Assembly (NCBI GenBank): GCA_018260615.1
Contig: JAGWDQ010000111.1
Location: forward strand, 1-29,095
DNA length: 29,095 nucleotides
Direction of reading: 5' to 3'
DNA from: Candidatus Altarchaeum sp.
GTDB lineage: Archaea > Altiarchaeota > Altiarchaeia > Altiarchaeales > Altiarchaeaceae
Part shown: positions 1 to 29,095 of the stretch, piece by piece
How the letters are laid out: each line of letters begins with the position of its first letter
Numbering within the stretch: the first letter of the stretch is position 1
Position numbers and translations under genes: made by a program
Notes under the pieces: generated by a model
Told to the model about the DNA's origin: nothing
What the model saw: only the letters and a program-made list of their open reading frames with translations
The model's database searches: none

Positions 1-33
1 TATTACAAACAAGTAGTTGGTTTTATCATCTTT

Positions 34-55
34 CCACAAGTTATTGAGAAGTTAC
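34..55. repeat. 22-bp sequence present as an inverted copy at 28975-28996 (possible IS/MITE terminus)
   Basis: CCACAAGTTATTGAGAAGTTAC matches the reverse complement of 28975-28996 at 21/22 positions. Confidence 0.7.
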
Positions 56-307
56 GATAATAATAATTTAGATCAATATAATAGACATGTTGCAAAATAA
101 CTTTTCCACCTTTAAATTCCTTTAAATTTTATTACTTTTCACCTTTAAAATTTTTAATTTGCAACAACTCTAATATTTACAGTAGCGGGGATAATACTCA
201 TCACAAGTCCAAGATAAAATTTACATTTCTTTTAAACAAAGGTAAAAAGTTCCATTTGTGAGAAAAATAAAAGTACCACTCATTTGAGAAATGTTTTACT
301 CCAAAAT

Positions 308-2617
308 CTACATTGTAGCAAGACTAATGTATTTTTTATCACCGTCATATTCTATTTTGTATATCTGCAAGTCATCTTTAAATTCATCAACCCACCCGCC
401 GTCCAATGGAAAGTCATTGGTTTCTTTTATTGAAATTATATATTGAACACCATATTTGTCCATAAATTGTCTTACTAGATGTATAAAAAGTTGTAAATTA
501 TCCTTGTCTAAGTTATTGGCGGCTTCATCTATTATAACTGGCAGTCTAAAATATACTGCTAAAGCAGTTAGTGCAGCAAGGCTGAAAAATGATCTTTCTG
601 CTCCACTTGGGTGGGTGATCTCCTTGTTTTTATAAATAATCTTGCTAACTAATAAACTGTCCTTGTTCATTTCTATACACGCATTCACCAAGCATTCAGT
701 TATGAGTAGGTCATTTATTTCAACTATAATTTCTTGGATTCCATTTATAATCTCTTGTTCGTCAAAAATATTATCTAAGATTGTAGTAAGAATTTTGTCG
801 AGCCTATTTGATACAATAGGAACTTTTATCAAATCAATATATTCAGCATCAATTTTTTCCCATTCCCTTCTTTTTTCCTTTGTTAAATCAGTTAGTATGT
901 TCTTATAAACATGAATGCCAACCTCCATATTTTTAAGTTTCATTAGACAAGAATTTATTTCACTAATATCAAATTCCTCTATTATTATACTTAATGGTTT
1001 CAACTTTTGGTTGATTTCATTTTTATACTCTAATTTCTTAGATTGTATGGTTCCCTTTACTTCTGATATGAATGCATCTACTTCGTTAAAATCGGCTTTT
1101 TTAGGGATTTTTATATCTTTTCCTGATGAAAATAAAAGTAATTTTTTTGAGACACTGACAATCCAATCTAAAATTTCTTTATCCTCTTTATTTTTATTAT
1201 TTTGCATGGTCGCACGGTACCTCTCAAGACAAACCATTTCATCACGGAATTTTCGGAATAATTTATCAGAATCTTCTTTATTTTTATATATTGCCCCTAA
1301 ATTAGATATGCTTTTGTTCAACTCGTTAACATATTCTCTTTTTTCCTTTTCTGGCCCTTCTGGAATAGGTTGGGGGTTTATTTTAGAAAAAGAGGAATCC
1401 TCTTTAATAAGTTTTAAAGGAATAATTGCATGAATCGCATCATCTATTTTTACTAAATCTGCTTTAATCCTTAAAGTTCCTTCCATAATATTGACATCTT
1501 TATCTAGAATGCATAGAACTTTTTCTTTCTCACTCTTAAATTTTTGGGGATTGTCCAATTTGATATCCAATCCTTCTTTTTCAGCAAGGGTGACTGCCTG
1601 ACGATAAAGAGTTTGCGCGTCTTTGAGTTTTTGATAAGTATTTTCCACTTGTTTATTTAAATTATTGTCACAAAACCTTTTAATTTCGTTTGGTGGTGAA
1701 ATTTCGATATTTTCCACTTTTATTAAATCATCAATAAGTTGTTTTAAAAGATATTCGTCATCTGAAATATCCTTGATGCTATTAAAACGATTTTTAATAT
1801 TTTTTTCTTCTAAAAGCAATCTTTTTAAATCATTCAAATAATTATTTTTAATCATATTGTCTTGGAAAAATTCTTTTAAATCTCCCTTCTCAACACTATC
1901 TACATATATCCTTATATCTTCAGAAACACGATATATTTTTTCAGACGTTTGACTCGGTTCATATTTATCGAGATCACTTAAATTAATAGTTATGTTTTTT
2001 AGTTCATCTGTTAATTTAGAAATAAATAGCTTATACTCCCTTTCTATTGAAGATATTCTTGCGGAAGATCCTTCTTTTAGCTTTTTTATACGTGTTCTGA
2101 AATTATTAGATAAGTCTTTTGCATTTCCAATTTCCTTAAACAACTCTCTAATTACGGCGTCAATATTCCTCTCGTTAAGTTGATCGAAACCCATTGCACT
2201 ATCTGGAGCAAAAAGAGCATTAAGTAAACCTATCTTTAACTCTTTATTTAAAGTGTCGTTGAACTCAAGTTTAGTATTTCCACAATTTTCTTTTCTCTCT
2301 ATCCAGCAAGCATCTCTATAGCGATCTATTTCTCTTTTAATCTTATATTGCTTATTATTATGTTCAAATTCTACAACTATCTTTCCAACACCTTTAGAAG
2401 GTGCCATTTCATTCGATGTTACAATCTGTAATTCATCATATCCTGATTTTTTCCCAAATCTTATTGTCTTGCTAAGAAAAGCGTATCTAATAGTGTGGAT
2501 TATATTGGACTTTCCTGATTTATTTGATCCGTAGATAACAACAATTTTATTATCAGGAAATGCCATTTCGCCTTGCAACTCCATTATATTTTCAAATTGT
2601 GCATTTATTAGTCTCAT
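308..2617 (-). CDS. Rad50/SbcC-like SMC-family ATPase without a CXXC zinc hook
   Basis: N-terminal Walker A GSNKSGKS, long coiled-coil middle, C-terminal signature-like PSGAE and Walker B/D-loop PVIIDEAANNLD; ATGA overlap (2614-2617) with upstream Mre11-like gene. Confidence 0.85.
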   Translation of the reverse strand: MRLINAQFENIMELQGEMAFPDNKIVVIYGSNKSGKSNIIHTIRYAFLSKTIRFGKKSGYDELQIVTSNEMAPSKGVGKIVVEFEHNNKQYKIKREIDRYRDACWIERKENCGNTKLEFNDTLNKELKIGLLNALFAPDSAMGFDQLNERNIDAVIRELFKEIGNAKDLSNNFRTRIKKLKEGSSARISSIEREYKLFISKLTDELKNITINLSDLDKYEPSQTSEKIYRVSEDIRIYVDSVEKGDLKEFFQDNMIKNNYLNDLKRLLLEEKNIKNRFNSIKDISDDEYLLKQLIDDLIKVENIEISPPNEIKRFCDNNLNKQVENTYQKLKDAQTLYRQAVTLAEKEGLDIKLDNPQKFKSEKEKVLCILDKDVNIMEGTLRIKADLVKIDDAIHAIIPLKLIKEDSSFSKINPQPIPEGPEKEKREYVNELNKSISNLGAIYKNKEDSDKLFRKFRDEMVCLERYRATMQNNKNKEDKEILDWIVSVSKKLLLFSSGKDIKIPKKADFNEVDAFISEVKGTIQSKKLEYKNEINQKLKPLSIIIEEFDISEINSCLMKLKNMEVGIHVYKNILTDLTKEKRREWEKIDAEYIDLIKVPIVSNRLDKILTTILDNIFDEQEIINGIQEIIVEINDLLITECLVNACIEMNKDSLLVSKIIYKNKEITHPSGAERSFFSLAALTALAVYFRLPVIIDEAANNLDKDNLQLFIHLVRQFMDKYGVQYIISIKETNDFPLDGGWVDEFKDDLQIYKIEYDGDKKYISLATM

Positions 2618-3903
2618 TTTTTATTTAGCACCCAATATTGTTTGATTTTTGAAAGAAATTCATTCATGTGCTCTTCTATTATGCCACTTCTTTGAGCGGA
2701 TAGTTGAAGAGATTTTTCAAATAAAGCAATTCTTAACACATCTACTTTTTTGGATAAGTTTTCATTAGTAAAAATTTCATCAAAAAGATCTTGGGCCAAT
2801 TCTTTTTCATTAATTTGGAGTGAATTCAGCACTTTATTTTCTAGTTCATTAATATCCATAATTTTGTCAATGCCTTTTAGTTCAATTGATTTTTTTGGTT
2901 CATCTGTTCGCTCAACAAAAATATCTAAAGTACGTATCTTCTGATATTTATTTGTTTCTTTTCGAATAGTATCTTTAAAAGTGACTCCTTTTGCCGAGAC
3001 CCATACCCAAAGTAATTCTGGACGGATTTCATTTTCTAATAACTTAGAATATACTTCGTTAATTCCTTCAATAACATCATTGGGATTATTTCCGTTAATA
3101 TTTACATGAATTATCTTTTGTACGGGCGTGTATTTCTTGAACCTTGTTTTATTACCCTCCAAGATTACATAACCAAAAGGAGAATCCTTTTTTTTAGGCA
3201 CATCTAAGTCACCAGGCCAATGGTACTCAATCATATAATTGCACTTCAATTTATGAGACGGGATTAAAGCAGGTAAAGAATAAAGATTAGTGCTGCCGAA
3301 CAATCCACAATCATAGGAATGCATATGCCCATTAAAAATAAAATTAAATCTTTTGCTTAGCTCCCGAATAATCTCATTTTTTAATCCAGGTATACCTAGC
3401 ACTGGCAAGGTTTCATGCATAATAAGAATATCACCTTTTGATGGAATTTTTTCTTCTGGAATTTCATAATAACCTCGTCGGTAGTTAGATTCCATGAAAT
3501 AAATTCTAAAATCTCCAACTTTCTCTTCTTTGTTTCTTACAAAATGAAAATTACTTCCTAAACTATTTTCAAGCTCTATTAATATAGATGACGAATCATG
3601 ATTTCCTTTCAGCGCATAAACTCCATATTTTGTGCCATTAATCAGTTTCCTCAATTCGTCTTGAATGTTAGGCCAGTACTTAGCAGCTTCCGCATCCGTT
3701 ACAAAATCACCGCTTTTCTCCAGTTGATCAAACATATCCCCAGCAATTATAATTACATCAGGTTTTTCTGTGAGTATTTGATCAACAACTTTTCTAAAGT
3801 TTTCAATAGAAACTCTACCTTCGAATGGTATAAAACATCCATCCTTAAAACGCTTAGCATGTATTAGTAGATGAGCATCACTTATCATTAATATTCTTGT
3901 CAT
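2614..3903 (-). CDS. Mre11/SbcD-like metallophosphoesterase nuclease
   Basis: All five phosphoesterase motifs in order: SDAH, GDMFD, GNHD, MHE, GHMH; directly upstream of the SMC-like ATPase. Confidence 0.88.
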   Translation of the reverse strand: MTRILMISDAHLLIHAKRFKDGCFIPFEGRVSIENFRKVVDQILTEKPDVIIIAGDMFDQLEKSGDFVTDAEAAKYWPNIQDELRKLINGTKYGVYALKGNHDSSSILIELENSLGSNFHFVRNKEEKVGDFRIYFMESNYRRGYYEIPEEKIPSKGDILIMHETLPVLGIPGLKNEIIRELSKRFNFIFNGHMHSYDCGLFGSTNLYSLPALIPSHKLKCNYMIEYHWPGDLDVPKKKDSPFGYVILEGNKTRFKKYTPVQKIIHVNINGNNPNDVIEGINEVYSKLLENEIRPELLWVWVSAKGVTFKDTIRKETNKYQKIRTLDIFVERTDEPKKSIELKGIDKIMDINELENKVLNSLQINEKELAQDLFDEIFTNENLSKKVDVLRIALFEKSLQLSAQRSGIIEEHMNEFLSKIKQYWVLNKK

Positions 3904-4040
3904 AGTTCGATTTATTTACAGTAATATCTATATTTCGCACATCAGGCCAATTTTTTAATTTAATTATGAACACAATATTATTAGATTTACTTACAAAATT
4001 ATTATTCGTGAAATAATTTCAAAATTTTAACCCTCAAAAC

Positions 4041-5402
4041 TTACAAAATCGTTATCTTCAGCCGTCTCCTTAATTCCTCATTCTTCAGCATAAATTCCGC
4101 TGCCTTTAAAAATATTCCTCCTATATGTGCCGATGCATCGTTTGGCTCGTTAAGAAGATGTTTTGCCGCTCTCCACAACACGGCAACGGGATATGTGCTT
4201 ATATTCCTTATCTCATAAATCAAAACATTATCAACCTCCGAAAGTATGCGATACGCATCGGATATGGAAATTTTTTCAACATCAGGTAATGCCTGAGGTT
4301 CTATCTCCTTCTCGTATTGGGATAATTTTGCATAAAGTAAAATATTCCTGTTTTCAAGCATTCCGTTAGCAAGTATTTTCATTGAAATTTCTGCCGCCCT
4401 GATATAGTCATTCATAACTTTCTCATAGCCCTCTTTTGAATTAAAATTTACATTCTCCGCCTGTTTTTCTATTTCCATAACAACCTTTTCGGCGACCTTT
4501 ACAAAATATTTCGGAATTGTTCTCTCATAACCGCTGTGAATTTCATTATACGCATTTAAAACCATAGAATATGCCAGTTGTAATTTATTTCGCTGTTCGG
4601 GTGTTATCTTTGCCGTCGGAATTAAATTTATAACGACTTTTTCATTCCTGTTTATGGTTATATGTCTCATCTGACTTTCGCACAAGTCCTTTTCAGCGCT
4701 CAGGAGGTATTCTCCCTTCGGAACTGTTAATGTGCACATTCCTTCGCTGTTTGTATTTACTTCCTGCCTGCTTTTCTGGCTTCCTATTAAAATTTTTGCA
4801 TTGTTAAGGGGAATTCCCGATGGTGTCCGGACAAAAATTTCAACCACGAACATACCTTCCGTAATACCTTTGAACAGACCTTTTGCTTCCGTGTATGACT
4901 TTCCTTTATCCGTGTTTAAAAGTGCATCAAAATTCATATCCGTTTTTAAATTGAGCGTCTGATTTATTGCGGTATAGCCATCCTTTACTATTTTAATATT
5001 ATATCTTCCCTCATCCAAATTCGGAATTGTAACTGTTGACGGAATTTTATTTGAGAATTCTATATCGCCGCTTTCTTTTTGTAAAAGCAGGAATGCGTCG
5101 TTTATTGCCTTTTTGTTCTCATCCGAAACCTTAAAGGTGAGCTTAAATTTCCGTCTGCCGCCAAGACCACTCATACCCAATCCTCCGCTTAACGCCTTGC
5201 CAAAATCAGTACTTTCCTTTTCATCGCCCTTTTTGTAAAATTTAAAGTAGTAAACAACGATTGCCGAGACCAGCAACACAATAATAAAAATAAGAATTAT
5301 CTGAAGACCTACCTCCCCTGCATTTGAAGCATTGCCTGTGATATTTACTGCCTCATTTACTGTTTCGTTTGCTGTCGTTGCCCCAAAAGATGACTCTGAC
5401 AT
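4041..5402 (-). CDS. Single-pass membrane protein with PEGA/carboxypeptidase-regulatory-like beta modules and helical C-terminus
   Basis: Hydrophobic helix at about aa 32-54; repeated beta modules GRYNIKIVKDGY and VPKGEYLLSAEK, plus GIPLNNAKI; function unknown. Confidence 0.6.
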   Translation of the reverse strand: MSESSFGATTANETVNEAVNITGNASNAGEVGLQIILIFIIVLLVSAIVVYYFKFYKKGDEKESTDFGKALSGGLGMSGLGGRRKFKLTFKVSDENKKAINDAFLLLQKESGDIEFSNKIPSTVTIPNLDEGRYNIKIVKDGYTAINQTLNLKTDMNFDALLNTDKGKSYTEAKGLFKGITEGMFVVEIFVRTPSGIPLNNAKILIGSQKSRQEVNTNSEGMCTLTVPKGEYLLSAEKDLCESQMRHITINRNEKVVINLIPTAKITPEQRNKLQLAYSMVLNAYNEIHSGYERTIPKYFVKVAEKVVMEIEKQAENVNFNSKEGYEKVMNDYIRAAEISMKILANGMLENRNILLYAKLSQYEKEIEPQALPDVEKISISDAYRILSEVDNVLIYEIRNISTYPVAVLWRAAKHLLNEPNDASAHIGGIFLKAAEFMLKNEELRRRLKITIL

Positions 5403-5618
5403 TGTTAAATTTATAAAGATATAAATTATAAATTTGAAAAATTTAATGGTATAAAATATTATAAATTAATTTGTTATAGAAATATAAATATTTGAAAATA
5501 TCTAAAACATTTTGTTGTTAAATTTGTTTGATACAATTCCAAATAATTAATTCAATATCCTTTGTTTTTCTTTAAATTTTCAAGTTCGCAGAGACGGCTT
5601 CAATATAACATTGCTGTT

Positions 5619-5940
5619 CACCTCGCTGTCGTAAAAACCTTCAAGGTTTTTAGGATACTAAAAATGCTTGAAGCATTTTTACTATCGCAAAAATCTACAG
5701 GATTTTTGGGATATTCAAAAATCACCTCACTTCGTTCGGAGATTTTCAAATCTCTACGATTTGAAAATGCTTGAAGCATTTTTGATATTGCTCGGAGATT
5801 TACAAAACTTCGCGTTTTGAAAATGCGTTTTGAAAATGCTCGGATATTTTCAAACCTCTGCGTTTTTAAAATAAGTTCGCTTCGCTCTCATTTAAAAATG
5901 CTACAAACATTTTTAAAGATTGAAAACTTATAGTTTTCAG
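5619..5940. repeat. Field of modular palindromic (hairpin) repeats, REP/BIME-like
   Basis: Palindromes AAAAACCTT-C-AAGGTTTTT (5633-5651), AAAATGCTT-G-AAGCATTTT (5661-5679 and 5764-5782), ATTTTCAAATC-N5-GATTTGAAAAT, joined by CCTCRCT..CGYTCGG-type linkers; homologues at 12996, 23758-23886 (inverted), 26588-26724. Confidence 0.85.
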
Positions 5941-5941
5941 T

Positions 5942-6205
5942 ATATTTTCAAAACTTTGCGATTTTGAAAATAACCTCACTCCGTTCGGATATTTTCAAAA
6001 CTTTGCGATTTTGAAAATAACCTCACTCCGTTCGGATATTTTCAAAACTTTGCGATTTTGAAAATAACCTCACTCCGTTCGGATATTTTCAAAACTTTGC
6101 GATTTTGAAAATAACCTCACTCCGTTCGGATATTTTCAAAACTTTGCGATTTTGAAAATAACCTCACTCCGTTCGGATATTTTCAAAACTTTGTGTTTTG
6201 AAAAT
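5942..6205. repeat. Perfect tandem array of a 47-bp unit: 5 full copies plus one partial variant
   Basis: Unit ATATTTTCAAAACTTTGCGATTTTGAAAATAACCTCACTCCGTTCGG starts at 5942, 5989, 6036, 6083, 6130; partial at 6177; each holds an 11-bp stem TATTTTCAAAA/TTTTGAAAATA with 8-nt loop. Confidence 0.97.
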
Positions 6206-6610
6206 TACACTTAAAAGTATTATTATTCCCGCAATCGCAAAGTATATGCTTATTGTCCTCAACGGAATTATAATCATATCCATTGATTGTGAAAAATCCA
6301 CACTTACCGGAAGAAATCCGGAATAATTTCCGACAAGCAATCCGGTAAACAACAGAAATGCAATTGAAAGCATCCCGAGTGCACAGGCAAGCAAAGTAAC
6401 TCCTGTGTATTTTTTCCATATTTTGTTTTTTATAATATAAACAACCCTTACGACAAACAAAATCCCTAATATTATGGAAAACACCTTTACTATTGTCCCG
6501 GTTCCCGGAACTGATGGCTCTGTTCCCAAAATATATGGCTGAATACTTACAATTACAATTACGGCAGTGCTTATTATTAGTCCCCAAAGCAAAATTTTAT
6601 TTATATCCAT
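6164..6610 (-). CDS. Small integral membrane protein (about 4 TM helices) downstream of fdhB
   Basis: Four hydrophobic stretches, no His residues; co-oriented 107 bp after fdhB; last codons and TGA stop lie inside the tandem array. Confidence 0.7.
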   Translation of the reverse strand: MDINKILLWGLIISTAVIVIVSIQPYILGTEPSVPGTGTIVKVFSIILGILFVVRVVYIIKNKIWKKYTGVTLLACALGMLSIAFLLFTGLLVGNYSGFLPVSVDFSQSMDMIIIPLRTISIYFAIAGIIILLSVIFKTQSFENIRTE

Positions 6611-6717
6611 TTTAAAAATTTTATAGATTTTTATAAATATTTGAGCGTTAGCGAAATTATTTTAAATTTTATTTAATTTTAAATTTTATTTTTTAAATTT
6701 GAATTTTAAATTTAATT

Positions 6718-7470
6718 TTATTTTTCACCTTCCTGCACCTTTTTCTTTCTATCACCATAAATTTTTAATCCGACTAATGCCGCTCCCCCCAATATACTTA
6801 AAACACCAACCGGATGCTTGATTGCATCCAAAACATTTGCTATGTTATGAATCTCTGCAACTTTAAAGTCAATGTTTTCAAAAGGCATATTTGAAGCATA
6901 AATTACAGATGAATTATAACTATTATTTACTCCGCCACCATAAACATACTTAAATTTAGATGCGTATTGTTTCATTTCATCAATATCCCCGAATTTTAAT
7001 GCCTTTGAAGGACATGCTTTTACACAAGCAGGATCTAACACCGGATTTTGCGTAATCCTGTCATAGCATAATGTACACTTCGCTGGCTTTTTATTTTCAT
7101 CCATAACCGGAACATCAAAAGGACAAACCTGCGCGCACAATCCCACACCTTCGCACTTGTTTCTGTCTACCACAACCGCACCGTTATCATATTTTACTAT
7201 TGCATGAGCGGGACAGTTCTTTACACATTGCGGGTCATCGCAGTGCATACACTGTCTTTTATAAAAATTTTTAATGTCTTTTTCATGTATGTAGGTAAAT
7301 TCATTATCACTAAATTTATCCGTGCCTTTTGCCTTCTCAACTGCCTTTCTTACTTCGTCCTGATTCCTGTTTTCAATCTTTGGTTCTAATTTATTCCAGC
7401 TCTTGCATGCCACAATACAGGATCTGCATCCGGTGCATTTGTCCAAATCAATTAATAACGACTTTGTCAT
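6718..7470 (-). CDS. fdhB: Formate dehydrogenase iron-sulfur (beta) subunit, FdnH/DmsB-like, with C-terminal membrane helix
   Basis: Motifs CTGCRSCIVAC, CMHCDDPQCVKNCP, CEGVGLCAQVCP, CTLC..PACVKACP; C-terminal hydrophobic helix; directly follows fdhA. Confidence 0.88.
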   Translation of the reverse strand: MTKSLLIDLDKCTGCRSCIVACKSWNKLEPKIENRNQDEVRKAVEKAKGTDKFSDNEFTYIHEKDIKNFYKRQCMHCDDPQCVKNCPAHAIVKYDNGAVVVDRNKCEGVGLCAQVCPFDVPVMDENKKPAKCTLCYDRITQNPVLDPACVKACPSKALKFGDIDEMKQYASKFKYVYGGGVNNSYNSSVIYASNMPFENIDFKVAEIHNIANVLDAIKHPVGVLSILGGAALVGLKIYGDRKKKVQEGEK

Positions 7471-7537
7471 TTTAAATTTTACTTTAAATTTTTAAATTTT
7501 TTAAATTTTGTTTTATTTAAATTTAATTTTTTGACTT

Positions 7538-10500
7538 TTATGCCTTTTCAATATTACATAACGCAACTTTATATTCCGGAATATTTGCATTTGGATCAAG
7601 TGCATCAATAATTAGGTAATTTGCAGAATCACCCGTTGATAAGCCCTTAAATCCCCAGTGCCATGTTACTGCAATCGTCTTTTCATTAACCCTTCCGTTA
7701 ACCCTTGCTCTGACTCTGATGCTTCCTCTCTTTGTTGAAATTTTTACATAATCGCCATTGTTTATTCCTTTTTCATTTGCTAATTTCTCATTAATTTCGC
7801 AAAATGGCTCCGGCTCTAATTCAACTAAATAAGGGATATTTCTTGTTGTTTGTCCCGCGAGCATGTGTTCCAGTAGTCGGAAAGTTGTTAAAACATAAGG
7901 AAAGTCCTTAACATCTCCGATTTCAAGTTCCCCTACATTGCTCGTGTTTTTCTTTGGATCCGCATCAAATTTCACATAAGGAGGATATTTTTTGGATATA
8001 TCCGGATATGGTGATTCTATTGGTTCCATGTGTTTTGGCAGGAATCCGTCTTTCAAAGGCGAAGTTAATGCCCCCAACGCTGCAACACCTTCTTTTGTCA
8101 AAAATCCATCGTTCGGAATAAAGTATGAGCCCTTTTTGTTTGGCCTGTATGTATCGTCCTTAAATTTATATTGAATTTCCAGATGTTTTCCCTTTTCCGT
8201 ATGAACATAATACAAAACATGCCTGTTTACCGGCCATGTCCATCCCCATCCCGGATAAACACCTTCACCGTTATCGCTGACATTGTCTCTTCTCTTTGCA
8301 TAATTTGTTCCATTGTTTATCACTTCATCGCCAAATTCGTCTGTGCTTCTCGTTTCAATAACGCCCGAATATTTTCCAATTACATCGTAAATCCAGCAGC
8401 CCTTCATCACTTCCTTTAACACATCTTCTGCGACTTTTTCGCAATCAAAATTTGTATTATTGCCTTTTAAATATCCGTAATTAAAAGCATGATTAAATGC
8501 TTCCTGCGGACTGTTAAATTTATTGCCGTCAAAATTTAGTGCTCCTTTTTCATACAATTTTTCTGCTAAATTTATTAAAATTTCCAAATCGGATTTTGAC
8601 TCATACAATGGCTCTGTTGCTTTATATCTCCACTGAACACATCTTCCGCTGTTAGTTACGCTTCCGGCTTTTTCTGCAAATGTGCTTGCAGGCAGTAAAT
8701 ATGTAGAACTGTTTTCATTTCTTTCTGCTGCTGCACTTTCCGATTCAAAAATATCCACGACAACAAGTAATTCCAGATTTTTGAATGCCTCTTTAACAAT
8801 ATTTAAATTTGGCGATGAAACCATTGGATTTTCCCCGAATATTACCAATGCTTTTACTGCTCCATCTTTTGCCTTTCTGAGCATAACCTGGCTGCTGTAT
8901 CCGTTTCCTTTTGGCAATTGTTCATAATTTATTCCCCACAGGCCAGTTCCTTTTCCGCCTTTATGCCCCGAAAATTTGTCTTCCGGAAAATTGTCGGTTA
9001 AAATATTAAAAATTTCATTTTGCCTGAATTTCCCAAGTCGTGCTTTTCCAAAGGAACTCCAGTAAGCCCCTAATTTCTGATCTTTTTGCGGAACACCTAA
9101 ATAAGCAGGCAATATGTGGCATAATCCCATATCTGTTGCTCCCTGAACATTACTGATTCCCCTCATTGCATTTATTCCGCCGCCGGGAATTCCGATATTT
9201 CCCAAAAGCAACTGCAAAACAACATAACTCCTTATATATTGTACTCCTGTCGTATGCTGTGTTGTGCCCATTGAATACAAAATAGTCACGGGTTTATTTT
9301 TCGCAAATATTTCTGCTGTTTGTTTTATCGTTTCCTTTTCAACCCCTGTAATTTTTTCAACCTCTTCCGGAGTATAAGGGGAAATGACTTCTACTAGCTT
9401 GCTGAATACCGTATCTTTATTTGCCTTCATTTCCTCTGCTGTCCAAACACCGGCATAAGCTCCATAACAGTCCCCATAGACCTTTACACCTGCAGGAATC
9501 TTTGAAATTTCTTTGTCCTGTTCATCTAAAATTTCTACCTCTCCCGATGCCTTTTCATTTTCTATTTTACTCACAAAAGAAAATTTATTTTTTGAAAGAA
9601 CAAAATTTTTCCCGTCCAGAGAAATTTCTTCAAAAGGTATATCTTTTCCGTTTTCATCCTTTCCTGTTATCTTTATTTTAATTGCCTTATCATTATCACT
9701 GCCTGATCTTATTTTTAACTTTTTATTCTCCGGCAATGCACTTATCTTTATCTCAATTAATTTGCCTTCATTATTCAGTAAGAAAGGAGTATTTGTTCTG
9801 TTCATTAAATAAATTTCATCATACCATTTGTTTTCAATTATTTCTTTGCATATCCCGTTTATTAATGCGATGTCTGTTCCGGGACGATGCTGCATGTAAA
9901 TATCCGACATATTTGCCGTTTTTGTATATCTCGGGTCTGCAACGATAATTTTTGCCTCATTCTTTTCTCTTGCTTCCGTAACCCACTGAAATCCAACGGG
10001 ATGATTTTCAACAATATTGCTTCCGATAATAAAAACACATTTGGCATTTTTAATATCCACCCAGTGATTTGTCATTGCACCTCTTCCGAATGAAGGAGCT
10101 AAGGCACCAACAGTTGAAGCATGGCATTTTCTTGCCTGATGTTCTATGTTGTTTGTACCGAATATCCTCGCAATTTTTTGAATTAAATAGTCCTCTTCGT
10201 TTGTAGCGTGAGAGCATCCGTAAAATCCAACGGCATCCGGCCCGTATTTAGTCCTTATTGCTTTTAATTTTTCAGAAATTTCATTGTATGCATCATTCCA
10301 TAAAATTTTTTCCCAATGTCCGTTTCCTGTTTTCTTTGATGGCTCTTTAACTCTGAAATCATTATATATCTGCTGAATTGCTGCATTACCTTTGCTGCAT
10401 AAACTTCCCCTGTTTATCGGGTTTTCTTCGTCTCCTTCTATATGAACAACTTTATTATCTTTAACATAAATTTTCATTCCGCATCCGACGGCACAATACG

Positions 10501-10693
10501 GACAAACCGAATGAAAAATTTTTCCTTCAATTCCCGGAGAGGTCCCGGACTCTTTTGTTTTTGTTTCACCTGCTCCGACAGTATTAGAAACAGCAATTCC
10601 TGCGGTAACAGCTCCGCCAATTTTTAAGAAGTTTCTTCTTGTAATTTCAAAATCGCCTTCTATGCTCTCTGTTTTTGTTTTTAATTTTTCCAT
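7538..10693 (-). CDS. fdhA: Tat-exported Mo/W-bis-PGD formate dehydrogenase catalytic (alpha) subunit, FdnG-like, Cys-type
   Basis: Twin-arginine signal ITRRNFLK; [4Fe-4S] motif CPYCAVGC...CSKG; active-site HQARKCH; RGISNVQG; C-terminal molybdopterin-binding domain. Confidence 0.93.
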   Translation of the reverse strand: MEKLKTKTESIEGDFEITRRNFLKIGGAVTAGIAVSNTVGAGETKTKESGTSPGIEGKIFHSVCPYCAVGCGMKIYVKDNKVVHIEGDEENPINRGSLCSKGNAAIQQIYNDFRVKEPSKKTGNGHWEKILWNDAYNEISEKLKAIRTKYGPDAVGFYGCSHATNEEDYLIQKIARIFGTNNIEHQARKCHASTVGALAPSFGRGAMTNHWVDIKNAKCVFIIGSNIVENHPVGFQWVTEAREKNEAKIIVADPRYTKTANMSDIYMQHRPGTDIALINGICKEIIENKWYDEIYLMNRTNTPFLLNNEGKLIEIKISALPENKKLKIRSGSDNDKAIKIKITGKDENGKDIPFEEISLDGKNFVLSKNKFSFVSKIENEKASGEVEILDEQDKEISKIPAGVKVYGDCYGAYAGVWTAEEMKANKDTVFSKLVEVISPYTPEEVEKITGVEKETIKQTAEIFAKNKPVTILYSMGTTQHTTGVQYIRSYVVLQLLLGNIGIPGGGINAMRGISNVQGATDMGLCHILPAYLGVPQKDQKLGAYWSSFGKARLGKFRQNEIFNILTDNFPEDKFSGHKGGKGTGLWGINYEQLPKGNGYSSQVMLRKAKDGAVKALVIFGENPMVSSPNLNIVKEAFKNLELLVVVDIFESESAAAERNENSSTYLLPASTFAEKAGSVTNSGRCVQWRYKATEPLYESKSDLEILINLAEKLYEKGALNFDGNKFNSPQEAFNHAFNYGYLKGNNTNFDCEKVAEDVLKEVMKGCWIYDVIGKYSGVIETRSTDEFGDEVINNGTNYAKRRDNVSDNGEGVYPGWGWTWPVNRHVLYYVHTEKGKHLEIQYKFKDDTYRPNKKGSYFIPNDGFLTKEGVAALGALTSPLKDGFLPKHMEPIESPYPDISKKYPPYVKFDADPKKNTSNVGELEIGDVKDFPYVLTTFRLLEHMLAGQTTRNIPYLVELEPEPFCEINEKLANEKGINNGDYVKISTKRGSIRVRARVNGRVNEKTIAVTWHWGFKGLSTGDSANYLIIDALDPNANIPEYKVALCNIEKA

Positions 10694-10815
10694 TTTAATG
10701 TAGAGTAAATTTAAATCTTTTATAAATTAAAATTTAAATAAATTAAAATAATTTAAATAAATAATTAACATTAAATAAATAATAATTAATAACAAATAAT
10801 TAACATTAAAATAAA

Positions 10816-10930
10816 TAATTGATGTTTTTGCGTTTTGAAAGCATACTGATAAATTTAAATAAAGTGAGTTTTGATGAAACTTTTACAAAAAACTTTTGTG
10901 ATCAAATCCATAAAACGCAAAAGTCAATTA
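10816..10930. other. Imperfect long inverted repeat in the divergent fdhA/tatA intergenic region
   Basis: TTTTGCGTTTT (10826-10836) pairs with AAAACGCAAAA (10912-10922); outer TAATTGA/TCAATTA also complementary. Confidence 0.5.
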
Positions 10931-11000
10931 AACAAATTAAATTTAAATAAAATTAATTACTAATAATAAATTTAAAACAATTAAAAATCAAAAATTTAAA

Positions 11001-11237
11001 ATGTTTGGTTTGGGCTGGCAGGAATTATTAGTTGTATTGTTGATTCTTCTCTTGGTTTTTGGGGCGGCAAAACTTCCGGAATTAGCAAAATCATTGGGAA
11101 AAGCAAAAAAGGAATTTGAGAAAGGCATAAAAGGAGAAGAAGAAAATAAAGAAAAAGGAAAAGAAGAGTCCGGTAAGGAGACCTCTAAAAGTGCATCAGA
11201 GTCCGCAAAAAAGGATGCACCTAAATTTGAAAATTAA
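11001..11237 (+). CDS. tatA: Twin-arginine translocase subunit TatA
   Basis: [42 protein letters not shown] is the canonical TatA N-terminus. Confidence 0.96.
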
Positions 11238-11258
11238 TAAAACTGACACTATTGCAGG

Positions 11259-12086
11259 ATGGATGAAAAGGCAGAAAATGCAGAAAAAAAAGAGCCAATA
11301 TGGAATCATTTGCAGGAACTTTTGAACCGTCTCAAAATAATTCTTGTATCAATCATTCTTGTTTCTGTTTTTGTTATGCTTATTCCGTCTTCCTTTTTTC
11401 CGTTTTTTGATGACAATAATTTAAATTTAACCCAAAATATTTCAAATAATGAGACAAACAATTATTTATATGACACATTTACTTCCTCTTTGTTAAAAAA
11501 GATAGAAAAAGACATTCTTCCAGATGGTGTTTCGCTGATTGCCGGCTCGTGGACAAGTTTGCTTGAGGTTTATTTTTTGCTTTCCATCGCAATCGCCATT
11601 GTTCTTTGCTTTCCCATAATTGTGTATGAAATTTATAAATTTTTAGAACCGGCACTTTATAAAAGAGAGAGAAATTTATTTATAAAATTTTTTGTTGCTT
11701 CCATATTACTCTTTATTTTTGGAATTGCTCTGGCATACTTATTAATTTTACCCATAACCTTTAAAATCCTTATGTTTTTTGTCAATATGCTCGGAGTTCT
11801 GCCTTTAATATCCATTGATAATTTTGTTTTTTTGGTTGTGGCAATGCTTTTGGGAACCGGATTCGTTTTTACAAGCCCTGTACTCTTGTATTTTTTAATA
11901 AAAACAAAAATTTTAAATTATAACTCAATTGCATCAAGAAGAAAATATGTTTATGCTGCACTCCTGATAGTAATAATGATACTGACACCTGACCCGACAA
12001 TCGTGACAGATGTTATACTGATAGTACCTCTTATTGTCCTGTTTGAAATAGCATTGTATATTGGAAAAAGAGGTGCTGATTTTTAA
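11259..12086 (+). CDS. tatC: Twin-arginine translocase subunit TatC
   Basis: HLQELLNRL, EIYKFLEPALY, TPDP motifs; six-TM pattern; follows tatA. Confidence 0.95.
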   Translation: MDEKAENAEKKEPIWNHLQELLNRLKIILVSIILVSVFVMLIPSSFFPFFDDNNLNLTQNISNNETNNYLYDTFTSSLLKKIEKDILPDGVSLIAGSWTSLLEVYFLLSIAIAIVLCFPIIVYEIYKFLEPALYKRERNLFIKFFVASILLFIFGIALAYLLILPITFKILMFFVNMLGVLPLISIDNFVFLVVAMLLGTGFVFTSPVLLYFLIKTKILNYNSIASRRKYVYAALLIVIMILTPDPTIVTDVILIVPLIVLFEIALYIGKRGADF

Positions 12087-12120
12087 ATTTTGCCATACCT
12101 CAATATTTTAAGGGGAACTA

Positions 12121-12377
12121 TTATAATCCTTTGTAGATATTCCTTCTATGTCCGACAACTCTGACTTTCAGTATCGGATTTAAAAAATCCACATCTATTA
12201 AAGCTCTATAATCACCTATTCTAAGTTTGTAAACATCCCCTCCTTCATAATGTTCAAGGTAATGAAAAGGGTCATCTTTCATTCTTTAACTTTCTTAATA
12301 ATCCTTGCTGATACATTTACGGGCAATTTTCTTAGATGCTCTCTAACATTTGGATCCCAATTTACATAGTAACTCAT
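12121..12377 (-). pseudogene. relE: RelE/ParE-family toxin, frameshifted by a 1-bp loss
   Basis: Manual translation: MSYYVNWDPNVREHLRKLPVNVSARIIKKVKE-stop (TGA 12281-12279); shifted frame continues MKDDPFHYLEHYEGGDVYKLRIGDYRALIDVD...KVRVVGHRRNIYKGL; span 257 bp = 86 codons minus 1 base. Confidence 0.85.
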
Positions 12378-12378
12378 C

Positions 12379-12570
12379 TTACAGGAACTCTTTTTCCATA
12401 TCTTCCTGACTTATATATTCACTATCAGGAGTTTTTCTTGCTTCTTTTAAGTTCTTTTTCGCCCAGTCACTTAGTTCGTATTCTTCATCCAACAAATGCT
12501 TTAAGTATGCCATGTCATCCATCAGTTTCATTATATTTTTATGCAGTATATTTAATGTCACGGTTTCCAT
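12379..12570 (-). CDS. Small antitoxin (RelB-like) of the RelE module
   Basis: 63 aa with acidic C-terminus; stop 1 bp before the relE start. Confidence 0.75.
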   Translation of the reverse strand: METVTLNILHKNIMKLMDDMAYLKHLLDEEYELSDWAKKNLKEARKTPDSEYISQEDMEKEFL

Positions 12571-12815
12571 AAAAACAAATTAAATTTTGCAAAATAATTT
12601 GTATTTTGTTATTAAATATGTGTAGAGGAATTAATTTAACAAAATTCATTAAAATTTAAAATTCATATTTTTAATTCCTCATTTTTATCCTGCGGGCAAC
12701 CTCAATCAACCAAAAATTTGTTTCACCAACCAAATAAATCAGGTTAATATCCACTATTAAAATTGGCTGCATGGTTTGTTTCTGTGAAGTACTTGTAAAA
12801 CGCAAACAAATTTAA

Positions 12816-12908
12816 TTATATTCCGCTGATAAATTCCAATATCTTTATTGCATCAAAAATATCTACACTTCCGTCATTGTTAACATCCAATGTTGGGTAC
12901 TCATCCCT
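12816..12908 (-). pseudogene. Orphan dockerin-like repeat fragment with no start codon
   Basis: Manual translation RDEYPTLDVNNDGSVDIFDAIKILEFISGI-stop: DxNxDGxVD Ca-loop plus helix resembling DIFDAVEMLEYLSG of the 1167-aa protein. Confidence 0.75.
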
Positions 12909-12910
12909 TT

Positions 12911-13083
12911 AAATTGGGATAATTATTTTGTGAGAGATTTTTTAAAAATCTGCTTAAAAATTATATTTTTCAAGCAAGGTAAATCATTATGTTTTTAACC
13001 TCACTCCGTTCGGATATTTACTCATTTCATTCGTAAATGACAAAAATTGTGAGTTTATAGACAAACATTAATTATCCCAATTT
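12911..13083. mobile_element. MITE-like element, about 173 bp, 15-bp perfect terminal inverted repeats
   Basis: AAATTGGGATAATTA (12911-12925) / TAATTATCCCAATTT (13069-13083); interior has hairpins and a 24-nt exact copy of the tandem-array linker (12996-13019). Confidence 0.6.
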
Positions 13084-13215
13084 TAGTGGGTCAGCACCAA
13101 AACTTTTATCTATTTCGTCAAGTCCTGTTGTTGATGCGTCAACCATTCCCATAATTGCAGCACTAATTATTGCTGCTCGTCCTATGGTCGCACATACTTT
13201 TTTAAATTTTCCCAT
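13072..13215 (-). pseudogene. 47-aa ORF resembling a signal peptide, ended by a stop inside the TIR; probable 5' part of the dockerin gene
   Basis: MGKFKKVCATIGRAAIISAAIMGMVDASTTGLDEIDKSFGADPLKLG-stop: basic N-region, hydrophobic core, VDA-S cleavage-like site. Confidence 0.5.
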
Positions 13216-13335
13216 CTTATTTTTTTAACAAAATTTTTTTATCTTGTTTTTCTTTTTCCTCTTTTGTAAATTTTTTTCCATTTTTTGAGGCAATATTAAA
13301 ATGTTATCTTTAATTATTAACTTAATTATTAAAAT

Positions 13336-16254
13336 TTAAATAAATTTTACATTTGCCATCCTTCTGACAATTGTCGGGTCAGCAATCTTTCGCGGCTTCC
13401 AGTTATTACATTTTAAAATTTCCTTTATCTCATCAGACATCGCCATAGGAATATCCCCTTCCACCCGTATAAATTTATCCAAATCATCCGGAAACGTATA
13501 TTTTCCCTTTCCTCCGTATTTTCTGTAAATATCAATATAATGTGACAATTTAATACTTCTTCCTTTTGTATTGTCGCCCGGCCTTAATGTCAGCTTTGAA
13601 ATCAGGAGCATAACTTCTTCCTTTGTATTTGCAGCATAACTTAAATGTAGAGGAGCCGGCTCACTGTCAAAAATTTCCCCGTTTGCAGTATTATAACATT
13701 TCCACCTGTCAAGCAGTCCCAAATTTTTCCGCCCGTAGTCAAAAATTTCACTGTTATTTTCGTAAGGATTTTCAACATCTCCTCTTAAGTCCTTCCTGTA
13801 TTTTACTCCCTGCGGCCCCAATATTACCGGAATTCCTAACCGGTTCACTCCGTTTCCAATTGCTACTGCTTTTGCAGACATTGCCCCCCAGGCCAGACCG
13901 ACAGCTCCTACTCTGTTAAGTATGTAATCGGCGATTTCCTCAAAATTTGCCCTTAAATTTCTCTTTGCGAATATATTTGCTACTTTCATTGCCGCTCCCG
14001 TAATGTGGGAATTTGCAACGCAGGAACCGACATTGACTATATTTCCCGGTCCGAAATTTCCCCTGTATTTTTCAAACAGATTATGCGTCCCGGAATAATC
14101 ACTTGCCGCCGCCATTGCAGAACATCCGCTGACTACAACGATAAAATTTCTCTTTATAAATTCCTCCAAAATTTCACCTAATTCCTTACCTCCATTGGGC
14201 CATATTGAACATCCGACAGCAGCAAGAATACCCGGAATCTCTCCGAAAACAATTGGCTGCCCGACATTTCTTATTTCAACATCCTGTATTGCTCCTCTTC
14301 CGGGAGAAATTTTTGCTTTATCGTTTGCCAGCTGGTCTTTATAAATTTCGGTAAATACGGATACTATGGGAATATTCCCGGGACACCACGATTCGCATCT
14401 TCCGCAGAATATACATTTTCCAAGTGATTCCAGAATTTCTTCTTTTGTTAAAAATTTAATGTCTGCAATTATATTTCTTCTTTCTCTTTCAACCCTGACA
14501 ACTTCTCTGATATTTATTTTTTTCGGACACTTTTTTTGACATAATCCGCACATTGCACAATCTTTCAGGATGGAAATTTCCTTTGCACCAATTTCTTTTC
14601 CTTCTTTAATTGCAGATATTAAATCAGAAATTTGAATATCGTTCGGACAATTTTTATTGCAAAGTTTGCATTCAATACAACTTTTTACCTCTTCGGTTAT
14701 TTTGTAATATTCATTCAGGCCTTTAATTAAAGAGTAATATGTTTCTTTTCCAATATTCCTTTTAGTTAATTCCGAACTTTTTTCATTTGAAATTTTTTGT
14801 AAAACATTGTATATGTATTGTCTTGAACAGCCAACTTCTTTTGCCAGCGCGGTTACAGTGTATTCCTTTTGTTTCAGTAAATTTATTATTTTATCTGCTA
14901 CAATATGCTCTTTATCTTTATGAACCGTGTTTTCTGTCTCTTTGTTTCCGGTTACTTCTTCACTTGTTTTACATTCCTCTGCCTTATTGAAAATTTGGTT
15001 TATGCTTTGAATGATTAGGTGGTTATCAACACCAACTGGACACGCCTTTTTACATAATCCGCAGTTAATACAATCGTTTGTTTTTTTTATTGCTCCTTCG
15101 TATAAATTTAAATTTTCTGTTTTTTCATTTTGCACATTTTTCTTTCTTTCCTTAATCTTCATAGCAACCTGGACAGCAACCTCTCCCAACTTTTCAAGGT
15201 CATGCAAATAACATCCCGGAATTTCCCCGCTCATTAATTTTTCAATAATTTCCTCGCTATTTTCGCCGCTTAAATCCTCTAATCCGGAAACATATTTATC
15301 GGTAGTAGCAATTAAAGGCGTTTTTAATTTCTTTAAATTTTCCAGCAGGTCAACTCTTATACATTGCTCATCGCTGATAACAACATCTGCAATTCCGGAT
15401 CTTATGTAGGGAAGCTGATAAGATAAAGGACCGACAATTTTTGCCCCTGTTCTGTATCTTCCCAAATCAAGTGCGGTGCAGCATATCCCGCAAATTTCAA
15501 CATCTTTATTATTTGCTTCCGCATAATCAATGGCAGAGGCACCTGCAAGAACATTGTGACCGACACATAGAATTATTGGTTTTTCTTTATTTACACTTCC
15601 GAAACCAAATTCGGCTAATTTCGGATTTGGCTCTCCTTTTGGAAAATTTAAGGCGGCAATCTGTGCCAGATCACAAATTTCCATTCCGACATGGTCAAGC
15701 ATTCCCGCATGTAATGCCTTGCTGTTGTAATCAAAGTCAGATGACTCTGTTCCGACATTAAGGCAGGAAGCAAGTTTTGTTATTTGCTCTTCAAAATAAT
15801 TTATTCCTCTCTCAAGGTCACCGATTGTTTCCGGCTTATATCCGCATACAAGCTGAATATTAGGCGCTCTTACTTCGGTATTTTCGGCTGTGTCCAATGG
15901 AAAATTTCTTCCGAATTTTTCTATCAGTGCGTGTACTAAATGCCTTCCGTGTGCAGCATGTGCCGATGCTCCGGTTATTGCTAATTGCAGTCCTTCCCTT
16001 GCTAAATGTCTTTCTAATGTAATGCCGCATGCTCCTTTCCTGTTGTCTGATAAATCGCAGAGACCTAAAGCACAAAACTGGCACTGCCGGATAAAACCGT
16101 AATATTCAGGTTTATATCTGTTCAGCAATTTCAAATCCCAGTCCCGCAAATCGGCAATATCCGGATTTGGTGTTGGTCCTTCCAACTCATTGTATTCTCT
16201 TTCCTCTTCAACCTCTCCGATTGAAATTTTTAAATTTTTGGTTTTGATTGTCAT
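13336..16254 (-). CDS. cdhA: ACDS-type CO dehydrogenase alpha subunit (apparently catalytic copy) with 4 ferredoxin motifs and an internal winged HTH
   Basis: AHAAHGRH, C-cluster ligand motifs VGHN, GICCT, DEQC, VGCS, SGCS, GSCV and conserved Lys (MSAKA); B-cluster CQFCALGLC...GAC; motifs CINCGLC, CIECKLC, CAMCGLC, CIFCGRC. Confidence 0.95.
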   Translation of the reverse strand: MTIKTKNLKISIGEVEEEREYNELEGPTPNPDIADLRDWDLKLLNRYKPEYYGFIRQCQFCALGLCDLSDNRKGACGITLERHLAREGLQLAITGASAHAAHGRHLVHALIEKFGRNFPLDTAENTEVRAPNIQLVCGYKPETIGDLERGINYFEEQITKLASCLNVGTESSDFDYNSKALHAGMLDHVGMEICDLAQIAALNFPKGEPNPKLAEFGFGSVNKEKPIILCVGHNVLAGASAIDYAEANNKDVEICGICCTALDLGRYRTGAKIVGPLSYQLPYIRSGIADVVISDEQCIRVDLLENLKKLKTPLIATTDKYVSGLEDLSGENSEEIIEKLMSGEIPGCYLHDLEKLGEVAVQVAMKIKERKKNVQNEKTENLNLYEGAIKKTNDCINCGLCKKACPVGVDNHLIIQSINQIFNKAEECKTSEEVTGNKETENTVHKDKEHIVADKIINLLKQKEYTVTALAKEVGCSRQYIYNVLQKISNEKSSELTKRNIGKETYYSLIKGLNEYYKITEEVKSCIECKLCNKNCPNDIQISDLISAIKEGKEIGAKEISILKDCAMCGLCQKKCPKKINIREVVRVERERRNIIADIKFLTKEEILESLGKCIFCGRCESWCPGNIPIVSVFTEIYKDQLANDKAKISPGRGAIQDVEIRNVGQPIVFGEIPGILAAVGCSIWPNGGKELGEILEEFIKRNFIVVVSGCSAMAAASDYSGTHNLFEKYRGNFGPGNIVNVGSCVANSHITGAAMKVANIFAKRNLRANFEEIADYILNRVGAVGLAWGAMSAKAVAIGNGVNRLGIPVILGPQGVKYRKDLRGDVENPYENNSEIFDYGRKNLGLLDRWKCYNTANGEIFDSEPAPLHLSYAANTKEEVMLLISKLTLRPGDNTKGRSIKLSHYIDIYRKYGGKGKYTFPDDLDKFIRVEGDIPMAMSDEIKEILKCNNWKPRKIADPTIVRRMANVKFI

Positions 16255-16268
16255 TTTATCCTAATTTT

Positions 16269-16856
16269 TCATTTACTTTTTACTTTGGATTTTTTCAATT
16301 CTTTTAATGTCTCATTACAGAGTCCTACCATATCCGGCATTTTCTGTCTTTGAAATAACTCTTTTGATTCTAAAATTTTTTGTTCTCCCTGAGCAAATTC
16401 GCATGTCAATTCATAAGCACGGGCAAAATTAAAATTTAATTTCGCCATTTCATAATCATCTAAAAGTTCCCGGGCATTCCATTCCTCATTAAGCCATTTT
16501 AATGCGTTATGGCCATCCTCAACATTTAAATATAACTCGGCAAGTTTTGCAGCAGGGTACAAACCTTTATCCCCTGCTTCATCTCTCATATTCCATAAAA
16601 ATTCATAAAGGGCTTTCAATACATTAAATGCATATTCTAATTCATCTTCTGACAAATTTCCTTTGAGTTCAAGTGCAATTACAAGTTCTGTCATTCCGTC
16701 TCCGAGTTTTTTAGCATCATTCTGTCCCACGAGTAAATTTCCCAAATTATAATGTGCTTTAGCGTCAATCGGATTTTTCAGTATTGCCTTTCTGAGTTCC
16801 TTCTCTGTTTCTTCAATCTCCTCTGTTGAAAGCAAATTTTTGCTTTTGGTTGCCAT
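16269..16856 (-). CDS. TPR-repeat protein
   Basis: AILKNPIDAKAHYNLGNLL and NFNFARAYEL TPR-type helices; ends 14 bp before cdhA. Confidence 0.75.
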   Translation of the reverse strand: MATKSKNLLSTEEIEETEKELRKAILKNPIDAKAHYNLGNLLVGQNDAKKLGDGMTELVIALELKGNLSEDELEYAFNVLKALYEFLWNMRDEAGDKGLYPAAKLAELYLNVEDGHNALKWLNEEWNARELLDDYEMAKLNFNFARAYELTCEFAQGEQKILESKELFQRQKMPDMVGLCNETLKELKKSKVKSK

Positions 16857-16942
16857 TTTTTATATTAATTATTTCGTTATTTATTCAGTTATCTTAAATT
16901 TTTGGTTTTTTAGCATTGTTTTGAGTATGTGAAAATAAAAAA

Positions 16943-19900
16943 TTAAATTTGTTCATCAGTAACAATCTTATCAATTAAAGCAAAGACATCAAAGAAATTT
17001 ATATCATCATCGTTATTCAAATTATAATATGATTTGCAGTAAGTTAAATTTTCTAAATTTTTCTGTCCGCTTAAATATTCAAGCATTTCAACTGCATCAA
17101 AGATGTCGGTTGCTTTACCAAATTTGTAGTAGCCCACAGGCACTGTACCTGGACAATTTGTAGCATTCTCGTCACATAGAGGTGTTGTTATTCTTGTCAA
17201 ATTAAATAATGTCTTTTCTAAAGAATGCTTGTTACAGCACATATCCCAAACGGCAAACTGGAATGTTATGTTGCAGGATGTGATGTTGTATTTGTCGTTT
17301 ATTTTATCCGGAACAGCAAAAGGAGCTAACTGATTGTCAAATCTCTTGTTCATATCCTTGTCACTAAGCAATGATGATGACCTTAACTGTGCGCATCCCT
17401 CACATTGAACATTCCATCCGGATATAGTAACATTTGTGTTTGTATCGTTGTTGTAATATGTGCAGTTAGCGAATACAAATATTCTGACAAATTCAATGTT
17501 TGAATCGTTTGCATTTAAAGCAACATAAGCACTATCTCCCAGTTTTAAGGTTTCATTTCCGGTTGCATAATTTCTTATAATTACAGAGGTATTATCTACT
17601 GCCGGCGGAATTGTATCACCTATTGTTATAGTTCCTAAAAATTCTTCATTCGCTGTTTCATTTTCAACCTTTACATTAATCTCATAGGTATTTGAATGCC
17701 ATTCTTTTGTTATTTCATCTCCTTTAAATTTGGATAATGAACTGAGTTTTATGCTGCACTTCTGAGATGTTGAGTTTATAATGTTGATGCAGGCAACATT
17801 CTCATTTGTAGTTATATTTTCAAGCGTTATTTCTTCTCCTGAATAGTCCTTTACTGTTATCTTTGAGATATTTGTTATAGAAGTTGTTACATTTATATAA
17901 GGTGATGGCAGATTGTATCTGGAGTAGTCCCTTACAATTGTGCTATACATGAAGTTATTATTTGTTGCACTATTTATCCAGCATGCTCCGTATATCTGAT
18001 CCGTCTCTTCGTTATTTCCATAATACAACTCATTACCATCTACTTTACTTTCTCCATAAGTGGAACTTGTGAAATTATTTGTATATTTCCTTATAAATAA
18101 GTCGCTATCGGTTATAAAGGTAATATATTTGTTATTTCCGTATGCAACGATATTAGGTAATGTTGCTGCCGGAATTCCCTGACCGCCTTTTTTATCTATA
18201 ACTTCAACAGTGGCATTGCTGCTCCCTGTTGCAGAATTCAGATTAAGATCATATTTATCAATAAATATTTTGTTTTCTGTTTTATTTACCAACATATACA
18301 ACCATATTGACTGACTATTAGCATCCTTGAAGTTAGATTCCCACTCCCTTCTTGTTGTTTCCGGAAGTTTCTTATTTACCTGATAGGCCAAATTAATCGT
18401 ATTGCCACCACATAAGATAGATGGTGATTCGGCACTAAATGCTCCAGTGAAATTTGTGATGTTCTTATCTTCTAAAAATCCAAGAGTGGAATTATATGTT
18501 TTTACATAGATATCATCAGAGAACCAATATGCAACATATACCTTATCATTACAGACAGTTACTACTGGCATATCTGTTCCAACACCTATGGAAGCTTTTG
18601 CCACCTCGTTAAAATTATTGTCATATTTTGCTACATATACCCCTCCTATTGCATCCGACTCGTTTGAAACATAAGTCAAATACCAACCATAAGTAGCATC
18701 TCTATATAAGTATGGTTTGTATGATTTTACATTGGCATTTGATAATCCACTAATCAAATATTTAATTGATGTTTTGGCAGTAAAATTATATGTCTTGACA
18801 TATACTTTTGGAATGTCATTCTGCCATTCTGCATAAGCAGTATAATAAAGTCCATTATAATTAACTACTGACCTTGCTTCCCTCCAAGCTCCTGGAGCTT
18901 CGTCTGTTACATTCTCTCCGGTAATGCCTGCTATATCAGTAAGATTTAAAGAACTCTTAAAGAATACTGTGGAAAACAAGTCATTTCTTTGTCCGTTATC
19001 CGCTGCATAACCCGAACCCAATGCGTCAAAACATCGCCCTTCACCACAGAACGATACACTTTGAGGATACACCTGACCATACCTGACAGACATTGATTTT
19101 GATGCCATAGTGCCGCATGAATCAGTTACATTAACCCTTATGACATAAGCACTTAAATTTTCCGAGCTAAACATTGCCGTATACTTCTTTTCACCTGTCA
19201 TGTTAATAGTTACGCTGACATTTAATGTCTGGTTGTTTTCGTTTAAAATTTCAACAGTTGGTATATTGGGGATATTGTTTTCTGATGTTACAACGATGTT
19301 TGCAGACATATTATTTCCTTCAAGCAACTGTGTTGAGATTGAAATTACAGGAACCTTTGTAACTACTGCAAACATTCCATTTATATCCGGATATTTATTT
19401 CCGAATTTATCGGCAATGCCGGAAATTTCATAAGAATAATTTCCCGTATCTGCATTTTGAATGTCTATTTTTCTGATGCAGTCCTTATCACAATCCATTG
19501 AAAAGGTCTGTATAGTTCCATCGGGATACATTAAATCTAAATTTGCATTTGTCAGGTTTGCTGTTGCAGAGACCTTAATTTCCCGTGTGGTGTTTCCGCC
19601 GCATATTTTTGTAACTTCCGCACTGTAACTTGGTTTCGCCTCTTTGGTCAAATAAATTTTTCCCGCATATACCGGGCATCCCGATGCTGCACTTACATTT
19701 ATAAGTTCCGAATAATTCTTTTGCATATCTAACGAGCCACCGGATAAAGATGCTGCTAAATTGTAACTTCCATAAGGCACTAACATTTCAAAATATCCGT
19801 CTTTACCTATGGTTATCGTATTTGGCCTGCTTGTTAAGGAAACCGCACTGCTTCCTAACCCTCCTGTGTAATTAGTATACTCCGCAACGACGGCTGACCC

Positions 19901-20446
19901 GTTAATCCCCATATTTATATTTTCTAAATCTTTTACATATCCGTATATAACAGTTGCATTTGTAACACCGATGCAATCCGGTTTTTGTCTTACTGCTGTG
20001 TATGCCTCTGAAATGGCAAGAGTACATATGCCTTCAGGAATTTCTAAATTTAGTTCTATAGCAGTATAATTATCAGATGATATGTTAATCGTATAATTTC
20101 CGGGATTTTGAACATTAAAGGAATATACACCATCGCTGCCTGTGATTATTGTTGCTATCACAGTGCCGTTATCAATTATCGTAACATTTGCCCCTGCAAC
20201 AGGATTTCCATTTTGTACAACCTTTCCTGTTATATTGGTCGTATTACATGCTTCACCTCCCAAATTATCATAAGCAAAAACATTCCCGCTTGCCAAAAAA
20301 ACCAAAACAACCCCCAAAACAACCAAAACAAAAATACCCAAATTTTTTAAATTTAAATTTCCAAAATACTCTTTACCTCTGTTTAAATTTTCCTCTCCTA
20401 AACCATGTCTAAATGGATTAGTATGCAATACCTTTATTATATTCAT
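16943..20446 (-). CDS. Secreted multidomain surface protein with C-terminal dockerin-like domain
   Basis: Signal-like hydrophobic segment ending VFA at about aa 58; carboxypeptidase-regulatory-like module; repeated (V/I/L)(Y/F)(V/I)xxY strands; many N-x-S/T sequons; dockerin-like DIFDAVEMLEYLSG...LNNDDDINFFDVFALID. Confidence 0.8.
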   Translation of the reverse strand: MNIIKVLHTNPFRHGLGEENLNRGKEYFGNLNLKNLGIFVLVVLGVVLVFLASGNVFAYDNLGGEACNTTNITGKVVQNGNPVAGANVTIIDNGTVIATIITGSDGVYSFNVQNPGNYTINISSDNYTAIELNLEIPEGICTLAISEAYTAVRQKPDCIGVTNATVIYGYVKDLENINMGINGSAVVAEYTNYTGGLGSSAVSLTSRPNTITIGKDGYFEMLVPYGSYNLAASLSGGSLDMQKNYSELINVSAASGCPVYAGKIYLTKEAKPSYSAEVTKICGGNTTREIKVSATANLTNANLDLMYPDGTIQTFSMDCDKDCIRKIDIQNADTGNYSYEISGIADKFGNKYPDINGMFAVVTKVPVISISTQLLEGNNMSANIVVTSENNIPNIPTVEILNENNQTLNVSVTINMTGEKKYTAMFSSENLSAYVIRVNVTDSCGTMASKSMSVRYGQVYPQSVSFCGEGRCFDALGSGYAADNGQRNDLFSTVFFKSSLNLTDIAGITGENVTDEAPGAWREARSVVNYNGLYYTAYAEWQNDIPKVYVKTYNFTAKTSIKYLISGLSNANVKSYKPYLYRDATYGWYLTYVSNESDAIGGVYVAKYDNNFNEVAKASIGVGTDMPVVTVCNDKVYVAYWFSDDIYVKTYNSTLGFLEDKNITNFTGAFSAESPSILCGGNTINLAYQVNKKLPETTRREWESNFKDANSQSIWLYMLVNKTENKIFIDKYDLNLNSATGSSNATVEVIDKKGGQGIPAATLPNIVAYGNNKYITFITDSDLFIRKYTNNFTSSTYGESKVDGNELYYGNNEETDQIYGACWINSATNNNFMYSTIVRDYSRYNLPSPYINVTTSITNISKITVKDYSGEEITLENITTNENVACINIINSTSQKCSIKLSSLSKFKGDEITKEWHSNTYEINVKVENETANEEFLGTITIGDTIPPAVDNTSVIIRNYATGNETLKLGDSAYVALNANDSNIEFVRIFVFANCTYYNNDTNTNVTISGWNVQCEGCAQLRSSSLLSDKDMNKRFDNQLAPFAVPDKINDKYNITSCNITFQFAVWDMCCNKHSLEKTLFNLTRITTPLCDENATNCPGTVPVGYYKFGKATDIFDAVEMLEYLSGQKNLENLTYCKSYYNLNNDDDINFFDVFALIDKIVTDEQI

Positions 20447-20584
20447 CTTTTTGTATTTTAAAATTTTTTAATATGATTCTTTTTATTTTAAATATTAGTC
20501 ACGCCCTTAATTTTATCTTTATATTTTTCAGGAATTTCTTTATTTTTTACGGTTATATGTTATGTCTGAAAACATTAACCATAG

Positions 20585-20938
20585 TTATTCATCAAAAAAC
20601 TTTAGCATTTTCTCAATATTTGCTTTTGTTTCGGGTATATTCAGGGTTATAATTTCCCAAACGATACTCAAATCAACGCCAAAGTATTCGTGAATTACAA
20701 TATTTCTCAAGCCAATCATTCTCTTCCATGGAATTTCAGGATATTTTTCTTTAATTTCCTCAGGAATGTTCCTTGATGCTTCGCCAATAATCTCAAGATT
20801 TCTTATAACTGCGTCTACAATTAACCCGTTTTCAGAGAATTCTTCATAATTTAAGCCCCCGGTGTAATTCTCAATTTTATTAATCGCTTCCAATATATCA
20901 TCAATAAAAAATTTACATGTCTTTTTCATCTTTTTCAC
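20585..20938 (-). CDS. HEPN-domain RNase toxin (DUF86/HepT-like)
   Basis: RNIVIHEY matches RX4HXY; VIRNLEIIGEA and PEIPW motifs; overlaps the nucleotidyltransferase stop. Confidence 0.92.
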   Translation of the reverse strand: MKKMKKTCKFFIDDILEAINKIENYTGGLNYEEFSENGLIVDAVIRNLEIIGEASRNIPEEIKEKYPEIPWKRMIGLRNIVIHEYFGVDLSIVWEIITLNIPETKANIEKMLKFFDE

Positions 20939-21273
20939 ACATAAACAACATCCTTTAAAATATTATCCTTTAATTGTGGCTTTAAAGCCCTGATTGTAAC
21001 TAAGTCAACATCTTTTTTAATAAGTTCTTCCAAAAATTCCTTTAAATCAATAAATTCCCACCCGACAGGCTCATAAAACTCAACCAACAGATCAACATCG
21101 CTATTTTTGGATTCTTCTCCCCTTGCATAAGAGCCAAAAATTCCTATGTTTTTAACCTTAAATTTCTCCTTTAATAACTGCTTATACTTTTTTAATTTTT
21201 CCTCTATTTCAAAGCTTGCCTTTGAAATATCCGAAGGAACTGGGGTTATTTCCCCGTATGTTTTTGTTTCCAT
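20935..21273 (-). CDS. Minimal nucleotidyltransferase (MNT/MntA-like) antitoxin
   Basis: GSYARGEESKNSDVD matches GSX10DXD; directly upstream of the HEPN gene. Confidence 0.92.
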   Translation of the reverse strand: METKTYGEITPVPSDISKASFEIEEKLKKYKQLLKEKFKVKNIGIFGSYARGEESKNSDVDLLVEFYEPVGWEFIDLKEFLEELIKKDVDLVTIRALKPQLKDNILKDVVYV

Positions 21274-21361
21274 GACATAAGATTCAGATTTTTAAATAAA
21301 ATTTTATTGATTATTTGATGTAAATGAAATCGCTCAAAATTTATATTTTTTGACCAAAAAA

Positions 21362-21792
21362 TCAATATTCTGTCTCGCTTGCCTCAAGCCCCAGTTCAGT
21401 GATAAACTGTTTTGGAGTCATGTATTCTTCAAAATTTTCAAAATGCCAGTCATAAGCAATCAAATACTTTAGTTCAAGGTATTTAACAGTTGCCAGGTGT
21501 TCTAAGTCCTTATCTTTAATTTTTCCCCCCAGCTTTTTAATTCTTTTATAATTTTCTCCCTGGGGATGACTTCCACAACCGAAGTAATATGTCTAAAGAC
21601 AGATGACCATACATCCTTTGAGTAATATGTTATGAAGTATCTCCTTAATTCATCAATGACTTTTTCTGATATCATGACTTGTATCTCACCGTCATTCATG
21701 AGTCGGAGTATTTTTCCGGAGTTGGAATCCGGTTTGTTGTAGCCCCAGATAAATACGCTGGAATCCAAAAAGACAATTTTACTCATTTTCAT
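21362..21792 (-). pseudogene. PIN-domain (VapC-like) toxin, frameshifted at a G6 tract
   Basis: VFLDSSVF and VIDEL motifs; one extra G at 21525-21530 restores GKIKDKDLEHLATVKYLELKYLIAYDWHFENFEEYMTPKQFITELGLEASETEY-stop; span 431 bp = 144 codons minus 1 base. Confidence 0.85.
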
Positions 21793-21801
21793 ACTATAGC
21801 A

Positions 21802-22503
21802 TCACAAATTCTCTATCTGTTTTGCTATTTCATCATCAGTATATTTTTTACCACTTGCTTTGATTTTCTTGTGTACCTCCTTGTGCAGTGTTTTTGGAGA
21901 TATTATTCCGAGACGGGCCCCATAAGAGATTAGAGACGCCCTTATCTTATAGCGTCAAAATGCCGTTGGAATTATGGCATAATTCTGGGAGACATGTGCA
22001 ATATATGTCCATAATCCATCCCTATATAGTGATAATAATTTTAAATCATTTTGTCCGAGTATAAAATAATTCATAACAAGACAGTGCCTCACTAATAAAA
22101 ATTAGTTTCAAATTTTACGGAATAATGTAAAATGTAATTAGATTTTGATATAAAAATATTAATATTTCATGATTATCAGTTATTTTAATATTTGATGAAA
22201 ATAAACATTACCATTTATATGTTCATTTTATATAAATGTGGTAATAATTAATTTGGTTAATTTTTTTAATTTGGCCGATACTCATGTATTGCATATTTAA
22301 AAGGATATTTATGTTAATCAAAATAGATATTTATTGGCGTTTCCATCATTTTGACGGATGCCGCTGTTTTACATCCAACGGAGTTTTGGCGCTATAGCCC
22401 TTATCAAATCTTCTTTAGACACGGAATACCCTCTGTCGATCAGTTCATTTACTATTGCCGCTAAGTCACTTGTAAGTTTCACATTTAAATTTATTTCCCG
22501 CAT
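21802..22503 (-). pseudogene. Ribbon-helix-helix antitoxin split by a 450-bp MITE
   Basis: Removing 21947-22396 and one 9-bp duplication gives an open 80-aa ORF MREINLNVKLTSDLAAIVNELIDRGYSVSKEDLIRASLISYGARLGIISPKTLHKEVHKKIKASGKKYTDDEIAKQIENL. Confidence 0.88.
21947..22396. mobile_element. Non-autonomous IS derivative (MITE), 450 bp
   Basis: 22-bp imperfect TIRs (21948-21969 and 22375-22396, 19/22 match); flanking direct repeat GCCCTTATC at 21938-21946 and 22397-22405; no transposase ORF inside. Confidence 0.88.
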
Positions 22504-22534
22504 TTTGTATTTAATTATTGTTTTTATATATTAA

Positions 22535-22760
22535 TAATTAAAAATCAAAACAAATTAATTTATAGGGGTGATTTATTTTTGCAGACATTTTTTATACTCC
22601 TCCGGAATATCTTTTTCACTTCTCACAAAATTTTTTATATCATCCGGAATTTCTTTCGTTTTATCAGCCGCATATTTCCTCTAAATTTCAATATAATCTG
22701 CTATCTTTTTTGCTCTTGCCTCTTCGCTGTCAAAATTTCTGAAAACTAATTTCGGAATTA
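22535..22760 (-). pseudogene. Duplicated 3' end of the second cdhA paralogue plus 30 bp of its downstream sequence
   Basis: 22571-22760 aligns without gaps to 23887-24076 (175/190 identical, one TAC>TAG stop); 22535-22564 identical to 23728-23757. Confidence 0.92.
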
Positions 22761-22863
22761 TATAGAACGCAAAATTAAATTTGGCATATTTTTTCCCATT
22801 GTTGCTTTATTTACAAAGGTAAATAACTTTATATTTACTAACTTTATTATTGCGTTCTATATA
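22759..22863. mobile_element. About 100-bp MITE-like element with 14-bp perfect inverted ends that include outer TA
   Basis: TATATAGAACGCAA (22759-22772) / TTGCGTTCTATATA (22850-22863); TA-flanked ends are typical of IS630-family derivatives. Confidence 0.6.
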
Positions 22864-22970
22864 GTAAACAAAGAGTGGTGAAATTTTTTTGAAATTTTAC
22901 AGGTAAGTTTTGTTAACATCCTGATCACCAATGTGTTAATAACTTGGACTGCATCTACTCTACAGTTACA

Positions 22971-23438
22971 TCATAATCTGTTTCCATATTCACTTAAAAA
23001 TTCTTTCGCACTTAAAATTTTAAATTCATCGACCTTTATTCCTTTAAGAAAATGCCTGTTTTCCGATATTAATATTGACTTTGTCCATTCAGCAAATGCA
23101 GCAATTGATGCATCTGCCTCTTTTAATCCCTTTGATTTATATTTTTCTATTAATGATAATGGAATATTTAATGTCTCTATAACTTCTATGTTATCTGCTT
23201 TTAAAATTAAATCTCTCACTCTTGATGCAAAGTCCTTGTTTGTTTCAATCTTTATGTTTTCAAAGACCTCATCCAAAATGAGTGTCGGAATAATAATATT
23301 AATTTTTTTCTTTCTGCACAAATTAATTACAATAATACATTCATTCTTTGTTTTCAAAAAACCAAAAATAAATTCATTACTGTCCAATACCAGTCGCGTG
23401 TTCATATTTTTTGGCATATTTTTTTCTCCATAATTCAT
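22971..23438 (-). CDS. PIN-domain (VapC-like) toxin, intact; true start may be a few codons downstream
   Basis: LVLDSNEF, ILDEV, EADASI, ISENRHF acidic PIN motifs. Confidence 0.85.
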   Translation of the reverse strand: MNYGEKNMPKNMNTRLVLDSNEFIFGFLKTKNECIIVINLCRKKKINIIIPTLILDEVFENIKIETNKDFASRVRDLILKADNIEVIETLNIPLSLIEKYKSKGLKEADASIAAFAEWTKSILISENRHFLKGIKVDEFKILSAKEFLSEYGNRL

Positions 23439-23685
23439 CTCTAACTTTTTTCATCTGATTCGCAAGTTCTTTTTCTGTTTTCCTACTCTTTGGAATTTCT
23501 CCAACTAGTGATTCAAATTCCATGAGCCATACATCAGTTGTCTGTTCTTTAAATTCTATAAATCTCCTTATAGCATCCTTATAAAATTCCTCTCTGTTTT
23601 TGTATTCCTCTAATTCAATAAAAAATTCTGCACGGGATGCCATTTTTTTTGGTAAATGTATTAATATATTGTTTGACATTTTCAT
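23377..23685 (-). CDS. Putative RHH-type antitoxin paired with the PIN gene
   Basis: N-terminal ILIHLPKKM strand then helices (NREEFYKDAIRRF); overlaps the PIN start. Confidence 0.7.
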   Translation of the reverse strand: MKMSNNILIHLPKKMASRAEFFIELEEYKNREEFYKDAIRRFIEFKEQTTDVWLMEFESLVGEIPKSRKTEKELANQMKKVRDELWRKKYAKKYEHATGIGQ

Positions 23686-23757
23686 AAATCTTATATTTAA
23701 TAATTGTTCTTATTTGTTAGTGGTTAGTAATTAAAAATCAAAACAAATTAATTTATA

Positions 23758-23886
23758 ACCTTAACTCCTCAAAAATTTAGTTATACTATTTTAAAACTTG
23801 TTTTAAAATCTCCGAACGATATCAAAAATACTTGAAGCATTTTTGAATATCCCAAAAATCTTATAGATTTTTGCGATAGTGAGGTC
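23758..23886 (-). repeat. Inverted copy of the modular palindromic element immediately after the cdhA-2 stop
   Basis: Reverse complement of 23839-23880 matches 5681-5722 at 40/42; carries the ACCTCACT and CGTTCGGAGATTTT linkers. Confidence 0.85.
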
Positions 23887-23888
23887 AT

Positions 23889-26510
23889 TTATTTTTCTAT
23901 GCTGTTTTTATACTCCTCCGGAATATCTTTTTCACTTCTCACAAAATTTTTTACATCATCGGGAATTTCTTTCGTTTTATCAGCCGCATATTTCCTGTAA
24001 ATTTCAATATAATCTGCTATTTTCTTTGCCCTTGCCTCTTCGCTGTCAAAATTTCTAAAAACCAGTTTCGGAATTAATAACATCGCTTCCTCTTTTGTCT
24101 TTGCTGCAATACATAAATGCGGAAATGCAAAATTTTTTGGCGAAATTTTCTTAATGACTTCATTATAATTTCCGTTATAATCATCTTTGCTGTAATCAAC
24201 AACTATGTCTCCCCTGAGTTCCCTTCTGTATTTTATACCCTGCTGCCCGAATATTACCGGAATTCCCAGCCGCATCAATCCCTGTGCAACTGCAAAATTT
24301 CCCTGCGTTGTTGCCCCCCAAAACATTGCAGCAAGACCAACTTTGTTTGCGATGTGAGCTGCAATTTCGTCAAAATTTCCAACAGGGCTTTTGTTGTTCT
24401 TTTTACCTGCCATTTCTATTATCTTTTCAATTAAATGAATGCCTGCTGATGCCGAACCCAGATTTATTAAATTTTCATGTTTTAAATTGCTCTCTACAAT
24501 TGAAATCGCCGCATCTCCCGCTGTAAATACTATAAAATTTCTGTTTAAAAATTCCTCTAAAATTTCTGCTAATTCCTTTGCTCCGTTCGGAAAATTTGCG
24601 TCGCCTAAAACCAAAAGAACCTGCGCATCTTCGGAAATTGATATATCCCGGGAAAGTGTAATTGCTCCCTTTTTATTCATAAATTTTTCCTTACCTATTT
24701 CGGCAAATACAGATACGATGGGAATTTGTTTCGGACATTGTGATTCGCACCTTCCGCAGAATATACATTTTTCAAGGGCATTCAAAATTTCTTCTTTTGT
24801 TAAAAATTTAATGTCTGCAATTATATTTCTTCTTTCTCTTTCAACCCTTACAATTTCTTTGATGTTTATTTTTTTCGGACACTTTTCCTGACATAATCCG
24901 CACATTGCACATTTCTTTAAGATGGAAATTTCCCGTGCTTTTATTTCTTTTCCTTCTTTTATTGCCACTATTAAATCAGCGATTTGAATATTATTCGGAC
25001 AGTTTTCGGTACAGTTTCCGCATTCGGTACATTCTTTTATTTGCCCGGTTATTTTGTAATATTCGTTCAGTCCTTTAATTAAAGAGTAATATGTTTCTTT
25101 TCCAACATTCCTCTTTGTTAATTCGTTTCCTTTTTCCTTTGAAATTTTCTGTAAAACATTGTATATGTACTGCCTTGAACAGCCAATTTCTTTTGCTAAT
25201 GTTGTTGGTGTGCCTTCCTTTTGCTTCAGTAAATTTATTATCTTGTCTTTATTTTTAAGGATATTTTCAGTTGCTTTATTTTCGGCATTATCTTTTTGTT
25301 CCGCATTTGACAATTTCAAATTGAAAATCCGGTTTATACTCTGAATGATTAGACGATTATCAACATTAACAGGACATGCCTTTTTGCATAATCCGCAGTT
25401 AATACATTCACCCGTTCTTTTTATTAATTCGCTATCTGTATAATCTACAGCGGGATTTTTTAAATTTCTGTCTTTTTTATTCACAACAGCAAGCATTTCA
25501 ACAACCTCTGCCAGTTTCCCGCCGTCTTTTATGTAACATCCTGAAATTTCTCTGCTCATTAACTTTTTAAAAATTTCAACCGCACTTAAATTGCTCAAAT
25601 CTGCAAGACCTGCCAAATTTCTGTTTGAGGTCGCAATTACAGGAATTCCGTATTTCTTTGCTTTTTCAACTACATCTGTTCTGACATTTCCTTCGCCGAG
25701 CACAACAACATCCGCAATTTTTAAAGTTGTATCTAACGCAAAATTTCCTTCTGTTTTCACCCGAAAGTCATATTCGCCCGAACCAAGACGGATAATTTCA
25801 AAATTTGCATTTGAATTAATGATTTGAGCAATATTAGGAACACAATCTCCAATAATTAACATACATGCTTTGCTTTGAGCAACCGCACCAAATCCAATCT
25901 CAAATTTGTTCATATTACTGCCTTTATTATTGTTTAAAAATTTCCTTAAAATTTCATAAATTTCCATTCCAAGCAAAGATACCATTCCTGCATGAAAAAT
26001 TTTGCTGTTAAAGTCAAAATCACTCGCTTCCTGTCCCATGTGTGTTGCCGAAATCAAATGAACTATTTGCTCATTCGCATATCTTAATGCCTTCTTTAAA
26101 TCACCCGTTGTTTTCGGTTCATATCCGCACAAAAGGTTTATAAATGCGGTTAAATTTTTGTCTTCTAAATTTAACTCTGCAACATAAGTGTGTTCCTTAA
26201 TTATTGCATCATTTAGTTCGCATACTCTCGCAATATAAGATGAGGCACCGGCAATTGCAGTAACTAATGCCTCTCTTGCCATCTGCACACTTAACCGCAT
26301 TCCGCACGCCCCCATCCTGTTTTTTGACAAATCGCACGGACCAAAAGCACAGTATTGACACTGCTGAATGAATGCATAATACTTTGGTTTAAATCTTCCA
26401 AGTAAATTTGCATCCCAGTTTCTCAAGTCCGTTACATTTGGATTTATAAATTTTCCCGTTCTTTCCAGTTCTTCTCCGCCTTTAATTAAAATTTCCGGTT
26501 TTTCTTCCAT
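23889..26510 (-). CDS. CdhA paralogue lacking all C-cluster ligands; keeps B-cluster, 4 ferredoxin motifs and winged HTH
   Basis: Colinear with cdhA, but GHN>GDC, GICCT>RLGSG, EQC>EGN, VGCS>LGDA, SGCS>AGDA, GSCV>GSAS, HAAHGRH>YIARVCE; intact 873-aa ORF. Confidence 0.9.
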   Translation of the reverse strand: MEEKPEILIKGGEELERTGKFINPNVTDLRNWDANLLGRFKPKYYAFIQQCQYCAFGPCDLSKNRMGACGMRLSVQMAREALVTAIAGASSYIARVCELNDAIIKEHTYVAELNLEDKNLTAFINLLCGYEPKTTGDLKKALRYANEQIVHLISATHMGQEASDFDFNSKIFHAGMVSLLGMEIYEILRKFLNNNKGSNMNKFEIGFGAVAQSKACMLIIGDCVPNIAQIINSNANFEIIRLGSGEYDFRVKTEGNFALDTTLKIADVVVLGEGNVRTDVVEKAKKYGIPVIATSNRNLAGLADLSNLSAVEIFKKLMSREISGCYIKDGGKLAEVVEMLAVVNKKDRNLKNPAVDYTDSELIKRTGECINCGLCKKACPVNVDNRLIIQSINRIFNLKLSNAEQKDNAENKATENILKNKDKIINLLKQKEGTPTTLAKEIGCSRQYIYNVLQKISKEKGNELTKRNVGKETYYSLIKGLNEYYKITGQIKECTECGNCTENCPNNIQIADLIVAIKEGKEIKAREISILKKCAMCGLCQEKCPKKINIKEIVRVERERRNIIADIKFLTKEEILNALEKCIFCGRCESQCPKQIPIVSVFAEIGKEKFMNKKGAITLSRDISISEDAQVLLVLGDANFPNGAKELAEILEEFLNRNFIVFTAGDAAISIVESNLKHENLINLGSASAGIHLIEKIIEMAGKKNNKSPVGNFDEIAAHIANKVGLAAMFWGATTQGNFAVAQGLMRLGIPVIFGQQGIKYRRELRGDIVVDYSKDDYNGNYNEVIKKISPKNFAFPHLCIAAKTKEEAMLLIPKLVFRNFDSEEARAKKIADYIEIYRKYAADKTKEIPDDVKNFVRSEKDIPEEYKNSIEK

Positions 26511-26587
26511 TTTTAAAATTTAAATTTTGTTCGTTAGTTAAATTTTTTAATTTTTATCGTACAAGAAAGTTCGTTTTATTGTTCTCT

Positions 26588-26724
26588 AACCTCGCTGTTG
26601 CTCGGATATTTTCAAAAACTCCGCGTTTTGAAAATCGCACCAAGACACGGAGACACAAAGGGACAATCAGACAATGTCACCTCACTTCGTTCGGAGATTT
26701 TCAAATTTCTGCGATTTGAAAATG
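26588..26724 (+). repeat. Two modules of the palindromic repeat family between the TPR gene and cdhA-2
   Basis: 26677-26724 matches 5722-5769 at 46/48; 26588-26636 resembles the 47-bp tandem unit. Confidence 0.85.
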
Positions 26725-26764
26725 GCTTTGTGGCTTTGTGTGAGCATTTTTCATTTTTTTAAAT

Positions 26765-27235
26765 TTAAGTTAAAATTTCTTCCGCCTTTCTTTTATATTC
26801 CTCTGCCTTTTCAGGACTTTTCATTTTTTTGTAAGTTTCTCTCATGTTTTTATAAAGTATTTTAAGAGCATCTGTTTGTCCGATTTCAGCAAAAATTTTC
26901 TCTGCCTTTTCATAATATTCTGCTGCTTTATTATAGTTTTTAAGATCGTGATTAATAAGCCCCAAATACATATAACATGCGGATAATTTTTTTGTATCTC
27001 CCTCTTCAAGGTATGTAAGTCCGTGTTCCAGGCATACTAATGCCAATCGCAAATTAGACTGGTTCTCAAACATTATTCCTAAAAATAAAAATAATTCCTC
27101 TTTCTCTTTCCTTGAAACCTGCAATTTTTCTACGACATCTATAAATTGAGCAGGTGTTTCTTTATATTTTTCCGATATCTTCAAAATCTCCAAAACCATT
27201 TTTTCTGTTTCCAAAAATGATGTGCTTGTATCCAT
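26765..27235 (-). CDS. TPR-repeat protein
   Basis: SACYMYLGLINHDLKNYNKAAEYYEKAEKI and LYKNMRETYKKMKSPEKAEEYKRKA TPR helices. Confidence 0.8.
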   Translation of the reverse strand: MDTSTSFLETEKMVLEILKISEKYKETPAQFIDVVEKLQVSRKEKEELFLFLGIMFENQSNLRLALVCLEHGLTYLEEGDTKKLSACYMYLGLINHDLKNYNKAAEYYEKAEKIFAEIGQTDALKILYKNMRETYKKMKSPEKAEEYKRKAEEILT

Positions 27236-27288
27236 AGTTAAATTTTTAAATTTAAATTTTTATCTTTACCTCATTGCCTTAACTTCAC

Positions 27289-28683
27289 TTACTTTGTCTT
27301 CACATCCAGCCCTCCTCCGGTCCAGTTTTTCCGTAAAAAATCACCCAATCCCCCGGAGTCCTGCGGACCAACTAAAATTTCCCATTTTGTCGCGTCCTCT
27401 ATTGCTCCTTTTATTCTTCCGACATATCCCGGAACAACAAGTTTTCTGTGCTTCACTAAATTTTCAACCTTGCTGTTATCCATCGCTTCCTTTATTTTAT
27501 CCGCTGTTAATTTTCCGCCCGCAAGAGCAACGAGAACAGCTAATCCCTCCGTATCCATGACAAGCAGCCAGCAGGAAATTTTTGCACTTTCAACATCCCC
27601 CGCAACGGCAAAATATGTCAGGGCAAAATTTGAAGTTATCAATACGGGAGAATTTTCATCCGGTGTTCCAATCGCATACATTTTTGGCTCTGTTGTCGGA
27701 TTTACTCTCGGGTCAGCATAAACATTCATCCTCAAGGTCAGTGTTTCCATAACGCTGTAAATTTCATTAAAGTGAAATGCAATCAGGCCGACAAATCTGT
27801 CCAAACACAAAGAAATTGACAATGCCTCAAAAACCGCTGATGTTTCGCCTAAATTTAAATTTTTTAATCCGACCGTTGAAATCATTACGGGAAAAGAAAA
27901 TTCCTTAACATCCTTTATCGCCGCCTTTCTTAAAATTTCAAGTTTGTTAATAACGGAAGATAAATTTTCAAAGTCAAATCCGGGGTCAATAACAATATCG
28001 GTAAATCCTGCATTCATGAGGGTTTTTGTCATTGAGCCGATTTCATCCAGATTTTCCGAATGAACAGCCAGAGGACAATTGTATTTTCTTGCTAATTCAG
28101 ACATCTCTTTAAAATTTTCCTTTGTTGCCGCATAAATCAAAGGCCTTCTGTCTTTTGTTATTTCAAGGGCGGCATCCATAATTTCCGGATTTAGGGTGCA
28201 CAACATTATGAATTTGTCAAAATTCTGGCAAACCGTATTTACCGTCTTTAAAAATTGAGCCTTGTCGTTTGTCGCACATCGTAAACAAATTCCGTCTAAC
28301 CGTAAAATTTTTCCGACTCTTTCATACCTGTAATTTTTGACAAAGTCAATACGGTTTTTAATGGTATTTTCATCCATCGCGTCGCTAATGTCAAGCACCA
28401 TTGCCGCCGGATTGAAAAATTTAAGGTCGTGCCTGTACATCACTTCTTCTCCGCCAATAGTAATTGCCTGCTCATCTTTTCCGATTACAACTTCCCGGAC
28501 GGGAGGAGTTATAACTTCTCTTAATTTTTTTAGTTTGTCTCCTTTTAACTGCACACAGTGTTCTGCCTTTACTCCTCTTTCCATTAATTTCATGGCGAAT
28601 GCCATACATGTTTTCTCGGTGCATTCTCCGCAATTTGTTTTCGGGAGTAATTTATAAAGCTGTAACGCACTTAATCTTGCCAT
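27289..28683 (-). CDS. cdhE: Corrinoid iron-sulfur protein large subunit (ACDS gamma, CdhE/AcsC)
   Basis: YKLLPKTNCGECTEKTCMAFA Fe-S domain; SPVLITSNFALTYFAVAGD, DTEGLAVL, ILVGPQDS motifs. Confidence 0.96.
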   Translation of the reverse strand: MARLSALQLYKLLPKTNCGECTEKTCMAFAMKLMERGVKAEHCVQLKGDKLKKLREVITPPVREVVIGKDEQAITIGGEEVMYRHDLKFFNPAAMVLDISDAMDENTIKNRIDFVKNYRYERVGKILRLDGICLRCATNDKAQFLKTVNTVCQNFDKFIMLCTLNPEIMDAALEITKDRRPLIYAATKENFKEMSELARKYNCPLAVHSENLDEIGSMTKTLMNAGFTDIVIDPGFDFENLSSVINKLEILRKAAIKDVKEFSFPVMISTVGLKNLNLGETSAVFEALSISLCLDRFVGLIAFHFNEIYSVMETLTLRMNVYADPRVNPTTEPKMYAIGTPDENSPVLITSNFALTYFAVAGDVESAKISCWLLVMDTEGLAVLVALAGGKLTADKIKEAMDNSKVENLVKHRKLVVPGYVGRIKGAIEDATKWEILVGPQDSGGLGDFLRKNWTGGGLDVKTK

Positions 28684-28938
28684 TTTATATTAGGTTAGGT
28701 TATTATGATTTTTATTAAAGGTATGTCTGAAATTTTAAATTTTTCACTGATTTACTTTTTTCTTTTTCGCCCGTCGTTTTTCTTTTTTTAAAAGAAAAAG
28801 GCAGAAGGTGTAACGCACTTAATCTTGCCATTTTATATTTTTTGAAATGTCTAAATTTATAATATTGAAATTTTTAAATTTTTTTGAGAGTGCATATTTT
28901 TCTCTTTTGGTAACGCACTTAATCTTGCTATTTTATAT
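28661..28938 (-). repeat. Three copies of a 29-31 bp segment spanning the cdhE start codon
   Basis: TGTAACGCACTTAATCTTGCCATTTTATATT at 28661-28691 and 28809-28839 (identical); third copy 28910-28938 with ATG>ATA. Confidence 0.92.
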
Positions 28939-28974
28939 GGATTTTAAATTTTTTAAATTTTTTCTGATTTTTAG

Positions 28975-28996
28975 GTAACTTCTCAATAAGTTGTGG
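28975..28996. repeat. Inverted partner of 34-55
   Basis: GTAACTTCTCAATAAGTTGTGG, 21/22 match to the reverse complement of 34-55. Confidence 0.7.
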
Positions 28997-29095
28997 TAAA
29001 TAAATTTTGTAACTGCTCATTTTATAAAAAAATAAACACAAAAAAATTCAAAATAAATTAACAATAGAACGCTAATTATTTAATACATGAAAACG

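Follow-up and report, generated by a model that had tools for sequence, protein, structure and literature searches.

The cdhA1 gene and its product

The window analysed here (the whole 29,095-nucleotide stretch of DNA, from genome G000) contains cdhA1, a gene at 13336-16254 on the minus strand whose 972-aa product was identified by profile, fold and ligand comparison as a CODH/ACS alpha subunit. The names of its homologs place the organism in Candidatus Altarchaeum. The protein scored 937 bits against the NCBIfam model TIGR00314 cdhA (cut-off, 781), and in Foldseek its predicted structure matched solved archaeal CODH alpha subunits with E values of 1e-62 to 1e-64. The C-cluster histidine and five cysteines are kept (H233, C258/259, C298, C682, C711 and C745), as are the catalytic residues H102 and K795 and all four B-cluster cysteines (C58/61/66/76). 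Judged by this ligand set, cdhA1 encodes a catalytically intact CdhA. The D-cluster cysteines are replaced by I55 and Q59, and the protein falls outside group A-1, which is defined by a Type I D-cluster motif plus an epsilon subunit.

Four CxxCxxCxxxCP motifs begin at aa 395, 526, 566 and 614 (15072 to 14380). The canonical first (aa 395-406; 15037-15072) and canonical last motif (aa 614-625; 14380-14415) enclose an extra 4Fe-4S pair (aa 526-577; 14524-14679) that is a published feature of group A-5; all lie on the minus strand. The architecture of cdhA1 recurs in independent assemblies, and contigs from two other runs span it, which rules out an assembly artefact. A 1130-aa frame in genome G006 was discarded as an artificial join of argS and cdhA spanning an N gap.

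A winged helix-turn-helix inserted in CdhA

The original prediction placed a winged helix-turn-helix (wHTH) between the first and second of the four motifs, at aa 454-520. These residues correspond exactly to 14895-14695, and both HTH profiles and fold agree with the assignment, with the domain boundary better set at aa ~447-512 (14719-14916, minus strand). The insert scored 27.3 bits against Pfam HTH_7 (cut-off, 23.8) and also matched HTH_28, HTH_11 and TrmB; HTH_11 was matched by all 19 aligned family members, and HTH_5 weakly by seven of the 19. When the insert was folded alone (with 19 relatives), the model comprised three helices (residues 2-13, 18-25 and 29-42) followed by a two-strand beta-hairpin wing (48-52 and 55-59) with a pLDDT of 84.7, the helix-helix-helix-wing order of a wHTH and the outcome that the prediction had anticipated. 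The full-length model keeps the three HTH helices at a pLDDT of ~70, with the wing modelled as a helix.

The nearest structures to the isolated insert are SmtB, NolR, SqrR and CzrA (TM 0.72-0.81, E 5e-4 to 2e-3), and the domain is thus best described as having an ArsR/SmtB-like fold. It differs from the ArsR/SmtB repressors with which it shares this fold in that it lies below family cut-offs (17.8 bits against 55 for NF033788), has no recognisable metal site and is not a free protein. The centromere-binding wHTH protein AspA is also matched, no better than generic ArsR proteins.

Conservation of the domain peaks at the recognition helix (aa 477-491; 14782-14826, minus strand) and the wing, even though the CdhAs compared are only ~50-55% identical. 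In an alignment of 19 sequences from three families, the S, Q, Y and Y of the recognition helix are invariant and the R nearly so. These conserved positions are the ones that contact DNA in wHTH proteins. Among four Altarchaeum genomes dN/dS was 0.20 for the wHTH domain, while the catalytic core gave 0.11-0.12 and the extra ferredoxin 0.28; the value for aa 474-488 of the recognition segment (0.09) was the lowest in the protein, but covers only 15 codons. Values for the domain were 0.20 in the active Altarchaeum copy, 0.19 in the dead Altarchaeum copy described below and 0.15 in the f7 copies. Such figures, which are simple pairwise counts from few sequences, indicate that the wHTH is under purifying selection.

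The domain is preceded by a variable, disordered linker (aa 426-449; 14908-14979, minus strand; pLDDT<50). Three other Altarchaeum CdhAs (L049:361-3516, L050:1679-4924 and L086:10001-13204) carry a further ~80-aa domain at this site, immediately ahead of the HTH. It is a promiscuous repeat for which we saw no Pfam name, and G000 has it in at least nine other, unrelated ORFs.

Distribution and history of the inserted domain

CdhA is present in 21 of the 61 Altiarchaeota genomes and the HTH in 10, belonging to three families, always within CdhA and at one insertion site. A profile of the HTH run against 5.8 billion proteins gave 18 matches among longer proteins, all of them CdhA, and every strong database match lies inside an Altiarchaeota CdhA. 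When 50% representatives were searched with the HTH, only weak generic HTH matches were returned apart from P0008. No copy was found outside cdhA across the 61 genomes, and no HTH-bearing CdhA outside Altiarchaeota in protein-database searches. A search for the CdhA-HTH architecture, which had been proposed as a check, therefore restricts it to Altiarchaeota CdhA, with no spread found beyond the phylum. A mobile passenger was rejected as an explanation, there being no other copy in G000 and none outside CdhA in the phylum.

In a tree built without the insert, the HTH-bearing CdhA cores do not form one group; a single origin of all of these cores was rejected (AU p 9e-5, for a group named after the tree had been seen and with the root on one long branch). 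The pattern requires at least four changes and, as read from these sequences, is consistent with repeated loss of an ancestral HTH or with a single transfer. Losses are seen within Altarchaeum in P0016 and in G001, where neither cdhA paralog has the HTH, and among f2/f7-type genes in G019 and P0045, which sit nested among HTH-bearing sequences in the tree. Repeated loss, including within Altarchaeum, means that the HTH is dispensable. The second CdhAs of G021 and G024 (L058:5822-8122 and L059:1528-3831) were excluded as losses: they are A-1-type, with D-cluster cysteines and one Fe-S motif only, are flanked by polyferredoxin genes and were probably acquired.

The HTH and the doubled ferredoxin are found both together and apart. 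Altarchaeum has the HTH with four motifs, families f2 and f7 (G004, G034 and G042-G046; seven genomes) have the HTH with two, families f4, f6 and f8 have four motifs and no HTH, and several others have neither. By this distribution the two features assort independently, at odds with the proposal that the HTH is wired to the enzyme through extra Fe-S clusters.

The doubled ferredoxin has been described. Group A-5 of the clade A Ni-CODHs, with two extra Cys4 motifs, was published by Inoue et al. 2019 (PMC6344411) with four Altiarchaeales members, one of them BWK75_00480. cdhA1 belongs to this group: like A-5 it lacks D-cluster cysteines, has an intact C-cluster and acid-base residues, and has its E and F motifs separated by two extra Cys4 motifs. 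BWK75_00480 (our P0007) is 88% identical to cdhA1 and bears the HTH, and the other three A-5 members do not. The paper and its supplements (PMC6344411) list BWK75_00480 in a table and make no mention of an HTH in a CODH, nor does the A-5 description include the two-motif HTH-bearing CdhAs of f2/f7 or the dead paralog. The claim that the whole architecture is undescribed is thus upheld for the HTH, of which we found no description in the literature searched, and falls for the ferredoxin doubling. An insertion resembling the extra ferredoxin occurs at G000:C44:17428-19383, where a NuoC/D-type subunit has an inserted 4Fe-4S pair 53% identical to it; a common source is possible on this resemblance.

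In searches with working controls, the CdhB epsilon subunit (PF02552) was found in none of the 61 Altiarchaeota genomes, including the 21 with CdhA. D-cluster cysteines are also missing from nearly all Altiarchaeota CdhAs. Together, these sequence comparisons suggest an epsilon-free ACDS in Altiarchaeota.

A catalytically dead paralog shares the module

A second gene, cdhA2 (23889-26510, minus strand; 873 aa), was characterised by ligand comparison and dN/dS. All six C-cluster ligands and the catalytic histidine are gone, and on these losses the product is catalytically dead; the B-cluster cysteines, the four Fe-S motifs and the wHTH (25071-25244, minus strand) are kept. Identity to cdhA1 is 48% overall, 75% over the ferredoxin-HTH module and 88% over the 67 aa of the wHTH. 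The paralog is specific to Altarchaeum, where every genome examined has it in tandem with cdhA1 and upstream of it. Purifying selection acts on the gene, most strongly in the N-terminal helical domain (dN/dS, 0.12) and in the HTH. Seven tracts of 20-63 bp, all within aa 395-619, are identical between the two genes, the longest being 63 bp at 14434-14496 in cdhA1 and 24786-24848 in cdhA2. Identity is also greater between the paralogs of one genome than between orthologs, and these two observations together point to gene conversion between cdhA1 and cdhA2. A CdhA1-CdhA2 heterodimer, or a regulatory role for cdhA2, may be inferred.

Groups A-4 and A-6 (PMC6344411) also consist of CdhA homologs in which C-cluster ligands are substituted, and like cdhA2 they adjoin ACS genes. 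They are bacterial and keep four C-cluster cysteines, whereas cdhA2 has lost all six ligands and retains four Fe-S motifs and the HTH. Between cdhA2 and cdhA1 lie inserted toxin-antitoxin genes (PIN and MNT-HEPN), among them a 194-bp copy of the cdhA2 3' end (22567-22760; 92% identical).

A candidate operator in families f2 and f7

The operon of these two families reads cooT-cdhA-cdhC-cooC-cdhD-cdhE-fwd, and upstream of cooT lie two to three direct copies of an 11-bp box with the consensus AYRTGTMAACY. Two of them, 42-43 bp apart, flank a TATA-like element, one ~10 bp upstream and the other ~25 bp downstream, where it covers the expected transcription start site; most loci have a third box 62-64 or 106 bp further upstream. 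For each such region, two copies would arise by chance with a probability of 5e-5 to 3e-3, the pattern having been chosen after the data had been seen. A phylum-wide pattern search returned the pair once per genome in seven of seven HTH-bearing f2/f7 genomes, including the promoter of G044, which lies on a separate contig and was previously unseen. The pair is also present in three loci fetched later, L083/84, L085 (from a close relative of G042) and L189.

In total, the box occurs at all 10 HTH-bearing f2/f7 loci and at none of 14 HTH-less cdhA loci, which include G019 and P0045 and, for a few, a promoter that may lie off the contig. Both HTH and box track lineage, and the lineages are related; this association amounts to about one independent contrast, whose genes have also left the operon. 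Paired boxes were absent from f7 genomes without CdhA, and no conserved regulator gene adjoining the operon was found. Looser pairs in G001, G005, G033, G040, G050 and G052 were rejected as lying in coding DNA, being wrongly oriented or having one weak box, and those in G013 as a CRISPR-like array. RbkR operators were found by a comparable approach and then confirmed (PMC5397151).

The half-site of the box also recurs as a tight palindrome of 21-22 bp, a single one in each of G042-G045, at non-cdh places (L138:3805-3895, L139:2325-2415, L151:1835-1860 and L140:4099-4120). One copy precedes a TATA box and three (G043-G045) lie between convergent genes; three are just past EF-1beta, which converges with cdc6 in G043 and G045. 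No such palindrome was found in G004, G034 or G046. The sites in G042-G045 could be additional targets, or a sign that some other dimeric factor is at work. HTH-less cdhA promoters (L054, L057, L061, L056 and L011) share a different, AT-rich direct repeat that is Fur-box-like; Fur was rejected as its binder, a true Fur being present in only three of 61 genomes, none with CdhA.

Altarchaeum has no box at a fragmented operon

The box is missing from Altarchaeum (none of four genomes, including G000) despite a near-identical recognition helix. In G000 it was absent from the cdh, fwd, cooC, cooT and fdh promoters examined. A weight matrix built from 19 f2/f7 sites gave no hit at 18 cdh/fwd/cooC/fdh upstream regions of G000, and genome-wide no credible pair, with nine scattered intergenic singles. 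The regions upstream of cdhC and cooT in G000, G001 and G003 have no box, nor is there one upstream of the contiguous RACo-cdhD-cdhE-cdhA2-cdhA1 cluster of the SM1 genome.

The cdh operon of G000 is fragmented over six or more contigs. Its upstream remnant in the window is cdhE, the corrinoid protein large subunit gene (27289-28683, minus strand), whose upstream 412 bp contain no candidate box; at ~28820-28900 the first cdhE codons appear duplicated twice, a sign of local promoter rearrangement. The hairpin repeats were rejected as HTH targets, having 292 copies genome-wide. Of the probes suggested originally, the hairpins are thus genome-wide repeats, and the cdh/fdh promoters of this genome showed no candidate operator.

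CdhA as a possible autoregulator

The best reading of these observations, which we hold with reasonable though guarded confidence, is that Altiarchaeota CdhA is a trigger enzyme that autoregulates its own operon. The protein combines an enzyme intact by its ligands with a conserved predicted DNA-binding domain, the pairing that marks a fused trigger enzyme. In the structural model, an ArsR-like winged helix sits on a flexible tether within the loop that joins the E-cluster motif to the F-cluster motif. In f2 and f7 this domain probably binds the 11-bp boxes observed around its own operon promoter, and the likeliest effect would be negative autoregulation by available CdhA dimer. Repression is favored because one box copy covers the start region; the position of the upstream box resembles RbkR sites thought to activate (PMC5397151). 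The simplest signal would be the abundance of uncomplexed CdhA. Fe-S loading or redox of the adjoining E and F clusters is a possible modulator, plausible because the wHTH interrupts the ferredoxin module. The Altarchaeum wHTH probably retains DNA binding, to a site that has diverged or is a different one, given the purifying selection on it and its sharing with the dead paralog by gene conversion; that the domain still has a DNA target there we rate at about even chances. The idea of a trigger enzyme, already raised in the original prediction, is thus backed by a candidate operator in relatives and not by the cdh/fdh promoters of this genome. A fuller version, in which the Wood-Ljungdahl CODH of Altiarchaeota is the transcription factor of its operon and senses its own Ni/Fe-S loading or redox through the ferredoxin module, with the role split in Altarchaeum so that the dead paralog is the regulatory or electron-carrying half of an asymmetric dimer, appears rather doubtful.

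A different account of the domain in this genome's lineage deserves serious weight, although we lean against it: the HTH may be a relic of ancestral autoregulation that has lost its target, kept solely by the needs of folding and by gene conversion between paralogs, which is compatible with autoregulation in f2/f7. The missing box in four Altarchaeum genomes, the fragmented operon of G000, the losses in G001 and P0016, gene conversion and a loop that also takes a promiscuous repeat domain all fit such a relic, but the dN/dS of the recognition segment (on its 15 codons) is under what folding alone usually needs, and that of the HTH is below that of the extra ferredoxin. It is unlikely that a separate lineage-specific factor owns the box and that the wHTH of CdhA serves protein interaction or structure, for example as a module that docks an electron partner in place of the epsilon subunit and D-cluster. 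Conservation falls on the DNA-contacting residues of wHTH proteins, and f7 genomes without CdhA have no paired box. The loss of CdhB and of the D-cluster cysteines does imply a remodelled electron-exit surface, but HTH-less CdhAs lack both as well, so the HTH is not required as a replacement; the occurrence of the HTH without the box in Altarchaeum, and of half-site palindromes that another dimeric factor could equally explain, suits a separate factor.

It is improbable that the HTH is switched by CO or redox state acting by way of the two extra Fe-S clusters. In Altarchaeum the extra ferredoxin pair comes directly after the HTH, and homogenisation between paralogs spans the whole module, which would suit such coupling, but the linker N-terminal to the HTH is disordered in the model and extra clusters are absent from the only lineages that have a candidate operator; since these f2/f7 proteins have two motifs only, the extra clusters cannot be required for the role of the HTH. 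We give still less credence to a wHTH that binds nucleic acid without promoter specificity, or at one chromosomal site, and so tethers the enzyme to the nucleoid. One palindrome per genome between convergent genes in G043-G045 and the matches to AspA would suit tethering, but most box copies stand at a fixed distance around one TATA box, the AspA matches are not superior to generic ArsR ones and the palindrome is missing from three of the seven genomes.

Comparison with known systems

To our knowledge, no Ni-CODH is known as a DNA-binding regulator, and CODH genes are normally under the control of separate proteins such as CooA and RcoM. In group A-1, operons are controlled by separate regulators such as MreA (PMC3419521). 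The A-1 CdhAs of Methanosarcina and Ethanoperedens (3CF4, 9C0Q and 8RIU) share with cdhA1 their fold (TM 0.85-0.88 by target) and catalytic ligands, but combine a D-cluster and an epsilon subunit with two Fe-S motifs, and carry no HTH. The insert is absent from solved CdhA structures, in keeping with the earlier description of Methanosarcina-type CdhA as having two motifs and no HTH.

If the inference holds, CdhA would work like the fused trigger enzymes RbkR, BirA, NadR and PutA, as a putative member of that class. It would share with them (PMC5397151) the fusion of an enzyme to a DNA-binding domain, and candidate operators that lie at genes of the pathway, its own among them; RbkR is itself an archaeal, wHTH-based trigger enzyme (PMC5397151). 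In those proteins the DNA-binding domain is terminal and the pathway is cofactor or amino-acid metabolism, whereas the predicted domain of CdhA lies inside the ferredoxin module of a Ni/Fe-S carbon-fixation enzyme. No published description of the CdhA HTH, the box or the dead paralog was found in the open-access literature searched, which also held nothing relevant on a CODH with an HTH or autoregulation. A self-regulating CODH, if true, would bring trigger enzymes into the core of carbon fixation, and a phylum of primary producers known only from uncultured subsurface archaea would gain a first named pair of regulator and operator. This ACDS architecture is also of structural interest, for its conserved dead paralog and for lacking the epsilon subunit and D-cluster throughout the phylum.

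Other genes in the window

At 6164-12086 the window encodes a Tat-exported formate dehydrogenase, which is unusual for an archaeon; it comprises FdhA (with a twin-arginine signal), FdhB and a small membrane ORF, and is divergent from tatA-tatC. An Mre11-like phosphoesterase and a SMC/Rad50-like ATPase form a pair at 308-3903.

Follow-up and report, generated by a model that had tools for sequence, protein, structure and literature searches.

CODH/ACS is regarded as being among the most ancient machines for carbon fixation, and in cold anoxic aquifers much of the primary production is due to Altiarchaeum. The stretch of DNA analysed here (29,095 nucleotides from Candidatus Altarchaeum sp., contig JAGWDQ010000111.1; referred to below as the window) carries two genes for the CODH subunit CdhA, one of which, cdhA2, lacks the residues of the active site. 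The question raised by this locus is whether cdhA2 is a relic on its way to being lost or encodes a protein with a role of its own and, if the latter, which role that could be.

An intact CdhA paralogue without an active site

The cdhA2 product is 48% identical to the neighbouring copy CdhA1, and matches solved CdhA structures with E-values of 1e-77 to 1e-86 (best 1.8e-86; phmmer against PDB). An AlphaFold2 model (pLDDT 78.6) keeps the CdhA fold, with a TM-score of 0.75 to CdhA structures 9c0s, 8riu and 3cf4 in Foldseek. Homology to and fold of the clade A Ni-CODHs (CdhA; PF03063, TIGR00314) are present, while the ligand set is absent. The score of CdhA2 against TIGR00314 (454.1 bits) lies under the NCBIfam equivalog cut-off of 781.3, whereas that of CdhA1 (937.4 bits) lies over it. 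Chance can be excluded as the origin of the gene, since an 873-codon frame is open in DNA of 33% G+C and its orthologues have a dN/dS of about 0.25. The features of the locus are listed in the table.

Table. Features of the cdhA locus in the window, with supporting evidence
Feature	Position	Strand	Evidence
cdhA1, intact catalytic CdhA, 972 aa, structural group A-5	13336..16254	-	alignment, TIGR00314
7.6-kb block parting cdhA2 from cdhA1	16269..23888	-	
Orphan duplicate of the final ~65 codons of cdhA2	22576..22770	-	86% aa identity, one TAG
cdhA2 (P0001), intact CdhA paralogue without C-cluster site, 873 aa	23889..26510	-	open frame, alignment, model
WGATTQGNF: catalytic Lys to Gly (most orthologues: Glu)	24294..24320	-	alignment
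NLGSASAGIH: fifth Cys ligand to Ala (clade: A/L/T/K)	24435..24464	-	alignment
FTAGDAAIS: fourth Cys ligand to Asp, clade-invariant	24501..24527	-	alignment
LVLGDANFPNG: third Cys ligand to Asp, clade-invariant	24582..24614	-	alignment
Fe-S/HTH module of cdhA2, residues 361-600	24711..25430	-	motifs, Pfam, DNA comparison
Four complete Cx2Cx2Cx3CP motifs, residues 369, 494, 534, 582	25371-25406, 24996-25031, 24876-24911, 24732-24767	-	
Putative HTH, residues 421-461	25128-25250	-	Pfam HTH_11, AlphaFold2 helices
LGEGNVRTD replacing SDEQCIRVD: second Cys ligand to Asn, clade-invariant	25674..25700	-	alignment
RLGSGEYD replacing ICGICCTALD: first Cys ligand gone	25767..25790	-	alignment
IIGDCVPN: C-cluster His to Asp (IGHNV to IGDCV)	25833..25856	-	alignment
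SSYIARVCEL replacing proton-relay segment SAHAAHGRHL	26214..26243	-	alignment
B-cluster motif CQYCAFGPCDLSKNRMGAC, residues 51-69	26304..26360	-	alignment
Small TPR protein, between cdhE and cdhA2	26765..27235	-	
cdhE (corrinoid Fe-S protein large subunit), upstream of cdhA2	27289..28683	-	PF03599 + PF04060

Ligand positions were compared in an alignment of 71 CdhA sequences, nine from the clade of CdhA2 and 62 from outside it. The C-cluster His and five Cys have become D, S, N, D, D and A in CdhA2, and together with the acid-base His and the Lys all eight residues are replaced; the same eight are kept in 62 of the 62 other sequences wherever the site is covered. The original prediction of an intact CdhA pseudoenzyme that has lost all ligands, the relay His and the Lys is thereby confirmed for every site that it named. 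Relative to cdhA1 the motif changes read CC to GS, DEQC to GEGN, GC to GD (twice), GSC to GSA and Lys to Gly. Several replacements are themselves conserved: the acid-base His is Arg in every clade member (HAAHGRH has become SSYIARV in cdhA2), and the residues R, N, D, D and mostly E are common to all nine sequences. The former C-cluster His position is variable (D/E/K/N).

Such non-random replacements fixed in the clade, with carboxylates at two former Cys positions, could mean that the invariant Asp, Asp, Asn, Glu and Arg form a new catalytic or metal-binding site without Fe-S. We consider this very improbable, as Arg, Glu and two Asp would fit equally well a salt-bridge network filling the empty cavity, the positions once held by the His and the fifth Cys are free to vary, and profile searches matched no known motif. 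Nor does the Cys of GDCV, once suggested to bind an alternative metal, bear out such a site: it occurs only in this genome, and the orthologues have Y, Y, H, T or F.

Erosion is unevenly spread over the protein. Columns that are invariant in catalytic CdhA survive best in the N-terminal helical, B-cluster-binding domain (62-69%) and worst in the two Rossmann folds (26-35%; Rossmann fold 2, 28-35%). For the C-terminal domain the figure is 23-65% across the clade, and 65% in genus-level orthologues. Deletions have removed the C-terminal tail and the otherwise invariant segment GRGxxxDxEIRxxGxP, and two clade members (P0012 and P0014) lack the C-terminal domain wholly. The docking sites of acetyl-CoA synthase (ACS) are Rossmann fold 2 and the C-terminal extension (PMC11474084, PMC13370988).

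Distribution, gene order and selection

Orthologues of cdhA2 occur in all four Altiarchaeum genomes examined and on two more metagenome contigs, with open frames throughout. The dead copy was found in a single genus-level group and two metagenome lineages only. Its sequences form one clade (100% support) whose stem measures 1.2-1.4 substitutions per site and whose crown branches are short; the clade is monophyletic.

At six of six loci the dead copy accompanies a live CdhA, on the same strand and directly upstream of it apart from inserted cassettes. Where no cassette has been inserted, the two genes are separated by 8, 15 and 33 bp (L093, G003 and L092, respectively). Ancestrally the genes formed a tight operon in the order cdhD-cdhE-dead copy-live cdhA, 8-33 bp apart. 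The slot between cdhE and cdhA2, occupied in the window by the TPR protein, is variable, with a 91-aa ORF in G003, a TIR-TPR protein in G001 and nothing in L092. In the window genome and in G002, 6-7.6 kb now separate cdhA2 from cdhA1, and the two need not be co-transcribed there; the intervening block of the window encodes a TPR-like protein of 195 aa, a surface-type protein of 1167 aa, a HepT/MNT pair and PIN toxin-antitoxin modules. Substitution of CdhA2 for the epsilon subunit was considered and rejected: CdhB (PF02552) was found in none of the 61 Altiarchaeota genomes, while the dead copy is far narrower in distribution.

The dN/dS of CdhA2 orthologues is 0.22-0.27 (about 0.25; bootstrap 0.19-0.37; dS 0.4-0.8), compared with 0.10-0.16 (about 0.12) for CdhA1. 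One could still see in cdhA2 a decaying pseudogene that happens to be open, as every catalytic residue is gone and its dN/dS is about twice that of CdhA1. The chance of this is negligible in our view: all orthologues have open frames, the bootstrap bound of dN/dS is 0.37 at most, and lineages up to dS 0.8 apart share both the fixed replacement residues and the gene order. Decay is thus refuted as far as sequence evidence allows. Distribution and dN/dS of the paralogue had been put forward as a check with the original prediction, and both came out in its favour. The dN/dS values, monophyly with fixed residues, operon position and retained fold argue for selection on a new role instead of decay, as had been claimed from the targeted nature of the loss.

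These comparative data show cdhA2 to be a duplicate of an Altiarchaeal A-5-type cdhA that lost its whole Ni-Fe-S site in one burst of change and then came under purifying selection. With catalytic and cofactor residues gone and purifying selection acting across species, CdhA2 is, on this evidence, a pseudoenzyme.

The B-cluster and the Fe-S/HTH module

No clade member lacks any of the four B-cluster cysteines (C51, C54, C59 and C69; C51-x2-C-x4-C-x9-C69). At the two D-cluster Cys positions CdhA2 has I and Q, the same as CdhA1, which retains every ligand but has no D-cluster, and which carries an HTH and four ferredoxin motifs. The 873-aa frame of the window likewise bears four complete ferredoxin motifs besides its B-cluster motif, just as first described. 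The winged HTH reported with them stands as a putative HTH: a match to HTH_11 (E 6.5e-5, 23.2 bits) lies slightly under the curated Pfam cut-off of 25, and AlphaFold2 models residues 419-458 as three helices (pLDDT about 65). At the DNA level the module is 73-93% identical to that of cdhA1, including a 63-bp identical tract at 24786-24848, and the recognition segment of the putative HTH is the same in both proteins.

This module invites the reading that a CdhA2 homodimer acts as a stand-alone regulator or redox sensor, whose Fe-S clusters would sense redox state and whose HTH would bind DNA, possibly competing with or modulating the HTH-bearing CdhA1 at the same operator. The HTH and ferredoxin motifs are retained in the window, under strong constraint (module dN/dS 0.17), and the recognition segment is shared with CdhA1. 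A regulatory isoform also has a precedent in the proposed CO sensor CdhA3 of Methanosarcina acetivorans, as related in PMC4652020. We nevertheless regard a stand-alone regulator as unlikely. Two lineages (G001; the P0012/P0014/L092 group) have lost the HTH together with most or all of the ferredoxin motifs, and in these the CdhA2 core is still conserved and the gene still lies upstream of cdhA. Whatever function is conserved in the family must therefore work without the module, and regulation through HTH and Fe-S, offered in the original prediction as one of two roles, is not a clade-wide one. Moreover, loss of the C-cluster leaves no site for binding of CO, and the HTH match is below its cut-off.

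For the same reason, retention of an Fe-S wire and wHTH was discarded as the defining feature of the family, being true of the window but false of the two lineages without the module. Universal to the clade are the B-cluster and the fold, and nothing else. The module is present in both paralogues at four loci and gone from both at two; in G001 the borders of the deletion are not alike in the two cdhA genes. Short forms of CdhA2 have lost E/F, which short CdhA1 retains. Such joint losses of the module could stem from gene conversion, or from a regulatory circuit common to both genes, instead of physical pairing of the two proteins.

A second ligand-less CdhA in Dehalococcoidia

Another ligand-less CdhA was found in Dehalococcoidia (P0068, L043-L046, L052-L054). 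It lacks every C-cluster ligand as well as the acid-base His and the Lys but keeps the B-cluster, and a dN/dS of 0.07-0.13 indicates purifying selection, likenesses to CdhA2 that extend to a position in a cdh operon. The Dehalococcoidia form fills the alpha position between cdhD and cdhC, and no second CdhA was found in the genomes that bear it; it replaces the alpha subunit, whereas the Altiarchaeal protein accompanies one. Of the invariant columns of Rossmann fold 2 and the C-terminal domain it retains 75-78%, against 28-35% and 23-65%, respectively, in Altiarchaeal CdhA2, and its E/F motifs are missing or incomplete, unlike those of long-form CdhA2 with its four ferredoxin motifs. It arose independently of the Altiarchaeal clade, and active-site loss in CdhA has occurred at least twice. 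A B-cluster kept where no second CdhA was found weakens the argument that a retained B-cluster serves the C-cluster of a partner.

By analogy with what the Dehalococcoidia form seems to do, a CdhA2 homodimer could be a non-catalytic scaffold of the ACDS complex, docking the acetyl-CoA synthase CdhC, the corrinoid protein or both but delivering no CO. Its gene directly follows cdhD-cdhE, and in genus-level orthologues the C-terminal domain still has 65% of its invariant columns; the Dehalococcoidia protein, in its alpha position and with its docking regions largely preserved, would be the model. We find this role quite unlikely for CdhA2, however, because erosion of the Altiarchaeal protein is heaviest in Rossmann fold 2, the GRG...EIR segment and C-terminal tail are deleted (with the entire C-terminal domain in P0012 and P0014), and a live CdhA with all docking surfaces always adjoins.

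CdhA2 as a predicted partner of CdhA1

CODH dimers have the B-cluster of each chain beside the C-cluster of the other. We propose that CdhA2 is the non-catalytic partner in a predicted CdhA1/CdhA2 heterodimer, a reading to which we assign a probability of roughly 0.45. CdhA2 would pair with the catalytic CdhA1 encoded just downstream in the ancestral operon, giving an asymmetric alpha1/alpha2 dimer. Because of the cross-chain arrangement, the one live active site would draw on the B-cluster and N-terminal helical domain of CdhA2, whose own half would produce no CO and offer no dock for ACS. In the long forms, including that of the window, both chains also bear this Fe-S/HTH module, whose copies gene conversion has kept similar; the two modules would then act as a pair.

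Several observations are consistent with this arrangement: loss of the site is total and specific, the replacement residues are fixed, purifying selection acts on a retained fold, both genes co-occur in the operon, and the B-cluster is universal. In addition, the N-terminal helical domain is best preserved while the ACS-docking Rossmann fold 2 is eroded and the C-terminal tail deleted, and the modules are present or lost jointly in both paralogues. The heterodimer, the second role offered originally, is thus favoured by the evidence, although its B-cluster argument has lost force with the Dehalococcoidia form. Docking of ACS to the CdhA2 half may still occur, given the C-terminal-domain columns kept in genus-level orthologues. 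A search for fused alpha2-alpha1 proteins found none, which is weak evidence.

A more far-reaching version, possible but doubtful at present, would be an obligate alpha1/alpha2 CODH in which the B-cluster of the dead chain serves one live C-cluster and the paired Fe-S/HTH modules form a redox-linked DNA-binding unit, with dead alpha subunits being a recurrent and overlooked element of ACDS.

To our knowledge, all solved Ni-CODHs are symmetric alpha2 dimers. If the proposed pairing is real, a dead alpha subunit encoded in tandem with a live one would make the first asymmetric CODH, a new form of an ancient carbon-fixing enzyme, with a non-catalytic partner subunit, in an uncultured subsurface archaeon. 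Stoichiometry, electron entry and ACS docking would then have to be redrawn for archaeal enzymes that lack the D-cluster and epsilon subunit. Nearly pure natural biofilms of Altiarchaeum make native purification feasible, and the question directly testable.

Annotation is affected as well. Pipelines can call ligand-less proteins bona fide CdhA, as one Dehalococcoidia form passes the NCBIfam cut-off, and at least one Ni-CODH survey (PMC13240472) drops sequences with mutated C-cluster ligands. As a consequence of such names and such filtering, metabolic reconstructions may credit genomes with a CO2 reduction of which that gene does not make them capable. The claim that the locus represents an undescribed system was upheld in part. 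A 2014 deposit already names the gene 'putative CO dehydrogenase/acetyl-CoA synthase subunit alpha 2' and CdhA1 belongs to a published group, but the loss of ligands is undescribed as far as we searched: no description of a ligand-less CdhA was found in the open-access papers searched on CdhA or CODH of Altiarchaeota and on CdhA of Dehalococcoidia or its C-cluster.

Comparison with known systems

Paralogous hetero-oligomers with one degenerate subunit include F1-ATPase alpha/beta, V-ATPase A/B and nitrogenase NifD/NifK. They resemble CdhA1/CdhA2 in subunit duplication, tandem genes and a paralogue that has shed its catalytic residues. In those complexes the degenerate paralogue stays essential for assembly, whereas pairing of CdhA1 with CdhA2 is a prediction. 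We know of no such dead/live subunit pair described for Ni-CODH.

CODH-V (CooS-V) of Carboxydothermus hydrogenoformans is a CooS-type protein with the CODH fold that does not interconvert CO and CO2 and binds a hybrid iron-oxo cluster through retained ligands (Jeoung et al. 2022, as cited in PMC13240472). CdhA2 shares the fold, but where CODH-V, by that account, still has site ligands, it has no Cys or His. CdhA3 of M. acetivorans, a monocistronic isoform (Matschiavelli et al. 2012, as cited in PMC4652020), is likewise an extra CdhA for which a sensing or regulatory role has been proposed rather than bulk catalysis; CdhA2 differs from it, as described there, in being operon-linked to a catalytic copy and in lacking a CO-binding cluster.

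Further points of comparison are structural groups of clade A defined by Inoue et al. 2019 (PMC6344411). Groups A-4 and A-6 comprise bacterial CdhA-type proteins in ACS gene clusters with incomplete active-site signatures, features of signature and setting that CdhA2 shares; they lose only the His and first Cys, along with acid-base changes, and keep four Cys ligands, whereas CdhA2 keeps none. Group A-5, to which CdhA1 belongs and from which CdhA2 is derived, is archaeal and linked to ACS genes, and has E and F clusters with two extra Cys-x4 motifs between them and no D-cluster Cys (PMC6344411). CdhA2 has this same architecture, and differs from the group in that A-5 proteins possess the complete C-cluster and acid-base set, while CdhA2 has none of those eight residues.

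Loss of the active site in CdhA2

The genome carrying this contig (2.2 Mb, 87% complete; closest protein matches named Candidatus Altiarchaeum or Altiarchaeales) contains only two PF03063 genes, cdhA2 and cdhA1, with 48% identity between their products (see table). CdhA2 matches the archaeal CdhA structures 8riu, 9c0q and 3cf4 (E 1e-80 to 1e-86) with both its N- and C-terminal halves. The cdhE gene lies inside the window, cdhC and cdhD are on different contigs, and no cdhB could be found in this genome; a search for the epsilon subunit CdhB (PF02552) in 61 Altiarchaeota genomes detected it in none. The D-cluster Cys, buried by epsilon in methanogens, are missing from all CdhA proteins of these 61 genomes, including both residues in CdhA1 and CdhA2 of the window.

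In an alignment of 71 CdhA sequences (both window copies, Altiarchaeota, methanogens and ANME), ligand columns were set from the motifs of CdhA1. In CdhA2 the acid-base His is replaced by Arg, the C-cluster His by Asp, the five Cys ligands by Ser, Asn, Asp, Asp and Ala, and the Lys by Gly; all eight residues are kept in 62 of the 62 other CdhA sequences, where the site is covered. These replacements in an open frame had been recognized in the original prediction, as had the retention of the four B-cluster Cys and of four complete ferredoxin motifs (Cx2Cx2Cx3CP). The HTH domain that it described is probably also present (residues 421-461), as judged from a Pfam HTH_11 match slightly below the cut-off and three predicted helices.

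Coordinates of cdhA copies and associated features
Feature	Location	Strand	Description
cdhA2	window 23889-26510	-	873 aa, stop-free translation
cdhA1	window 13336-16254	-	second CdhA-like ORF, 972 aa
Block splitting cdhA2 and cdhA1	window 16269-23888; L039:3532-9372 (G002)		195-aa TPR-like gene, large surface-type protein, HepT/MNT and PIN toxin-antitoxin modules
Orphan duplicate of cdhA2 end	window 22576-22770	-	final ~65 codons, 86% aa identity, one TAG
TPR gene, cdhE-cdhA2 slot	window 26765-27235
TIR-TPR gene, same slot	L038:7364-8245 (G001)
91-aa ORF, same slot	L040:7680-7955 (G003)
cdhA1 with extra insertion	L039:358-3516 (G002)		insertion at ~residues 440-530
cdhA1 with extra insertion	L040:1676-4924 (G003)
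Dehalococcoidia ligand-less cdhA	L053:10001-12295		alpha position of MeTr-cdhD-cdhA-cdhC-cdhE; one locus with genes scanned

A conserved ligand-less clade

Database and genome searches identified CdhA2-like proteins in three more genomes of the same genus (G001-G003) and in metagenomes (P0002-P0006, P0012, P0014, P0056 and P0059). In all members the acid-base His has become Arg, the second Cys Asn, and the third and fourth Cys are both Asp; the Lys site is mostly Glu, and the former C-cluster His and fifth-Cys positions are variable. The Cys in GDCV, originally proposed as ligand of an alternative metal site, is not conserved among the orthologues, and such a site, while conceivable, is unsupported and highly improbable.

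In a tree built from core columns alone, this clade is monophyletic with 100% support and has intact CdhA of the same genus as its neighbour. Its stem (1.2–1.4 substitutions per site), its short crown branches and this placement indicate a single duplication and a single burst of change, followed by stasis. Among the four genomic orthologues, pairwise dN/dS of cdhA2 is 0.22–0.27 (bootstrap 0.19–0.37) at unsaturated dS of 0.4–0.8, and that of cdhA1 is 0.10–0.16. The AlphaFold2 model of CdhA2 (pLDDT 78.6, pTM 0.76) superposes on CdhA structures with a TM-score of 0.75. Decay of cdhA2 is ruled out by its dN/dS, well away from 1, the fixed replacement residues, the monophyly and the kept fold. The part of the original prediction that argued for selection on a new role is supported, and the part concerning the GDCV site is not. 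The alignments and genome comparisons show cdhA2 to be a conserved and, from its residues, non-catalytic paralogue within the cdh operon.

Operon context and the Fe-S/HTH module

Three loci have the gene order (RACo)-cdhD-cdhE-cdhA2-cdhA1: those of G003, of L093 (contig CCXY01000063 of Candidatus Altiarchaeum hamiconexum, deposited in 2014) and of L092, a metagenome contig that branches deeper. Between their two cdhA genes lie 15, 8 and 33 bp, respectively. This gap is 358 bp in G001, and in the window and G002 a block of 6–7.6 kb is inserted. A live copy lies beside the ligand-less copy in all six loci, and the latter was never found alone. A different small gene occupies the cdhE-cdhA2 slot in the window, G001 and G003, and none does in L092; the slot looks like a cassette-insertion hotspot within the operon. 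A PIN toxin-antitoxin pair precedes the orphan duplicate of the cdhA2 end.

The CODH fold and the B-cluster are the only features that all members of the ligand-less clade have in common. The module of ferredoxin motifs and HTH (residues 361-600 in CdhA2 of the window), which had been described as retained, is indeed found in the window, G002, G003 and L093, but varies by lineage: CdhA2 has one ferredoxin motif in G001 and none in P0012 and P0014 (L092), and all three lack the HTH. In the short-form lineages with a readable locus, G001 and L092, the live copy is likewise without HTH and without the two extra clusters, so the paralogues agree in module state in six of six pairs, and joint loss has occurred twice, separately; the borders of the deletion differ between the two genes of G001. 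Where present, the module is equally constrained in both paralogues (dN/dS 0.17–0.18). Between CdhA1 and CdhA2 it is far more alike (dS 0.65–1.1, DNA identity 73–93%, one identical tract of 63 bp) than the cores (dS above 1.2), which points to gene conversion.

In CdhA1 of G002 and G003 an extra insertion of ~80–110 residues separates the first ferredoxin motif from the HTH; CdhA1 of the window and every CdhA2 lack it, and CdhA1 of L093 is of similar length (1067 aa). Two other Altiarchaeota CdhAs (P0026, P0027) have only two ferredoxin motifs and a TrmB-type HTH (PF01978), so HTH insertions in CdhA extend beyond the A-5 module.

Possible role of CdhA2

A stand-alone regulator, one of the roles originally proposed, would fit the protein of the window but not the short forms, which lack the HTH and most or all ferredoxin motifs, and is therefore unlikely. 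Among columns that never vary in catalytic Altiarchaeal CdhAs, the ligand-less clade has kept 62–69% in the N-terminal helical domain, 26–34% in Rossmann fold 1 and 28–35% in Rossmann fold 2. Deletions have removed the invariant GRGxxxDxEIRxxGxP segment as well as the C-terminal tail, and P0012 and P0014 lack the whole C-terminal domain. In published structures the N-terminal helical domain carries the B-cluster, and the surface for ACS docking is formed by Rossmann fold 2 together with the C-terminal extension (PMC11474084, PMC13370988). A scaffold for ACS would agree with the operon position but clashes with the eroded Rossmann fold 2, which makes it somewhat less probable still than a regulator.

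We consider pairing of CdhA2 with CdhA1 the most likely reading, with a probability of roughly 0.45. It is favoured by the tight, tandem and always paired genes, by the joint loss of modules, by retention of the B-cluster-bearing domain and by erosion of the catalytic and ACS-docking surfaces. In CODH dimers the B-cluster of each chain serves the C-cluster of its partner. A single live chain would thus need just such a partner, inactive itself but with its B-cluster intact, and in an alpha1/alpha2 dimer CdhA2 would supply CdhA1. Against pairing count the present separation of the genes in the window genome, the joint module loss, which is equally expected from one shared regulatory circuit, and, as a weak point, the absence of a fused alpha2-alpha1 protein from our search.

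Independent loss in Dehalococcoidia

A search of 1.84 billion representative proteins with a profile of the ligand-less clade returned only three or four representatives of this clade, plus a single unrelated sequence, P0068, that likewise lacks all ligands. Its relatives are CdhAs of 690–775 aa from seven Dehalococcoidia genomes (MAG contigs L043-L046 and L052-L054), in which all C-cluster ligands, the acid-base His, the Lys and the D-cluster Cys are replaced and the B-cluster is intact. They form their own clade within catalytic bacterial CdhAs, and this loss is therefore independent of the Altiarchaeal one; judged from these alignments, ligand-less CdhA is shown to be recurrent. Purifying selection is evident (dN/dS 0.07–0.13 where dS is usable), and ORF sizes and order in L044 equal those in L053.

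No second CdhA was found in the five Dehalococcoidia genomes searched: CooS-type CODH occurs elsewhere in G062 and G065, a further but truncated match is present in G061, and no other PF03063 match was obtained for G063 and G064. B-cluster retention alone is thus no proof of serving a partner C-cluster. Unlike the Altiarchaeal clade, this form keeps 75–78% of the columns that are invariant in Rossmann fold 2 and the C-terminal domain, which suggests that it may act as an ACS docking platform; the column comparison shows that the two forms have retained unlike surfaces. On NCBIfam TIGR00314 the L053 protein reaches 824.6 bits, above the cut-off of 781.3, so standard annotation would label it a functional CODH/ACS alpha subunit.

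Relation to known CODH groups

The gene itself has been known since the 2014 deposit, which names the pair 'subunit alpha 2' (ligand-less) and 'subunit alpha 1' (live). No description of ligand loss in 'alpha 2' was found in the open-access literature searched. Inoue et al. 2019 (PMC6344411) report partial ligand loss in groups A-4 and A-6 and do not list total loss in clade A. According to a 2026 survey (PMC13240472), every sequence with a mutated C-cluster Cys was removed from it, a filter by which ligand-less CdhA would be hidden. Among the structural groups of Inoue et al., CdhA1 belongs to A-5, with the D-cluster missing and two extra Cys-x4 motifs. The nearest functional precedents for CdhA2 are CODH-V, which keeps a hybrid cluster (PMC13240472), and CdhA3, a proposed CO sensor (PMC4652020).
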